A DNA stretch of 64,000 nucleotides, from positions 3,357 to 67,356 of IMG/VR virus record IMGVR_UViG_3300031227_000001; one strand, written 5' to 3'. The position numbers and the translations under genes were made by a program. Origin of the DNA: a virus. Of this stretch, positions 1 to 64,000 are shown piece by piece (the first letter of the stretch is position 1; the number at the start of each line of letters is the position of its first letter). The notes beneath the pieces were generated by a model. It made no database searches and had not been told where the DNA came from. It saw nothing but the letters and a program-made list of their open reading frames with translations.

Positions 1-212
1 GGTTGGGGGGTGAGTACGCCTCATGGTTGCCGTATATGGCGAAACCGTCTATCTTGCAGCCCAACGCAGCCCAACATCTCTACTTTCTGATGATGCAAAC
101 AACTCACCCTAACACGCCCGTTAATCGCTTTTACGCCCCGCCAGGTTTGGCGGTGACCGTGCTAACGACGGCGACAGCGCGGTACTTGAACATGCGCGGG
201 GCTAGATAACCC

Positions 213-241
213 TTGACATTCCATATCCCATATGCTATAAT
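213..241 (+). promoter_or_regulatory. sigma70-type promoter
   Basis: TTGACA(213-218)-17 bp-TATAAT(236-241) with TG extended -10; spacer TTCCATATCCCATATGC shared with promoters at 9133 and 11769. Confidence 0.85.
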
Positions 242-272
242 TGAATAGGCAGGTATAGTATAGAGGGGGGTT

Positions 273-803
273 ATGATGAAAAAGTTGCGGATTGGTCTGG
301 TTGTGTTGCTGTTCTTGGTTTTTGCAGGGAAGATCGGGGCTCAACATTATGAGGTGGGGCGTATAGACTTGCAACGAGCCGCGCCACGGGGCGATGATTC
401 GTGGATTACTGATCTTGAGGTAAGCGGTTTTCGCCCAGGGGCTTCCGTATTGCCACATAATACAACTTGTGATCAATATGGACGCTTCCTCTTTTGGCTA
501 CCATCTGGCGAATGGAAAGTAAGCGTTAAATCACAACACTCGCTAGGAACTATCCGTCCTATTCAGGGAAGAGTGTCAGGCGATACGGGCTTTGGCCTAC
601 TCTTGGAAGGCGATGCTAATAATGATAACGTCATTGACGATCTGGACTTCGCCATATTGACTGACGTTTATTGGACAGATAGCCCACTTGCAGACTTCAA
701 CCAGGACGGGCAAGTCAACGCGCTAGACTTTTCGTTACTCAATTCCAACTACGGGCGGAAGGGGCCGATTTGCTATACATATCTAGCACAGGTGAGTAAG
801 TAG
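273..803 (+). CDS. Secreted protein with C-terminal dockerin type I/EF-hand-like repeats
   Basis: Signal peptide MKKLRIGLVVLLFLV; paired Ca-binding loops GDANNDNVIDDLDF and ADFNQDGQVNALDF. Confidence 0.7.
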   Translation: MMKKLRIGLVVLLFLVFAGKIGAQHYEVGRIDLQRAAPRGDDSWITDLEVSGFRPGASVLPHNTTCDQYGRFLFWLPSGEWKVSVKSQHSLGTIRPIQGRVSGDTGFGLLLEGDANNDNVIDDLDFAILTDVYWTDSPLADFNQDGQVNALDFSLLNSNYGRKGPICYTYLAQVSK

Positions 804-2002
804 TGGGCGAATTTCAGTCATTAGGTCTCTCAATATCGCTCTTTAAGCCGGACATTGCCTTTACGGCTGGTAGCCCCAACACTGTGGTCATTACACCAGA
901 GGGCCAATTTGTAGAGGCGATAGCTAGTCAGGTCGCCGACTATGGTCATATTCTGAGGGCCTTTGGCGGTTATCATAGCGCATCATTCTCGATCAACGTC
1001 AACCAGCCCGACCTGGAACGCTGGTATCAGGACGGCCTGGGGATGCACGTAGAGGTAAAGGACGAGGCGGCGACGACGGTATTTGAGGGCTTTGTGGCGC
1101 AGTTGAGCATAAGCGAGGGGCCGCTGTCTATCGTGCGCGGGTCGCTGATCGATGCGGGCAACCGTGTGGACGTGGCATACTCAAAGATATTAGACGTGGA
1201 CATGATACCACCAAGCTCCGGGGAACGCAAGCGAACGGACGTAGGAGAGAATGACGCCAGCCAGCGGAAATATGGCGTGTTGCCATTACAGTTATCTTGT
1301 GGCGATGCTACAGATGTAGGCGCGGCGCAGATACGGGATAGGTGGCTTGCCGAACATGCGTTGCCAGAACGTACGGAGAGCCTGACCTTGGAGGGCGCGG
1401 CAACACCGGCGGTGAGGTTCAACTGCCTGGGATATAATGCGCGGCTAGGCTGGCCGTATAGACAGATAGCCGTCTCCGATGAGGGCAACATTTCGACCAA
1501 GATAGCGGCCGTTTTAGATGCGGATGTAAACGGTCTATTCTCATCGGCCAATGCAGAGATTGTAGCCAATACGCTGCAAGTACCGCTCTATGAGGACAGC
1601 GACCGTGACGCCTGGAGCATTCTCAAGAGTCTGACGGCGGCGGGCGATGCGGCGTTCAACAGATACATTCTGGGCGTTTGGGCTGACCGGCGAGTTAAAT
1701 ACGCGGCCATCCCAACCGAGGTAGAATACAACCAATACGTCACGAGCGAGCGCCAGTCTATTTCGTATGTTGACGGTAGAGAGATCAAGCCCTGGAACGT
1801 GCTCCCCGGGAAGTGGCTGCGCAAGCCGGACTTTTTGACGGGGTATACGTTTGAAGGTACAGACTTGAGGGACGATCCGCGAACGCTATTTATTGAGAGC
1901 GTAAGCTATTCAGCGCCTTGGGGCTTGACGCTGCAAGGTGGCCAGACGGATACAATCTCACAAGTTTTGAGCCAACAGGGGCTCCGGGGAGCGGTGGCTT
2001 GA
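803..2002 (+). CDS. Minor tail/baseplate hub-like protein
   Basis: 399 aa ORF in tail region; position-based. Confidence 0.5.
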   Translation: MGEFQSLGLSISLFKPDIAFTAGSPNTVVITPEGQFVEAIASQVADYGHILRAFGGYHSASFSINVNQPDLERWYQDGLGMHVEVKDEAATTVFEGFVAQLSISEGPLSIVRGSLIDAGNRVDVAYSKILDVDMIPPSSGERKRTDVGENDASQRKYGVLPLQLSCGDATDVGAAQIRDRWLAEHALPERTESLTLEGAATPAVRFNCLGYNARLGWPYRQIAVSDEGNISTKIAAVLDADVNGLFSSANAEIVANTLQVPLYEDSDRDAWSILKSLTAAGDAAFNRYILGVWADRRVKYAAIPTEVEYNQYVTSERQSISYVDGREIKPWNVLPGKWLRKPDFLTGYTFEGTDLRDDPRTLFIESVSYSAPWGLTLQGGQTDTISQVLSQQGLRGAVA

Positions 2003-2640
2003 GACAAATTCAGGTAGCAAATACAGAGCGGGACGATATAGCAAGCGTTGGTTTACAGGGCAACGGCTTTAGATATTTCCATGGGCCGCTGGAGAACTTT
2101 GGGGTCTTCAACGGACAGATAGAGCAGGGCCCTCCTGGACAGGACGAAGCCGAAGCGCCAGAGGGCTGGGTACTATCCGACCCGTGGGCTGAAGGCGGAA
2201 CATTTCTGCGCATGGCCGGTGGCTATGCGGGGAATTGGTGTGTTCGCGGCTGCAATGCTGGTGCGGGGCGTGGGGTGCGGCTTGTATCATCCAAATATAT
2301 ACCGGTGGCGCAGTCGGCTTATGACAACTATTATATTCAGGGCGCGTTTTATCAGACCAATAACGGACAAGCCTATCTGGGTGTGGAATGTTATAGCGCG
2401 GCAAAGGCCATTCTTGGTACGGCGTCGCCCCTCGGCTTATTTGTTCCGGGCGCGGCGTGGGTAAAATACTGGGGCATTCTAGGGCCTGTGGGCACAGCAT
2501 TCTGGGCCAACACGCGCTATGTGAGAGTAAGAGTAGAGTTACAGAATGACGTGGCGATAAATAACGGATGTGTTTGGGGTGACGATTTCAAGTTTCAACA
2601 AATTCAATCGTGGGCTTACCAATTTTTCCAGCAACCATAG
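1999..2640 (+). CDS. Tail-associated protein with carbohydrate-binding-like beta-sandwich
   Basis: TTG start overlapping upstream stop; FNGQIE...W...DDF pattern typical of CBM-like tail domains. Confidence 0.4.
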   Translation: MRQIQVANTERDDIASVGLQGNGFRYFHGPLENFGVFNGQIEQGPPGQDEAEAPEGWVLSDPWAEGGTFLRMAGGYAGNWCVRGCNAGAGRGVRLVSSKYIPVAQSAYDNYYIQGAFYQTNNGQAYLGVECYSAAKAILGTASPLGLFVPGAAWVKYWGILGPVGTAFWANTRYVRVRVELQNDVAINNGCVWGDDFKFQQIQSWAYQFFQQP

Positions 2641-2696
2641 AGAGTTTCGTGGTAGTGCATATCATTCTGGTGTGCTAAGAATAAAGGAGACAAAAA

Positions 2697-3104
2697 GTGG
2701 CGAACAATCTAAAAGTAAGTGACGAATCGGCCAATGCGGCCTGTGACGCAGTTGTTGATCTGCTTAATACGGGCAAATTGCAAATCTATGACGGGGCTCA
2801 GGCCGCAACAGCAGACACTGCCGTTGGTGCCCAAGTTTTGCTGGCTGAGCTAACATTCGGCAACCCGGCCTTTGGCGCATCGGCTGCGGGCGTGGCGACG
2901 GCTAATGCTATCACAAAGGATAGCGCAGCGAACGCTACCGGCACGGCGGCCTGGTTCCGGGTCTTGCAATCGGACGATAGCAAGATGTTCGATGGCAGCG
3001 TGGGGACAGCTGGATGCGACTTGAATCTCAACTCGACGGCAATTCAGATAAATGCCGAGGTTGAAGTTAGCTCGTTTACGTTCACAGTACCGAAGACGGC
3101 ATAA
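2697..3104 (+). CDS. Small virion structural protein
   Basis: Strong SD (AAAGGAG); Ala/Gly/Thr-rich 135 aa, GKLQIYDG and GTAAWFR motifs common in phage virion proteins. Confidence 0.55.
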   Translation: MANNLKVSDESANAACDAVVDLLNTGKLQIYDGAQAATADTAVGAQVLLAELTFGNPAFGASAAGVATANAITKDSAANATGTAAWFRVLQSDDSKMFDGSVGTAGCDLNLNSTAIQINAEVEVSSFTFTVPKTA

Positions 3105-3218
3105 GTAACGTGTACCACATCGATATAGTCGGGGACGGCGCAAGGTTGCGGGCGACTTGTAGTGGGCATGACTGGCATGCCCACGAGTCGCCAACCTCTT
3201 GATAGCATGGTGTAAAAT

Positions 3219-5624
3219 ATGGCTTGGAATGAAATAAGTTCTAAACGGGCCAGAAGAGCTAAACACTATTCTAATCCCGAAGAGCCAAACAAGAAATTGG
3301 GCGTGTTTACTCTGTCTACCCTGCATTATCCTAGTGCGGGGCCAGACAGTGATGCCTATGACTCCGAAATAGATTGCGCCCCGCAACGTATTGACAGCCC
3401 ACAACTTGACGGCTGGCGAGTCGTGCAGAACAACTGGCATTATGCAATCGGCAAGCCAGGGGACAAGGAAACAGATGGTTGGGTTGGCTTTGGTGGCAGG
3501 CAAGGTGCTCATTGGCTAAAATCTCGATTGTTGAGGGTGGGCTATTTGCACTGGCCTACAAGGGCCTGGCAGGATATAGGTGGCGCGCCAAACTATGACC
3601 GCACAAATCTGTCAAAGTCTATTAAAACAGAGGCCGTGGGGCCCAACGAATCCATTATCAATACAGCTGGAATTGCTAACTGGGCTGATTTGTGGCAAAC
3701 GCCAAATGAAGGCTCTCTGTCTGCCAGTTGGCGCATCGATGGTGCTAGGCTAAAAGAAGAGATTACGCTAAATCGGGCGGGACGCGAGTGGATCACGGAA
3801 AACAGGCCGCCCACCACAGCCCCGAATGAAACCTACTTCGGGTTTATGTACCAGCTCGACGTGAGTGATATCCCAAGGTGGGTTAAGCGCGGTATTCTGC
3901 AAGACATCAACGGCGATTTTGACGATGATGACGGCACGGCCCAAGTTGAACTCCGCGACGCACTGGATAGAGCCGTTGCCTTTTTGCCCATTAGCCATGC
4001 TTACGGGGCAGAAGATGAAAACGGCATCCGTGAGCAAGTCAAATTGCGCAGGCGGTTCTGGAAGTCTCCGGGCGGGGACTACTATTTATTGGTTGGGGCC
4101 AAAGTTCCCGACTTGGCCCAGATGCCTGATGGCAACATAGTTTTTGACCCAAGCCCAGACACATTCGAAATCGCGGCTTCTGCGGATGATGACTCTGCCT
4201 ATGGGGTCGAAGCGGCGTGGCCCCCAACGTGCGATGGTACGTTCGGCACCCATACAATAATGATCAGAAAGACCCCAGCTGCGGCTAATCGCTACGTATA
4301 TAATGGCTTTGTGCGGTGGGACACATCTTCGTTGTCTGGGAACACTCCTACAGGTGCCACATTACGCATATATGTCTCTAGTGTCGCTGACGCCGACGGT
4401 AGGGACTTGACCGCAGATTGGTATACGGCGTGGCCCATTAGTTGTGATGATTACACGGCTACTGCGGGAACTGATGCTATTTCTGGGGAAGACCTGACTA
4501 ATTTCACTGATGACCAGGACAATGATGTCACATTAGATAACGTTGATGGCGTTAGCACAAGCGGTTATACGGGATTGCGCCTCCACATAAGTGGCGGCGA
4601 ACCATCTGGTGACAACAAGTTGTCGTTTTCTGGTTATGATGACAATTCTCAGGATAATGCTCGCCTCATCGTCGCTTATACGGAGCCTACGGGCACCACG
4701 GGCACAGTCGCAGTCTCTACACAAATCGCCACCGTTGCGATAGCCGCGCTACTAATATTCGGTGCCACGTCTGCTGTCTCCGCGCAGCCCGCAGCCACCG
4801 CAATACAAGGAGTGTTGGCATTCGCCGCGACTGGCGCTGTCTCTACGCAACCTGCAAGCATTGCGGCATCTGGCACATCTCTATTAGCTATCACGGGTAC
4901 GGGCGTAGTCTCTACACAACCGGCTAGCGTCGTAGCTTCAGGCACGTCTATACTTGACATCACGGGTATCGGGGCCGTTACCACGCAGCCTGTTTCGGTC
5001 TCCGCTGCTACCGCTCTAACTTTCGATGCTATAGTTGCCCTGAGAACGCAGCCTGCTAATGTCGCCGCCAGCGGCACAGCACTGCTAGCGATAACGGGTG
5101 CAGGGGCGGTCTCGATGCAGCCCGTCTCAGTCGCCATTGACGCCGAGCTAACTCTCGATGCTGTGGGTGCCGTCACTACCCAGCCCGCCGCAGTTGTCGC
5201 TGCAGGATCACTTATTTTTATCGCGACCAGTGCGGCCTCTACACAACCCGCTATCGCTGCCGCTTCAGGGATGTCTCTGTTAGCCATTACGGGGACTGGG
5301 GCTGTCACAACGCAGCCTGCCGAAGGAGCGGCAACAGGAACTTTGAGATTTACGGGCACGCTAGCAGTTTCTATGCAACCAGCTATCGTCACCGTTACGG
5401 GGACGTCTATACTTGACGTCACGGGGGCTGTGGTCGTAACCTCTCAGGTACCAGAAGTGCTAGGCGCTGGGTTGCTAATATTCAGCGGCCAGGGGGCAGT
5501 AATAACGCAACCAATAGTCGTGGTGGCAGTTGGTAGGCGGCGGGTCGATGGCTATCATACATTCCCGCCTTTTAGCAGCATACGTGATCGCACTGTCTTT
5601 AGGTGGCCAAACGAAAACTATTAA
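3219..5624 (+). CDS. Virion protein with DNRLRE-like domain and repetitive A/T/G/V-rich stalk
   Basis: VRWDTSSL..GATLRIY..ARLIVAY pattern; C-terminal ~20 aa repeats (GAV-STQPA). Confidence 0.5.
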   Translation: MAWNEISSKRARRAKHYSNPEEPNKKLGVFTLSTLHYPSAGPDSDAYDSEIDCAPQRIDSPQLDGWRVVQNNWHYAIGKPGDKETDGWVGFGGRQGAHWLKSRLLRVGYLHWPTRAWQDIGGAPNYDRTNLSKSIKTEAVGPNESIINTAGIANWADLWQTPNEGSLSASWRIDGARLKEEITLNRAGREWITENRPPTTAPNETYFGFMYQLDVSDIPRWVKRGILQDINGDFDDDDGTAQVELRDALDRAVAFLPISHAYGAEDENGIREQVKLRRRFWKSPGGDYYLLVGAKVPDLAQMPDGNIVFDPSPDTFEIAASADDDSAYGVEAAWPPTCDGTFGTHTIMIRKTPAAANRYVYNGFVRWDTSSLSGNTPTGATLRIYVSSVADADGRDLTADWYTAWPISCDDYTATAGTDAISGEDLTNFTDDQDNDVTLDNVDGVSTSGYTGLRLHISGGEPSGDNKLSFSGYDDNSQDNARLIVAYTEPTGTTGTVAVSTQIATVAIAALLIFGATSAVSAQPAATAIQGVLAFAATGAVSTQPASIAASGTSLLAITGTGVVSTQPASVVASGTSILDITGIGAVTTQPVSVSAATALTFDAIVALRTQPANVAASGTALLAITGAGAVSMQPVSVAIDAELTLDAVGAVTTQPAAVVAAGSLIFIATSAASTQPAIAAASGMSLLAITGTGAVTTQPAEGAATGTLRFTGTLAVSMQPAIVTVTGTSILDVTGAVVVTSQVPEVLGAGLLIFSGQGAVITQPIVVVAVGRRRVDGYHTFPPFSSIRDRTVFRWPNENY

Positions 5625-5637
5625 TGCTGGAGCAAGC

Positions 5638-7521
5638 ATGAAGAAACTCTTGGTTCTTGTTACAATAATAACGCTTCTCGTTACTATCGCATCATGCGAC
5701 ACGCGGGTTAGCATAACCACCGCGCCGATCAAGGACGTGCCGAGCGACATTTATGTAATGCACGGCTTCAGTGGTGGTGCGGACAGAGTAACATTGTTTG
5801 CTACGTGGGCCAGCTTGAACCCGTCACGCGGGCGTTACGACTGGACTAGGCTCGACGCCTACGTTGCGCAGCACCAAGCCGTATCGCTGATGGTGACGAC
5901 GCAGCGCAGCGGCTATTATGGTAACGACATCTACATTGACGACACGCCGGGCTGGGTCGGCGGCACTAGACGTATTGCGGTAGGCGACAAGATGCTAGTG
6001 TTGCCTGCTTATGATTCGGCGGCGTGGCAAAAAGCCTATCGGGATTTCGTGGCCGCCTTTGGCGCTCATTATGATGACAACCCAAAGATCATAGCGGTAA
6101 CGGTTGGCATGGGGCTAGACGGCGAGACGCACGCCTACAAACGCGGCACATACGGCGACATTGTAAATGAAGCCTTGCCGGGGTATCTGCCCGCGTTCGA
6201 GAAATACGGCAAAGAGTGCGTGGTCTGGTACGCCAATGCGTTTCCAAAGACGCGGCTATATTGCGCGAATAATCCAGGGGGCCAGGCATTCCGCAAGGCG
6301 CTATTGGGCGTGATGATTCAGTACCATGTGGGCATCAAAAACGCGGGGCTACAGGTGGACAACCCGACGGGCTGGGGGCCGAACACCTACGAGACGCCAG
6401 GCGGTTGCTATCCGATATGGGGGCCTGCTAAAGACCTCGGCGGCACGCTAGGGCTTTGGATAGAATCGCAAAGTGGCAACGTAAACAAAGAGAGCGTCCA
6501 TTGGGCGATACTATACGCATTGCCGTTCAAGCCCGACGCTATCGATCTACACAAGGAATGGTTTGACTACGATCTGGCCTGGGCGCGCGAGTACATGCAA
6601 TCCCCGCCCGGCGTGTGGGTGGTGTTTAGAGACGACGAATACGGGCCGTATTTTAGCAACATTGCGCCGGACAGCAAATACTATCTGAGTGGTCGTCCAG
6701 GGGACTTTGAGTTTGGCCTGCGCAATAGCACAGACGCCGTGCGAGTCTGGCGCAAAGACCTCCCCGAGACGTGCCATTATCAAGTCGAATCGCGCCAAGT
6801 GCGGCAAGGCGAGTTTGTGCTAGATGCTGATATTGCAGGCAGGCTAGTAAGGGTCTGCTATCTGGACACCGACGCGCCGATCGAGATTCGTAGCGGCCAG
6901 GAGTCGCATACATTTGGCGGCGGCGGCTCTGGCAGAATGCTCTGGCACGAGCACACATTTGACGCGCCAGCGTACGCTATGTACATAAGCGAGAGCACGC
7001 TACACATGGTAGAACTGCTTGCCGCGCCTACACCTACCGCAACACCCAGCGCAACGGCTACAGATACGCCAACGAGCACGCCAAGTGCCACGGCTACCGA
7101 GACGGTGACGCCAAGTGCCACGCCTACGGCAGTTGTTTCCAAAACGGAAACAACTGCAACGCCAACTATTTCCAAAACGGAAACGGTTGCCCCCATAACA
7201 GCGACGCCTACAGCAAAGCCTTGCTGGGCGAGAGAGAACTTTACCTGGAACGAACGCCAGAACATCGTCCTACAGGGATACCGAGAACTCTGGCGACTTG
7301 AAGAGAATATTGATCCCTGGAATGACCCAACGATAATCTTGGGCAATGACGAAAAGCTCGGTGCGCCCGCGACACAAGCCTACACGGTTATAGGTGACGA
7401 CGGCTGCGAGCTGCTCTGTCGAGGATATACCGACGGCATCATAGTAATCAAACTAAAAGACAACCCCAAAGACGGATGCCGCGACTGGACAGTGGTACTT
7501 TGGGACGGCAGCCAAAGATAA
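5638..7521 (+). CDS. Lipoprotein with glycoside hydrolase-like TIM-barrel domain and PT-rich linker
   Basis: Lipobox-like IASC after hydrophobic signal; WASLNPSRGRYDW..LD motif like GH42/GH-A clan; long PTATP linker. Confidence 0.55.
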   Translation: MKKLLVLVTIITLLVTIASCDTRVSITTAPIKDVPSDIYVMHGFSGGADRVTLFATWASLNPSRGRYDWTRLDAYVAQHQAVSLMVTTQRSGYYGNDIYIDDTPGWVGGTRRIAVGDKMLVLPAYDSAAWQKAYRDFVAAFGAHYDDNPKIIAVTVGMGLDGETHAYKRGTYGDIVNEALPGYLPAFEKYGKECVVWYANAFPKTRLYCANNPGGQAFRKALLGVMIQYHVGIKNAGLQVDNPTGWGPNTYETPGGCYPIWGPAKDLGGTLGLWIESQSGNVNKESVHWAILYALPFKPDAIDLHKEWFDYDLAWAREYMQSPPGVWVVFRDDEYGPYFSNIAPDSKYYLSGRPGDFEFGLRNSTDAVRVWRKDLPETCHYQVESRQVRQGEFVLDADIAGRLVRVCYLDTDAPIEIRSGQESHTFGGGGSGRMLWHEHTFDAPAYAMYISESTLHMVELLAAPTPTATPSATATDTPTSTPSATATETVTPSATPTAVVSKTETTATPTISKTETVAPITATPTAKPCWARENFTWNERQNIVLQGYRELWRLEENIDPWNDPTIILGNDEKLGAPATQAYTVIGDDGCELLCRGYTDGIIVIKLKDNPKDGCRDWTVVLWDGSQR

Positions 7522-7584
7522 TTCATCACAGGCTTGGGCGTTGGGGAGACATACAGCGAGCCAAGCACAAGAACAGAGGAAGAC

Positions 7585-7851
7585 ATGCCAGGCACAGAGA
7601 ACGGCCGCGTGACAATGGGGAACTTGAGCACAAAGCTGGATACCGTTATTAAGAAGCTCGATCAAATCGAGGAGCGGGCCTACGAAGATCACGACCGGAT
7701 TATGTATTTGGAAGGGGGGCAAAGCGAGCATGCCCGCCAGATCGAGACCATGCAGGGCGATATTAGCAAGGTGGAGGGGGCGGTGAAAATCGAGGGGGGT
7801 ATACAAGCTCTGCTTATAGCGGCGCTAACGGCACTTGGGATCATGAAGTAG
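7585..7851 (+). CDS. Coiled-coil protein with C-terminal TM (lysis-cassette-like)
   Basis: Heptad-like middle region, hydrophobic C-terminus IQALLIAALTALGI. Confidence 0.45.
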   Translation: MPGTENGRVTMGNLSTKLDTVIKKLDQIEERAYEDHDRIMYLEGGQSEHARQIETMQGDISKVEGAVKIEGGIQALLIAALTALGIMK

Positions 7852-7852
7852 A

Positions 7853-8677
7853 ATGAGCTGCACAAGCCGGAATATAGAGTACGCCAGTCGGCGCGATACG
7901 TTCAAATTATACGTTCTGGCAGATATTCACCTCGGCAGCAAATACTGCGACGAAAAGCTACTGCGCTCTACCGTTGGGGCCATCAAGCGAGACTCAAAGG
8001 CGTTGTGGATCGGATTAGGCGACTATGCCGAATTTATCAATCGGCGCGATCCGCGAGCCAGGGAATCAGAACGCGCAACGTGGCTATGGGGCGAGGACGA
8101 TCTGGCCATGGTACAGCAAGAACATCTGGCACGGGCACTATCGCCAATAGCCACAAAGTGCATCGGGCTAGTCAAGGGCAATCACGAGGCCGCAATAGAA
8201 CGCTATTGCGAGCACGATGTTTACCAGCGGCTAGTTGAGTCGTTTATCGAGTCACGATTAAAAGCAGGAATACGAGACAAGCTAAAGTTGGGCGTCAACG
8301 GCTTTGTCAGGCTTGCGTTCAGGCGGCAATCTAACGGGGGCATCTGGACGTGCATGATCTATGCTACACACGGATGCGCGGCGGGTCGCAAAATGGGCGG
8401 TAAGGCGAACAGACTAGGTGACATCTGGGGCGACGTAGAAGCGGACATAGTGCTGGCCGGACATTCTCACACGCCGCTACGATACCCACGCTGCCGCAAG
8501 CGAGCAACGCAAAACGATGAGATGGTCACGAGACAGAGCCTATTGCTAAACGCCGGTTCGCTATTAGGCAATGACGACGTAGGCTGGCCCGAGTACGCAG
8601 AGAGCAAAGACTATTCGGTGACCAAGGCGAGCGTGCAGGTTATCACGATTGTGCCGGACAAGCAAATTATAGAATAG
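7853..8677 (+). CDS. Calcineurin-like metallophosphoesterase
   Basis: Motifs DIHLG, GLGD, GNHE, HG, GHSH. Confidence 0.85.
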   Translation: MSCTSRNIEYASRRDTFKLYVLADIHLGSKYCDEKLLRSTVGAIKRDSKALWIGLGDYAEFINRRDPRARESERATWLWGEDDLAMVQQEHLARALSPIATKCIGLVKGNHEAAIERYCEHDVYQRLVESFIESRLKAGIRDKLKLGVNGFVRLAFRRQSNGGIWTCMIYATHGCAAGRKMGGKANRLGDIWGDVEADIVLAGHSHTPLRYPRCRKRATQNDEMVTRQSLLLNAGSLLGNDDVGWPEYAESKDYSVTKASVQVITIVPDKQIIE

Positions 8678-8689
8678 GGAGAACAGAAC

Positions 8690-8953
8690 ATGCAAATTGA
8701 CTTTGTGGTTTGGGGTATGGGCGGGGCGGTAGCGACGACGATGATCGTAACGCTGCTAAAGACGCTATTCCCGGACGTGATCAAAGACAGATCGGCGGTC
8801 ATTGCGGCGGTAGTAACGGGCTTTGTGCTTGCAGGTCTATCGTACGGGGCACAGATCACGCCAGCGGTAGAGACGGTCTTGCAGATCGTCGGGGCTGGCC
8901 TACTGGCAGGCTTATCGGCTTGTGGAATTTATAGTGTGACGAAGAAGCGCTAG
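8690..8953 (+). CDS. Holin-like membrane protein
   Basis: 87 aa, ~3 hydrophobic segments, basic C-terminus, end of late block. Confidence 0.6.
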   Translation: MQIDFVVWGMGGAVATTMIVTLLKTLFPDVIKDRSAVIAAVVTGFVLAGLSYGAQITPAVETVLQIVGAGLLAGLSACGIYSVTKKR

Positions 8954-9016
8954 ACAAGCGCTTCCATAATTTAGTTGACGGCGGGCAGGAATGCCTGTTT
9001 TCATCATCCTCCTCCG

Positions 9017-9055
9017 GGGGCTGCCATTCTAACGAGTGGTGGCCCCTAATCTTTT
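9017..9055 (+). terminator. Intrinsic terminator ending the late/lysis block
   Basis: GGGGCTGCCATTC-TAAC-GAGTGGTGGCCCC stem (with G-U pairs) followed by TAATCTTTT. Confidence 0.65.
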
Positions 9056-9073
9056 AACACAACTAGACATAAT

Positions 9074-9173
9074 ATACGCGCAATCAAGGCCTGGCAAATC
9101 ATCGAAATATCGCTGATTTAGCAAGATTATGCTTGACATTCCATATGGGGTATGCTATACTATGAATGTCAAG
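9074..9173 (+). promoter_or_regulatory. Early promoter repeat copy 1
   Basis: TTGACA(9133)-17-TATACT(9156); upstream GCAATCAAG..CTGGCAAATCATCGAAATATCG shared with 11711-11806. Confidence 0.85.
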
Positions 9174-9199
9174 AAGAAGCACAGAGAGAGGAGACAGAG

Positions 9200-9508
9200 A
9201 TGGGAAATCTAATCACGGTCAAAAGCAAAGATGGTAGAGCACTCCGGGCCTTCGGGCTACGAAAAGATCAAATCGTTGAGACGGAACTCGGCCCAGGCAA
9301 GTGCAAGGGCATAAGCCTCGTAACCAGTCACGTGAACACTTTCGAACTTAGAGCTGGCAAAACATGCCATATGATCGACATCGAGATGGAAGATGGCACA
9401 ATGTTTAGGGCAAATTACTATGAAGTGAAAGCGAGTTGCCCGACTGACAAGAAACTAGACGAGATTGTAAATGATCTCAATCTTGGCCGAAGGCGACGGG
9501 GGCGCTAA
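9200..9508 (+). CDS. Hypothetical early protein
   Basis: SD GAGGAG, first gene after promoter. Confidence 0.6.
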   Translation: MGNLITVKSKDGRALRAFGLRKDQIVETELGPGKCKGISLVTSHVNTFELRAGKTCHMIDIEMEDGTMFRANYYEVKASCPTDKKLDEIVNDLNLGRRRRGR

Positions 9509-9512
9509 GGTT

Positions 9513-9554
9513 CTAGCGGATCAAGGGCGGGGTTGGAGCCCTCGCCCTGGGCAC
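9513..9554 (+). repeat. Intergenic hairpin repeat (copy 1 of 4: 9513, 10052, 12504, variant 17266)
   Basis: CTAG(C/T)GGATC-AAGGGCGGGG..CCCTCGCCCT-GGGCA(C/T). Confidence 0.85.
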
Positions 9555-9653
9555 TTTTGGAAAAGTGGTCGAGGTTTTGAGTGACGGTCTAGTTGTAGAG
9601 TTGGAAAACGGCTATCATGTTGAGGGCGATAATTCACAACGGGGGGTAGAAAA

Positions 9654-10055
9654 ATGAGCGCGTATGTTGTGTCAGATGAAACACTAGGCCGAATTATAGC
9701 GTTTCTCCGGGAGCCCAGATTCAGCCAGCAAGCACACGGCTTGCTAAAGGGATATGATACGTGGATAGAGACTTCGCGGCGCGAGCTGGCCTCGGCAATG
9801 CACGTCATGAACGTTGAAGCGGTGTGCGAGCGATATGCGGACGAGAAGCCAAGCAATTACCCGTTTGTTTTGAAGATCATGCCATCGCCGACGCGGGTAC
9901 AGTTTGTTTGTAGCCTGAGCTGCTATCTGTACCAGTGCTCAGAGGGCGACGTGCCAAAGTGCGAACTATACAAGGCGCTAGCACAGTGTCGATATGCGGT
10001 TGCGCTTGACATCGTGAGGGACATGCCAGAGTACGAAAGGGCCATTGGGGACTAG
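9654..10055 (+). CDS. Hypothetical early protein
   Basis: MSAYVVS...N..AV..RY...CY.YQCSE pattern seen in phage hypothetical proteins. Confidence 0.6.
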   Translation: MSAYVVSDETLGRIIAFLREPRFSQQAHGLLKGYDTWIETSRRELASAMHVMNVEAVCERYADEKPSNYPFVLKIMPSPTRVQFVCSLSCYLYQCSEGDVPKCELYKALAQCRYAVALDIVRDMPEYERAIGD

Positions 10056-10111
10056 TGGATCAAGGGCGGGGTTCAAGCCCTCGCCCTGGGCATACTAGAC
10101 ATACAGGGAGG
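10052..10111 (+). repeat. Intergenic hairpin repeat copy 2
   Basis: Near-identical to 12504-12561, ends in CTAGACATACAGG + SD. Confidence 0.85.
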
Positions 10112-10112
10112 C

Positions 10113-10541
10113 ATGATGCTAGAGCTAACACCGGTTGAGGCAACGGATTTGAGCGGATGCGAGTTGAGCTTGTTTTATCAAGCGCAGGGAATGGCCGAGA
10201 AGCAAGCCGATCACAAAGTCCGGCGCATGGCAGAATGGATGACTGAAGAGACGTTTGGGGCAGCCGATCCCTGGTCGTGGATTAGCGCAGAGACAATGCA
10301 ATATCTGCCAATGGACGCGCTGATTAGGCTAGGTGATTTTTGTGGCGAGAGAATGCGGGCAAGCGATATCGGATCATTCAACATGCTTGCAAGCGCAGAA
10401 GCCGCTTTTTTCCTGGACAGGGTGACGTTCGCGGCCTACTATGCAGAATATCGCAAGGCCGCACGAGAGGCGGAGCGATGGGGCGAGCTGCAAGTACTTA
10501 CATGGAGAGCAAGGAGGAGGCATGATGAAGAGGGCAATTGA
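10113..10541 (+). CDS. Hypothetical early protein
   Basis: SD GGGAGG, 142 aa ORF. Confidence 0.55.
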   Translation: MMLELTPVEATDLSGCELSLFYQAQGMAEKQADHKVRRMAEWMTEETFGAADPWSWISAETMQYLPMDALIRLGDFCGERMRASDIGSFNMLASAEAAFFLDRVTFAAYYAEYRKAAREAERWGELQVLTWRARRRHDEEGN

Positions 10542-11032
10542 CACGGTAGGCGACTGGCGGTGTAACGATGGCACATGTATACAATTCTGGAAAGATGATA
10601 GCGGCCATTACTGGTATGGTATCTCTGGGTTCAACGAGCGCGGCTTTTACGAGAATCCTGACGAGGGGCCGTTTAGCACTCGAATCAAGGCGCGAACGGC
10701 TGCGGCGCAAGAGCCTGAATGGAAGGAGGAGGCATGATGCTATCTGAATATAATCCAAGTGGTCGTTCTGATTCGCCGGTTGACTCTGACCGGTGCAAGG
10801 CAAGCGTTCTTGATCACAGCTGGAGACGTCAGTGCAGTCGCAAAGTCTGGCGGGATGGGTGGTGTAAGCAGCATCATCCCGACACGATAGCAGAACGCCG
10901 ACGGATACGAGACCTGCGAGAGAAGCGACAGATCGACAACGATCCGAGGTTCTTGCTAGCTGACGCACTTGAGGAAATCGCAAGGCTGAAGGCGCGCGTC
11001 GCAGAGTTGGAAGCAAATCACGACAAGGAGGC

Positions 11033-11365
11033 ATGATTATGGACTACACGCGCAAGGAGGCGGCGGCCTATCTCAATATGAGCGAGCCGCTGCTGGAGAA
11101 GATACTCTACCAGACCCGCGCGCTAAAGCCGTCGTACTATGTAGAGCGAGCGCCGATGTTCACTCAGGAGTCGTTAGATGCTCTACTGGCAGAGCGTGAC
11201 CATTCGGGGCTTTGCAATGCCAGCGAGGTAGCACGGATGTTGGGGCTATCGCGTCAGGCCATATCGCAACGGATACGGGACGGCAAGTTAGTGCCGGATA
11301 TGGTCGAGAATCGAGGGCCTAATATTCGTGCCAGGCGCTGGTTCAGAGTAGAGAGGTTCACATGA
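11033..11365 (+). CDS. Tandem helix-turn-helix DNA-binding protein
   Basis: YTRKEAAAYLNMS and NASEVARMLGLSRQAISQRIRDG, excisionase-like HTHs. Confidence 0.75.
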   Translation: MIMDYTRKEAAAYLNMSEPLLEKILYQTRALKPSYYVERAPMFTQESLDALLAERDHSGLCNASEVARMLGLSRQAISQRIRDGKLVPDMVENRGPNIRARRWFRVERFT

Positions 11366-11710
11366 AGCGACTATTGGCCGCTATCTCGTTTGACATGTTC
11401 TTTGCGATGATTGCGCTTTTATTCCTAGGCACTTTGCCTGTTACAGCGGGCTGGATCGTGGCGTCGGCGGTGATGCTTATTATAGCTATATTTGCAAGCG
11501 TGGAAGGGAGAGGCAGATGAACGCAAAAACGTGTAGGGAATTAGGAGTGCTTTGGGGCATGGCTGTTCCTGTTCTATTGATCTTGTATTCGTGCGAATTA
11601 TTGCCCGCCCAGGAAGCATATGAGGGAATGGCAGTATGCGCATTCTTTTGCATTAAGTGGCTTTTGCTTGCTATTGCTAAAGAGCCTGGCGTGCGCCAGT
11701 TGACATAAAC

Positions 11711-11806
11711 CATACGCAATCAAGCTCTGGCAAATCATCGAAATATCGTCATTCTGGCACGATTCCCCTTGACATTCCATATGGGATATGCTATACTTAT
11801 GAATGT
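11711..11806 (+). promoter_or_regulatory. Early promoter repeat copy 2
   Basis: TTGACA(11769)-17-TATACT(11792); ~95 bp similar to 9074-9173. Confidence 0.85.
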
Positions 11807-11839
11807 AAACGAGTGGCAGATTAGAGAGGAGAAATCGAG

Positions 11840-12238
11840 ATGACGAAAACATACAGTGCGCACATGGTACATGGCGAATACATGAGCGGTTGGAGACCAG
11901 CGGATAGCGACCAAGCCAAACAATTGAAGGGGCTGGGGCTTGCTCATTACATGAGCGGCTGGGGAATGCACATCCACGATAGCGTCATTAAAGAGTTGAC
12001 CAATGGCGCGGCCCCTACTACAGAGGGTGCGACGGTCGAATTTTCTCAGGATGACGTAGATCGCGTTGCCGACCTAATCAAGACCATCCGCGAACGACGC
12101 GAGGCAAAGCGCGCTAAAATCCGCATGATCGAATGCGACTGTGGACATACAGTGCCGGAAAATGAGGTAATGCGCGCATCGCTGGGGACGGCATGTTTTG
12201 ACTGCTATGATCGAATGAGTGACGAGGATGAGTGGTAG
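11840..12238 (+). CDS. Hypothetical protein with C-terminal Zn-ribbon-like motif
   Basis: CDCG...CFDC; SD GAGGAG. Confidence 0.55.
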   Translation: MTKTYSAHMVHGEYMSGWRPADSDQAKQLKGLGLAHYMSGWGMHIHDSVIKELTNGAAPTTEGATVEFSQDDVDRVADLIKTIRERREAKRAKIRMIECDCGHTVPENEVMRASLGTACFDCYDRMSDEDEW

Positions 12239-12503
12239 ACAAAGGAGAGATGATGATGACCTATGCTGAAATGGCAAATGCAAACCGCCACGCGCCAGAA
12301 GAGCCGGAACGAGTGTTAGAGCTTACCGGCGCAAAGTCCGTAACTGAGCTGGTGGAATGGTTCGGCGGAATGAACGACGAGGAAATAGCACGGATATGTG
12401 ACGACATCTGGCCAGATGAGGACAATATGGAACTGGCGGGCAGGGTATCGAGCGTCGTAGCGGATGCTGATGAAATCCGCGCAAACTGGCCGCTATATTA
12501 CAG

Positions 12504-12561
12504 CTAGCGGATCAGGGGCGGGGATAGCCCTCGCCCTGGGCACACTAGACATACAGGAGGG
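12504..12561 (+). repeat. Intergenic hairpin repeat copy 3
   Basis: CTAGCGGATCAGGGGCGGGGATAGCCCTCGCCCTGGGCACACTAGACATACAGGAGGG. Confidence 0.85.
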
Positions 12562-14051
12562 CAGCATGAAACTCTACCGGATAGGATTCATTGTGAACGG
12601 GGAGCGGTTGCACTGGACGCGGTGGGCGGATAACCTGAGCGATGCTTGGCGAGGCGCAGAGCGGGCTCTGTGTGAGGAGTATTGTGGAGATGCAGAGCTC
12701 AAAGCAGTTGAGTATGTTTGTGACTATAAGGGGGCATGATGGACGAAATGAAACGAGCGATCGAGGCGGTCTGGCCGCTGGACGAGCCGCTGATACTCAA
12801 AGATGTGTCTACCGCGACGGATAGCGCAACTGCTATCAGCATCAATGATACCATCGTGATCGAGTGGGATGATAGCGGCTATGGCATATCGAACTGGCAG
12901 ACCGAGAAGGTAGTCGCGTTCGGCAAGTTTAGGCCAGACGAGGTAGTGGTACAGGCGATAACGGCCTACGTCAAGTATAGCGTGCTCGAGGACTTGGGGC
13001 GCTATATGGATGCGGAAGCAGAGAAGGCGATAGATGGCGACTTGGCAGAATTTGAGGAAGAAATATCTAAGAGGGGGGCAATGTGAAGAAGTGGAAGAGC
13101 GAGATACCTAACGAGATGACTGAGGACTGGCTGCGGGCTGTCGAGGCTTGCCTTGCAGAGCATCGCGAGGCTATTGACGAATTGGCGCGCGGGCGTGACA
13201 CGGGGCCGCTTGACATGCCAGCACCGTCGGAAGGCTTTGATGACGTCGAGCAAGAGCTTAACTATCTGCGGCCAACCCTTGGCGCCTATCGCAAAAACAA
13301 CGCCAGGCAAGAGACCCGCATCCAAGAGCTAGAGGCCGAGGTCGCCACAAGCAATGAGCTTCTGTCCGAGATCAACGCCTTGCTCATTGGGCCTATCCCG
13401 GGCGTTACGGAGGACAGCGAGGCGTGGAGGATGATTAAGGATATGGCAGAGACATATAGGCATAAGATCGAGGAGGCGCTAGGGGGTAAAGAGCCATGAC
13501 AAAAACATTTGTACTATTCCCGGTCATCGTGCTATTCCTTGTGGCCCTGCTCTTGCTATCGGCCATGCCTGCTACTATGCCCACGTCGAAGCCAGTTGAC
13601 GAGGATAGTCTGTGGGCGACCTCGATTGATCTGGACTGCAAAAAGGCCGAGGGCGCAACGGGCTATGTGCTGGGTTATCAAGTGCGCGGTCACGGCAATG
13701 TCACGGCTAGGCCACACGCAACGCAGAAGCATGGCACGGACATATACAAAGTGCGGCAGGAGCTATCGCGACGCGGGCCAGATCGAAAGCAAGATTGCCC
13801 TCCGTCGGATCGTGTTATTATGGCTATTGAAGTGGCTGGCAAATGGTTCGTTAGCATCTATGGCAGGACGTCACATCTGGAATTGACATGCTTTCAGGTG
13901 CGCACTAAGGACTTCGGGCGCCGGTGGCGCAAGCTCTTAGAGATGAACGAATGTTTCGATGACGGCAACTCTCGCAGGGCGTGGTAGATCGTCAATAATT
14001 TGTGGGTTAATTTTGAGCAAAAGTATGCTATAATGGTACATATAGGAGGGG

Positions 14052-14810
14052 ATGATGCTATACAAGGTATTGAATGCTGATCTAACACCGGCACACGGGG
14101 GATCGTTTGACTATGCTCCATATGCCAAGTCCGGTAAATGGACACCAGGGATCACGAACGTCTGTATTTGCGAACGCGGTTATCATCTAACTACAGACCC
14201 GCTAAAGTGGTTGGCGGTTGGGATGCGAGTATTTAAGGCGCAGGGGCGTGGCGCAAGCTCCACCAACGACGACAAAAACGCCTTTGCGTCTATACGCCTC
14301 TTGGAGGAAAGGCCAGATCACGTGCCAAAATACTGGCACGATGTAGAAAACTTTGTAGCGAGCATTGCCGCTGTGCCATGGTTCATAAATGGCGAGGCGT
14401 TACCAGAGTGGCGGGTATTTGAGACAAGGGCCGCCACAAGGGCCGCCACAAGGGCCGCCACAAGGGACGCCACAAGGGCCGCCACATACGCCGCCACAAG
14501 GGCCGCCACATGGGCCGCCACATGGGCCGCCACATGGGGCGCCACAAGGGCCGCCACAAGGGCTGCCACATACGACGCCACATACGACGCCACACACGAC
14601 GCCACATGGGCCGCCACATGGGCCGCCACATGGGACGCCACATGGGATGCCACAAGGGCCGCCACACTTCTAGCCCGCGTGTTGGTTGTGGCCGCCACAA
14701 TTGACAAGCAGCACCCGGAACACGCCAAGGCGCGTTGGGATGTTTGGAAGCGCGGGTATGGACTGTACTGCGACGTTGAGGGTGTGCTGTATGTATACAA
14801 GCAACCGTAG
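14052..14810 (+). CDS. Phage protein with tetrapeptide (AAT-R/W/Y) repeats
   Basis: ~20 tandem in-frame 12-bp units at 14424-14667; CERGYH N-terminal motif; extended -10 TGCTATAAT at 14026. Confidence 0.7.
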   Translation: MMLYKVLNADLTPAHGGSFDYAPYAKSGKWTPGITNVCICERGYHLTTDPLKWLAVGMRVFKAQGRGASSTNDDKNAFASIRLLEERPDHVPKYWHDVENFVASIAAVPWFINGEALPEWRVFETRAATRAATRAATRDATRAATYAATRAATWAATWAATWGATRAATRAATYDATYDATHDATWAATWAATWDATWDATRAATLLARVLVVAATIDKQHPEHAKARWDVWKRGYGLYCDVEGVLYVYKQP

Positions 14811-15653
14811 GAGGGAATGACATGAAGTGGGGCGGTAGCGAGGAGCGCAAGCCGAACACGGCGGGGCTAGTGGCAGGCGTGGCGGCGATACTGGTTATTC
14901 TGGGCGGGCTGGCTCTGCTGGGGAGCTATGGCTGGGTATTGGTGGCGCCATGATAGTCTTGCTATTCGTCTTGTGGCTGGCACTGATCGTGGCGGCGGGG
15001 CTAGATGAACTCATCTGGGGGAAGGTATAATATGGAACACGTAACGGGTGACATCAAGGAATTGCAAGCGGCCATGTTTGTGCTGATGACTGAGAACAAA
15101 CGACTAGAGGTCCGTCTATTGGCGGCAGAGGAGACTATCCGCGACTTGGTATCGTTGAGCGGCGAGCTGCGAGATATGGTAGTGGAGGTGGAGCGGGCAG
15201 AGGTGACGGCGCGTTGATCAGATGGGACTGTGGAGGGACTAGCATGGAATGGACACGCCGCGATACTTTGGACTAGCTGGCGGCAAGGAACTCAGACGAT
15301 GCGATGGGTGTTATTTTTGAGGTAGCAGATCGGAGGGGGCATGATGAGCAAAGAACAGGACTTTTTCAAGAGACAGATCGAGGCAGTATGGCCGTTCAGC
15401 AGACCGCCGGTTATAACGTGCCCGCCTATCAAGGTCAAGCGGAGTGGCTCCGTTGTAATAAACGAAACGATTGCCATCAAGTGGAGATGCCGTGACTACT
15501 GTATCGTAAACTTGCGGACGAAACAGTCGCGGTTGGGGGCATATAAGCGCGAATTGGAACTAATAGCGCGGGCCATTGGTATGTATGCTGAATATCTAGC
15601 GCGAACGGGACTGGCAGAAATAGTGGTGACAGAGTAACGTATAGGAGGGAACG

Positions 15654-16649
15654 ATGATGTTAGAACAGAAACAGTTAGCAGCGCTACAGGCGTTTTTCCC
15701 AGAGAAGACTATCCAATGGAAGCCGGGGCCGATGGCGAGCGGCAAGACGCTGGCGATGCCGTATCTTGAGGCACGCGATGTTATGCGGCGACTCGATGAG
15801 GCGGTGAATGGCAACTGGGAATTTGACTGGGAGCCGATCGGCAATGAGGTAAAAGGAACACTTACGGTTTGTGGCATGACGCGCTGTGACGTAGGCGAGA
15901 AGGGTAGCCCCCCCTACGGGGACACTACCAAGGCCGCCGTGAGCGATGCGCTCAAACGGTGCGGGGTACACTTTGGCATTGGCCGGTATCTGTACTATGT
16001 CGATCCGCAATGGGTGGCCTATGATGAGGCTAAAAAGAGGATTACGGAAACGCCGCGCTTGCCCAAGTGGGCTATCCCTACAGAGGATACTACAGAGACC
16101 GCGAAGGCCCACTGGTCAGCCGATCCCGAGACGATTATCAAGGCCAAGGCCAGGGCGGCCAACGATCTCTCGATGGAGGGCCGGGACGTTGATCGGCTGA
16201 TTCCCGACTGGACAATCTATGCAACAAAAAAGACTGCCTGGGCGTATCTGAAGCAACACGCGGGCCCGCCAGAAGAGCAGCAAGAGGCCAAACAAGAGAC
16301 AGATGCCCTTGAGACTCTGCGCACCAAGATACGCAAAGACGCCCTAAACGACGAGACGCCTGCAGAAGAGGGCCATCGCGGTAAAGCGCAAGGTTCTATT
16401 GAGGCGCTTTTTGTCAACATCAAGGACAAGGACGTCAAGACCAATATGCGCCACCTGCTAACGGGCTGGATGATCGATAAGCCGTCTAGCAGGGGCGACA
16501 ATGGCTGGACTCGCGGCGAATGTTACCAGCTTATCACGTGGGCGGCTAGTCAAGACGGTAGCGCCCCACGCGCCGAGGCTATAGCACAGGCGCAACAGAT
16601 TGTTGAACGGGTAGAGACCGAGGCGGGCCAGCAAAAGTTGGAGGTATAG
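15654..16649 (+). CDS. Rad52/Rad22-family (Sak-like) single-strand annealing protein
   Basis: YLEARDVMRRLDE...KAAVSDALKRCGVHFGIGRYLY. Confidence 0.85.
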   Translation: MMLEQKQLAALQAFFPEKTIQWKPGPMASGKTLAMPYLEARDVMRRLDEAVNGNWEFDWEPIGNEVKGTLTVCGMTRCDVGEKGSPPYGDTTKAAVSDALKRCGVHFGIGRYLYYVDPQWVAYDEAKKRITETPRLPKWAIPTEDTTETAKAHWSADPETIIKAKARAANDLSMEGRDVDRLIPDWTIYATKKTAWAYLKQHAGPPEEQQEAKQETDALETLRTKIRKDALNDETPAEEGHRGKAQGSIEALFVNIKDKDVKTNMRHLLTGWMIDKPSSRGDNGWTRGECYQLITWAASQDGSAPRAEAIAQAQQIVERVETEAGQQKLEV

Positions 16650-17327
16650 CATGAAGATGATACTAAGGGGAGGAGTAGCATGAGCCGTAAAGACTATCTA
16701 CAGAGCCTAACGTACTACAAGCCAGAGGATACGTTCGACGCCCTGATCATGGCCGCTATAGAGAAAGCGGAAGGGAATCCCCTGGAGAGACTAGAAAGAG
16801 CGTGGAGGGAGTTCCTCGAGGAAATCGAGAAGCGCACCCGGAGCGACGACGGCTACCTTCCTGGCGAGGTACACGACGAGGACTTGACGCCAGCATCGAA
16901 TGATGATACAGACCCGTTTGCCGAGCGTCAAGCGGAACGGGATACGGCCCCGCCAGCTAGTGTAGCACGCCGCGAGGATATGCCGGGATATAGGTAGAAG
17001 GAGGTCACGGATGAATCGCTTCTGGAAATGGATAACCACGAATCGGGGGCGCGGCATTAATCTTGGCCCATTCACCTTTGAGATAGGCTGTGGCGAGGCC
17101 TGGGGACATTGGGGAGTAGGCGGTGATCTATTCAGATATGAAGCCGACGTTTGTCTGCTCGTGATATTCGAGATACGGATATTACTGTTTGGCTGCAACT
17201 TGCACGTCTGCGCACAATAGGAGGTAGACAATGCACCAAGCAGGAACAAATGAACCGTCAGCCATGATCCCGGGCCCGTTCGAGACGCTAGACGGCGGGC
17301 CGGGGCACACTAGAAGGAGGAAGATCA

Positions 17328-17585
17328 ATGAGCTACAGAAAGGGCAGTAGGGAGCTAAGAGACAGGGCCGACTCTCTCTCGTGGGGAGAGGCCAAGGGCA
17401 TTTTGGCTGCTGCAAAGGCCAACGGGCTGCAGGGCCCGGCAAAGATAAACCCCGGGCTGACGAAACAGCAGGCATACGACTGTCTTGTTGAGCCGCCAGC
17501 GCGAGTGCGCAACGATAGCGACCTGATGAGCATAACCGGCGGCGGCCACCTTGTAGCACAGAATATCTTGCGTGAGTTTGGCTAA
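17328..17585 (+). CDS. Hypothetical protein, paralogue of 21187-21444
   Basis: MSYRKGSRELR...LVAQNILREFG conserved in both copies. Confidence 0.75.
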   Translation: MSYRKGSRELRDRADSLSWGEAKGILAAAKANGLQGPAKINPGLTKQQAYDCLVEPPARVRNDSDLMSITGGGHLVAQNILREFG

Positions 17586-17621
17586 AGTATGACGCGCCTA
17601 ACAAGGGGCGGGTCGGGGAAA

Positions 17622-17637
17622 GTAACGCCGGCGTGAC
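17622..17637 (+). promoter_or_regulatory. Pseudo-palindromic 16-bp site GTAACGCCGGCGTGAC (9 copies in window)
   Basis: Copies (0-1 mismatch) at 17622, 21158, 21448, 21647, 29641, 35755, 37213 (+) and 32773, 50173 (-). Confidence 0.85.
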
Positions 17638-18553
17638 ATAGGAGGATAATGATGGATGATCGACTGAACGAACTAGCATTGATCGAGTGGTATAAGCTAA
17701 CCGGAAGCAACAAGGAGTGGCCCGACTTTGATAGTGCGCATAAGCTAGACAATGCTATGGCGCTAGTCAAGGCCGTGCTAGACTGGCGGGATATACGTGG
17801 CGAATATCAGTGGGTGTTCGAGCTCAAGAGCCCGTCACAAATTCATCATCATGCAGCATGGCCGGTACGTTGGTACGCTGGCTTTTACCCCAACAATCAA
17901 GATGACGCTGCCGCCTATGGCGACACGCCTGCCGAGGCCATAACTAAAGCCTTTTTGTGCCTGCGCGGTGTAGACTATGCCTGACGATACTCTGTACTCT
18001 GTAAATGGCGAGCTTCCATATGTGCGCAAGCTGGGCCCTGGCAGTTGGAAGGGCTGGGTGATGTGCGAGGTCATTGTAGGGGGCACTATCGGCAAGGGCT
18101 TTTGGGAGGCTGGGACGACGGTACAAATTGTGGAACAACATTTGGAGGAGGTGAACGATGAAACGCTTCATGAATTGGCTGACAAAGAATAGGCGACTGG
18201 CTTCTGTCTTACTAGGCCCACTAACTGCAGAGCTAGGATGGGGCGAGGGCTGGGGCAACTGGGGCGTGAAGATCGAGGTACTTGCCCTAGAGCCTGGGAT
18301 ACGGATACTGACCATATTCCAGATCAGCGTGCTCTTGCTGGGCTTTGGCATTTACGTTGATTTGCCAGAGAAGAAACATGACACCAACCAACGATGATCC
18401 GCCAGGAGGTTGCATCTGGAGCGTGGCAGCGGCCTTTGCCCTCATGGTCGGGTTGGCCTTTGGCGCGCTGCTAGGCCCCGTGATAGGCGCGGGGCTGGGG
18501 ATTTGCGCGGGAGCTATCATTATAGCAGTGAATATAAAGAGGTAGAAGCTATC

Positions 18554-18883
18554 ATGGCGATGGTGTCGGTGGCGGAATTCGCTAAACTCTTGGGGGTGCA
18601 TCATAGTAGTGTAGATGCGGCGTGTGTAGCGGGCAAACTTCCCGGCGCTATACGAGACTCGCGCCACCACTGGCGCATTCCCAAGAAACTGGCGGGGAGC
18701 TGTACAGTGGTTAAAGTAGGACGCCTAAAGCGTGTCGAGTGGCCGACCGAGATACCAGACATAGAGGACGAGCCAACGGATAGGTGTAGGCTTTGTGGGA
18801 TTCTATTCGGCGAGGGCGTTGGCTGTGAGTCTAGCGATGATCCGACTATATGTAAAGACTGCAAAGATAGGGAGCTGGAATGA
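18554..18883 (+). CDS. HTH DNA-binding protein with C-terminal Cys cluster
   Basis: VSVAEFAKLLGVHHSSV..G.LPGA....WRIP; CRLC..C..CKDC. Confidence 0.65.
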   Translation: MAMVSVAEFAKLLGVHHSSVDAACVAGKLPGAIRDSRHHWRIPKKLAGSCTVVKVGRLKRVEWPTEIPDIEDEPTDRCRLCGILFGEGVGCESSDDPTICKDCKDRELE

Positions 18884-19251
18884 TTGTCTATCTGTCGGGC
18901 GGGATGCGTTCTGGCTGGCGTGATAAGGTCAAGAGCGCGTTGCCGCAAGTACAATTTCTTGATCCTGCCGAGCACGGCCTGAAAGAGCCAGACCAATATA
19001 CGGCATGGGACTTGGCTGCTATTCGCAAATGCGATGTGGTGTTTGTGTACTTTGAGGCTACCAACCCGTCGGGGTTTGGCTTATCACTAGAGATTGGCTA
19101 TGCGCGCGCGCTTGGCAAGGTTGCAATATTGATCGATGAGCAATCAGACAATGACCAGCACAACATTCTGCGCGCCACAAGCGACTGTACGGCTTTGACC
19201 TTGCAGGAAGGTATCGAATGGCTACGGTCTATGCAGGCGTGCTATGTTTAG
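18880..19251 (+). CDS. Nucleoside 2-deoxyribosyltransferase-like protein
   Basis: VYLSGGM...WD..AIRKCD...GLSLEIGYA. Confidence 0.75.
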   Translation: MIVYLSGGMRSGWRDKVKSALPQVQFLDPAEHGLKEPDQYTAWDLAAIRKCDVVFVYFEATNPSGFGLSLEIGYARALGKVAILIDEQSDNDQHNILRATSDCTALTLQEGIEWLRSMQACYV

Positions 19252-19957
19252 CCTAGACGATAACGCCATTATCAGCTATGGTGGCGGGGTGAACTCAACG
19301 GCCATGGCGCTCTTGCTAGTGGATATGTCCTGGTGCGGTCGAATCATCTTTGCTGATACCGGCGCAGAATGGCCTGATACCTACGAATATATAGACTACT
19401 TCGAGCACGAATGGCTACAGTCGCGAGAGCTACATATTGAGCGGATAGGCGCAGATTGGCGTATTGAAAACAAAAGGCGCGGCTTGCTCGAATACTGCGA
19501 ATGGCGCTTAGTTATACCTCTTGTGCATCGGCGGTGGTGTACTGTTGAATATAAGGTCAAGCCAATAAATCGCTGGTGTAAGGAGAACAATGTTACCACG
19601 CAATATATTGGTATCGCCGCTGATGAGGCGTACCGCCAGCCAGGCGCAATTCGACCTCTATGCGACTTGAACATTACGCGCGCAGGTTGTATCAAGATTA
19701 TCAAAGAGCACGGCTTGAATGTGCCACCTCGCAGCAAGTGTATTTGTTGCCCAATGCAGAGCAACGCTGAATGGCGGCGGCTATGGCAAGAACATCCTGA
19801 TGTCTTTGCGCGGTGTGAGCGATTAGAGCAAAATGTTCAGCGGGCCAAGGGCGCAACATGGTCTGGCGTGGCAACACTTGACGCTAGCGGCAAAACCACA
19901 CTGGCGATGCGACGTGATGGGTACGAACGACAAATATCGATGGAGGGATTAGAATGA
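19244..19957 (+). CDS. PAPS reductase-family (PP-loop) protein
   Basis: SYGGGVNS, FADTGAE, RWCT..YK..P, CICCP. Confidence 0.8.
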   Translation: MFSLDDNAIISYGGGVNSTAMALLLVDMSWCGRIIFADTGAEWPDTYEYIDYFEHEWLQSRELHIERIGADWRIENKRRGLLEYCEWRLVIPLVHRRWCTVEYKVKPINRWCKENNVTTQYIGIAADEAYRQPGAIRPLCDLNITRAGCIKIIKEHGLNVPPRSKCICCPMQSNAEWRRLWQEHPDVFARCERLEQNVQRAKGATWSGVATLDASGKTTLAMRRDGYERQISMEGLE

Positions 19958-20395
19958 TTACATATGCTCACAGGGGCCGCATAACGGTAGCTGTTATAGA
20001 TGATACTGGCATGGAACGCGAGTACGCCGTGCTGCAACTTGACGAGGAGCTAGCCATAAAGTGCAAATGCGATGCAATGCGAGCGGCCAATAAGGGCACG
20101 CTAGAGATATTCGAGGAGGGAATGTGGCGGTACGCGGCAAATGGGTTTGAGCATGGGCCGTTAAGTCCGGAAGCAAGGGAGGCACAGTGCGAAATAAAAT
20201 AGCTAGAGCCTACTATGCCAGGTGTCGCGATATTTACCGATTCGCCGAGACTGACCAAGATCAGTATCTCTACGAGGCGCACGTCCGAGCACTAAAAGCT
20301 ATCCGGCGCAGGCATAGCAAGAAGCTGCTCACGAGACACCTACACCAGATACGTCCTATTCTACAGCGCATTCAAGAGAAAGCGTTCGATAATGC

Positions 20396-20546
20396 TTGAC
20401 ATTGCAGAGAAAATATGGTAAGATAGGAACGTAAGAGAAGCGTCATTATCGTTGCAAGGAGATATTTTCATAATGTGGATTAGCCCCAGAGCACAGGCGA
20501 TAGCTTCTCTTACAAGCAGCGTCTCCTTATGTGCTTTGGGGCTTTC
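20396..20546 (+). promoter_or_regulatory. sigma70 promoter + A-B-A'-B' structured leader
   Basis: TTGACA(20396)-17-TAAGAT; A 20431-41/A' 20503-13; B 20482-95/B' 20530-43. Confidence 0.7.
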
Positions 20547-20552
20547 CGATAT

Positions 20553-20626
20553 GGCGGTGCGAGCCTGACGGATTCAGGCAAGCGGAATACCCGCTTGAGG
20601 GCCGGTGTCAAATCCAGCCACCGCCA
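20553..20626 (+). ncRNA. tRNA-like cloverleaf RNA (non-canonical), family with 34999 and 35322
   Basis: GGCGGTG/CACCGCC-A closing stem, GCCTGA/TCAGGC arm, AAGCGG/CCGCTT arm, GCCGG-TGTCAAAT-CCAGC T-like arm. Confidence 0.6.
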
Positions 20627-20720
20627 CTGAGCAAATTCATAACAGGAGGAGAACGATGATACCGACAATTCTTATGGCAACACCTATAACTGTTCTATTA
20701 ATCTCGGCAGGAGGACAATT

Positions 20721-21155
20721 GTGTACGCACAAACGACTATCGTAGGCAGACTTGGAGCAGATCCAAAAGAGGCATTCTTGCCAGACGGCACGGCGGTTAC
20801 CACATTCTCGGTGGCTACAGACCGCTCTTGGACAAAGGACGGCGAGAAGCAAAAGCGCACGACATGGTATAGAGTCTCAGCTTTTAGGCGTCTCGCAGAA
20901 ACGGTAGCTCAATATCTGTCCAAAGGCAAACTCGTCCTGGTAGTTGGCTCTTTAACAGAGCCCAAACCATATCAGGGCAAGGATGGGGAATGGCGAGCAA
21001 GTCTGTCGCTTACCGCCGACACGGTAAAATTCCTAAGTCCCCGTAGCGATGCTGCCACGGCTCAGCCCGCAGAGGGATACGCAGAGAAACCGGAAGTGGT
21101 CGCAGCCAAGAGAGCGGCTGAGGGTGATGATCTTGGGGAAGACTTGCCGTTCTGA
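20721..21155 (+). CDS. ssb: Single-stranded DNA-binding protein
   Basis: IVGRLGADP, FSVAT, YLSKGKLVLV, acidic C-terminal DLPF. Confidence 0.92.
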   Translation: MYAQTTIVGRLGADPKEAFLPDGTAVTTFSVATDRSWTKDGEKQKRTTWYRVSAFRRLAETVAQYLSKGKLVLVVGSLTEPKPYQGKDGEWRASLSLTADTVKFLSPRSDAATAQPAEGYAEKPEVVAAKRAAEGDDLGEDLPF

Positions 21156-21186
21156 GTGTAACGCCGGCCTGACAAGGAGGATAACG

Positions 21187-21444
21187 ATGGGCTACAGAAA
21201 AGGCAGTAGGGAACTAAGAGAGAAGGCTGATCAGCTTACGTGGGGAGAAGCCAAGAGTATTTTGGCTGCCGCAAAAGCCAAGGGGTTGCACGGCAAATCG
21301 AAGCTAAATCCTCAGCTGACGAAACAACAGGTATACGACTTGTTTAGCGAGCCTCCGGCGCGAGTGCATAGCGATAGCGATTTGTTAGGCAAAACTGACG
21401 GTGGTTATCTGGTGGCGCAGAATATCTTGCGCGAGTTTGGCTGA
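21187..21444 (+). CDS. Hypothetical protein, paralogue of 17328-17585
   Basis: Sequence similarity; SD AAGGAGG; flanked by 16-bp sites. Confidence 0.75.
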   Translation: MGYRKGSRELREKADQLTWGEAKSILAAAKAKGLHGKSKLNPQLTKQQVYDLFSEPPARVHSDSDLLGKTDGGYLVAQNILREFG

Positions 21445-22587
21445 AATGTAACGCCAGCGTGACATAGGAGGAGGAGGACGCGATGGCTACAGCACTGCTA
21501 TGGTTTTTGGCAACGCTAGTTATGGGGGCATTGATGGAAGAGGGGGCGTCGCTAGAGGGGGCAGACCCTGTGCTAGTTCTGTGGTGGATGAGTGCGGCAT
21601 TCCTGTTCGCTGGAATGTCGAATATTGCGGATGCGATACGCGAAAAGTAACGCCGGCCTGACACATTAGAGAGGAGGACACGATGGAACTTCATACACAA
21701 GCACACGCCCTGAGACCGTGTAGGCTACTATGCGACAGACTACGCCTCTATACCGCCACGACCTTTCCTAACGGCCCTTGGCGCGGATGCGAGCTAATAT
21801 TGCGTCGCTGTAAAGCCTTTGGCTTGCTAAAAGACGACGGGAGCGGCTTGCTTGTCGATGTTCTGGCCGAGAATGGCGACATTGTACAGGACTTTCCCGT
21901 TACACGAGAGGGATTCGAATATCTGAGACGGCAACTGAGGTTTTGTGTGGAAGCGACATAAGGTGTGACACTATCACCTATACTTGTGGGCATCTATCGG
22001 TGATTCTATCCGAGGAGGACAACGTGGAGCAGGTCAATCGAGGGAGCAGAACGCAAACACGGCGGCCAGTATTGCGGCAACCGCGCAGAGTGAATGACGA
22101 CTCTGGTGGCACGTGGGAATGGAAACAAGATTACTATGACGACTTGACACTCTGGTCGGCTATTCTCGAAACATGTCCGTGGCGTATTGGCGATCCGCTG
22201 CAATTTTTGTGGTTGCCTATTGTCAAGATTCGCGTCGAACGGCTGCAAGATATTACGGTAGCTGACATGGAGGCAGAGGGGATAGACATTGCGTCTCACA
22301 TGCCCTTAGTGCCCTTGCCGTCATTGGATGTGGACAAGCTAGCGCTAGAGATTGGGCGGCGCTTGTGCCAGGAGTTGTGGGATAACATTTATGCAAAGCG
22401 TGGTTATAGTTGGGAGACGAATCCACACGTGTGGGTACTGGAAACGGAGGCAACATGCAAAAGCTGATCTCTATCCTGCTAGGGACTATCATTATCGCGC
22501 GCATCGTGTATGCTGCGTTCTGCATGGCCGTCGAGGCTACGCTGAACGCCGCCCCATGGCTGGCTATCATTACACATTAGGGAGGCA

Positions 22588-22911
22588 TTGAATTTGCCTA
22601 CGATAGTTTGTCTCTGTGGTTCTACACGATTCGGCAAGGCGTTCCAAGAGGCCAATCTGCGCGAAACGCTAGACGGCAAGATTGTGCTCGGTGTGGGATG
22701 TACTACGCATTCTGACCAAGAGCTATTCGGTCACCTATCCGAATCAGAGCAACGGGAACTCAAGATCAAGTTTGACGAATTGCACTTGCGCAAGATAGAC
22801 CTGGCCGATGAGGTGCTAATCCTAAATGTTGACGGATACATAGGCGAATCTACGCAGCGCGAGCTGGAATATGCCAAAGCGCAGGGTAAGATTATTAGAT
22901 TCCTGGAATGA
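22588..22911 (+). CDS. Nucleoside deoxyribosyltransferase-like small protein
   Basis: CLCGSTRF...H..KIDLADEV....GYIGEST..E..YA. Confidence 0.6.
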   Translation: MNLPTIVCLCGSTRFGKAFQEANLRETLDGKIVLGVGCTTHSDQELFGHLSESEQRELKIKFDELHLRKIDLADEVLILNVDGYIGESTQRELEYAKAQGKIIRFLE

Positions 22912-22937
22912 TTTGGGGATACTGGGCAAAATAGGAC

Positions 22938-23077
22938 TTGACAAATTCTCACATATCGGCTATAATAGGGCTGTGAGAAAGCTGATAGTCTGAGGAGGGT
23001 CTTTTATATGTCAAGAGCTCGCAAGGTTCAACGGACTGGCTTTCTCACAAAAGCAGCTCTCCGCCTTGCGAGTTTTT
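22938..23077 (+). promoter_or_regulatory. sigma70 promoter + A-B-A'-B' structured leader
   Basis: TTGACA(22938)-17-TATAAT; A 22972-82/A' 23039-49; B 23015-26/B' 23064-75 then T-run. Confidence 0.75.
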
Positions 23078-23093
23078 GTGTATAGGAGCACAG

Positions 23094-24467
23094 ATGGAAT
23101 ACCAATCGTTCCTTGAACAAAAAACCGACTATGGCGCGAGTCACGGATTCGCCCCGCTATTCATGCCGGACTTCCTTTTCGACTTTCAGGCAGCGATAGT
23201 TGATTGGGCTATTCGTCTAGGCCGCGCCGCCATCTTTGCCGACTGCGGTATGGGTAAAACGCCAATGCAGCTAGTATGGGCAGAGAATATCATGCGCAAG
23301 ACCAATAAGCCCGTGCTCATTCTGACGCCGCTTGCGGTGAGCGGCCAGACACTAGAGGAGGCGCAGAAATTCGACATCGAGGCACAACGGGCAACAATTG
23401 GACTGAACCCCAAGACGATTCAAGTTGCAAACTATGAGAAGCTACATCATTTCGAGGCGACTGATTATGCGGGCGTCGTCTGTGACGAATCCAGCATTCT
23501 CAAAAACTTTCAAGGTAGGCGCAAGGCGGCCATTACAGAGTTTATGCGGCGCATACCATATCGTCTATTATGCACAGCCACCGCCGCTCCCAATGATTGG
23601 GTAGAATTAGGCACAAGCTCTGAGGCGCTAGGCTATCTGGGGCATATGGATATGCTGACCAAGTTCTTTACGAACAAAAACAACTCGGCGGCTGTTATGC
23701 GCGGCAGATTCGCTCAGGACGGATGGCGGCTAAAGGGACACGCCGCAGAACCGTTTTGGCGGTGGGTATCCTCGTGGGCGAGGGCGGCGCGCAGTCCCTC
23801 TGACCTGGGCTTTGACGATGACGGATTCATTTTACCAGCACTCAATGAAAAGCATACATTGGTCAAAGCATCAAAGCCAACGCCAGGGATGCTCTTTGAT
23901 CTCGCGGCGGTTACATTCCGAGAGGAACGAGAAGCCACGCGCCGAACAATAGACGACCGCTGCGAGACGGCAGCCGCAATGGTAGCGCAACACTACATCT
24001 CTATGGTCTGGTGTCACCTAAACGACGAATCAAAAACATTGCATCGAATGATACCTAATTCTGTAGAGGTAACAGGATCGGACTCAGACGAACAGAAAGA
24101 GGAGGCTGCGCGGTGGTTTGTTCACGGAACAGAGCAAAAGCGCGTTCTTATTAGTAAGCCCCGCATCTTTGGATTTGGCCTCAATTTCCAACACGCCGCG
24201 CATATGACTTACTTTCCCACGCACAGCTATGAGCAATACTACCAAGCCACGCGACGGCTCTGGCGATTCGGGCAAGAGAGACCCGTAATGGTAGATCTCA
24301 TTTATACCGATGGGGGCAAGCGCATGATGCAAAATCTGGCACGAAAAGCCGAGGGCGCCGATCAGATGTTTAGTGATCTTGTAAAGTACATGGATCAATC
24401 AATGACCGTCAAAACCGAGTACAATCAAGTAGACGTGGAGGTCCCGAAATGGATGCAAGCCAGCTAA
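23094..24467 (+). CDS. SF2 (SNF2-like) helicase
   Basis: ADCGMGKT, CDESS, TATA, GLNFQ, QATRRLWRFGQ. Confidence 0.85.
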   Translation: MEYQSFLEQKTDYGASHGFAPLFMPDFLFDFQAAIVDWAIRLGRAAIFADCGMGKTPMQLVWAENIMRKTNKPVLILTPLAVSGQTLEEAQKFDIEAQRATIGLNPKTIQVANYEKLHHFEATDYAGVVCDESSILKNFQGRRKAAITEFMRRIPYRLLCTATAAPNDWVELGTSSEALGYLGHMDMLTKFFTNKNNSAAVMRGRFAQDGWRLKGHAAEPFWRWVSSWARAARSPSDLGFDDDGFILPALNEKHTLVKASKPTPGMLFDLAAVTFREEREATRRTIDDRCETAAAMVAQHYISMVWCHLNDESKTLHRMIPNSVEVTGSDSDEQKEEAARWFVHGTEQKRVLISKPRIFGFGLNFQHAAHMTYFPTHSYEQYYQATRRLWRFGQERPVMVDLIYTDGGKRMMQNLARKAEGADQMFSDLVKYMDQSMTVKTEYNQVDVEVPKWMQAS

Positions 24468-25411
24468 TCACCGACCGCTATGCGCTGTACATGGACGACT
24501 GCTGCGAGGTTATGCCTAAATTGCCGGATGGCTCGGTTCATTTCTCGGTCTACTCGCCTCCATTTGCGGGGCTATATCATTACAGTTCCAGTCCGCGAGA
24601 CTTGAGCAACAGCCGCGACTATGACGAATTCATGGAACATTACAGGTTTGTGGTAGACGAAATCTACAGACTGACCATGCCGGGACGCTCGACGGCGGTA
24701 CACTGCATGGACATTCCCAACGGGAACACGGGCGGCAAGGATGATCATTTGTACGACTTTCCCGGCGACATCATCCGCCTGCACGCAGATATAGGATTCA
24801 AGTACGTGGCGCGGTATCACGTTTGGAAAGAACCGCTAGCAGTGCGCAATCGGACTATGGCAAAGAAACTAGCACATTGGACGATAGTACATGATTCGTC
24901 ATTATGTGCTGCGGCGGGTGCCGATTATCTGCTAGTATTCAGGCGCAATGGAGATAATCCAGAACCGATAACACACGAGCATGGATTAATCGAATACGCA
25001 GGCGCGCGCGATATACCACCCGAATTGCTAAAGCACAAAGGGTTTGAGGGCAATCAGATCAAGAACCGCTATAGTCAGTGGATATGGCGACAATATGCCT
25101 CTGCATTCTGGGACGATATTCGGCTTAGCAATGTATTGCCCTACAAGCCTGGGCGCGATAAGGACGACGAGAGACACGTCCATCCATTGCAGCTTGACGT
25201 AATTGATAGAGCGCTGGCACTTTGGTCGAATCCTGGCGATACTGTCCTGACGCCATTTATGGGGGTTGGCTCCGAGGTGTATGCTGCGGTCAGGGCTGGC
25301 AGGCGGGCGATAGGCATAGAGCTAAAGCAGACCTATTTCAATCAGGCCGTCAAGAACCTGGCTGCCGTTGACGCAGAGAAGGCGACCGAGCCAAAACTAG
25401 CAGGGTTCTGA
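24449..25411 (+). CDS. DNA N4-C/N6-A methyltransferase (beta class)
   Basis: SPPF catalytic motif before PFMGVGS SAM-binding motif. Confidence 0.88.
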   Translation: MDASQLITDRYALYMDDCCEVMPKLPDGSVHFSVYSPPFAGLYHYSSSPRDLSNSRDYDEFMEHYRFVVDEIYRLTMPGRSTAVHCMDIPNGNTGGKDDHLYDFPGDIIRLHADIGFKYVARYHVWKEPLAVRNRTMAKKLAHWTIVHDSSLCAAAGADYLLVFRRNGDNPEPITHEHGLIEYAGARDIPPELLKHKGFEGNQIKNRYSQWIWRQYASAFWDDIRLSNVLPYKPGRDKDDERHVHPLQLDVIDRALALWSNPGDTVLTPFMGVGSEVYAAVRAGRRAIGIELKQTYFNQAVKNLAAVDAEKATEPKLAGF

Positions 25412-25468
25412 GCAATCCCCGTTGACATTGCAGAGAGTGATCGACGACTTTACGGAATAGGGGGCAAA

Positions 25469-26164
25469 GTGACAACATTAGGCCCGTATCTGCTAGGCCC
25501 AAACGACACGCCAGAGAATGGCATTTATACCGGCGACGCACGGGAGCTTGCTAAAGCGATACCTGACGAAAGTATTGATCTTATCTTTACCGATCCCGTG
25601 TATCAGAACACAGACGACTATCGCTGGCTGGCAGAGACGGGGGCGCGGGTGCTGAATCTAACTGGTGCACTCTTGGCATGGTCCGCAACCCCTTGCTTGC
25701 CAGAGATATTAATAGCAATGATACCGCCGATGCAGTGGGCTTGGATGTTGTACTGGCAAAAGTATGGCCCCTGTTACCCCGGTAAGCCAGGAATATGCAT
25801 TATTGCACAATGTCTTTGGCTTGACAAGGGCCAAAGCAAAACGCGCCGCAAGATAGCAGATTGGCAGGGGGCGGCTTTCGACTTGAGTAATAGGCACAGC
25901 AAGCACAAGTGGAGTAAGCCAGAGACGGTGCTAGCAAAATGGGCAGACGCCTTTACTTTGCCAGACGCTATCATTTTTGATCCTTTCACCGGCGGCGGCA
26001 CAGTCCCCGCTGTATGCAAGATGCTAGGCCGCCAGTATCTAGCATTCGAGATAGACGCTGACACCGCAGAGCTGGCCCGTGAGCGAGTGCGCAATACACA
26101 GCCGCCGCTACCCGGGCTAGTCATAGAGCAAGCCGAGCTAGACCTAACCGACAAGGAATGCTGA
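25469..26164 (+). CDS. DNA amino-methyltransferase
   Basis: TDPVY and DPFTGGGT motifs. Confidence 0.8.
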   Translation: MTTLGPYLLGPNDTPENGIYTGDARELAKAIPDESIDLIFTDPVYQNTDDYRWLAETGARVLNLTGALLAWSATPCLPEILIAMIPPMQWAWMLYWQKYGPCYPGKPGICIIAQCLWLDKGQSKTRRKIADWQGAAFDLSNRHSKHKWSKPETVLAKWADAFTLPDAIIFDPFTGGGTVPAVCKMLGRQYLAFEIDADTAELARERVRNTQPPLPGLVIEQAELDLTDKEC

Positions 26165-26174
26165 TACGTTGGAC

Positions 26175-26322
26175 TTGACAACGTTTAGCATATGTGGTAA
26201 ACTAGAAGGCGTGGAGAGGCCATGGCACATAGGAAGGTATTTTTATTATGAGGCATCAAAGCCACGAGGTCAAGTGTTCGGCTTCTCCACAGTCGCCAAC
26301 CCTTCCGCCTTGTGGCTTTTTG
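26175..26322 (+). promoter_or_regulatory. sigma70 promoter + A-B-A'-B' structured leader
   Basis: TTGACA(26175)-17-TAAACT; A 26211-21/A' 26280-90; B 26258-69/B' 26308-19 then T-run. Confidence 0.7.
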
Positions 26323-26340
26323 CATTATAAGGGTATAGAA

Positions 26341-26949
26341 ATGCCATACAAAGACCCAGAACAGCAACGGGCCTATCAGAAAGCCTATCGAAAGAGCCAC
26401 AAAGAAGAGGCGGCGGCCTATCGAGAGAGCCACAAAGAAAAAGCCGCCGCATATGCTATTGCCTATCATGTGGCATATCCAGGGAAATTTAACGCTTACA
26501 TGCGAGCACAGCGCGCGGCGCGCAGCGACGAATTTAGGGCGCGTGATAGAGCATACTATAGGGCCCACCGCGACAAGAAGTTAGCACGGGCCCACATATA
26601 TAATGAAACCCATCGAGAGAGAGGCAGAGCTACCACTAGGGCATGGCAAAAGGCTAACCCGGAAAAGATAGCCGCCCATAATCTCCATCGCCGAGCGCGC
26701 CTCGCGGGGGCTGATGGGCATGGCTATACCGCCGCCGAGCATATTAAGGCGCGATGGGCTATGTGGGGGAATCGCTGCTATATATGTGGCGCACCCGCCG
26801 AGGCAACAGATCACGTTATCCCGTTGGCGAGGGGTGGTTCTCATTGGCCTGCTAATCTGAGGCCAATCTGTAAGAGTTGTAATAGTAGGAAGGGCGCGCG
26901 ACTTCTCCACAAGAAGCGACCTCTTACCCTCGCGCGTTCTGCATTATAG
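26341..26949 (+). CDS. HNH endonuclease
   Basis: CYICG..TDHVIPLARGG..NLRPICKSCNSRK. Confidence 0.9.
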   Translation: MPYKDPEQQRAYQKAYRKSHKEEAAAYRESHKEKAAAYAIAYHVAYPGKFNAYMRAQRAARSDEFRARDRAYYRAHRDKKLARAHIYNETHRERGRATTRAWQKANPEKIAAHNLHRRARLAGADGHGYTAAEHIKARWAMWGNRCYICGAPAEATDHVIPLARGGSHWPANLRPICKSCNSRKGARLLHKKRPLTLARSAL

Positions 26950-26958
26950 GAGGCAACC

Positions 26959-27093
26959 ATGCGAGAAATAGAGCTAACGCAGGGCAAGGTGGCGCTGGTA
27001 GATGCCGACATGTATGAGGAATTGAACCAGCACAAATGGTGCGCCTGCAATATGGGGGGGCAACATGATTCGTGTAATCATTCGAGACGTTGA
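26959..27093 (+). pseudogene. Truncated remnant of an HNH/AP2-type gene
   Basis: MREIELTQGKVALVD..YEEL..HKW is the typical N-terminus of HNH-AP2 proteins but the ORF ends after 44 aa; strong SD. Confidence 0.55.
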
Positions 27094-27278
27094 CGATCGC
27101 AATGGCGAACTACTGGGCGAGTTTGCAGCTGAAGACTTAGCGACGCTAGTCAAGGTAGTAAGCGCTTCCCCCGTCTATAATGGCTTTAATGGCAAAACTT
27201 GCCAGTTCTGCCTAGCTCATTTTGTGCTTGACGACGACGGGGCGTATTTCGAGATCATCGTAGAGAAGGACTAGCAAT

Positions 27279-28085
27279 ATGCCCAGATGGCGTAAGCTGC
27301 ATGTAAAGACGACCGAGAGCGACGACATAAATGACATGCCCGATGATTTCGCGCGGCTCTTGTGGCTTATGCTACCCCTGGCGCTCGACGGCGAAGGGCG
27401 CGGCAAGGACAATTCTGCATGGGTAAAATCAAAGCTCATGCCCATGCGCCTTGACGTAACATGTGAGATGATCGAGACTGCTATGCTTTGGTATAGTGAC
27501 CGTGGCATGATAGAGAGATACGTCGTTGATGATCGTAGCTACTTCTGGCTCCCGACATTTACCAAGTACCAGGGGACTGCAAAATCACGACGCGAGGCCG
27601 AGAGCAACTACCCCGCACCGCCTGACCAGATCATACAAAGCTCATGCGAGACTCATACGGAACCCGTGATCGAGTCTGGCACAGATGAAGATAAAGATGT
27701 AGATAAAGATAAAGATGTAGATAAAGATATATGCGCTAAAGCGCAACCCCCTCCGCCTAAAAAGAAACCTAAAGCTAAAACATCCGATCCGCGCAGCAAA
27801 TCCGCGCCAATTCTAGCCGTTAAGGAATTGCTGGGAGGGCGTCGCTATCCCCCACGCGAGATGTATGATACGATCATAGCTACGCTAGGCGAGCATCCCG
27901 ACTTGCAACATCTCAAGGCGTGCCGGGCCGAATGGGTCTCGCGGGGCTATAATCCTAACTCTTGGAAATGGCTGACCGAGTGGTATAAGGGCGGGCATAT
28001 CCCATCGCAATCCAAGGGGCAGTCCACTTTGGATAAGACGCAGGCGGTTATTGAAGCATATCAAGCGGGGGGGAGCAGTGGCTAA
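27279..28085 (+). CDS. Phage replication initiator (replisome organizer-like)
   Basis: MPRWRKLH N-terminus, KYQ motif, DKDVDKDKD linker; followed by a loader-like gene. Confidence 0.7.
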   Translation: MPRWRKLHVKTTESDDINDMPDDFARLLWLMLPLALDGEGRGKDNSAWVKSKLMPMRLDVTCEMIETAMLWYSDRGMIERYVVDDRSYFWLPTFTKYQGTAKSRREAESNYPAPPDQIIQSSCETHTEPVIESGTDEDKDVDKDKDVDKDICAKAQPPPPKKKPKAKTSDPRSKSAPILAVKELLGGRRYPPREMYDTIIATLGEHPDLQHLKACRAEWVSRGYNPNSWKWLTEWYKGGHIPSQSKGQSTLDKTQAVIEAYQAGGSSG

Positions 28086-28590
28086 TAAGGACACTCTATC
28101 ACAAATGTTTATTCTGCTACGGGCCAACTGGCCGCGCTATGACTTTAGCGATCACACGATGATGGTGTATGAGAAATGTCTGGCAGACATATCGGACGAT
28201 GTTTTGGCGGCGGCAACTGTGGACTGTATAGGCAGGTGTACATTCTGGCCAAAGGTCGCCGAGATCCGCAGCGCTTGTTATCGGATTATGAATAACGCGA
28301 TAGATCAGCCAACGGCGCACGAAGCCTGGGCCGAAGTGGTGCGCTTGATGGGTATACATAATGCACAGTTGCGGCCACCGACAGAGCGAGCGATAAAGTG
28401 CCTGGGGGGTATGTCGGCAATAGGCCGTAGCCAGGAATCGGAATTAGGCAACTGGCGAGCGCGATTTATCAAAACATATGAGGTGCTAGAATCACGAGAC
28501 AAGGCGCGGGCGATGACGTTGCCTGCCGTGCGGTTGCTTACAAAGCGGATCGAATCAGTTAGGCTATTAGAGGATGATGATAAAACCTAG
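28078..28590 (+). CDS. Helicase loader/inhibitor (G39P-like)
   Basis: L.DI....L.AA....I....FWPKVAEIR; position after initiator. Confidence 0.6.
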   Translation: MANKDTLSQMFILLRANWPRYDFSDHTMMVYEKCLADISDDVLAAATVDCIGRCTFWPKVAEIRSACYRIMNNAIDQPTAHEAWAEVVRLMGIHNAQLRPPTERAIKCLGGMSAIGRSQESELGNWRARFIKTYEVLESRDKARAMTLPAVRLLTKRIESVRLLEDDDKT

Positions 28591-28599
28591 GGGGGCAAC

Positions 28600-28971
28600 A
28601 TGAACATCTCGTTCGCTTGGACGCTAGAGCCGCTATTGGCGGGCAAAAAGATTTGCACACGCAGGGCGTGGGCCGAGAGGTACTATCAGCGATGGCGCAA
28701 GGCGTGGCAGGAGGGTCGCCGAATACATACCGCCACGAACAAGAGCGCTCGCGCGGGTGGCAAGCGCATCGGCACAATAGAGTTGACGTGTGAACCATAC
28801 CGCGAGATGCTTGTGGACATGCCAGAGAGCGACTTGGATGCGGAGGGCGGGCTTTGGGCAAGCAAAGAGGAATTTGCAGAGCTCTTTGAGGGGCGAACGG
28901 ATCGGCCAGTGGTAGTGCGATTCCAGTTTACGCCGTATGCGGGGTTATTAGAGGAGGGCAACGATGGATAG
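28600..28971 (+). CDS. ASCH/PUA-like domain protein
   Basis: LLAGKKICTRR...D..AEGG...VVRF. Confidence 0.6.
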   Translation: MNISFAWTLEPLLAGKKICTRRAWAERYYQRWRKAWQEGRRIHTATNKSARAGGKRIGTIELTCEPYREMLVDMPESDLDAEGGLWASKEEFAELFEGRTDRPVVVRFQFTPYAGLLEEGNDG

Positions 28972-30684
28972 CTATAGTCGGGGATGGGTAGACGCGATTA
29001 GCGCCATAACCGATCTCGTGCTGGCCGAAGGGCTGGGTATTGTAGATGCACAAACGCGGTGTATGGACTGGCATTATGAGAAGCTATTGCCGCGAACAGT
29101 GATTCCCGTTATGCCGCGCGAGACGTTGCGGACAGTGATACCATTTGATGAAGAGCCAGAAGGGGGGCATGATGGACGCTGAAGAATGGATCGATGATAC
29201 CCCGTGGTGGGAGTATTGGAGGAAATCCTGGCAGCCGACAAAATGGCTTGGCTGTAGTATCGAACTGTGCCTATGGTTCTGGGCTTTGGGTATAAAAACA
29301 CATTATGACCAAGGGCAAGTAGGTTTTGGGGTGTACCTGGGGCCAGTAGAGCTGTCTCTGTGGATAGGCAAATGACTATCCGGGAAGCCGTTGCCATTGT
29401 AGTGGCTGTAGCAGAGAGACTGTGTTACTTGAGAAAACACGCGGGGCAAACGCCCCTAGAGAGGGAGCAAGAATGAAGATTAAAATAACTAAGGGCTGGG
29501 GTTGGTATGCCTATCGAGTGGACAAAGAGTTTGAGGTAAAGCTAGTGGATTCGCGGTATGTTGTGGAAAAAAGCTCTTTCCCAAAAGAGTTTGACAAGGA
29601 GGCGCAAGGGCTGTATGTTCGGCAAAGCGACTGCGAGATTGTAACGCCGGCGTGACATGGTAGAGCTTTTGTATAGGAGGGAATGATGGACATAATAGCA
29701 CTGAAGGAGTATGTCGTTGAGACAGAAGCCACAGTGATTAGGCAATACATAGTGCGCGGCACATCTGCCAGGGAAGTGCATGACAACTGGTTGGATAGCG
29801 CAAATCACAAGCTAGTGCTGGAGGATTCTGACGAAGAGACAGTAGTATGGGTGAGGAAAATCAAGTCATGATGGACATACCAGAGAAGATATACTTGAAT
29901 ATCTGGGAGAGCGGGCAGCTAGAATACACGCCTCATTCCTATAAGCGTATTAGCGATAGCGATATTGTCTACCGCCGAGAGCCAGCGTGGGTATCGGTAG
30001 ATGACGGGCTGCCTGAGGATGGAGCTTGGGTGTGGATAGCAAGAGCGGGTAAAAGATGGTGTGCGAGAGAGGCGATCTATGTTGAGGGCAAGTGGATAGC
30101 GGATACTATGGTGGATCCATGGGAGTATGAAGACGTGACCCACTTTATGTTGCGTCAAGAGCGGCCGGAAATACCAGAGGTGAGCGATGAGCAGGATTGA
30201 TGAGATACGGGAGCGGGGGTCATCCCACGTCTATTGTAAGCAAGGGCCATGATCCCACTCGCTGGGTACCGATCATCGTACCGAGGAGGAAGGGAACGTG
30301 AACCAAATATTGCGCCTGAAAGCTCACAAAAAAGCGCGCGCAGAAGCTCTCCAAATATCGCGACGTGCCGAACAAGCGCGCGGGGAAGCCGCCGAACGCG
30401 AAGCAAAATGTGGAGTACAATACGGCGAGGAGCCAGAATGGATCGCAGTCAAGGACAAGCCGCCGTCGGATGTTTACGACACATTAGAGGCTGATATTCC
30501 TTACCCGGAGTATTGGATATACGTACCTAGCGCTGGAAGAGAAGGCCATCGCGTTCACGGGCCTTATGTGGTAAGGAATGGGGACTGGCAATTCGATTCG
30601 GGTGACGGTGTTCCGGTCAGCGATAACTATGTGACACATTATAAGCCCTACTATACGCCGGATCCGCCAGAGGAGGAGGCATGA

Positions 30685-31014
30685 ATGGCCGCACAGTCTG
30701 AGCTAGAGGCCGCCTTCGAGCAACAACTGCGCGCCGAGGGCATAGCGTATGAGCGAGAGGTGTGTTTCCATCCGACGCGCAAATGGCGATTCGATTTTAT
30801 ATTTCCAGAGAGTCGCAAATTAGCCGTCGAGGTAGATGGCGGAACGTTCAGCGGCGGCAGACATACTAGGGGCGTCGGATACCAGGGCGATTGTGACAAA
30901 TTCAATCAGGCGACCCTATTGGGTTGGGCCGTGATTCATGTAACGAGCAAGATGCTGGACGATTTGACAGGATTGGCGTTGGTAAAAGAGATGCTAAAGA
31001 GGGAGGCAGAATGA
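30685..31014 (+). CDS. Vsr/DUF559-like endonuclease
   Basis: FHPTRKWRFDF..LAVEVDGG..GRH..D..K.N.A..LGW. Confidence 0.8.
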   Translation: MAAQSELEAAFEQQLRAEGIAYEREVCFHPTRKWRFDFIFPESRKLAVEVDGGTFSGGRHTRGVGYQGDCDKFNQATLLGWAVIHVTSKMLDDLTGLALVKEMLKREAE

Positions 31015-32479
31015 CGGGTACAGGTGGAACGTTCAGCGGCGGAACGGGCGGAGACGTGAGCGAGACATATAGCGCGAGCACGTTACATGAACTGCGGATG
31101 CGGATGCAGGCTACGGAGATAAAGCTCGCTGATATGAATGTTGCCGTTTGTTGGCGTCTGCACCAGCTAGAGCGGGCAATGTGGCCGCCGCTGGATGACG
31201 TCAACATTGGCGATAACGTCACGAGCACATATTCCGAACAAGCCAACGAGGAGACCAAAGACGCTATCAGACAAGCGGATGCAGAGCCGCGCGTGGACGA
31301 GCAGTACGCGGAGGAGCTAGAGGCAGAACTGGCGCGGGCAAAAGAACACGGCATACAAATGGACACAGAGCGCGTTGCTTGGAAGCGGTGGCTTGAAGAT
31401 GCCGAGGCAAAGATAGCTGATCTCAAGGCGAAATTGGCAGACGTGCGCAAAGAGAACGTCGCGGGCACGGCGGATATGGTATATCCAGAGTGCAGCAAGC
31501 CAGATTCAACCTCTGCCCTGCTGGCATGTATCAAAAAGATAAAAGGGCAAGAGCAGCGAGTGGAGGAGCTTGAAGCAGAGCTAACCGACACGAACGAGGC
31601 GCTGGAGCACGTAGGGGAGAGCCGCGACTATTTGTGGGGGCAAGTACATGGGTTTAGGCTGGCACTGGCAGAGGCCAAGCAAGAGCGCGATGACTGGAAA
31701 AAGGCGCAGCGTCGTGCTGCCAAGTGGATACATGATGACAAGCGAGACTGGGCCATAGCGGATGCTGCTAGGATGGTGGAGGCGGCATGGTGGGATGATC
31801 GTGCTGGATGGGAAGAGGAACGAGTAGAGAAATGTTTTGTCGCCATTGCCAAGGCGCTGGGAACAGGGGACACGCCGTCAGTGCCAGAGTGCATAACTGG
31901 GGAGATGCCAGTGCTAGAAGATCGAGAGGAGACGCGATAATGGAGACAATTTTGCTTGAAGTATGGCAGTGGATCAAGGGCTTTGCGATTCTGTATGTTA
32001 TCGTAGGGGGGATCATCTTTGCGCTTGCCGTGACATTTATTCTAAAGACATGGCACTCAATGTCTAAGTGTGGGTGGTGATGAGCATAGATAACAGAGAC
32101 GAATTACTTGACACACTAATTGACGTGCTCTGGCAGGCGTGTGAGCACAGAGAGTCAGACGATGAACAGATCGGCCACCGCTTTTTGAGCTCATATGAAA
32201 GAGGCTTTGACGCGCTAGAAGAGGCCGGTCGGTTAAAATATACGCAACCCGTAAAGCGCTATTGGGCGCGGGTTACATGGTCAGAGAAGGCAGGGGCATA
32301 ATGAGCGTAACAGCAGAGCGAAAAGCGGCTGACGAGGCTATTGTAGAAGCGGTACGAAGCATGTCTCTAGCAAGCTGGCGGGGCTTGGCCGATGAGGGCT
32401 GCGCGGATTGGGGCGTGCCAGTCTGCATTGATACTATCGTTGATATTCTTGAAGCAGAGCAAGAACAGGAAAAGGCGCA

Positions 32480-33055
32480 ATGAGCGACCTTATTATAGAC
32501 GAACGACACGACGTCATTCCTGCGCTATCTGTAGGCAACTTTCAAGCGACGCCGACCGGACTAGTCATTGCGGGCGATCCATCGTATGACACTTGGCAAG
32601 AATACGGCAAGGGCTTGCAGGTTGTGGGGCAAAGCCTGGACTGGATCATTGGCGATTGGCTTGCCCACGGGGAGCAGCGATTCGCGGACAGATACACGCA
32701 AGCTATAGAGCTAACAGGATTGGGGCATAGGCGGCTGATCAATCTGTGCTATATCAGCAAGGCCGTGCCAATGTCACGCCGGCGTTACCAGCTAGAACAT
32801 TCCAAATATGCGGCGGTTGCATCCTTGCCAGAGAAGGAACAGACGGCCTGGCTAGAATCTGCCGAGAAAGAAGACTGGACACGCGCCGAATTGAGACAGC
32901 GGATACGGGATACGGGGACGCCAGAGGTGAACGATGCAGAGGACAGAGAGATTTGCCTGAATATCATCATGGGGGCGCAATGGCGCACGTTTCGGACACA
33001 ATCGCTGCGCGCCATTGGGAGGATCGTTTTGGCCGAACAGAATAGCGGTGGCTAG
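32480..33055 (+). CDS. LmbU-family-like transcriptional regulator
   Basis: WIIGDWLAHGE..Y..AIELTG..SRRR..L.....VASLP..EQ..WL..A....W...LR matches the LmbU pattern as I recall it. Confidence 0.65.
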   Translation: MSDLIIDERHDVIPALSVGNFQATPTGLVIAGDPSYDTWQEYGKGLQVVGQSLDWIIGDWLAHGEQRFADRYTQAIELTGLGHRRLINLCYISKAVPMSRRRYQLEHSKYAAVASLPEKEQTAWLESAEKEDWTRAELRQRIRDTGTPEVNDAEDREICLNIIMGAQWRTFRTQSLRAIGRIVLAEQNSGG

Positions 33056-33059
33056 AGAC

Positions 33060-33206
33060 TTGACAAGGCAGAGCAAATAGTATATACTAGGAGCGTCTAG
33101 GTACGGGGATGCGGATTTTTTTATAGCATGTAATAAGCGCCGTTACCAAGCAACCGCAGCCTTGCCTAGACATCACGATTGCCAAACTTGGTAGCGGCGT
33201 TTGTTA
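33060..33206 (+). promoter_or_regulatory. sigma70 promoter + A-B-A'-B' structured leader upstream of RAMP-like gene
   Basis: TTGACA(33060)-17-TATACT; A 33095-114/A' 33154-71; B 33131-50/B' 33187-206. Confidence 0.75.
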
Positions 33207-33223
33207 TTTCTAGGAGGCAAGAC

Positions 33224-33847
33224 ATGGCTAATCTCGTTGAGGCTACGGTTCGTATCAAGGGAACGCGGCCCATTATGTGGCACGCATTCGGCCCGGATTC
33301 GATTCCTCTGGAAAAGAAGGAACGAACGGGCGTCGCCGGTCACGATCCTGAAGAATGGCGCAAGACTGTGCTTTGTACCAAGAGCGGTCAGCTTTACGTG
33401 CGCGGCGACTACATCTTTGGTTCTATCCGCGACGGCGCAAAGCACACTAAGCGCGGACGTGGCTCTATTCAGCGCTTTGTGCAAGCTACCCTGCAAGTGG
33501 CTAATGATCGCGTCCTGATTGATGACCGCTTCATGCCGGGAGCGAATGGCGCGTATGATCCAATTACGGCAGAGCCGCCGGACACCGATCCGGAAGCGCT
33601 GGTTTATCTGGATATTCGTTCTTGCGTCAATCCGTCCACTCGCGGGCGTAATGTGCGCTATCGTGTTGCGGCTAGTCCAGGCTGGGAGTGTGGCTTCACG
33701 CTGCAATGGGATGCAACCGTTGTCAGTCGCGGCGAGATGGAGGCGGTTATGATTGATGCCGGTCGTCTCGTTGGAGTGGGTGACGGGCGCAATATCGGAA
33801 TGGGCCGGTTTATCGTCGAGCAATTCGACGTTCAAGAAATCGGATAG
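33224..33847 (+). CDS. Stand-alone Cas7/RAMP-superfamily-like RNA-binding protein
   Basis: 207 aa; N-terminal strand VRIKGTRPIMWH, LYV.G..I.GSI..GA helix, C-terminal Gly-rich loop AGRLVGVGDGRNIGMGRF; SD AGGAGG. Confidence 0.75.
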   Translation: MANLVEATVRIKGTRPIMWHAFGPDSIPLEKKERTGVAGHDPEEWRKTVLCTKSGQLYVRGDYIFGSIRDGAKHTKRGRGSIQRFVQATLQVANDRVLIDDRFMPGANGAYDPITAEPPDTDPEALVYLDIRSCVNPSTRGRNVRYRVAASPGWECGFTLQWDATVVSRGEMEAVMIDAGRLVGVGDGRNIGMGRFIVEQFDVQEIG

Positions 33848-33856
33848 GCTTTTCCG

Positions 33857-34225
33857 GGCTCGGCTTGGCATGGCCGGGCTGGGCGTGGCGAGGCGTGGTA
33901 AGGTATAGCAAGGCAGGGGTTCTATTCGCTAGCCTAGTGGTGCAACTCCGCAGAATAGAAATCGCGGGGCCTGGCGAGGCATGGCCGGGCGGGGCCAGGT
34001 GGGGCGGGGCTAGGCCTGGTGTGGCGCGGCCCGGCGAGGTAAGGCAAGGCAGGGATTCTGTTCGCTAGCCCAGCGGTGCAACTCCGTAAAGCAGGAATGA
34101 CTGGGTCAGGTACGGCTTGGCAGGGGCACGGTCAGGTGGGGCTTGGAAGGGCGCGGCGTGGAAGGGCCGGGCATGATGTGGTCTGGTGCGGCGAGGCGGG
34201 GCCCAGGTATAGCAAGGCAAGGCGA
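33857..34225 (+). ncRNA. Array of three GGY-NN pentamer tracts separated by conserved hairpins (putative guide RNA array)
   Basis: Tract 1 33857-33916 (12 units), tract 2 33968-34052 (17 units), tract 3 34104-34225 (24 units, two 1-nt slips); hairpins 33917-33963 and 34053-34098 share TTC..TTCGCTAGCC.AG.GGTGCAACTCCG. Confidence 0.85.
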
Positions 34226-34229
34226 GGAT

Positions 34230-34514
34230 ATGCCAAAGTCAAGGCAGCCGATAGAAATATGGCGCGAGACGCGGCGCAAGGTATGGGAGCGCGATGAGGG
34301 CATCTGTCAACATTGCGGCAAGCCCGTATCCTTGCGCATATGTCACACAGACCATATTTATTCTGGCAAACTCGCGGGCAATAAGATGAGCAACTTGCGA
34401 ACACTGTGTAGGCGCTGTCACGTTTTACGCAAAGACATGCGACATCGCGGCATGATCGCAAGTGCTCTCCGAGATGGTATTATTCCTCCAAACTGGCGCG
34501 AGTTGGTTTGGTAG
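34230..34514 (+). CDS. Small HNH endonuclease
   Basis: ERDEGICQHCG..HTDHI..NLRTLCRRCH; ATG directly after last GGY unit. Confidence 0.85.
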   Translation: MPKSRQPIEIWRETRRKVWERDEGICQHCGKPVSLRICHTDHIYSGKLAGNKMSNLRTLCRRCHVLRKDMRHRGMIASALRDGIIPPNWRELVW

Positions 34515-34806
34515 GGTTGGCAATTCAAGCGGCACGTTTTAGCAGAGGGGGACAAATGAACGATAAGGAATTTGCAGAAGCCGCCAAGAAGATTCTGCCC
34601 ATAATGGCGTCCATACCAGAGACGCTAGATGCTATGGAACGCATGGAATATATGCCACAGCCCGATCCCGTGAAGATGGAACGATTTGCAAAGAAGATTG
34701 ATCGACTATTATCGCGCATTCTGTGGTGGCAAAAAGTATTGCACATAGAGAATCCGCCGCGCTGGTTGGTACAACTGACGCCAATGTGGATAGTCAGGCT
34801 TTGCCA

Positions 34807-34835
34807 TTGACAGGGGCGACATAATATGCTACAAT
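34807..34835 (+). promoter_or_regulatory. sigma70 promoter for tRNA/ncRNA cluster
   Basis: TTGACA-17-TACAAT with TG extension. Confidence 0.75.
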
Positions 34836-34866
34836 AGGTTAGCAGGTTTACACTGAGTTATGGGAA

Positions 34867-34938
34867 GCCGACGTAGCTCAACGGCAGAGCAGTGGTTTTG
34901 TAACCCACTGGTTGTAGGTTCGACTCCTACTATCGGCT
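34867..34938 (+). tRNA. tRNA-Thr(UGU)
   Basis: TAGCTCAACGGCAGAGC D-arm, TT-TGT-AA anticodon loop, GTAGG-TTCGACT-CCTAC T-arm; one acceptor mismatch, no encoded CCA. Confidence 0.85.
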
Positions 34939-34998
34939 TTGCCCTACGTGCCATGTGTACGATAGGATCAGGTGTCGTGTAAGCGATACTAGGAACGG

Positions 34999-35067
34999 GG
35001 CGGTGCGGGCCTGACGGGAATCAGGCCATAAGAGGCTACGAGCCGGTATCAAATCCGGCGACCGCAC
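34999..35067 (+). ncRNA. tRNA-like RNA copy 2
   Basis: GGCGGTGCGGGCCTGACGGGAATCAGGC...GCCGG-TATCAAAT-CCGGC-GACCGC. Confidence 0.55.
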
Positions 35068-35156
35068 ATGCAAGCTGCGAGCTTGGAACGTAGCGCCACC
35101 ATATTCCGAACCCCCGCTAACGCGGGTTGCCGAAAGGATAGGACATGGGGCGCTAG

Positions 35157-35219
35157 GCGCGGGCAAGAATAGGTCTTGGGGTCGCAACTCAAGAGGCGGT
35201 GCAATTCCGCCGCCCGCGC
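35157..35219 (+). ncRNA. D-armless tRNA-like element
   Basis: GCGCGGGC/GCCCGCGC stem, TCTTGGG/CTCAAGA arm, GGCGG-TGCAATT-CCGCC T-like arm. Confidence 0.45.
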
Positions 35220-35321
35220 TTAGCGGGACTTTTCACGGTGCAAGCCATTGGCGGTTGGGCTGAAACTAACCGCCAAACAGAAACAAGATCGCGGGAAGCC
35301 GCAGCGATAAAAATAGGGCGG

Positions 35322-35401
35322 GAGGGCGCGGGCCTGACGGGAATCAGGCAGGGCACAAGGGTGCTGATTCTATGAGCCGGTGTCGAATCCGGCCACCATT
35401 C
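35322..35401 (+). ncRNA. tRNA-like RNA copy 3 (degenerate closing stem)
   Basis: GCGGGCCTGACGGGAATCAGGC...GAGCCGG-TGTCGAAT-CCGGC-CACC. Confidence 0.5.
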
Positions 35402-35780
35402 TTGGTGACAGCATGATGCCATTAGCTCTGTTGGGCTATAACTAACAGAGCATAGAATAGAAGGGGGAGAAGGAAGATGGAGAGCAAGCAGTGTTGCGCG
35501 GAAGAGCAAGAGTCCTATGTTTACAAGCAATATGCACGTTACAGAAAAAGGGGGCTTACGCCAAACGAGGCGCTACAGCTCATCTATTTGGAGCTAGGCG
35601 AGTCCAGGGTATCGCTTCAGCCGCCGCGCATTATTGACCCTATAGAGCGACGCTAGAAGACGCGCCATTAGCTCCGCAGCTAACAGAGCATAGAAACAAA
35701 ACGTGGGATAGCCGCAGCGTTGAGCGGGCGGGGAGGGGCGGCTCAGTTTGATGTGTAACGCCGGCGTGATATGGGGGGAT

Positions 35781-36227
35781 ATGTTCGAACAGCAAGCAAG
35801 ACTTTTTGCCTGTGATTGTGCAGAGCGCGTGCTGCCTATCTTTGAGAGCGAATATCCTAACGAGCATCGGCCACGGCAAGCCCTCGCGACTGCGCGACGA
35901 TTTGCAAAGAACGAGGCCACAGCCAAAGAGGTAAGAGCGTCCCGGGTAGATGCTGCCGTAATAGTGTGTAGGGAGATAGGCGGAGGCACTATAGCGGAAA
36001 CTATAGAGATTTTGGCCGCAAGAACGGCGCTTGGCAGCATAGGTTGGGTAACAGCCGATGGCATAAGTGCGCGGTGCATCGAAGGCGCAACAGAGGCTGC
36101 CAGAAAAGCCATTGAGCTGTCGGTATTGGCAAAGACAGAAGACTTGTCTCGGGCCAAAGATGCCGCAAATGCAGAGCGTGTCTGGCAAAAAGCACAACTA
36201 CAACGCTATATAAATGACAAAACATAG
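35781..36227 (+). CDS. Imm5-like phage protein
   Basis: ARLFACDCAERVLPIFE...RPRQAL..AR. Confidence 0.5.
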   Translation: MFEQQARLFACDCAERVLPIFESEYPNEHRPRQALATARRFAKNEATAKEVRASRVDAAVIVCREIGGGTIAETIEILAARTALGSIGWVTADGISARCIEGATEAARKAIELSVLAKTEDLSRAKDAANAERVWQKAQLQRYINDKT

Positions 36228-36491
36228 CGTCACCTCGCACATGAGAGGGCATCCGATCTTTTGGGATGATTCGCAATGGCTCTATGTCGATACGGAGGGG
36301 CCAGCAACAGACGATAGGCCATGCACACGTTGTGGACAAATGCCAACGTCAGAAGGCAATGATGCTTGTTTGGGGCACATACTAGGGGCGGTGGGGGCCT
36401 GTTGTGGGCATGGGGTAGAGAAGGGATACGTGATTTACCGTGACAAGGCGGGGAGATTTATTTGCAGACGAATAAATGACAAAACATAGCG
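36210..36491 (+). repeat. 20-bp direct repeat flanking one gene
   Basis: ATAAATGACAAAACATAGCG at 36210-36229 and 36472-36491 around ORF 36214-36489. Confidence 0.85.
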
Positions 36492-37223
36492 AGCTACAAC
36501 TAGCCGTTCTTGAGAGAGACGGCGAGAGATGTCTAAACCCTGGTACTGGCCCAGGCGACAGCACATGTGGAATGATCCGCGCAGGCACGAGCCAGAGTTT
36601 GCGTTTATGTGGCGAAAGTGAGGGGGCATGGGAAGCAAGAAGCTAAAACACAAACGAGTGGGGAAATTCATGGCTGATCTTTCGGAGGTCTCGCGTAAGC
36701 ATGGCATTTGTATTGAGGCCGACGCCGATTTTCAGCCCTGGTTTAGGGAGCTGCCAAAAGGGCCGGGATATTACACCTGCTATGTTAGTGGGCTTTTGGG
36801 TCATTGTGGTCTGCACTGGAAGAAAAAGAAGTGATGTGCCCCAAATCATTTTTGTTGTTGATTGAGCAAGACGCTGATTGGTATGTTGCGAGCGCAGACG
36901 AGTTTCTGGTACATGGGGACGGGCCGTCAAAGGAAGCTGCCATTCGAGACTATTACGAGTGTCTTGGCGAATATTATTGGCTGGTTAGGGAGTCGGCGCT
37001 GGCAGGCGACCCATTTGACCAAGAGGAACTGGCGCGACTCGACGCGTACATAAGCGGGGCGGGGTCATGAGTAGGGGCTTTGAGTCTTGTTTCAAGCGCG
37101 ATGTATCTAATGCATTCCAAAGGGGCTTCTGGGTAGGAATGAGCGCTGGCATAATCATTGGCGTAATAATTGTCGTAATAATTGTCGTTGCCCTAGCAAG
37201 CGCTGGCACAGTGTAACGCCGGC

Positions 37224-37493
37224 GTGACAAAGCACACTGATCTACAGCAAGCAGTCCTAGAGCGTGACGGTTGCACATGCCAAGAGTGCGGCAAGCACAC
37301 GCTAACCACGCATCATATCATATCCAGAAGATTCAGAGATAGCTGGAGGCCGTGTAATCTTATAGCGCTTTGTACAGAGTGCCACGCCAAGGCGGGCGGG
37401 GCCAAGAAAAGACACTTGAACCATTTGCGAGACAAGTACGGCTATGAGTATACAAAACGATTGTGGGTGATTGCGCTAGAGGAGATGGGATGA
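37224..37493 (+). CDS. HNH endonuclease
   Basis: ERDGCTCQECG..HHII..NLIALCTECH. Confidence 0.85.
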   Translation: MTKHTDLQQAVLERDGCTCQECGKHTLTTHHIISRRFRDSWRPCNLIALCTECHAKAGGAKKRHLNHLRDKYGYEYTKRLWVIALEEMG

Positions 37494-38011
37494 CCAAAGA
37501 AGCAAAGGTAGAGATACGCCAACTCTCGGAATTTGCGCCTGACAGTGAAAATGCGAATGAAGGCACTCAACGCGGCGCAACGCTATTAGAGAACTCCGTC
37601 TCAGAAGACGGTGCTGGCCGGTCACTATTGGCCACCTCGGATGGGGTGCTCATTGCAGGCAACAAAACACAAGCGGCACTAATGGAACGCGGCATAGAAG
37701 AGGTAATCGTAGTCCACACAGACGGGACGCAAGCGGTCATTGTGCAGAGAGACGACGTCCAGGCCGGAACAGACAGGGCCAAACTTATGGCTTTGCGCGA
37801 TAACAGGACTTCTGAAATTGGACTAAATTGGTCAGCAGAGCAAATCGCGGCTGATCTGGCAGACGGGCTAGACTTATCGGGACTGTTCTTTGATAGCGAG
37901 CTAGCGGAGATATGTGAGAAGTTGCCCGAATTCAAGGAATATGATGAGGGTGTGGCTGACGAGGTAGAGTTTGTAACTTGCCCAAAGTGTGGTCATCAGT
38001 GGCCCGCGTAG
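37490..38011 (+). CDS. ParB/Srx-like N-terminal domain protein with C-terminal Zn ribbon
   Basis: NAN......L..S...G.GRS...LIAGN...DNR.SE...W; CPKCG. Confidence 0.6.
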   Translation: MTKEAKVEIRQLSEFAPDSENANEGTQRGATLLENSVSEDGAGRSLLATSDGVLIAGNKTQAALMERGIEEVIVVHTDGTQAVIVQRDDVQAGTDRAKLMALRDNRTSEIGLNWSAEQIAADLADGLDLSGLFFDSELAEICEKLPEFKEYDEGVADEVEFVTCPKCGHQWPA

Positions 38012-38922
38012 ACTATCCGGCGATTCTTGAGCAAGCATGGCAAGAGCACCTTGCGCCAAGAGAAGCAGACGCGCCAACAGTTGTCAGTACCTTTGCGGGT
38101 TGCGGCGGATCGAGCCTTGGCTATAGCATGGCGGGCTATAGGGAATTACTGGCAGTCGAATGGGATGATAACGCAGTTGCGACGTTCAAGCTCAACTTCC
38201 CAGACGTGCCGGTTTACCATGGGGATATTTGCAAGCTGTCGGTAGAGGAATGCTTGAATCGGGCAAAGATAGAACCTGGACAGATTGACGTATTGGATGG
38301 GTCGCCTCCGTGCCAAGGATTCAGCACGGCAGGCAAGCGCGTTATGACAGATGCCCGTAATAGCTTATTTAGAGAATTTATACGGCTCTTGCGCGGCTTG
38401 CGTCCCAAAGTATTCATTATGGAAAACGTAAGCGGTCTAGTCAAGGGCAAAATGAAGCTAGTCTTTGCAGAGATTATGCGAGAAATGAAAGCTAGCGGAT
38501 ACAAGGTATCGTGCCGATTGCTAAATGCTATGTACTTTCAAGTGCCGCAATCACGGCAACGACTGATCTGGATAGGCGTAAGAGAGGATTTGAGCATAGA
38601 GCCGAGCCATCCGAAGGCGAGATTAGTGATTGGTAGTATTCGCGTTGATGATCGGCTCTGCTCGTTGAGTAGAAAACGATATGGTGACAAGCTACAATGT
38701 GAGCATAAGCCGATTAGTACAATTACAAAAATTGGGCGACATTTTTGGGATGTTCGGCACGAGTTTGGTCCGCTATCATATTCTGTAAATGCTTCTTTTC
38801 CAAGAGAGTTTATGTTTGTTGGCGGGTTAGCTGTACGCAAACAGCGTATCGGCAACAGCGTCCCGCCGCTATTCATGCGAGCCATTGCGGGGCATGTAAG
38901 ACGAGAGATATTGAGAGCATGA
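37999..38922 (+). CDS. DNA cytosine-C5 methyltransferase
   Basis: FAGCGG, GSPPCQGFS, ENV, QSRQR, GNSVPP. Confidence 0.95.
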   Translation: MARVDYPAILEQAWQEHLAPREADAPTVVSTFAGCGGSSLGYSMAGYRELLAVEWDDNAVATFKLNFPDVPVYHGDICKLSVEECLNRAKIEPGQIDVLDGSPPCQGFSTAGKRVMTDARNSLFREFIRLLRGLRPKVFIMENVSGLVKGKMKLVFAEIMREMKASGYKVSCRLLNAMYFQVPQSRQRLIWIGVREDLSIEPSHPKARLVIGSIRVDDRLCSLSRKRYGDKLQCEHKPISTITKIGRHFWDVRHEFGPLSYSVNASFPREFMFVGGLAVRKQRIGNSVPPLFMRAIAGHVRREILRA

Positions 38923-39593
38923 AATATGTTTGTTCTAAATGCGGTTATATTTGGGATGATGGAAAGCTAGAGCTAACACGCCAGGACGTGCCAGATGCAA
39001 TATGGCCCACAGATAACGAGTGGGGCGTGCCGTTGCTAGACGCGGCTTTGCAGGCAACAGCACTGACAGAGCCAATAACGGCTTGGGGCACGGTAGCGCG
39101 AACATCCAAGATGCAAGGCACGTGGCATTATTATGTGGGGGACTATCGCTTTGATGCGCTTTGGGATGACCCCGCGCCGGTAGTCAATTCGGGGTGCAAG
39201 ACAATCATCGAGCCAAACTTTACCATATCGCCAGTGATGCCCAGAGCCGTCGCCTTGTGGCATATCTACCGTAAGCGCTGGCTAGCACGATATTGGCAAT
39301 CGCATGGCATATCAGTTATAGTAGACCTGAATGTATGCGAGCCGAATCTGAGCGCCGTTGGGCTATTGGGCGTGCCTAGTGGCTGGAAGGCATATGCTAC
39401 ACATGGTGCGGACGAGTATATCGATCAGACCATACACGAGTACGAGTTGGCATGTGAACATGCAGAGACAAGCGACATACTCTTTGTGGTATATGGCGGT
39501 GGCAAGAAGGCACAGGAGGAGTATCGCAAGCACGACTGGACACACATAGACGAATATATGAATCAGCGAAGGAACAAGAGACATGGCAAATAG
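38919..39593 (+). CDS. DUF4417-like protein
   Basis: HYYVGDYRF..W..P, PNFT, W..YR.RW....WQ..GI.V. Confidence 0.65.
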   Translation: MKYVCSKCGYIWDDGKLELTRQDVPDAIWPTDNEWGVPLLDAALQATALTEPITAWGTVARTSKMQGTWHYYVGDYRFDALWDDPAPVVNSGCKTIIEPNFTISPVMPRAVALWHIYRKRWLARYWQSHGISVIVDLNVCEPNLSAVGLLGVPSGWKAYATHGADEYIDQTIHEYELACEHAETSDILFVVYGGGKKAQEEYRKHDWTHIDEYMNQRRNKRHGK

Positions 39594-40056
39594 CGCAAAG
39601 CAGGGTGGCGGTGGTGGCAGAGGCGGGGGGTACGTATCTCTAACCGCATTATCTGGCACTCCTAACCAGGTAGCACGGGCGACCGATATTAGAGCAGACA
39701 TAATTGATCGCGCAGAGAGTTATCGAGATAGAGTTCTGAAAGCGATGCGCGGCGGTGGAGAAGTTGATGGATTTGATATAGAAAAATCCTCAGCAACAGA
39801 GATTAGGCAGGCGCGAAAATGGTATAATGATGTAATCCGGAAAAGCACATCCCGTAATATGGCTCAGTCGGCACGCTTTTGGATAGGGAAGCGTAGTTTT
39901 AGAAACTCTAACGGACTTAATATCACAAGCTCCATGTCCACTGGCGCATTATAATAGATCAGAGGGCATCAATAACTATGGCATGAAGTTGGTACATAGA
40001 GCATGAAGATTGACGAATTGACGCAATAGGAAACCCCATGCAAGCAGGGAAACCCC

Positions 40057-40686
40057 ATGCAAGAATCAAAGAGATGTGGAGCAAAAACGCGCAACGGAAC
40101 ACCCTGCCAGAACTGGGCTATGTCCAATGGCAAGTGTCGAATGCACGGGGGGCTTACGCCTGGGGGGCTCGCCTGTGCAAACTATAAGCATGGCCGCTAT
40201 AGCGAATACTTACCCGCGCGTTTATTAGAGCGATACAATGAGGCGGCTGACGATCCCGACTTGCTGGCACTGAGACAGGAAGTGGCGCTCGTAGACTCGC
40301 GGCTGGCCGACCTGCTAAAGCAAGTGGATACGGGTGAGAGCGGCAAGTTGTGGAGCGAGCTAAAGGGGGCCTGGCAGGTATTGGTAGATGCCAAGGGGAC
40401 TGCCGCCAAAACAGTCGCTATAACGACGCTAGGGCGATTGATCACGTACGGGGTAGAGGACAGAGCCACGTGGAGAGATATAAGCGGCACGATAACGCAA
40501 AGGCGCAGACTAGTCGAGAGCGAACGAAAGCGGCTGTTGGAAATGCAACAATTCATAACAGCCGAACGCGCGATGATATTGATGGGCGCAATAGTGGACG
40601 TGATAAGGAAAAATGTCACAGATAGGGACACACTGGTTACAATCACCTCGGAGCTTGGAAAGCTCGCTGCTACTGGCGGTGGGTGA
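40057..40686 (+). CDS. terS: Terminase small subunit (HGGxSTG-type N-terminus)
   Basis: CGAKTRNGTPC..CRMHGG..N.KHG.YS; immediately upstream of large subunit. Confidence 0.7.
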   Translation: MQESKRCGAKTRNGTPCQNWAMSNGKCRMHGGLTPGGLACANYKHGRYSEYLPARLLERYNEAADDPDLLALRQEVALVDSRLADLLKQVDTGESGKLWSELKGAWQVLVDAKGTAAKTVAITTLGRLITYGVEDRATWRDISGTITQRRRLVESERKRLLEMQQFITAERAMILMGAIVDVIRKNVTDRDTLVTITSELGKLAATGGG

Positions 40687-40693
40687 GGCGCTT

Positions 40694-42172
40694 GTGCCAA
40701 AGACAGACAAGTATGCGCTATTCCAGCTTACATACAGAGACGATCCCGTTGGATTCATGCGCGATTGCATTGAGTGGCCCAAGGCGACGGGGCCAGCACC
40801 TTACCAAGACGAGATACTAAGAACGTTACCGATCGAAAAGCGCGTGGCGGTCAGGGGGCCACACGGACTAGGCAAGACGGCACTAGCGGCGATAGTCGTA
40901 TTATGGTTTGCCCTAACGAGAGACGGCGAGGATTGGAAGGTACTAACTACGGCCAGCGCTTTTCGGCAACTGGACAAATTCTTGTGGCCGGAAATACACA
41001 AGTGGGCTAGACGCCTCCGCTGGGACAAGATATGCCGCCCGCCCTTTAATAGCCGAACAGAACTAATGAAGTTGAGCTTGCAATTGAGCACCGGCCAGGC
41101 GTTTGCCTTGTCTAGTGATGATCCGAATAGCATCGAGGGGGCGCACGCCGAATCGCTCTGCTACGTATTCGACGAAGCCAAGGCAATACCGGACGGCATC
41201 TGGGATAGCGCGGAGGGCGCGTTTGCATCTCCCGACACTGCCGAGGTCCTTGCGCTGGCAATCTCAACACCAGGGCCTACGTCTGGTAGATTCTATGAGA
41301 TTCATACCCGCAAGGCCGGCACCGAGAACTGGTGGCCGCGTCACGTTACGCTAGACGAATCAATCAGTGCGGGGCGTATCTCTCGAAGCTGGGCAGAGCA
41401 ATGTGAGCGCTTGTGGGGCGAGGATGATGCCAGATACAAGAACCGCGTGCTAGGCGAATTCGCAGCACAAGACGAGACCGGAGTCATACCGCTGGCCTGG
41501 ATAGAAGCCGCAAATGGACGATGGGAGGACTGGCGAGACGAGGGATTCCCTGGGCGAATGACAACTATTGGGGTAGACATGGGCGGCGGCGGCGAGGGCG
41601 GCGACAAGAGCGTGCTAGCGATAGTTTATGATGGCGTAAAGGTAAAAGAATTGCGCAGCTATGGCTTGGCGAATGATCCGCATACGGCGAGTATGGAAAT
41701 CGTAGGGCGCATCAGAGGCGCAGTCCAGGCGGGGGCGCTGATCATACCAGATGCACAAGGGGTAGGGGCGGGGGCCTATAACAGGCTGGCAGAGCTGGGC
41801 CACAACGTAACGCCGTTTATCGCCTCATTCGGGACGGGCCTGCGCGATGCGGCTGACGAGATGGGCTTTGTCAATTGGCGCAGCGCAATGTGGTGGATAG
41901 GCCGAGAGATGCTAACGCCGGATAGCGGATTCGACATTTGCCTACCGCCAGATGACGACCTAACGGGCGACCTGTGCGCTCCCAAGTACAGAGTAGTTAG
42001 CGGGGGGCGATACCAGATTGAGAGCAAAGACGCGGTGCGCAAGCGGATAAAGAGAAGCACGGACAGCGCAGACGCGGTGCTTCAGGCATTGGTGGGGCCA
42101 GCTCTGGCTAGAGAGAGGGCGCAGGGCGGCGAGACAATGGGCAAATTAGTTTACGATCCGGTTAGATTTTAG
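40694..42172 (+). CDS. terL: Terminase large subunit
   Basis: Walker A GPHGLGKT, Walker B VFDEA, ISTP, nuclease GVD and STDSADA; frame open from 40613. Confidence 0.92.
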   Translation: MPKTDKYALFQLTYRDDPVGFMRDCIEWPKATGPAPYQDEILRTLPIEKRVAVRGPHGLGKTALAAIVVLWFALTRDGEDWKVLTTASAFRQLDKFLWPEIHKWARRLRWDKICRPPFNSRTELMKLSLQLSTGQAFALSSDDPNSIEGAHAESLCYVFDEAKAIPDGIWDSAEGAFASPDTAEVLALAISTPGPTSGRFYEIHTRKAGTENWWPRHVTLDESISAGRISRSWAEQCERLWGEDDARYKNRVLGEFAAQDETGVIPLAWIEAANGRWEDWRDEGFPGRMTTIGVDMGGGGEGGDKSVLAIVYDGVKVKELRSYGLANDPHTASMEIVGRIRGAVQAGALIIPDAQGVGAGAYNRLAELGHNVTPFIASFGTGLRDAADEMGFVNWRSAMWWIGREMLTPDSGFDICLPPDDDLTGDLCAPKYRVVSGGRYQIESKDAVRKRIKRSTDSADAVLQALVGPALARERAQGGETMGKLVYDPVRF

Positions 42173-42183
42173 AGGGGGAGATC

Positions 42184-42678
42184 ATGAATGAGTGTTATGA
42201 TTGTCGGCAATATCACCAACTTGACGCAGAATGCGGATACTGTGATGTTATAGAGGATAGGGTTCGTGGCGCCGGCGTTTGTGGCAAGTGGGAGGCGAAG
42301 GCCGGAAAGAAGACGTGTAGTAATTGTCGCTTTTTCCGCGCTGGCACCGATACATGGGGGCGGTGCATATCATACAGCGGGATAAATGCGGGCGTTTTCG
42401 AGCACGAGGGGCCGTGTTCCGCGTGGGAGGCTATTGAGGAAATACCGCCAGAGCCGCCGCATCAAGAGTGGCACGTTGCAGACGTAAATCTACTCTATAG
42501 TGAGCTGGCCGAATTGCTGGGCATAAAAGGCAGAATCTTGTCGGTAGAGCCAATTAGGGATAGAATAGGGGCTGTGAAAATTCGAGTAGAGCATCCGGCG
42601 CTAGAGGGCTATGCCGAGGGCTCTGTGCCTCGTTGCATGGGGATAGACGAACTGCGGGAGATGATTGGCAATGAATAA
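42184..42678 (+). CDS. Cys-rich repeat protein (paralogue family)
   Basis: Two CxxC...C...CxxWEA modules. Confidence 0.6.
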   Translation: MNECYDCRQYHQLDAECGYCDVIEDRVRGAGVCGKWEAKAGKKTCSNCRFFRAGTDTWGRCISYSGINAGVFEHEGPCSAWEAIEEIPPEPPHQEWHVADVNLLYSELAELLGIKGRILSVEPIRDRIGAVKIRVEHPALEGYAEGSVPRCMGIDELREMIGNE

Positions 42679-43036
42679 GATATGTGGGAACTGTGGGCGT
42701 TATAAGGTCAACCATCTTCCTAGCGGATTGGGAGCATGTTTCTTGAGCGACGTTGTGGTGCGCTCTTATTTTTGCGATGCCGCTTGTGATAAGTGGGAGG
42801 CAAAAGTTGGGCCGCCAGATACGACGGGGCGGACGTGGCCAATGAAGCCCCGGCGTTGCAAGCGCATTGGTTATCATCACATCTATTCAGATGAACGCGG
42901 GCGATTCCGTCACCTGTGGACGCCACGCCAATGTCGTCTAATGAACATCCTGGACTTTCGCTACTGGGGCTGCGATTGTGGCTACATAGCCCCTTACGGG
43001 TTGGTTATATTTGCGGGCTGCAAGAAACATGATTAG
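42671..43036 (+). CDS. Cys-rich protein (paralogue family)
   Basis: KICGNC...C...CDKWEA. Confidence 0.55.
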   Translation: MNKICGNCGRYKVNHLPSGLGACFLSDVVVRSYFCDAACDKWEAKVGPPDTTGRTWPMKPRRCKRIGYHHIYSDERGRFRHLWTPRQCRLMNILDFRYWGCDCGYIAPYGLVIFAGCKKHD

Positions 43037-43045
43037 GAGTAACAC

Positions 43046-44650
43046 ATGGCAAGTTTACGAAAGATAAGACAAAGCGCACGAGAGACGTTATCTAGACTGC
43101 GCACGACAAACGAGGAATTCAAGGCCACACGGATTAGAGCAGCGGCGTTCAATCACGCCTACAATGAAGCGCCGTGGCAATTCACGCGCAACGGGCTACT
43201 GCAAGAGATTGACCCTGGTACATGGGACCACCTCCAGCAGATGCAAGGTTGGGAGCAGATGTTTTCATTGGGCGGCGAGGCTGTTGGCACAGACGAACAA
43301 GATCGATTGCGCCAGGTCACGCAGAGCCGATACGCCTACCGCACTAACGCCTACATCAAGCGCATGGTGCAAATGTGGACAGACTTTGCCTTTGGGCTAC
43401 GGGTAGAGATTCTTATTGATGACGACAAAGCACAAGAAGTATGGAACGAATGCTGGACGTCCAGGGATAACCGAGCCATATTCGGGCCGCGCAACCTGAG
43501 CAAGAACAGCAACATTTTGCTAGTTGACGGAGAGATATTCTATACGGCCTTTGGTGATGTTGTTACGGGCCTTGTCAAATGGCGGCGAGTAGCTACAGAA
43601 GAGATCACCGCTGTCGTCACAGAGCCAGGCGACACGGATGTAAACGTGCTATACCGGCGCACGTCAACCAAGGGTACTGTAACTAAAACGCGCTACTACA
43701 AGGACACAGCTGCTGAGGACAAGGCCATTGCAGACGCGCAAGGCAAGATCAAATGGGATAGTGCTATACTAAAGGCCGAGGATGAGAACACGGCTACGGA
43801 CGTATACATGATGCATGTGCCGTTCAACACGCTGACGAAACGCGGCCGGCCGATGACCTCGACAAGCATCCCCTGGGCGCGGGCTGATGAGGAGTTTCTG
43901 CTAAACCGCGTAACCCTGAGCAGAGCCGTAGCGACGTTCTTTGAGGACATCGAAACAAAGGGCGGCAGTCGCGGGATAGGCGCCGTGCGGACATATATGC
44001 AATCGGCGCTAAATTATAGCAACTATTCCGAGACGAACCCGCCGCCGCCAGTAGGATCGCCGCTGGTACACAACGAGGCCGTATCGCGCAAACGAATGCC
44101 ACTGTCCACGGGGGCCAGCGACGCCTCCACAGACAGCATGATCTTGACAAGCATGGTCGGGCTGGGCATGGGCGTTCCTCCTCACTGGCTGGGCAGGCCA
44201 GACGCAATGCAGAATCGCGCCGTGGCACGAGAGCTATTATTGCCGACAATGAGACAATGGCGACGATACCAGCTGTTCTGGCGCAGCGTGTTTGAGGACA
44301 TCGTAAGGTTCACGCTAAAGATGCGCTCGGAGTATCCCGCAGGCAACGGCCTAACCTTTGCTGACAAGCTAAATATAGACGTGACGCTGGACAGCCCCAT
44401 TGACGCCGAATTCAAGGACGTTATCGAGGGCGTGGTAGACGTATTCGATAGGGGGCTGCTAGATGCCAAGCTGCTGACTAGAATCATAGCGCGACTGCCA
44501 GAGTTTGGGTTGACGGACATAGACGAGATCGTATCTGCAATGTATCCAGAAACAGAACAGGCCGAGACGCTGCAAACACTCAAGGACTTGCTGGGTGAGG
44601 GGAGCGTGGCAGAGTCGTTAGAGGTGATCAAAGAGATACTAGGAGAATAG
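43046..44650 (+). CDS. Portal protein
   Basis: 534 aa downstream of terL; DGE.F, RG.P, G.P.HW.G....N.A.A motifs. Confidence 0.8.
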   Translation: MASLRKIRQSARETLSRLRTTNEEFKATRIRAAAFNHAYNEAPWQFTRNGLLQEIDPGTWDHLQQMQGWEQMFSLGGEAVGTDEQDRLRQVTQSRYAYRTNAYIKRMVQMWTDFAFGLRVEILIDDDKAQEVWNECWTSRDNRAIFGPRNLSKNSNILLVDGEIFYTAFGDVVTGLVKWRRVATEEITAVVTEPGDTDVNVLYRRTSTKGTVTKTRYYKDTAAEDKAIADAQGKIKWDSAILKAEDENTATDVYMMHVPFNTLTKRGRPMTSTSIPWARADEEFLLNRVTLSRAVATFFEDIETKGGSRGIGAVRTYMQSALNYSNYSETNPPPPVGSPLVHNEAVSRKRMPLSTGASDASTDSMILTSMVGLGMGVPPHWLGRPDAMQNRAVARELLLPTMRQWRRYQLFWRSVFEDIVRFTLKMRSEYPAGNGLTFADKLNIDVTLDSPIDAEFKDVIEGVVDVFDRGLLDAKLLTRIIARLPEFGLTDIDEIVSAMYPETEQAETLQTLKDLLGEGSVAESLEVIKEILGE

Positions 44651-44659
44651 GGGGAGATC

Positions 44660-45106
44660 ATGAAAAGGGTATGTGGGGACTGCGTACATTGTAGGGCCGC
44701 TACAGAGACGGAGTTGGCGTATTGCACAAAACGAGAGAAGGACATTGTATTGGCGTCGGTTCATAATGCTTGCGATGATTGGGAGGCGGGCACAAAGCGA
44801 TGTGCAAACTGTAAGCATCTCGTACCAAAAGGCAGGGGAGAAGTTTGCTTACTAGAAACCAGGGCAGCATGGCAGAATCCGTCTGATCTTGCCTGCCCCA
44901 AGTGGGAGCTGGCCGACAAAGCCCCCACGCTTTTTGTGCGATATACCCATGATGAAATAGTAGATGTATTGGGCCTGCCACCGGGGGGCCAGCTAATGTG
45001 GATTAAGTTTGATCGCGATAAGGGCGTGCTGATAAACTATGACCATCCCAATCCCGTGCCAACAAGCGACATGGGCGCTAGGGCGTGGGGCTATCAAATA
45101 ACGTAG
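44660..45106 (+). CDS. Cys-rich repeat protein (paralogue family)
   Basis: CGDC..C..CDDWEA and CANC..C..CPKWE. Confidence 0.6.
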   Translation: MKRVCGDCVHCRAATETELAYCTKREKDIVLASVHNACDDWEAGTKRCANCKHLVPKGRGEVCLLETRAAWQNPSDLACPKWELADKAPTLFVRYTHDEIVDVLGLPPGGQLMWIKFDRDKGVLINYDHPNPVPTSDMGARAWGYQIT

Positions 45107-45116
45107 GGGGGAGATC

Positions 45117-45416
45117 GTGAACGACGAAAGTAAGATATGTGGGAATTGCTGGCACGCCAGCATTACAGACGTTTGTAACAAAGTGCGCTGCGCAAAGCGA
45201 GAGGGCCTGCTAGTTAGGGAAAGTGCCCCCTCATGTAAGAGCTGGAGGGATGCGCACAGAAAAATGTGCTTTACGTGTAAACATCTGGGATGGGCGCGCC
45301 GGCCTATGGATGGCACGGATCGGGAAGTGTGTATGGTGTGTGTGGCGCGAGATTCGATGATTGTCAATCGCTATGACCCCGCTTGTGGAAGCTGGGAGGA
45401 AGCGGTTGATGACTGA
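45117..45416 (+). CDS. Cys-rich repeat protein (paralogue family)
   Basis: KICGNC..C..CKSW and CFTC..C..CGSWEE. Confidence 0.6.
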   Translation: MNDESKICGNCWHASITDVCNKVRCAKREGLLVRESAPSCKSWRDAHRKMCFTCKHLGWARRPMDGTDREVCMVCVARDSMIVNRYDPACGSWEEAVDD

Positions 45417-45626
45417 AACTACGAGACTAGTCAAGAAGGTTGAGGCAAACAAGAGCATCTTTGACAGCGACGTGTTCAAGCGATTGAGCATGGAGGTGCT
45501 TGGCTCGTGGGATGCCGAATTCGCAAAGCTAGGCATCGAGGAACACGCGACACTGGCGCAGAATGTACACGGCGTGCTGATACTGGGCTACATGGCTGGA
45601 TATGAGGCGGGGAGGAAAAGCAAGTA

Positions 45627-46244
45627 ATGCTACGTATTGGTTGGTTGCGCGAGGCGCGGCGCAAAGCGAGCTACTTCAAATCCTTTCGCATGAATATTCG
45701 CGCTAACGTGCGTGCTTTGTGGAAAGGCTACTGGACGCCAGACCAATTCGACACGCAAATGCGGCGCTCGCTAGAGGTAGGCTACACCGCTGCATGGTAC
45801 GAAGGCGCAAAAGAGATGGGCGTATTGCCAGACGAACTCACGGCAGAAGAGATAGCGGCGCTGAACGCAGCTATAGCCCAGAACAGCGCGCATATCGAGC
45901 GATTTGCGCAGACTATACGAGAGAAGAGTCAGGCCAACGGGGGCAAGCTGACGCCTTTGTTGAAAAGAAGCGATATGTGGGTAAATCGTTATCATGACGT
46001 CAAGAATCAGGCGCGGCTTATGGCGGGCGCAGATCAAAAGCTAAAGTGGGTTTTGGGCAATAACATCGATCATTGCAGATCGTGTCTTAAGCAGGCGGGG
46101 CGAGTTTATCGGGGTAGCATCTGGACAAAGTATGGCGTAAGAACGCAGTCGCCAAATCTTGCCTGTGGGGGGTGGAATTGCCATTGTGACCAGATACCCA
46201 CAGATGAGCCAGTGACGCCAGGGAGACCACCGAGTATACCGTAA
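45627..46244 (+). CDS. Minor head morphogenesis (MuF-like) protein
   Basis: KW....HC.SC...G..Y.....C...C.C C-terminal motif; location after portal. Confidence 0.6.
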   Translation: MLRIGWLREARRKASYFKSFRMNIRANVRALWKGYWTPDQFDTQMRRSLEVGYTAAWYEGAKEMGVLPDELTAEEIAALNAAIAQNSAHIERFAQTIREKSQANGGKLTPLLKRSDMWVNRYHDVKNQARLMAGADQKLKWVLGNNIDHCRSCLKQAGRVYRGSIWTKYGVRTQSPNLACGGWNCHCDQIPTDEPVTPGRPPSIP

Positions 46245-47855
46245 GAATGAAAAAGCTACATCCCGACGGGACAATCAAGGAATATCCCGAAAGCATAAGC
46301 GATGACTGGCTTATTCATGATATGGAATGGGAAGAGCATGAGCAGCCGATCATACAATGTGATTGTGGCTCGGAGAGTTTTCGCGTGGCATGGTGGGACT
46401 ATCCCTATACGGGCGGCTATTGCAAGATTACATGTACAGAATGCGGCAAGAGTCGAGAGTTGATTGACGACTACGGATAGAAGGGAGATCGACATGTTTG
46501 GGAGATTGAGGAAAGCGCGAGAATCACTGATTATTGGGCTAGAGGCGCAGCTAGAAAAGCAACAGGATACGCTTTGTAATGTCAGAGACGAATTGCACAT
46601 TGCGAAGTGTGCAGCCAGAGATGCAGAGTGGAAGGTAGAGAATTTGATTAAATCTCTAGCTGATAGTAGGCAAGAGAAAAAGGCCACGATCGAAGCCTTT
46701 CGGGAGCAGCTGGGCGACTGGCGCGTTTACGATAGCGCGCCTATCTGGGTCGTGCGTTATCTCGGCGCGCTACGCACAGAAGTTGTCATTATATGCGCAG
46801 AGTCTGCGCATATGGCAGCCAGGGTTTTTAGTAGCCAGTGGCCTGCTCGCACGATAGTATATGTGGGTAGTGCCGTAGACGAAGCCACAATGATGGCTAT
46901 TCTTATGCGGGGCGAGGGCCGGGCGATAGGGGAGGACGAAGAATGTTTGGTAAACTAAAGAGAGCGAAAAGGCGAATTGCGTATTTGGAGCGGCAACTGG
47001 ATGATGTGAAGAGCGCGACAATCTACGCGCCCGGCAATGTGCCAGCACTTGTCAACGACTATAAAATTGAGGTGTGTGGGGAACATGTGGCCGAATGGGA
47101 GCGAGGACTGATTGGCAAGACGTTCACTTGTGTAGTGTTGCGACGCGGGCTTGTGTTTGACGAACATTACAAGGCGCGGCCAGAGTCGCTAGAAATTCGG
47201 CTTATTGAAGAGGCAAGGCCATGCGGCGTTCAGGCAACGGTATGGGAATTCCAGCATATCGATACGGGCAAGCAGAAATATGTTGTGCGGCTAGACGGGG
47301 TAGATGCGGGGCAGTATGGCAAGGCGCTTATAGGCAAAACGGTTCGTATTGAAGGGAAAGATGACCGCGAGATTGCGCACGACGCATCTCTCTGCACGCT
47401 AGATTTGTATCCTATCGAGGAGGCCAAATGAGAGCACCAATAGCACTAGCCTGCATAGACGGCCAGATCACGGCAAAGATGATCGGCGCACTTGGCGTGG
47501 ACATAGACGGCTGGTTAGAGAGGCTCGACGGCCAGACGTTTACCATTCGATGCGCGGGCATTGATCTAGTAAACAATTCGATGACATTCGATCAGCGCGT
47601 CAATCCAAAGGTGGTGACGCTGGAACTGGTAGGGTGCAATGAATGACGACCGGCAGTGGCAGTCATTGCTAAAACGACTACAAGCCGTCGCACGGGAGGA
47701 CGGCAAATACAAAGGCGCGGCAGTGCTGAGCGTCAGGATGGTACTTGTGGGGGGCGAGCTGCGGGGCTGGGCAACGCCGATACTGACGGCCTACGAGCCG
47801 AGAGAAGACTCAGACGCGATCCTGGCCGCGCTGGACAAAGTGACTTGATGCGCAC

Positions 47856-47884
47856 TTGACAGAATAAACAATCTGTGCTATAAT
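47856..47884 (+). promoter_or_regulatory. sigma70 promoter upstream of head/tail operon
   Basis: TTGACA-17-TATAAT with TG extension. Confidence 0.8.
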
Positions 47885-47958
47885 GTGAGCACTTGACATA
47901 GCGTGTCAAATGCACTATGATTGAGCTAGAATAATCTAATATATTCGCCGTATCAAAT

Positions 47959-47997
47959 GGCGTTCACGTCTCATACCGAGGCGGGAGCGCCTTTTTT
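47959..47997 (+). terminator. Intrinsic terminator in late leader
   Basis: GGCGTTC-ACGTCTC..GAGGCG-GGAGCGCC stem followed by T6. Confidence 0.65.
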
Positions 47998-48015
47998 GCG
48001 TTAAGGGGGCAAAGT

Positions 48016-48462
48016 ATGGCCTTTGGTGACCAGGGAAGTTTTACCGATTCTGTCGTGCGCGTTCGGGCAATTGCGGTCATTGCTGCTGCTCCGCTTGTAT
48101 TTACAGGATGGACATCTTGTCAGGACAAAGAATGGCTTACGTTCTATATGGAATATGAGCGTGGCGCGGTAGGCGGCGCGGTAACGTTCTCGGTGCAATA
48201 TCGCCTCTCGCGGTATCTGGGCGCATACGTGCAATCAGCACTAGCTGTTGGGGCCGTGGCGGTAAACGCAGATACCACCTCCAACATACAGAGAGAGTTG
48301 CTTGTTTACGGGGCTACAGCAGCAGGGGCCGAAGGATTCATTTACGGGCCTATCCGGCTAGGCGGCTGCATTGAGGATTTCCGAGTCGGCTTTTATGAAT
48401 CAGGGGTCGCTGGAACACCTGGCGACTTTGGCATAGACGCGCAGATGGGAGATAGGGCCTAG
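48016..48462 (+). CDS. Putative virion protein
   Basis: First ORF after late promoter, beta-rich composition. Confidence 0.5.
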   Translation: MAFGDQGSFTDSVVRVRAIAVIAAAPLVFTGWTSCQDKEWLTFYMEYERGAVGGAVTFSVQYRLSRYLGAYVQSALAVGAVAVNADTTSNIQRELLVYGATAAGAEGFIYGPIRLGGCIEDFRVGFYESGVAGTPGDFGIDAQMGDRA

Positions 48463-49913
48463 TGCTAGGCCCAACGAACATATCACGAATTAGCCGACAC
48501 GAAGAGATGTTTGGCGGCGCTATCTGGTATGTAAACACCACGACGGGCAATGACGATAATCCTGGCACAAGCCCGCAATCGCCATATGTCACAATCGGCG
48601 CGGGCATAGCATCGGCGGCGGCGGGTGATGCGATAAGCGTCAAGCAGGGCACATACGACGAGGCCGGACTTGCTTTGACGCTCGACGGCATGGAATTGTG
48701 GTGCGAAATAGGCGTCATTATCCTCGACACGACGGGCTCGGCGCAAACCCTGCTCGTCTCAGGCGATCATTGTCGAGTCCGGGGCCTAGTAGTTGACCAG
48801 GCCGGGCAGGTCGGGATAAGGGTCACGGGGAACGGCGGCTGGCTTGAGGACACAGTTGTTTCCGCATCTACGGTCGCCTTTAGTATCGAGGGCAACGGCA
48901 TTGTCATCGTTCGCACTTCGGCGGGCTCGTTTACGACCACCGGCTATGATTTCAGCGGTGCGAGGTGCTTGCTGATTTTGGCGGCGGCAGTTGGCGGGGG
49001 AGGCGCGGTGCGTGGAGTCTGCCTGTCCGCCGACACCGCTAGCTATAACACCTTGCGCGATATGAGCGTTTCGGGCTGCTTGACGGCGTCATACGAGATC
49101 GTGGCTGGGGCCAACTACAACAGCATCTTAAGCTGCGCGGTCGCGGGCGGCTGCGGCCCGACTGTGGATTCTGGGCAATTCAATGGCTGGGCGGATTTTG
49201 AAGGGCAATGCGATGTGTGGCCGCACGAACACATCTATCCCGTAGGTGACGGCGAGGGTACAGCGGTAACGTGGGGGGCGATTAGTTCTCAGGCGCAGGA
49301 CGAGACGAACGCGGCAACGACCGCAAAAGATTATTGGGGCGAGCCAACGATTATGACTCCCCGCGCAACACTGACCCAAGGGTTCGTCGTAGCAGGATTC
49401 TTTGTGCTCACGGCGACGGCAGCCAAGAACACACAATACCAGTTCCTAAGCGCGCCTCCACAGTGGGGATCGGCGCGAAACGGGGGCAATGTCTGGGACG
49501 AAGGGGCTCTGGCGCTTACCGTTGATGACGGCACGCTATTTGGGGACGGCGACCTTTGCGTCGTCTATAGCGATTATGAAGTCGAGGTCGTACGAGTAGA
49601 CGGTGCGCCTGCCGGCAACGTCGTGACCATCGAGCGCGAGGCGTCGCAATTCGGTGCGCCGAATACCGGCCTACGCTGGAATCACACTACCAACGATCCT
49701 GGCACTGAGGTTTTATACGTCGTGGAGAGGCCGGGAGTGCCGGAGCTGCACTCAAACAGGGGAATGTACCTAACTCTGGCCGCATCCATTCAGCCGCGCC
49801 AGGACTTTTACGAGCCGATGCCCAAGGACGCTAACGAGTTTGTGATCATGCGCGTTGTGAACCTGACAGACGTTGCCGATCTGGCCATGACGGCGTCACT
49901 GATCTACTGTTAG
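48462..49913 (+). CDS. Right-handed beta-helix virion protein
   Basis: WYVN..GND.N.G....PY.TI..G......GD.I....G.Y.E N-terminus typical of pectin-lyase-like folds. Confidence 0.65.
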   Translation: MLGPTNISRISRHEEMFGGAIWYVNTTTGNDDNPGTSPQSPYVTIGAGIASAAAGDAISVKQGTYDEAGLALTLDGMELWCEIGVIILDTTGSAQTLLVSGDHCRVRGLVVDQAGQVGIRVTGNGGWLEDTVVSASTVAFSIEGNGIVIVRTSAGSFTTTGYDFSGARCLLILAAAVGGGGAVRGVCLSADTASYNTLRDMSVSGCLTASYEIVAGANYNSILSCAVAGGCGPTVDSGQFNGWADFEGQCDVWPHEHIYPVGDGEGTAVTWGAISSQAQDETNAATTAKDYWGEPTIMTPRATLTQGFVVAGFFVLTATAAKNTQYQFLSAPPQWGSARNGGNVWDEGALALTVDDGTLFGDGDLCVVYSDYEVEVVRVDGAPAGNVVTIEREASQFGAPNTGLRWNHTTNDPGTEVLYVVERPGVPELHSNRGMYLTLAASIQPRQDFYEPMPKDANEFVIMRVVNLTDVADLAMTASLIYC

Positions 49914-49954
49914 CGGGGAACGCTAAAAGTGCGCGCGATATATTAGGAGACAAC

Positions 49955-50041
49955 ATGCCTAGACGAGATGGAACGGGGCCAACAGGTAGAGGGCCGAGGA
50001 CGGGTAGAGGTAGTGGGCCGTGTCCGAGGCGGAGACAGTAG
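49955..50041 (+). CDS. 28-aa basic peptide, DUF5320-like
   Basis: SD AGGAG; MPRRDGTGPTGRGPRTGRGSGPC. Confidence 0.55.
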   Translation: MPRRDGTGPTGRGPRTGRGSGPCPRRRQ

Positions 50042-50152
50042 ATGGCTAAGAAAAAGAGATCATGCCCTGGCAGCAAGATTCGCAGCGGCGGCAAGGGCAA
50101 GGGATTAGGCCGTGGCAAGGGCAAGGGGCCGATAGGCAGACCAAAGAAGTGA
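50042..50152 (+). CDS. 36-aa Lys/Gly-rich peptide
   Basis: MAKKKRSCPGSKIRSGGKGKGLGRGKGKGPIGRPKK, abutting upstream stop. Confidence 0.45.
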   Translation: MAKKKRSCPGSKIRSGGKGKGLGRGKGKGPIGRPKK

Positions 50153-50386
50153 TAGAGGTCATTCTGGATGATGTCACGCCGGCGTTACAAGAGGCGGCAA
50201 CATTCAAGACGTTAGCACAGAGATTGATGCGCGATATGGACGCACTATTGGCAACGAAGGACGTGCCGCCAAAGTTGCGCACGATGATAACGGATATGCG
50301 GCGCGAACTCAAGCGCACGTGGAAAGACCTAAAAGACGAAGCGGTGGCATGGCAGATGTGGCGCGAAGTCGAAATAGAGGTGAACA

Positions 50387-51721
50387 ATGGAACTGGCGCA
50401 GATGGTCAAGGTAAAGATTGACGGCAAGCAAGTGCCGCTTACGGATTTGGTCGAGGCATGGGAACTGGGGCAAGACGTCGAGGAAGAGGCTACGGAAGAG
50501 GCGGTCGAGGAAGCCAAGACAAAAACGATTGACGGCAAGGCCCGACCAATGGCCGACTTTTTGGTAGTCGAGAGCGCAGATAGTGTTAGCACTTGGCATT
50601 TGCCAGTCAAGGTAAATGGCAAGATAGATCATAGATTGATGGGCGCAGCATGGGCGGCGTTACATGAGGGCTACAGGGGCGAAAAGTACGAGGGGCCTGA
50701 AAAGGAAAAAGCTCTTGAGAAGCTCACAAAGTTATACGCTGCCGAAAAGCTCCCCACGCCAGGCACAAAGGAAGTCGAGGTGACCATGGACGGGAACATT
50801 GCAGAGAAGATCAAGTATCTTGGAGACGCCGCAATTGCAGAGCTGGGCGAGGCAGAAATAGGCCACGCCGTGCAGTTGTCAGAAGAGCAAGCGGGCACAT
50901 GGGATGGGATAGGGCCGCTCAAGCTGGACGTGGTGATGATCGAGCCAGGGCCAGGAAACAAAAAGGACGGGCACTGGTATCCGCGTGAAGTGCTAGAGAG
51001 AGATGCACACGTATTCGAGGGCGGCAAGATGTTTGCAACCGACCATCGGCCTGGGGAACGCAACGCCAGAACAGAGGTTGCCGACATTCTCAAATGCCCC
51101 ATCGGATTCACCGAGACGGGTGCGCCCGTAGCGCGGATTGGCATATTCGATCCGGACATGGCGCGCAAGGCGTATAACCGCTTCCAACTTGGCACGCTCG
51201 CCAACCTACACACCTCCATTGTAGGCGAAGGCACGAGCAAAGAAGCCAAGATTGACGGCGAGAAATACAAGGTTATTCAAGAAATCACAAAGGGAACAGC
51301 AGATTTTGTAAGCTACGCGGGGGCTGGCGGACACGCCGCAGCCATCGCAGAACAGGAGCAAGAACCGATGACAGAACCGAAAGTGGAGCCGGTCGTGGAG
51401 CCGGTTGTGGAACCAGTCGTGGAAGAGCAGGAACAAGCGCCGGAGGTCACGTTCCTGGAAAAAGAAGCCGTAAAGACGTTTTTGAGCGAACTAGAAGGCA
51501 TACCGGAGCCAGTCAAGACGCGGCTTGCCAAGGACGAATACGAGACCGAGGACGCGATCCGTGAGGCGGCCCAAGACCTGGTGGAATTGATCAAAGAGAC
51601 TACGGGGTCGGGTAACGTCATGGGGAACGACGAGCAACCAGAGCCAGCCGAGAAGCGCACTCTTGAGGAGCACGATTCAGCGCTGGACGAGATCGATAAG
51701 CGATACGGGCTAAGGGGGTAA
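50387..51721 (+). CDS. Capsid maturation protease/scaffold
   Basis: YP.EVL, DH, S, DFV..AGAGG protease-like core plus acidic C-terminal scaffold. Confidence 0.7.
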   Translation: MELAQMVKVKIDGKQVPLTDLVEAWELGQDVEEEATEEAVEEAKTKTIDGKARPMADFLVVESADSVSTWHLPVKVNGKIDHRLMGAAWAALHEGYRGEKYEGPEKEKALEKLTKLYAAEKLPTPGTKEVEVTMDGNIAEKIKYLGDAAIAELGEAEIGHAVQLSEEQAGTWDGIGPLKLDVVMIEPGPGNKKDGHWYPREVLERDAHVFEGGKMFATDHRPGERNARTEVADILKCPIGFTETGAPVARIGIFDPDMARKAYNRFQLGTLANLHTSIVGEGTSKEAKIDGEKYKVIQEITKGTADFVSYAGAGGHAAAIAEQEQEPMTEPKVEPVVEPVVEPVVEEQEQAPEVTFLEKEAVKTFLSELEGIPEPVKTRLAKDEYETEDAIREAAQDLVELIKETTGSGNVMGNDEQPEPAEKRTLEEHDSALDEIDKRYGLRG

Positions 51722-51722
51722 C

Positions 51723-52298
51723 ATGCCAGCAACATTTCTGACTGGAACAGATTGGCAATGCAGTTCGGGGCCAATAATCACTCGGCAAGTAACGACTGAC
51801 TACCTCTGGCCCGAAGGCGGCGGATCGGACTCGGTAGCAAACGGGGATCATCCCATTTTGGCTATCGGTGCTGTAGCGAGCAGACCGTTCAACATGGTAG
51901 GGTTCGTGGTGACGTATGAGAGCAACACCGACCTTTGCGAGATGAACGTTGCGCCAGGGTTTGTAGCCAAGGCTTACGTTTACAACATCACCGGCTACTC
52001 AGGGGCGGGGACGGCGAATGCCTGGTCTGCAACTTTGGCATTTGGCACGCCAGTATACATCGACGACGACGCGTCGCTGCTTGCCGGAGGGACTTTGAGC
52101 CTATCGCCGGTGAACGGTGCTGGTGCAGAGAATCCGCTTGCGGGCTATGTATTCTCAGACCAAGTTCAGGTAGATCAGAGCGGAATCGGCGGGCGGACGC
52201 CAACGACTGCAAACACATTCCCATTGCCGTTTGAAGACGGCGCGTCAGATCACTATCTGACCGTATGTGTTATGCTCTGGCCGTCGGCCCAGGACTAG
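51723..52298 (+). CDS. Head decoration-like protein, copy 1
   Basis: Between scaffold and capsid; tandem paralogue. Confidence 0.6.
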   Translation: MPATFLTGTDWQCSSGPIITRQVTTDYLWPEGGGSDSVANGDHPILAIGAVASRPFNMVGFVVTYESNTDLCEMNVAPGFVAKAYVYNITGYSGAGTANAWSATLAFGTPVYIDDDASLLAGGTLSLSPVNGAGAENPLAGYVFSDQVQVDQSGIGGRTPTTANTFPLPFEDGASDHYLTVCVMLWPSAQD

Positions 52299-52306
52299 GA
52301 GGCAAT

Positions 52307-52882
52307 ATGCCAGATACTTTTTTGACCGGAACGGATTGGCAGTGTTCAAGCGGGCCGATAATTACTCGTCAGGTGATAACTGATTATCTATGGCCTGAAG
52401 GCGCACCAAAGGACACGGTAACGAACGGCGAGCATCCCATCTTGGCGATTGGCTCCACGGCGAGCAGGCCATTGAATGCGGTGGGCTTTGTCGTGAGCTA
52501 CGAGAGCAATACTGACCTTTGCGAGATGAACGTTGCGCCAGGGTTTGTAGCCAAGGCTTACGTTTACAACATCACGGGCTACCAAGAGGCGGGGGTAGCG
52601 AATGCTTGGGTAGCGACCCTAGCATTTGGCACGCCAGTCTATATCGATGACGACACGGCACTGACCGCCGGGGCGACCTTGAGTCTGTCGCCAGTGAACG
52701 GCGCTGGGTTGGAGAATCCGCTCGCGGGTTACGTTTACTCGGATCAGGTACAGGTAGATCAGAGCGGAATCGGTGGCCGGACGCCAACGACCGCTAATAC
52801 ATTTCCGCTGCCGTTCGAGGATGGCGAGTCAGATCATCATCTGACCGTTTGCGTCATGCTCTGGCCGTCGGCACAGGATTAA
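52307..52882 (+). CDS. Head decoration-like protein, copy 2
   Basis: Same length (191 aa) and highly similar to copy 1. Confidence 0.6.
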   Translation: MPDTFLTGTDWQCSSGPIITRQVITDYLWPEGAPKDTVTNGEHPILAIGSTASRPLNAVGFVVSYESNTDLCEMNVAPGFVAKAYVYNITGYQEAGVANAWVATLAFGTPVYIDDDTALTAGATLSLSPVNGAGLENPLAGYVYSDQVQVDQSGIGGRTPTTANTFPLPFEDGESDHHLTVCVMLWPSAQD

Positions 52883-52890
52883 GGAGTAAT

Positions 52891-54033
52891 ATGAGGAAAA
52901 TCATCAGTTTGTTGACAGAGTATCGTTGTGAGCAGCTAAAATCAAGTGGACGAGAAGACAGAATCGCCGAAGTGCGCGACATGTTCAACTTCCTTGATTC
53001 CACGCTGGGCGGCGTCGTACAAAACGGTAGAGGCTGGGACGGCCCCGAGACGAAGCTGGGCGAGGTAATGACCACGGGCGACTTTTCTTACGCGCTGGAA
53101 GAGTTTGTACAGCGGCGCATGGTTCCCGGTTATAGCCGCAAGCGATTCGAGTTTGAGCCGCTTGTCAAGATGGACACATCGCCGAACTATCTCCCCGTAA
53201 CCCGTTATCAGAATCGATGCGGCAGTGACGATCTGGAGTACGTAGGCGAAAAGGGCGAGGCGAGAGCCGGTAGTGTTGACGATAGCGTGAAGCGGCAATA
53301 TCGTCCTTACAAGTGGCAAAAGCAATACGACTTCTCTAGCGAGGCGCTCATAAATGACGACCTGGGGCGCTTCAATGACAGGGCGGCAGAGATGGGCAAG
53401 GATGCGAGGCGCACACTTGAGAAATTTGTTTCTCGAATGTACACCAACGCCGTGACCATTACGGCTTTGCAGACGGCTGGCGCGCTCTATGCTGGCACCG
53501 GGCGATTGAATAGCAACCGCGTATCTATTGCGCGCATGGCTTTCAATCAGAGAACAGACGCTTGCAGCGAGCCAATTCTGGCGACGCTCAAGTACATCGT
53601 GCACCATCCCGGGCTGGTCGATGTTGTGCGGACGATCCGCGCAAGCGAGTTAGTCCCTGAGTTGGCGACGAACGCGGCTAACGTGGTAGCGGGCGACTTT
53701 ATTCCTATCGAAGACCCCTACATCACGGGCACTGCGCCCAACCTTCCCTGGTATGCTTTCACCGACTATCAAGCGGACAATGTTATACCGCTTGTGATCG
53801 TAAGACGCGCGGGGATGCCAGCGCCAATGCTAGTCAGGAAATCGAGCGATATGCAGTCCTTCGCTAACTTCAGCGCGGGTGGCGCTTCCGTCAGCCCGAT
53901 CATGGGCGACTTTGCCACGGGCAACGTTGTGGTAAAAGTAATGGACGAGTGGGGCACATATCTGGGCGACGAAACCGACGGAAACCTGTTTGACATCCGT
54001 GGCGCGTACTATAGCGCCGGCACGGCTGCATAG
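52891..54033 (+). CDS. Major capsid protein
   Basis: 380 aa, SD AAGGAG; TTGDF, EALINDDLG motifs like Mu gpT-type HK97-fold capsids. Confidence 0.8.
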   Translation: MRKIISLLTEYRCEQLKSSGREDRIAEVRDMFNFLDSTLGGVVQNGRGWDGPETKLGEVMTTGDFSYALEEFVQRRMVPGYSRKRFEFEPLVKMDTSPNYLPVTRYQNRCGSDDLEYVGEKGEARAGSVDDSVKRQYRPYKWQKQYDFSSEALINDDLGRFNDRAAEMGKDARRTLEKFVSRMYTNAVTITALQTAGALYAGTGRLNSNRVSIARMAFNQRTDACSEPILATLKYIVHHPGLVDVVRTIRASELVPELATNAANVVAGDFIPIEDPYITGTAPNLPWYAFTDYQADNVIPLVIVRRAGMPAPMLVRKSSDMQSFANFSAGGASVSPIMGDFATGNVVVKVMDEWGTYLGDETDGNLFDIRGAYYSAGTAA

Positions 54034-54375
54034 TAATAGAAAAGGGAGATCAGGAAATGAAACGTAAAGAAGGATTTGCTGGACAGACGGATTACGTCGT
54101 TCCAGGTAGTGACGAACACGCCGCGATACTGGGCTTGGTAAAAGCACAAGAAGGTGAGACCCTGGTGGTTGATGGGTGGACGCTTAGTGATCCGATGGGC
54201 TTTGGCGCAGTTGCTACTGAAAAGTATCTACTGCGCAAGCTACGATCATGCGTCAATGAATTGCACGGCGAACAGCCGGAAATGCAAAGCACAGACCCTC
54301 GCAAGCCAGGGTACGCGCCTAAGATGTGGCTGCCAAGTGAAGGGCCAGTACGCGGGCAAGTATAGGAGGTAACAT

Positions 54376-55281
54376 ATGTTAATGCCACTCGACCGGCTAT
54401 CACCGTTTTATCCGGGTCTGATGGGGGTAGATGGTAGCGACGTGCCACGGGGCATCCGTTCTGCGGCACAAGGGGTGGTCTACTTTGTAGACGCCAGCCA
54501 TCCAGACGCCAGCGACGCGCACGATGGCACCGATCCCGAACACCCCCTGGCGACCATCCAGGAGGGGATTGACAAAAACAACGCAACGATTGACTGGGCG
54601 GTAGTGCCGCCATACAAGGGGCAAAACTGGATCGTAATCGCGCCTGGGGTGTACGACGAGAATCTAACGCCAGCCTACTACTGCAAGATGATTGGCCGGG
54701 GCGTTGCACGTGGCGACGACTGCGCCGCGCATGTGTCGCCTACGGCGGGATCGGCCATGGCTGGTACGGGCATCGCGTTACATCTGATCAATATGCGGTT
54801 CAGCGCGAACACGGCTGTACCCGTCCTGGACTTTGAGACGTTCAATAGTTGTGTTGTCGAGGACTGCATGATCACCGATCACAATGCGGGGCTGGCAACG
54901 ATTGGGCTTGATATGACCAGCGCGGGTGGTAGCGCGATTCTGCGCTCTCGTTTCAACTACAACACGAATCCGCTAACCATCGGCATCCGCTCGACCGGCG
55001 CGTTCTATGATTGCAAGGTCATCGGCTGCGAGATTCACGCGGTCACGACGGGCATCGACCTGTCTGCTGCGGGCCTGTGCGCCAATGCGCTGATCGCGCA
55101 CAACTATATCGCCAGACCGGTAACGGGCATCAATGACGGTGTAGGTGATACGCTAGTCGTGGACAACTGGATCACGGCAAGCACGGCGGCCATCACTCAT
55201 GCGGCGGCGGGCACAATGTGTATCGCCAACCACGTGATCAATAACGTTGCTGGCGCAGTTGAACTAGCGGCCACAGACTAG
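54376..55281 (+). CDS. Beta-helix virion protein (paralogue of 55293)
   Basis: RLSPFYPG..YFVD..DGT.P..PL.T; parallel beta-helix composition. Confidence 0.6.
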   Translation: MLMPLDRLSPFYPGLMGVDGSDVPRGIRSAAQGVVYFVDASHPDASDAHDGTDPEHPLATIQEGIDKNNATIDWAVVPPYKGQNWIVIAPGVYDENLTPAYYCKMIGRGVARGDDCAAHVSPTAGSAMAGTGIALHLINMRFSANTAVPVLDFETFNSCVVEDCMITDHNAGLATIGLDMTSAGGSAILRSRFNYNTNPLTIGIRSTGAFYDCKVIGCEIHAVTTGIDLSAAGLCANALIAHNYIARPVTGINDGVGDTLVVDNWITASTAAITHAAAGTMCIANHVINNVAGAVELAATD

Positions 55282-55292
55282 GGGGTAAAACT

Positions 55293-56279
55293 ATGCCTGG
55301 TGCAAACGTTTCACAACCCTGGCCCTTACAACGACTAAACCCCTTCTACCCTGGGCAACCAGGGGTAGAAGGGACTGACAACCGGACGGGCCTGCGGCAG
55401 AGTGTCGAGGGCACGATCTTTTACGTCGATCCGAACTATGCTGGGGCGACGACCACGGCAGACGGCACAAACCCGACCAACCCACTGAGTACAGTGGCGG
55501 CGGCGCTTACGAAGTGTGCTGATCATCGCGGCGACATGATCGTCGTTATGGCGAACGGGGCCTGGACGCATGGCGAGGGCACGACGCGCGCTTTGCCCGT
55601 GCAGGAATCTGTAACCGTAACGGTACATGGCGTCAAAATCGTGGGGATGGCCCCATCAAGCTCTGTAGGAGTAGTCTGGGAGCCGTCAGTAAGTGGCGCA
55701 ACGGCGATAACCGTTCATGCGCTGGATGTTCTGATTGAGGGCTTTGCTTTTCAAGGCGACTTCGATCCGGCCATATCAGCCGAATGGAATGGCACAGCGC
55801 TATATGGCGATAATCTGACGGTTAGGAACTGCCTCTTTGATGAAGACGTGGATATTGCTATCCAACTGGAATTCTCTTGGTTCTTTGACATACATCATAA
55901 CGGGTTTTTCTCATGTGACGAATATGGCATTTACGCGGATGCGGGCGGATCAGGGGCCGACGATGGCTATATCCACCACAACAACTTCTGGAACATCGGC
56001 ACAAGTGCTGTGGCGTTGCTAGGCGGAAGCGCAGACAACAAGGTCTGGGAGAACCAATTCTGGAATACCCATGCGGCCATAGGTCCCGCCGGTGGTGCTA
56101 CGACTGGCGAGATGATTGACATGACGGGTGGCGCGAGAGAGTTTGTACACGATAACATAATGAGCTGCCTCGACACCGTACCCCAGAACGGCGACTATGC
56201 TGATTGCAACGTCTCGACCGCTTCAGGGGCTTGGTGTCGCAACCGATTGATGGACGCATTTTCTAGCACAAATCCGTAG
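55293..56279 (+). CDS. Beta-helix virion protein (paralogue of 54376)
   Basis: RLNPFYPG..FYVD..DGT.P..PL.T; IHHN repeats. Confidence 0.6.
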   Translation: MPGANVSQPWPLQRLNPFYPGQPGVEGTDNRTGLRQSVEGTIFYVDPNYAGATTTADGTNPTNPLSTVAAALTKCADHRGDMIVVMANGAWTHGEGTTRALPVQESVTVTVHGVKIVGMAPSSSVGVVWEPSVSGATAITVHALDVLIEGFAFQGDFDPAISAEWNGTALYGDNLTVRNCLFDEDVDIAIQLEFSWFFDIHHNGFFSCDEYGIYADAGGSGADDGYIHHNNFWNIGTSAVALLGGSADNKVWENQFWNTHAAIGPAGGATTGEMIDMTGGAREFVHDNIMSCLDTVPQNGDYADCNVSTASGAWCRNRLMDAFSSTNP

Positions 56280-56287
56280 GAGTGACA

Positions 56288-56461
56288 ATGACCAAACTAG
56301 GCAAGAAGATCGGAAAGGCAGATGCGTTGTTGCTCATAGCTGCCGGATACAATACACCCAAAAAGGTCAAAGACGCAAAAGATAGCGACCTGCGCAAGAT
56401 CGAGGGGCTTGGAACGGTGGCGGTAAGTCGAATCAGGAAAAAGCTGCCGAGGAATAAATAA
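56288..56461 (+). CDS. Small helix-hairpin-helix protein
   Basis: AGY.T..V..A.D.DL.KIEGLG. Confidence 0.55.
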   Translation: MTKLGKKIGKADALLLIAAGYNTPKKVKDAKDSDLRKIEGLGTVAVSRIRKKLPRNK

Positions 56462-57123
56462 TGGCTTGCACGGGGAGATACGCTGAAGCGTTCGACTATG
56501 GAATCGCGCTTTGCGTCGGAGACAATAACCATCTCGTGATGGGCATTGACGATGGCGGCGGCGCGGCTGTAGCGTTTCTAACTGATACGGCGGCGTTCTT
56601 TACTAGAGACGCCGTGTATGTAGGTTCGCCGTTGATAAACGTGACAACTAGCAATACATACGGCCTTGTAACAGCGGTTACATCCGACACTGTACTGCAA
56701 ACAACACAAACATGGAGCAACGGCGATACCTACAAAATATCCACACTGACATATGCGCAGGTGGGCACAATCGAGACCTATCTGGACATAGCATCCGGGG
56801 GAATACACGCGGCGCTTGCGGCCAGCGGAGCTTGCGATTGCGCGTTCGCTAGTTGGGCAAACGGCTATCTGCGACAACTCAACGTTATGTGCGCGGCGGT
56901 GATGCACGAATGCCCGTGCGGACGAAGCAACCTCTCGGACGCCGAAAAGCAAATGTGGCTAACGTGGTGCTCGGAACAGCTTACCAGCATCCGCAACGGC
57001 GAGCTTGAACTTTGCGCGGGCGAGACGGGATCGGAATTCCCATCGATAGGCGCGGCCCCGATGGGCTGGGATCCGTGGAGCCAGGCGCAGATTATCAATA
57101 ACAGCATCAAGAGCAACAGCTAA
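56461..57123 (+). CDS. Head-tail adaptor-like protein
   Basis: Position after head genes; L..IRNGELEL motif. Confidence 0.45.
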   Translation: MACTGRYAEAFDYGIALCVGDNNHLVMGIDDGGGAAVAFLTDTAAFFTRDAVYVGSPLINVTTSNTYGLVTAVTSDTVLQTTQTWSNGDTYKISTLTYAQVGTIETYLDIASGGIHAALAASGACDCAFASWANGYLRQLNVMCAAVMHECPCGRSNLSDAEKQMWLTWCSEQLTSIRNGELELCAGETGSEFPSIGAAPMGWDPWSQAQIINNSIKSNS

Positions 57124-57370
57124 TGGGTTGAGGATGTAAAAGCCGCACAGTGGGCGGCATCAAGATGCCAGTAGCGCAGAAGATCATCTTTGGGCAAATG
57201 GGCCTAAAGAAACTTACGAGCATCGTGGGCATGACAATGAAATGGAAGGGCGCGGTCACGTGTCGGGAATACGAATTCCGCAAAGAGCAGCCGACGCTGT
57301 GGGTAGATAGACGCGATGCTAAAGATATGTTAGCACGCAAAGCGCCGACAGGAGAGGGGCTATTTGAATA

Positions 57371-57907
57371 ATGGTAGTCCTAATGAAAGCCATCAAGCCA
57401 GCGAGACTCAAAGACAAGGCGATGCGGCTTGAGCTGCTAAACGCGATGCGCAAGGCGGCAAAAGTAGTCGAGAAGGACTTTGAAGAGACTGTCAAAACGT
57501 GGACGACAAAGCCAACATTCAAGACGATAATCAGTCTAAAGGGTGGCCCGACAATCCTAACGGACACGGCAACGGATAGCGAGCGATATGGATGGATCAA
57601 TAACGGAACAGGCTCGCGTGGAGGCCACAGCGATTATCGCATCTATGCGGGAATCTATACCGGCAAGAGCAAAAAGAAGGCGCTGGCTTTCCCATCGGCT
57701 TTTGGCCCAAAAACGAAGCCTGGACGACTGAAGGCTGGGCCTGGGCATAGTGGCGGCAATACAATTATGAGGCCATATGTGACTCACAAGGGAATTAAGC
57801 CGCGCAAGTTTGACGAAATGATACAGAAACGGAGGAAGCCGTGGTACAAAAAGCAGATGCAAAGAGCGATGCGAAAAGTGTCGAGGGTGAGCGGCCACAA
57901 GCTGTAA
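57371..57907 (+). CDS. Neck/tail completion protein (HK97 gp10-like)
   Basis: Basic protein with Y..I..GT and V.H.G.KP motifs. Confidence 0.5.
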   Translation: MVVLMKAIKPARLKDKAMRLELLNAMRKAAKVVEKDFEETVKTWTTKPTFKTIISLKGGPTILTDTATDSERYGWINNGTGSRGGHSDYRIYAGIYTGKSKKKALAFPSAFGPKTKPGRLKAGPGHSGGNTIMRPYVTHKGIKPRKFDEMIQKRRKPWYKKQMQRAMRKVSRVSGHKL

Positions 57908-58240
57908 GGCCGCGCAAGGTCACGGTCTGCGGGAGAATTGGCCCAAACGTGATTGTAAAAGATGGTGGCCGTTATGCGCTGCTACCCAAAAACGTAGTGG
58001 TAGACGGCAAGGCGCTCGCGGACGATCTGGCCGCTGCGCCCGACTACGGTGTAGCCTGGGAGAAGCTCTTGCCAAGCAAGGGCGGCGCGGAACTAGCTGC
58101 GGTATTGAGAGCAAGAGGTATTTGGACGATTGATGACCTAAACGCAAACTGGCCCCTCGCCAAACGTTTGCGGGTTGGAGTATGTGACGTAGATATGGCC
58201 GATGTGCTGAAGCAGGCCGAAGAGAAAAAGGAGTAACAAT

Positions 58241-59785
58241 ATGGCAACTTATCTTTCGAGTGCTCACGGAGCAGTGTTTATCCAGATCGACGGCCCGAAC
58301 ACGGCAACGGCCTATCTGGGCTGTCACGACATGGGTGATATTGCGGAGCCGATGGGCGACATAGCGCGGACGTTCTGTCCGGATCCCGGACAGCCGGGCA
58401 AGTACAACGTGGCGCTCAGGACGCAGGGCGCGCCGGGCGAGGTAACGTTTGATATTTCCTTCCCGCTGGGGTCGGTGGTTGACTATCTGGAAGAGGCGCG
58501 GCGAACGGGCTGCTCGTTCCCGGTGTATGTGAACTATAGCACGTGCGACAGGCCCGATAACTTTTTGCGCTACGCTGCAAAGGATCGCGGCGAGGTTTTG
58601 CAGGATTGCAGCATAACCAACATCGTCCGTACCACACCGGCAACGAGAAACGTTGATGGCGGCGCGCCGGGCGAGGCGGGCAAGACGGTCTCGTTTTCTA
58701 GCAAGGCAATCGAGGAGTACTTCATGCTGGTGGATACGCGGCGAGCCACGATAGAAGACCAGATTTTGCGCGATATTGCGTTCTGCAACAAAGCGCAGTG
58801 CCAAGGCCCGTGTGGGGCGGCGCAGCACGTTTGTGACGAGGGCGTGATTGTCTGCGACTTTGATGGTGGTGTGGCTATAGCCGATGTTCTGTTTACCACG
58901 GATGCTGGTGTAACCTGGGCAGGCATAGTATGTCCGTATCTGATTACGGAAAACGTCTCTAGTGTGGTCTGCTTCCCGATGGATATGACCACCACGCGCG
59001 TGATCATAGCGCGAGGCACGCCGGATGCTGGCGCGGCTGATGTAGCGTGGACAGATGATAGCGGCGCTAACTGGAACATCGTGGACGTTGGCGCGACGAA
59101 TACGGAGTTTATTCCCTCGGCGGGCGGCGGCGGCTTGTTCTCGCTAGGCCAGAATCACATCTGGGCCTGCACGGACACGGGCGCTGGCGCGGCAGGGGCG
59201 ATTTACTTCTCTGGCGATGCTGGACTTACCTGGACGCTACAGACTGCGGCGGCCACTGATGCGCTCAACTATATCCGCTTTTTGGATAAAGACATTGGCC
59301 TTTGCGTCGGTGATACGAACGAAATCCAGTATAGCGACGATGGCGGTACTCACTGGACGGCTCTTGTCGGCCCAGTGGCGCAGAACGCGGTGAACTGTAC
59401 CTGTTGCGAAATCCTGGACGAGAACCGCTACTTCATTGGGTACTTGGACGGCACGCTCTGGTACACGCAAGACGGTGGCACGAACTGGGCACAGAGAGTA
59501 ATTCCTGCGGCCTTCGCGGGCGGCGGGACGACGACTATCTATGACATCATGGCAGTGGACGACTACTGCCTCTGGATGGCGACGCACTCCACGACCGCCG
59601 CGGGGGCGGCGGAGATGGGCGCGATTTACCGCTCTATCAACGGCGGCGAGGCCTGGGAGAGCTGGGGCAGCGATGCGGCCCTTCCTACCGGCTATCGGGC
59701 GCTCTGGGCTTGCAGCTATAACAAAGCCTTTGCGGTCGGCGACGTAGCGACCACCAGCTATATCGCAGAAGTCGGCGAGAGCTAA
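58241..59785 (+). CDS. Major tail (tube) protein with C-terminal BNR/Asp-box propeller
   Basis: Position before chaperone and tape measure; repeated S/TxDxGxxW boxes. Confidence 0.6.
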   Translation: MATYLSSAHGAVFIQIDGPNTATAYLGCHDMGDIAEPMGDIARTFCPDPGQPGKYNVALRTQGAPGEVTFDISFPLGSVVDYLEEARRTGCSFPVYVNYSTCDRPDNFLRYAAKDRGEVLQDCSITNIVRTTPATRNVDGGAPGEAGKTVSFSSKAIEEYFMLVDTRRATIEDQILRDIAFCNKAQCQGPCGAAQHVCDEGVIVCDFDGGVAIADVLFTTDAGVTWAGIVCPYLITENVSSVVCFPMDMTTTRVIIARGTPDAGAADVAWTDDSGANWNIVDVGATNTEFIPSAGGGGLFSLGQNHIWACTDTGAGAAGAIYFSGDAGLTWTLQTAAATDALNYIRFLDKDIGLCVGDTNEIQYSDDGGTHWTALVGPVAQNAVNCTCCEILDENRYFIGYLDGTLWYTQDGGTNWAQRVIPAAFAGGGTTTIYDIMAVDDYCLWMATHSTTAAGAAEMGAIYRSINGGEAWESWGSDAALPTGYRALWACSYNKAFAVGDVATTSYIAEVGES

Positions 59786-59913
59786 ACAACATAACGTAAC
59801 GCGGGGGGAATGGGAGCGCGTTACGCAAAAGAAACACTAACTAGCAGCGCTCTACCGCGTGTCATCCCGATCTCCCTGGCACGCGGAGGGCGCATTGTTA
59901 AAAAGGGGAGATC

Positions 59914-60585
59914 ATGGCAACTGAAAAACTGGACGTATACATAACGCAAGGGGGGCTTGAACTCAAACTCAAGCCAGTGCAAAACGTGACGCTGTTATTT
60001 GCGGCGGCGCAAGTGGAAGAGCAATACCGCGCAGACGGCGAACCCGTCGATCCGCCAGAGTATGAGTCGATAACGGCTGGCGGCGATGTAGAGCTAAACC
60101 CGATGACAGAGGAGACGCTTGAAGATCCGCAAGACCCAGCAAAAACGCGGCGCAACAAGGCGGCCTGGGCCAAGCATCAAGCTGCTGTCAAGCGGATGGA
60201 AGCCGACAAGGTCGAGGCACAGGCGCAGGCTATGCTCGTGTTGGGCATCGAGTACGAAGTCGAGGACGACGCCGAATTTGAAGCGAAAATCAAGTGGCTT
60301 GGACAGACCATCCCCACAGACGAATTTGACAAAAAGGCGTTTTATCTAGCGCACAAGGTTCTGACCAACTGGGATTTGACGATGATCATGCCCCAGATAC
60401 AGATGCTATCTGCTGGTAAAGGAGTCAAGCCAGAAATGGTAGCAACGTTTCGAGCGCGTTCTGAACGTGCGATGGGACACCAGTTCGCGACCATTAATAA
60501 GCGGCTTGGAGTCCTCGCAGGGGTGGTGGACGAGCCAGGAGTTTCTGGGGATGAGGACAGCGAAGGCGTGGAACCGGACGCCTGA
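59914..60585 (+). CDS. Tail assembly chaperone (G-like)
   Basis: Between tail tube and tape measure; overlapping +1 ORF to 60685. Confidence 0.65.
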   Translation: MATEKLDVYITQGGLELKLKPVQNVTLLFAAAQVEEQYRADGEPVDPPEYESITAGGDVELNPMTEETLEDPQDPAKTRRNKAAWAKHQAAVKRMEADKVEAQAQAMLVLGIEYEVEDDAEFEAKIKWLGQTIPTDEFDKKAFYLAHKVLTNWDLTMIMPQIQMLSAGKGVKPEMVATFRARSERAMGHQFATINKRLGVLAGVVDEPGVSGDEDSEGVEPDA

Positions 60586-60685
60586 GGAATGGGACGAACT
60601 ATCTGATAAAGACAAGGCTCGCATGATAGCCTTTGACAACATTGAAATGTTGATGCGCAACAGGGAGATCGAGGAGCCAAGCTAG
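60449..60685 (+). CDS. Frameshifted extension of tail assembly chaperone (T-like)
   Basis: +1 frame open 60443-60685; AKAWNRTPEEWDELS..KARMIAF. Confidence 0.5.
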   Translation, partial: FERVLNVRWDTSSRPLISGLESSQGWWTSQEFLGMRTAKAWNRTPEEWDELSDKDKARMIAFDNIEMLMRNREIEEPS

Positions 60686-63600
60686 TGGAAAAAATCGGCC
60701 TCGCAGCCGTAATGAATATGAGCAATTTTGACAAGGGCCAGAAGAAGTATAACTCTGGACTTGGCAAAATGACGGCAGCCACAAATACTACCGCGCAAAA
60801 GACAACATCTGCCCTCAAGATGATTGGCTCTGTAATGATAGGTACGCTTGGCGCACAGGCCATGCGAGCCGCTGTTGCGGGCGTCAAAGAGATGGTTGGC
60901 ATGGCAACCAGCATACCGCCGATCTCGGCGGCCTTCCGTAATCTCGGCGGTTCGATAGAAGAGATGCGCAAGGGATCGATGGGCATGATTGCCGACGTCG
61001 ATCTCATGAAGTCATTCAACACCGCCGCCTCCCTCGTATCAGAAGACTTTGCCAAAAAGCTCCCCGAAGCGATGGGCTACCTCGCCAAAGTCAGCGCCTC
61101 CACGGGCGAGTCCATGACCTACATGATGGACAGCATTGTAAAGGGCGTTGGCCGCATGTCCCCGATGATCCTCGATAACCTCGGAATCCAGGTAGATATG
61201 ACAGCGGCGAATAAAGAGTATGCGGCCGTGCTTGGCATCACCGTAAAAGAGATGTCCAAGACGCAAAAGCAAACCGCCTTAATGAACCAGGTTATGGAAA
61301 AGCTGGCCTTCAACACCGCTAAAATGCCGGACGTTGCAGGCACGGCGGCGCAGCAAATGGCGAACTTTGGCGTGACCATGGAAAACATCAAGGCCATTGT
61401 AGGGCAGGCGCTTTTGCCTGTGTTGCAGCAATTCATGGACATCCTAACCCCGCTAGCCGAGCAGATGCGCGATGTTGCACAAAGTACAGAATTCCAAGAC
61501 ACGATGCAAAAGATCGGCGATAGCATTGCCTGGGTTATCGATCACGTTAGCAACTTTAGCGACGGCACGGTAGAGATGATCGAAAAGGTGGGTTTGGTTG
61601 TGGGGGCTGTTGGTGCTTTGGGCGTTGCCTTTACGCTTCTATCCGGCCCCATGGGGCCTATCATTTTGATCAGCACGGCTATTCTAGGACTGATTGAGCT
61701 ATACGACCAGCTTGAGAAAAAGCAAGAAAAGATCAGTAAGCAGATTCGAGCATCTACACCCGCCCTTGTTAAGGCAGCTAGTAGCTATGAAGAATATAAG
61801 CGTGCGGCTGTAGATGCTACCGTTGGTATAGAGGGCTTTGCGGCTGGAACGCGCAAGGGCCAAGAGCACATGGAGCGCATGGTCAAGGAGGGCCTAATCG
61901 TCAGCCAAGTGGAATTTAATCGTTTGCGCGGCGATGTTGAGACTACCACTATGTCAATGTCTGACAACGCAGAGATGCAAGCGCGACTGGCAAAGGAATC
62001 CAAGTTTGGCCTAGAGCCAGCGATACAAGCCACTGCCGAAAGCTTTGTAGAAGCAACAGCGCAGCTTGAAGAATACCAGCACGAGAGCGAGATGTTGCCC
62101 GCATCCGTTGTAGGGGTCATCGATTCGATGGTAGCTGTCCAGGAAAGCATCCAGGCGGCGCTATCATCTGAGAAGGTCACGGCGCAGCTAATCAAGATTC
62201 AGCAGGCCGTTGGCAAGCAGGAACAGGTCATGCTTGCCATGCAGACCAAGTACGATGCCGATGTTGCCAAGAAGCAATTCGAGCATGACCGCAAGATGCT
62301 CATAGCCAGGCAGAAATACGATCAGGAATATGCGCGCCTAATTGCCGGTGGAAACACGGAAGAAGCCAACAAGCTAACGGCGCAATTCAACCGCACCAAG
62401 ACAATCAGTCAACGCGAATATGCGGCGGCACAGCAGCTACAAAAGATAGACTTGGTACGCAAGCAAATCCAACGGGTACGCGCCAATATCATTGAGCTAC
62501 AGGGGATGCGCGACCAGACCTTGCGCGTAATGCAGGAACAAGTCAAAGCAGAGACGGCCAAGGGCAAGCAGCTAACGTTAGATCAAATCAAGACCCTGCG
62601 ACTGATTGCGCAGGCCGGTTCTGATCAACTACAAAAAGAGACCGAATTTTACATAGAGCGCGCGCAGAAACTTGTCGATTTTGGCAAAGGCCAAATTCGC
62701 ACCGCGCAAACTATCGCGGAGGGTATTGCCAGCGTTACTGACGAGGAGGGCGCAGCCGAGGTAGCAATAGGTATACTTGGCGAACAGCTTCAAGCATTAC
62801 AAACCGAGCTCAATGCCATGCCGCCCATGACCCTGCCACCGATAGATTTGCCAGACGTACCCTCGGCTACCGATATAGGCGCGGTAACAGAACCGGCAAC
62901 CACGGCTATGAGCCAAGTCGTCAACGATATTGCGCAGGCCGTTACGGCAGCCAAGCAAGCCATTGCCGATCTCGTGGAGTTTGATCTGCCAGTAGGCGTA
63001 GAGAAGGGCCTGGAGCACGTAGCCGAATTTATCGTTATGGCAGTAGAGGGCTTTTATGCTATCCATGACGCCATAGCGCCGAAGGTCAAGGGACTTGCGG
63101 TCGTTATGGGGCCGGTCAAGCAACTGATGGAAGTCGTTACAGCGTCGGTAAAGGCTCTGAGCAGCTTTGGCGCAGACGCGATTACAATACCAGATATGAA
63201 GCGCTGGGCCGACCAACTGCGCGCTGTGCTTGGTGCAATAACCTCTGTGATTCTGGATGTAAGAGATAGCGTCGGGCGATGGGAGCTGGTAGGTGCAGGG
63301 AACATAGCAGACAAGATAAGCAAAATTGTAAGCGTTGTCAAGGCGGGCGTAGATGCTCTGGCGGCACTAGCAACGTTCAGCCCTCATGCGACATATCCCA
63401 TGGAGGCGTTCGTTCTTGCCCTTGGCAGACTGGCAGACCAACTACGCAACCTGGACGTTGATCCTGAGGCGGGGTTTGACGATATACAGAACTTCTGGGC
63501 GAACGTTGCCGACCTAATTAGGGTAGTCAAGCCAGGGATAGACGCACTTACAGCATTGGCCGCATTTGAGCCCGGAATCTCATTGTATGGCGAGGAGTTT

Positions 63601-64000
63601 GTAACAGCGCTTAGAGACTTGTCAAGCGAGCTAAAGAATTTGCCCGACCTGGACACAGAGGACGAATTCAAGGACATACGCGCATTCTGGGATAACGTTG
63701 CCGACCTGGTGGCCGTAGTTGCGCCAGGCGTGGCGGCACTTGCATCGCTAGCAGGATTCGAGCCAGGCATATCCCTGAACGGCGAGGATTTTGTCAATGC
63801 GCTAAGGCAGCTCTCGGACGATCTAAAGAGTGTACCAGATATTGACTTCGAGAATGAGTTTGTAGACATAAGAGCGTTCTGGGATCGTGTCAAAGACCTA
63901 ATCGGTATTGTCAAGCCAGGAGTAGACGCACTTGTGGCGCTAAGTCAATTTAGCTCTAAAATGACCTTCTCGGGTAAGGCATTTGCGGATGCGCTTGTCA
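60685..64000 (+). CDS. Tape measure protein (3' truncated by window)
   Basis: GTG start, >1100 codon open frame, Ala/Gln-rich helical; GR.SPMILDNLGI motif; ~50 aa repeats near end. Confidence 0.88.
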   Translation, partial: MEKIGLAAVMNMSNFDKGQKKYNSGLGKMTAATNTTAQKTTSALKMIGSVMIGTLGAQAMRAAVAGVKEMVGMATSIPPISAAFRNLGGSIEEMRKGSMGMIADVDLMKSFNTAASLVSEDFAKKLPEAMGYLAKVSASTGESMTYMMDSIVKGVGRMSPMILDNLGIQVDMTAANKEYAAVLGITVKEMSKTQKQTALMNQVMEKLAFNTAKMPDVAGTAAQQMANFGVTMENIKAIVGQALLPVLQQFMDILTPLAEQMRDVAQSTEFQDTMQKIGDSIAWVIDHVSNFSDGTVEMIEKVGLVVGAVGALGVAFTLLSGPMGPIILISTAILGLIELYDQLEKKQEKISKQIRASTPALVKAASSYEEYKRAAVDATVGIEGFAAGTRKGQEHMERMVKEGLIVSQVEFNRLRGDVETTTMSMSDNAEMQARLAKESKFGLEPAIQATAESFVEATAQLEEYQHESEMLPASVVGVIDSMVAVQESIQAALSSEKVTAQLIKIQQAVGKQEQVMLAMQTKYDADVAKKQFEHDRKMLIARQKYDQEYARLIAGGNTEEANKLTAQFNRTKTISQREYAAAQQLQKIDLVRKQIQRVRANIIELQGMRDQTLRVMQEQVKAETAKGKQLTLDQIKTLRLIAQAGSDQLQKETEFYIERAQKLVDFGKGQIRTAQTIAEGIASVTDEEGAAEVAIGILGEQLQALQTELNAMPPMTLPPIDLPDVPSATDIGAVTEPATTAMSQVVNDIAQAVTAAKQAIADLVEFDLPVGVEKGLEHVAEFIVMAVEGFYAIHDAIAPKVKGLAVVMGPVKQLMEVVTASVKALSSFGADAITIPDMKRWADQLRAVLGAITSVILDVRDSVGRWELVGAGNIADKISKIVSVVKAGVDALAALATFSPHATYPMEAFVLALGRLADQLRNLDVDPEAGFDDIQNFWANVADLIRVVKPGIDALTALAAFEPGISLYGEEFVTALRDLSSELKNLPDLDTEDEFKDIRAFWDNVADLVAVVAPGVAALASLAGFEPGISLNGEDFVNALRQLSDDLKSVPDIDFENEFVDIRAFWDRVKDLIGIVKPGVDALVALSQFSSKMTFSGKAFADALV

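What the first reader, a model, noticed from the sequence alone, without database searches (positions are those of the whole stretch)
33968..34052. Tract 2 dinucleotides spell the Prim-Pol motif when every third base is skipped
NN = CT GA AT CG GG CA GG GG TA CT GT GC CC (then GA AA AA AG). As codon positions 1+2 this reads L-D/E-I/M-R-G-H/Q-G-G-Y-L-V-A-P, matching the conserved D(I/V)RGxGGY(V/I)VAP motif of bifunctional primase-polymerases of phages, satellites and plasmids. No Prim-Pol gene is visible in this window. This supports a 2-match/1-skip code that ignores the wobble base, making targeting resistant to synonymous escape and aimed at a competitor's replication gene.
Basis: partly seen in the sequence, partly recalled or inferred. 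Interest (0 to 1): 0.9.

Follow-up and report, generated by a model that had tools for sequence, protein, structure and literature searches.

The report
Phage VIPR guide aimed at Prim-Pol
The repeat tract is a guide RNA of a phage VIPR system, a CRISPR-related RNA-guided system described in 2026, and its variable bases spell a conserved motif of the primase-polymerase genes of rival mobile elements, so it is a new example of a known kind.

Summary
Observation confirmed and interpretation supported, but the mechanism is already in print. Tract 2 (33966-34055) is one of three runs of NN-GGY pentamers between a 207-aa protein and an HNH gene in a complete 67-kb phage genome. The protein folds as a Cas7/Csm3-type RAMP (pLDDT 96; Foldseek E 2.6e-9). 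This is the VIPR architecture of bioRxiv 10.64898/2026.04.26.720920, which showed that vrRNAs read DNA as NN plus one skipped base, usually the wobble.

The dinucleotides are as listed. One further 5' unit (GG) extends the reading to G-L-D/E-I/M-R-G-H/Q-G-G-Y-L-V-A-P. With two units left open, the one-skip pattern hit at least 120 IMG/VR loci, against 0 for a reversed-unit control. All 120 were in frame. All 119 unique segments scanned, which also include the later metagenome and genome hits, were Pfam Prim-Pol. The best natural sites match 27 of 28 read bases. One lies in an integrase-bearing island.

On 22 Prim-Pol loci chosen by Pfam alone, only the one-base skip scored high; 300 shuffled guides never reached 80%. 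No perfect target, no RNA data and no matching host were found. This scan met VIPR before on another genome (e1-4763532).

The parts
33060..33088 (+). Promoter-like site upstream of the vipr gene
   Evidence: TTGACA, 17 nt, TATACT: 11 of 12 consensus positions. No terminator-like site was found between 33113 and 34900. This is a consensus match only.
33224..33847 (+). vipr gene: 207-aa single-domain RAMP protein with a C-terminal Gly-rich loop
   Evidence: AlphaFold2 model with pLDDT 96 and pTM 0.90. Top Foldseek PDB hits are Csm3/Cas7 chains of type III-A complexes, E 2.6e-9, probability 1.00, TM about 0.5. No Pfam family; phrog_4652 matches the C-terminus only. 1130 relatives at E <= 0.001. 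G184, G194 and R147 are invariant, and R195 and F196 nearly so.
33845..33965 (+). vrRNA 1: NN-GGY repeat tract followed by a conserved tail
   Evidence: Read directly and detected as a period-5 run at 33840-33919. Its guide found no target in the DNA I searched.
33966..34035 (+). vrRNA 2 guide: 14 units, NN = GG CT GA AT CG GG CA GG GG TA CT GT GC CC (the finding)
   Evidence: It matches Prim-Pol genes in frame at 23-27 of 28 read bases under a one-base skip.
34036..34101 (+). vrRNA 2 constant 3' part: units GA AA AA AG, then a spacer conserved with the one after tract 1
   Evidence: Similar to the end of tract 1 and the spacer after it. These units mostly do not match Prim-Pol sites. The predicted fold is no better than shuffles, z = 0.42. 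No Rfam match.
34102..34229 (+). vrRNA 3: NN-GGY tract with two register slips, ending at the HNH start codon
   Evidence: detected as runs at 34092-34126 and 34123-34202. No target was found.
34230..34514 (+). HNH endonuclease gene (94 aa), the likely VIPR accessory gene (vap)
   Evidence: PF01844 HNH, E 3.5e-7, and phrog_589. A homolog lies next to vipr in 43 of 61 related IMG/VR loci.

Best explanation
The tract is the guide region of a vrRNA of a phage-encoded VIPR system, made of a Vipr RAMP protein, an array of three vrRNAs and an HNH accessory gene. By the published mechanism, Vipr protomers coat the RNA and bury each GGY. They present each NN for pairing with DNA in which every third base is skipped.

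This vrRNA's 14 NN units have the same sense as codon positions 1+2 of the motif G-L-D-I-R-G-(H/Q)-G-G-Y-(L)-V-A-P, which lies inside the Prim-Pol domain (PF09250). The RNA would therefore pair with the template strand of Prim-Pol genes and could not pair with their mRNA.

The likely function is to silence the replication gene of competing integrative elements, satellites, prophages or plasmids, or to cut it with the HNH partner. The site could not escape by synonymous change.

Shown here: the anatomy, the RAMP fold, the conserved gene neighbourhood, and the skip-specific, in-frame match to Prim-Pol genes. Taken from the literature: the RNP, DNA binding and the one-base skip. Inferred: that Prim-Pol is the natural target, and what happens to it.
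For: - Anatomy: three NN-GGY tracts lie between vipr and HNH. They are the only such runs in the window.
- Fold: Cas7/Csm3 RAMP.
- Conservation: 61 related IMG/VR loci. + strand tracts lie beside vipr in 44 of 61 and an HNH homolog in 43 of 61.
- Published system and rule: 10.64898/2026.04.26.720920; abstract of 10.64898/2026.04.26.720927; passages of 10.64898/2026.10.15.759431.
The same units in reversed order gave 0.
- Frame and match: 120 of 120 hits are in frame. Over 14 units they match 23-26 of 28 read bases, including the two 5' units that the pattern did not fix.
- Family: 10 of 10 whole ORFs and 119 of 119 unique segments are PF09250.
- Closer sites: with only unit 10 open there were 19 metagenome and 8 genome loci. 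Six of these 27 match 27/28.
- Mismatch-tolerant search: 3 of 401 genomes at up to 3 mismatches, against 0 of 401 for the backwards control.
- Unbiased Prim-Pol sample: skip 1 gave a best of 26/28 and 2 of 22 loci at >= 23. Skips 0, 2 and 3 gave maxima of 18, 18 and 19. Of 300 shuffles, 0 reached 23 and the highest was 21.
- Context of one 27/28 site: an island beside tRNA-Glu with two tyrosine integrases, a serine recombinase and a DUF5906 protein. Another sits by a cI-type HTH gene.
- No self-target and no Prim-Pol gene in the phage's own genome.
Against: - No perfect target. The full 13-unit pattern and two 10-unit parts gave 0 in IMG/VR. An 11-unit part gave 0 in metagenome and genome contigs. 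The variant with H/Q fixed gave 0 in IMG/VR.
- Every best site keeps the same mismatch: the first base of unit 10 is C in the guide and G or A in the targets.
- The named 27/28 genome records are Acidobacteriaceae and Terracidiphilus MAGs, while the phage DNA is held by salt-lake metagenome runs. The real host and competitor are therefore unknown.
- Guides 1 and 3 hit nothing in the Prim-Pol loci, the five genomes or the island. There is no convergence of several guides on one element, as was reported for SUSP1.
- None of 86 tracts from the 61 related loci resembles this guide (best 58% over 12 bases). As a set they hit the Prim-Pol loci no more often than shuffles do (4 against 6).
- The two open units were chosen with the motif in mind.
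- The mechanism rests on preprints about a distant Vipr clade: tblastn of this Vipr found nothing in 50,697 GenBank phage records.
Confidence: 0.8

Rival explanations
1. It is a genuine VIPR vrRNA, but Prim-Pol is not its natural target. The likeness would be a near miss to an abundant, Gly-rich conserved motif, and the true target is an exact match in DNA not held in the collections.
For: No exact match was found in any collection. A fixed mismatch remains at unit 10. The best sites come from taxa not expected in a salt lake. Guides 1 and 3 do not converge on the same elements. The preprint says that most top natural targets match perfectly.
Against: 27 of 28 read bases is far above the preprint's 80% criterion. 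Composition-preserving shuffles never exceeded 21/28 on the unbiased Prim-Pol loci or 22/28 on the island. The match is specific to the one-base skip. It is in frame in 120 of 120 IMG/VR hits and in 26 of 27 metagenome and genome hits; the exception, L209, lies in a 31-aa frame. The two 5' units that the search pattern did not fix match as well.
Confidence: 0.12
2. The pentamer tracts are not guides. They would be a protein-binding or structural repeat: for example an RNA decoy or sponge wrapped by a multimeric protein, or DNA sites for packaging or replication near the HNH gene.
For: G-rich period-5 repeats could bind proteins without carrying any code. HNH genes often sit near packaging genes in phages (recalled). 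No expression data exist for this locus.
Against: The constant part is GGY while NN differs in every tract and locus: 86 unique tracts, none alike. The tracts are strand-specific and tied to a RAMP gene. The terminase gene lies 6 kb away. The NN string carries a skip-specific match to a gene family. The published system has the same anatomy.
Confidence: 0.04
3. The tract is protein-coding, or its period 5 arises from a peptide repeat.
For: ORFs of 67 and 73 aa overlap the tracts on the + strand.
Against: A period of 5 nt is out of step with codons. The tracts of the related locus L002 contain stop codons. Conservation sits in GGY, not in any reading frame.
Confidence: 0.01

Closest known systems
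VIPR systems (Vipr RAMP protein + vrRNA + vap). Exemplars: Escherichia phage SUSP1 and a Pseudomonas fulva prophage (type II). Source: bioRxiv 10.64898/2026.04.26.720920.
   Same: A small single-RRM RAMP protein. Guide RNAs made of GGY/NN pentamers with a constant 3' part, arrayed beside the gene. One accessory gene. Carried by a phage. A one-base-skip reading aligned to the wobble position. No self-target. Predicted targets in competing mobile elements.
   Different: This Vipr has no detectable sequence match in GenBank phages, so it is a distant clade. The accessory gene is a 94-aa HNH nuclease rather than the DNA-binding vap described for type II. The preprint ascribes predicted nucleases to types it calls host-defensive (III and V; passages), whereas this one is in a complete phage genome. 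I could not assign a type: the type tables are in supplements that I could not see. The predicted target is a Prim-Pol motif, and 'primase' occurs 0 times in the main text of that preprint.
SUSP1 vrRNA4 against the satellite excision recombinase. Source: bioRxiv 10.64898/2026.10.15.759431 (passages read).
   Same: The guide footprint falls on codons of a conserved catalytic-core segment and skips the wobble positions. Escape therefore needs amino-acid changes in an essential part of the competitor's protein.
   Different: That target is a recombinase and the effect was shown by experiment (blocked satellite excision). Here the target is a replication primase-polymerase and is only predicted. 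'Primase' and 'Prim-Pol' each occur 0 times in that text.
CRISPR class 1 backbone proteins (Cas7 family: Csm3, Cmr4)
   Same: The same RAMP fold. By the literature, both work as a protein filament along a guide RNA that interrupts pairing at regular intervals.
   Different: CRISPR guides pair over 5 of every 6 bases with a contiguous protospacer and come from repeat-spacer arrays with an adaptation machinery. Here 2 of every 5 guide bases are read against 2 of every 3 target bases. There is no CRISPR array and there are no other cas genes in the locus.

Membership tests
VIPR system | Vipr protein: a small RAMP with an RRM core, a Gly-rich loop and a thumb | tested here: met
   Model with pLDDT 96. 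Foldseek top hits are Csm3/Cas7, E 2.6e-9, probability 1.00. Conserved C-terminal G..G.GRF loop. I did not inspect the thumb separately.
VIPR system | vrRNA genes beside vipr: tandem YNNGG units with constant GGY and hypervariable NN (9-16 units in the preprint) | tested here: met
   Tracts of roughly 10-24 units at 33845-34229. Tracts on the + strand beside vipr in 44 of 61 related loci; 86 unique tracts, none alike in NN.
VIPR system | A constant 3' tail after the repeat tract | tested here: inconclusive
   Tracts 1 and 2 end in similar units and are followed by a similar spacer of about 45 nt. Tract 3 shares only the end units and runs into the HNH start. Predicted folds are no better than shuffles. 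No Rfam match.
VIPR system | A conserved accessory (vap) gene with a DNA-related function | tested here: met
   HNH gene at 34230-34514. Homolog adjacent in 43 of 61 loci. The preprint names HNH domains among vap proteins (Fig. S21 legend).
VIPR system | Targets read as NN plus one skipped base, mostly aligned to the wobble position | tested here: met
   For vrRNA 2 only: the match is specific to skip 1 and in frame. No target was found for vrRNAs 1 and 3.
VIPR system | No self-targeting of the source contig | tested here: met
   0 matches at up to 3 mismatches in the window and in the whole 67,356-bp record.
VIPR system | The vrRNA is expressed, processed and bound by Vipr; the RNP binds double-stranded DNA | not testable with these tools
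   No run on record as RNA holds the locus. This needs sRNA-seq, a pull-down and binding assays.
Prim-Pol (PF09250) as the gene family holding the target site | Sites matching the guide lie in frame inside the Prim-Pol domain | tested here: met
   10 of 10 ORFs and 119 of 119 unique segments match PF09250. In L204 the site starts at residue 143, inside the domain at residues 11-181.

The most novel reading that the evidence does not exclude
This guide would not be aimed at one rival. It would be a 'pan-family' guide: it reads only codon positions 1+2 of a nearly invariant Prim-Pol motif. One 28-base guide could then recognise Prim-Pol genes of many unrelated satellites, plasmids and prophages across phyla. 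Sites with 26-27 of 28 matches occur in records titled Acidobacteriaceae, Terracidiphilus and Anaerolineaceae, and sites with 24 of 28 in Zooshikella. Paired with an HNH nuclease carried by a lytic-type phage genome, it would destroy those genes rather than silence them. That would make some VIPR guides work like recognition of a protein motif at the DNA level. It would also show that nuclease-armed VIPRs are phage weapons and not only host defences.
Probability: 0.3. Interest if true: 0.6.

Novelty: new member of a known kind. Interest (0 to 1): 0.35.

Why it matters
It shows that the VIPR one-base-skip code, worked out on E. coli and Pseudomonas phages, also decodes a guide from a distant, HNH-associated Vipr clade in an uncultured phage. 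It adds a replication primase-polymerase to the predicted targets; the main texts I read name recombinases and lysis-lysogeny regulators. It gives a ready test case for two open questions. The first is how many mismatches a natural vrRNA tolerates, since the best sites here miss one base. The second is what a nuclease partner adds when the system is carried by a phage. It opens no new question of principle.

Tried and rejected
- Exact-target searches found nothing. The 13-unit pattern and two 10-unit parts gave 0 in IMG/VR. An 11-unit part gave 0 in metagenome and genome contigs. The H/Q-fixed pattern gave 0 in IMG/VR.
- Guides of tracts 1 and 3 scored no better than shuffles. This held on the 120 IMG/VR Prim-Pol loci, on the 27 metagenome and genome loci and on the 18-kb island. 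They also gave 0 hits in five whole genomes at up to 3 and up to 2 mismatches. I could therefore neither support nor refute the sibling idea that tract 3 reads an integrase box.
- Guides from other VIPR loci, tested on the Prim-Pol loci as 10-unit windows at >= 18/20, gave 4 hits at skip 1 against 6 for shuffles. Skip 3 gave 45 hits, which I did not follow up.
- No guide similar to tract 2 occurs among the 86 tracts.
- No RNA holder is listed for the locus.
- Laying DNA contigs of four runs showed no variant letters, only assembly breaks and partial look-alikes at the repeats. I draw nothing from this.
- Predicted folds of the two tails and of the whole vrRNA 2 were no better than shuffles: z = -0.07, 0.42 and -0.18.
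- Rfam gave nothing in 33800-34300 at E <= 1 and nothing at gathering score in ten related loci. A hammerhead-like CUGAUGAG...GAAAC spacing that I saw in L002 is therefore unconfirmed.
- tblastn of Vipr against GenBank phages gave no match.
- I did not run complex prediction for Vipr and HNH, because I make no binding claim.
- Supplements of the preprints (type tables, target lists such as data S3) were closed. They may already list HNH-type loci or Prim-Pol targets.

Full report
**What is in the sequence.** The window is 64 kb of a 67,356-bp virus record with direct terminal repeats. Genes run almost wholly on the + strand, with phage functions such as a large terminase, methylase and ParB-like protein.

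Between a 207-aa ORF (33224-33847) and a 94-aa HNH gene (34230-34514) lie three tracts with a strict 5-nt period. In each unit GGY is constant and the two bases before it vary. A scan of the whole window for runs of at least 7 such units found four runs, all at 33840-34202 on the + strand, and none on the - strand.

I add one 5' unit: GG-GGC at 33966. The last four units (GA AA AA AG) resemble the ends of the other tracts and look like the start of a constant tail.

**What the system is.**
- Family: the 207-aa protein has no Pfam family but belongs to a large one. There are 1130 relatives at E <= 0.001 among 1410 candidates and 305 cluster representatives at E <= 0.001.
- Fold: with a 45-sequence alignment it models at pLDDT 96 and pTM 0.90. 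Its best PDB matches are Csm3/Cas7 subunits of type III CRISPR complexes, E 2.6e-9, probability 1.00.
- Neighbourhood: among 61 related IMG/VR loci, + strand NN-GG tracts lie beside the gene in 44 and a homolog of the HNH gene in 43.
- Transcription: a promoter-like site (11 of 12) precedes the gene, and no terminator-like site lies between it and the end of the HNH gene.

A literature search found that this architecture is described in bioRxiv 10.64898/2026.04.26.720920. I read the outline, the Results, Methods sections 20, 26 and 27, and passages. VIPR systems consist of a Vipr RAMP protein, vrRNAs built of GGY/NN repeats with a constant 3' tail, and an accessory vap gene, mostly in phages.

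That preprint shows the one-base-skip rule by pangenome searches, competitive binding and GFP repression. Only the NN bases specify the target, and the target carries one skipped base between them. The skipped base usually falls on the codon wobble position, and natural targets lie in competing satellites and prophages.

A companion abstract reports cryo-EM structures of the filament and a triplex R-loop (10.64898/2026.04.26.720927). A later preprint shows a SUSP1 guide reading the catalytic-core codons of a satellite recombinase (10.64898/2026.10.15.759431, passages only).

This scan had already met a VIPR array on another genome (e1-4763532).

**Does tract 2 read a Prim-Pol motif?**
- Exact patterns found nothing: 13 units and two 10-unit parts in IMG/VR, and 11 units in metagenome and genome contigs.
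The same units in reversed order hit none.
- All 120 hits are in frame and read (V/I/L)DIRGxGGY(V/I/L/F)VAP in 61 distinct contexts. Over 14 units they match 23 (7 loci), 24 (24), 25 (79) or 26 (10) of 28 read bases. This count includes the two 5' units that the pattern did not fix.
- Leaving only unit 10 open gave 19 metagenome and 8 genome loci, but none in IMG/VR.
- Six of those 27 match 27 of 28 (L187, L194, L196, L203, L204, L210). Three of the six share an identical 45-nt site, so there are four distinct sequences. The rest match 23-26. L209 lies in a 31-aa frame and is probably not a gene.
- Ten of 10 whole ORFs are PF09250 Prim-Pol.
- So are 119 of 119 unique segments around the site at E <= 1e-5. 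These came from 147 hits. Duplicates were collapsed, and L106 (58 aa, at a contig end) and L209 were left out.
- In the alignment of these segments, columns not fixed by the pattern are also nearly invariant: D112, D114, T135, G138 and H140. From memory these correspond to the first two catalytic motifs of archaeo-eukaryotic-type primases, and the guide covers the third conserved segment. That assignment is recalled, not tested.

**Controls.**
- The two open units were chosen with the motif in mind, so I ran tests that do not depend on that choice.
- A search allowing up to 3 mismatches with all 14 units over 401 genomes of one family found 3 genomes. The pattern read backwards found none.
- A Pfam search of 121 genomes of that family gave 23 Prim-Pol loci. 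I dropped the locus of the centre genome, which had been found through the pattern.
- On the remaining 22 loci the guide scored 26, 23, 21, 21, 21, 20, 20 and 19 of 28 at the homologous site under a one-base skip.
- Skips of 0, 2 and 3 bases reached at most 18, 18 and 19. None of 300 guides with shuffled unit order reached 23, and the highest was 21.
- The match is thus specific to the order of the units and to the one-base skip, and it covers about 2 of 22 Prim-Pol genes at the preprint's 80% criterion.

**What the targets are.**
- One 27/28 site lies in a 2.9-Mb contig of a MAG. The island there sits beside tRNA-Glu and holds two tyrosine integrases, a serine recombinase and a DUF5906 protein.
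- The Prim-Pol/AAA_25 gene follows an integrase directly, which is the make-up of an integrative mobile element. Only guide 2 matches it: 27/28 against a shuffle maximum of 22.
- Another 27/28 site lies next to a cI-type HTH gene on a 7-kb contig.
- The phage itself has no Prim-Pol gene and no self-match.
- The guide has the sense of the coding strand, so it would pair with the template DNA strand and not with the mRNA. That fits the DNA targeting reported for VIPR.

**Against the reading.**
- There is no perfect target. The same base mismatches in every best site: the first base of unit 10.
- The named best genome records are Acidobacteriaceae-type MAGs, whereas the phage DNA is held by salt-lake runs.
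- Guides 1 and 3 found nothing.
- No related locus carries a similar guide.
- There are no RNA data.
- Whether the HNH cuts the target is unknown.
- I could not assign a VIPR type, and the supplements that may already list such loci or targets were closed.

**Verdict.** The thing is a new member of a kind published in 2026. Its own points of interest are the HNH partner in a complete phage genome and a guide that reads a nearly invariant Prim-Pol motif.

Noticed in passing
L002:3880-4180 (same contig as L172): Between two NN-GG tracts downstream of the HNH gene lies a spacer with GAAAC ... CUGAUGAG, reminiscent of a hammerhead core. The preprint mentions hammerhead-interspersed vrRNA arrays. 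Rfam at gathering score found nothing in this locus.
   Followed up: partly
window 34950-35400: Downstream of tRNA-Thr (34866-39) is a GC-rich, ORF-poor stretch. Rfam and ARAGORN report only the tRNA-Thr in the window.
   Followed up: no
window 14424-14666: A tandem repeat of 12 nt in 20 copies with 87% matches, inside a + strand ORF (14052-14810). It probably encodes a tetrapeptide-repeat protein.
   Followed up: no
L003-L122 (IMG/VR Prim-Pol loci): Ten-unit windows of guides from other VIPR loci gave 45 hits at >= 18/20 under a 3-base skip (period 5), against 0-4 at other skips. Some of these Prim-Pol-bearing contigs may carry GGY/NN arrays of their own.
   Followed up: no
window 33857-33903 and 33967-34019: In the salt-lake runs many other contigs align only partly (under 90% alike) to the repeat tracts and then run on into unlike sequence. 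This probably reflects other GGY/NN arrays in the same communities. The contigs were not examined.
   Followed up: no
window 35748-36227 and 37463-38922: An Imm5-like immunity-protein homolog (PF21805, E 2.7e-12), a ParB-like protein and a C-5 cytosine DNA methylase lie just downstream of the VIPR locus.
   Followed up: no
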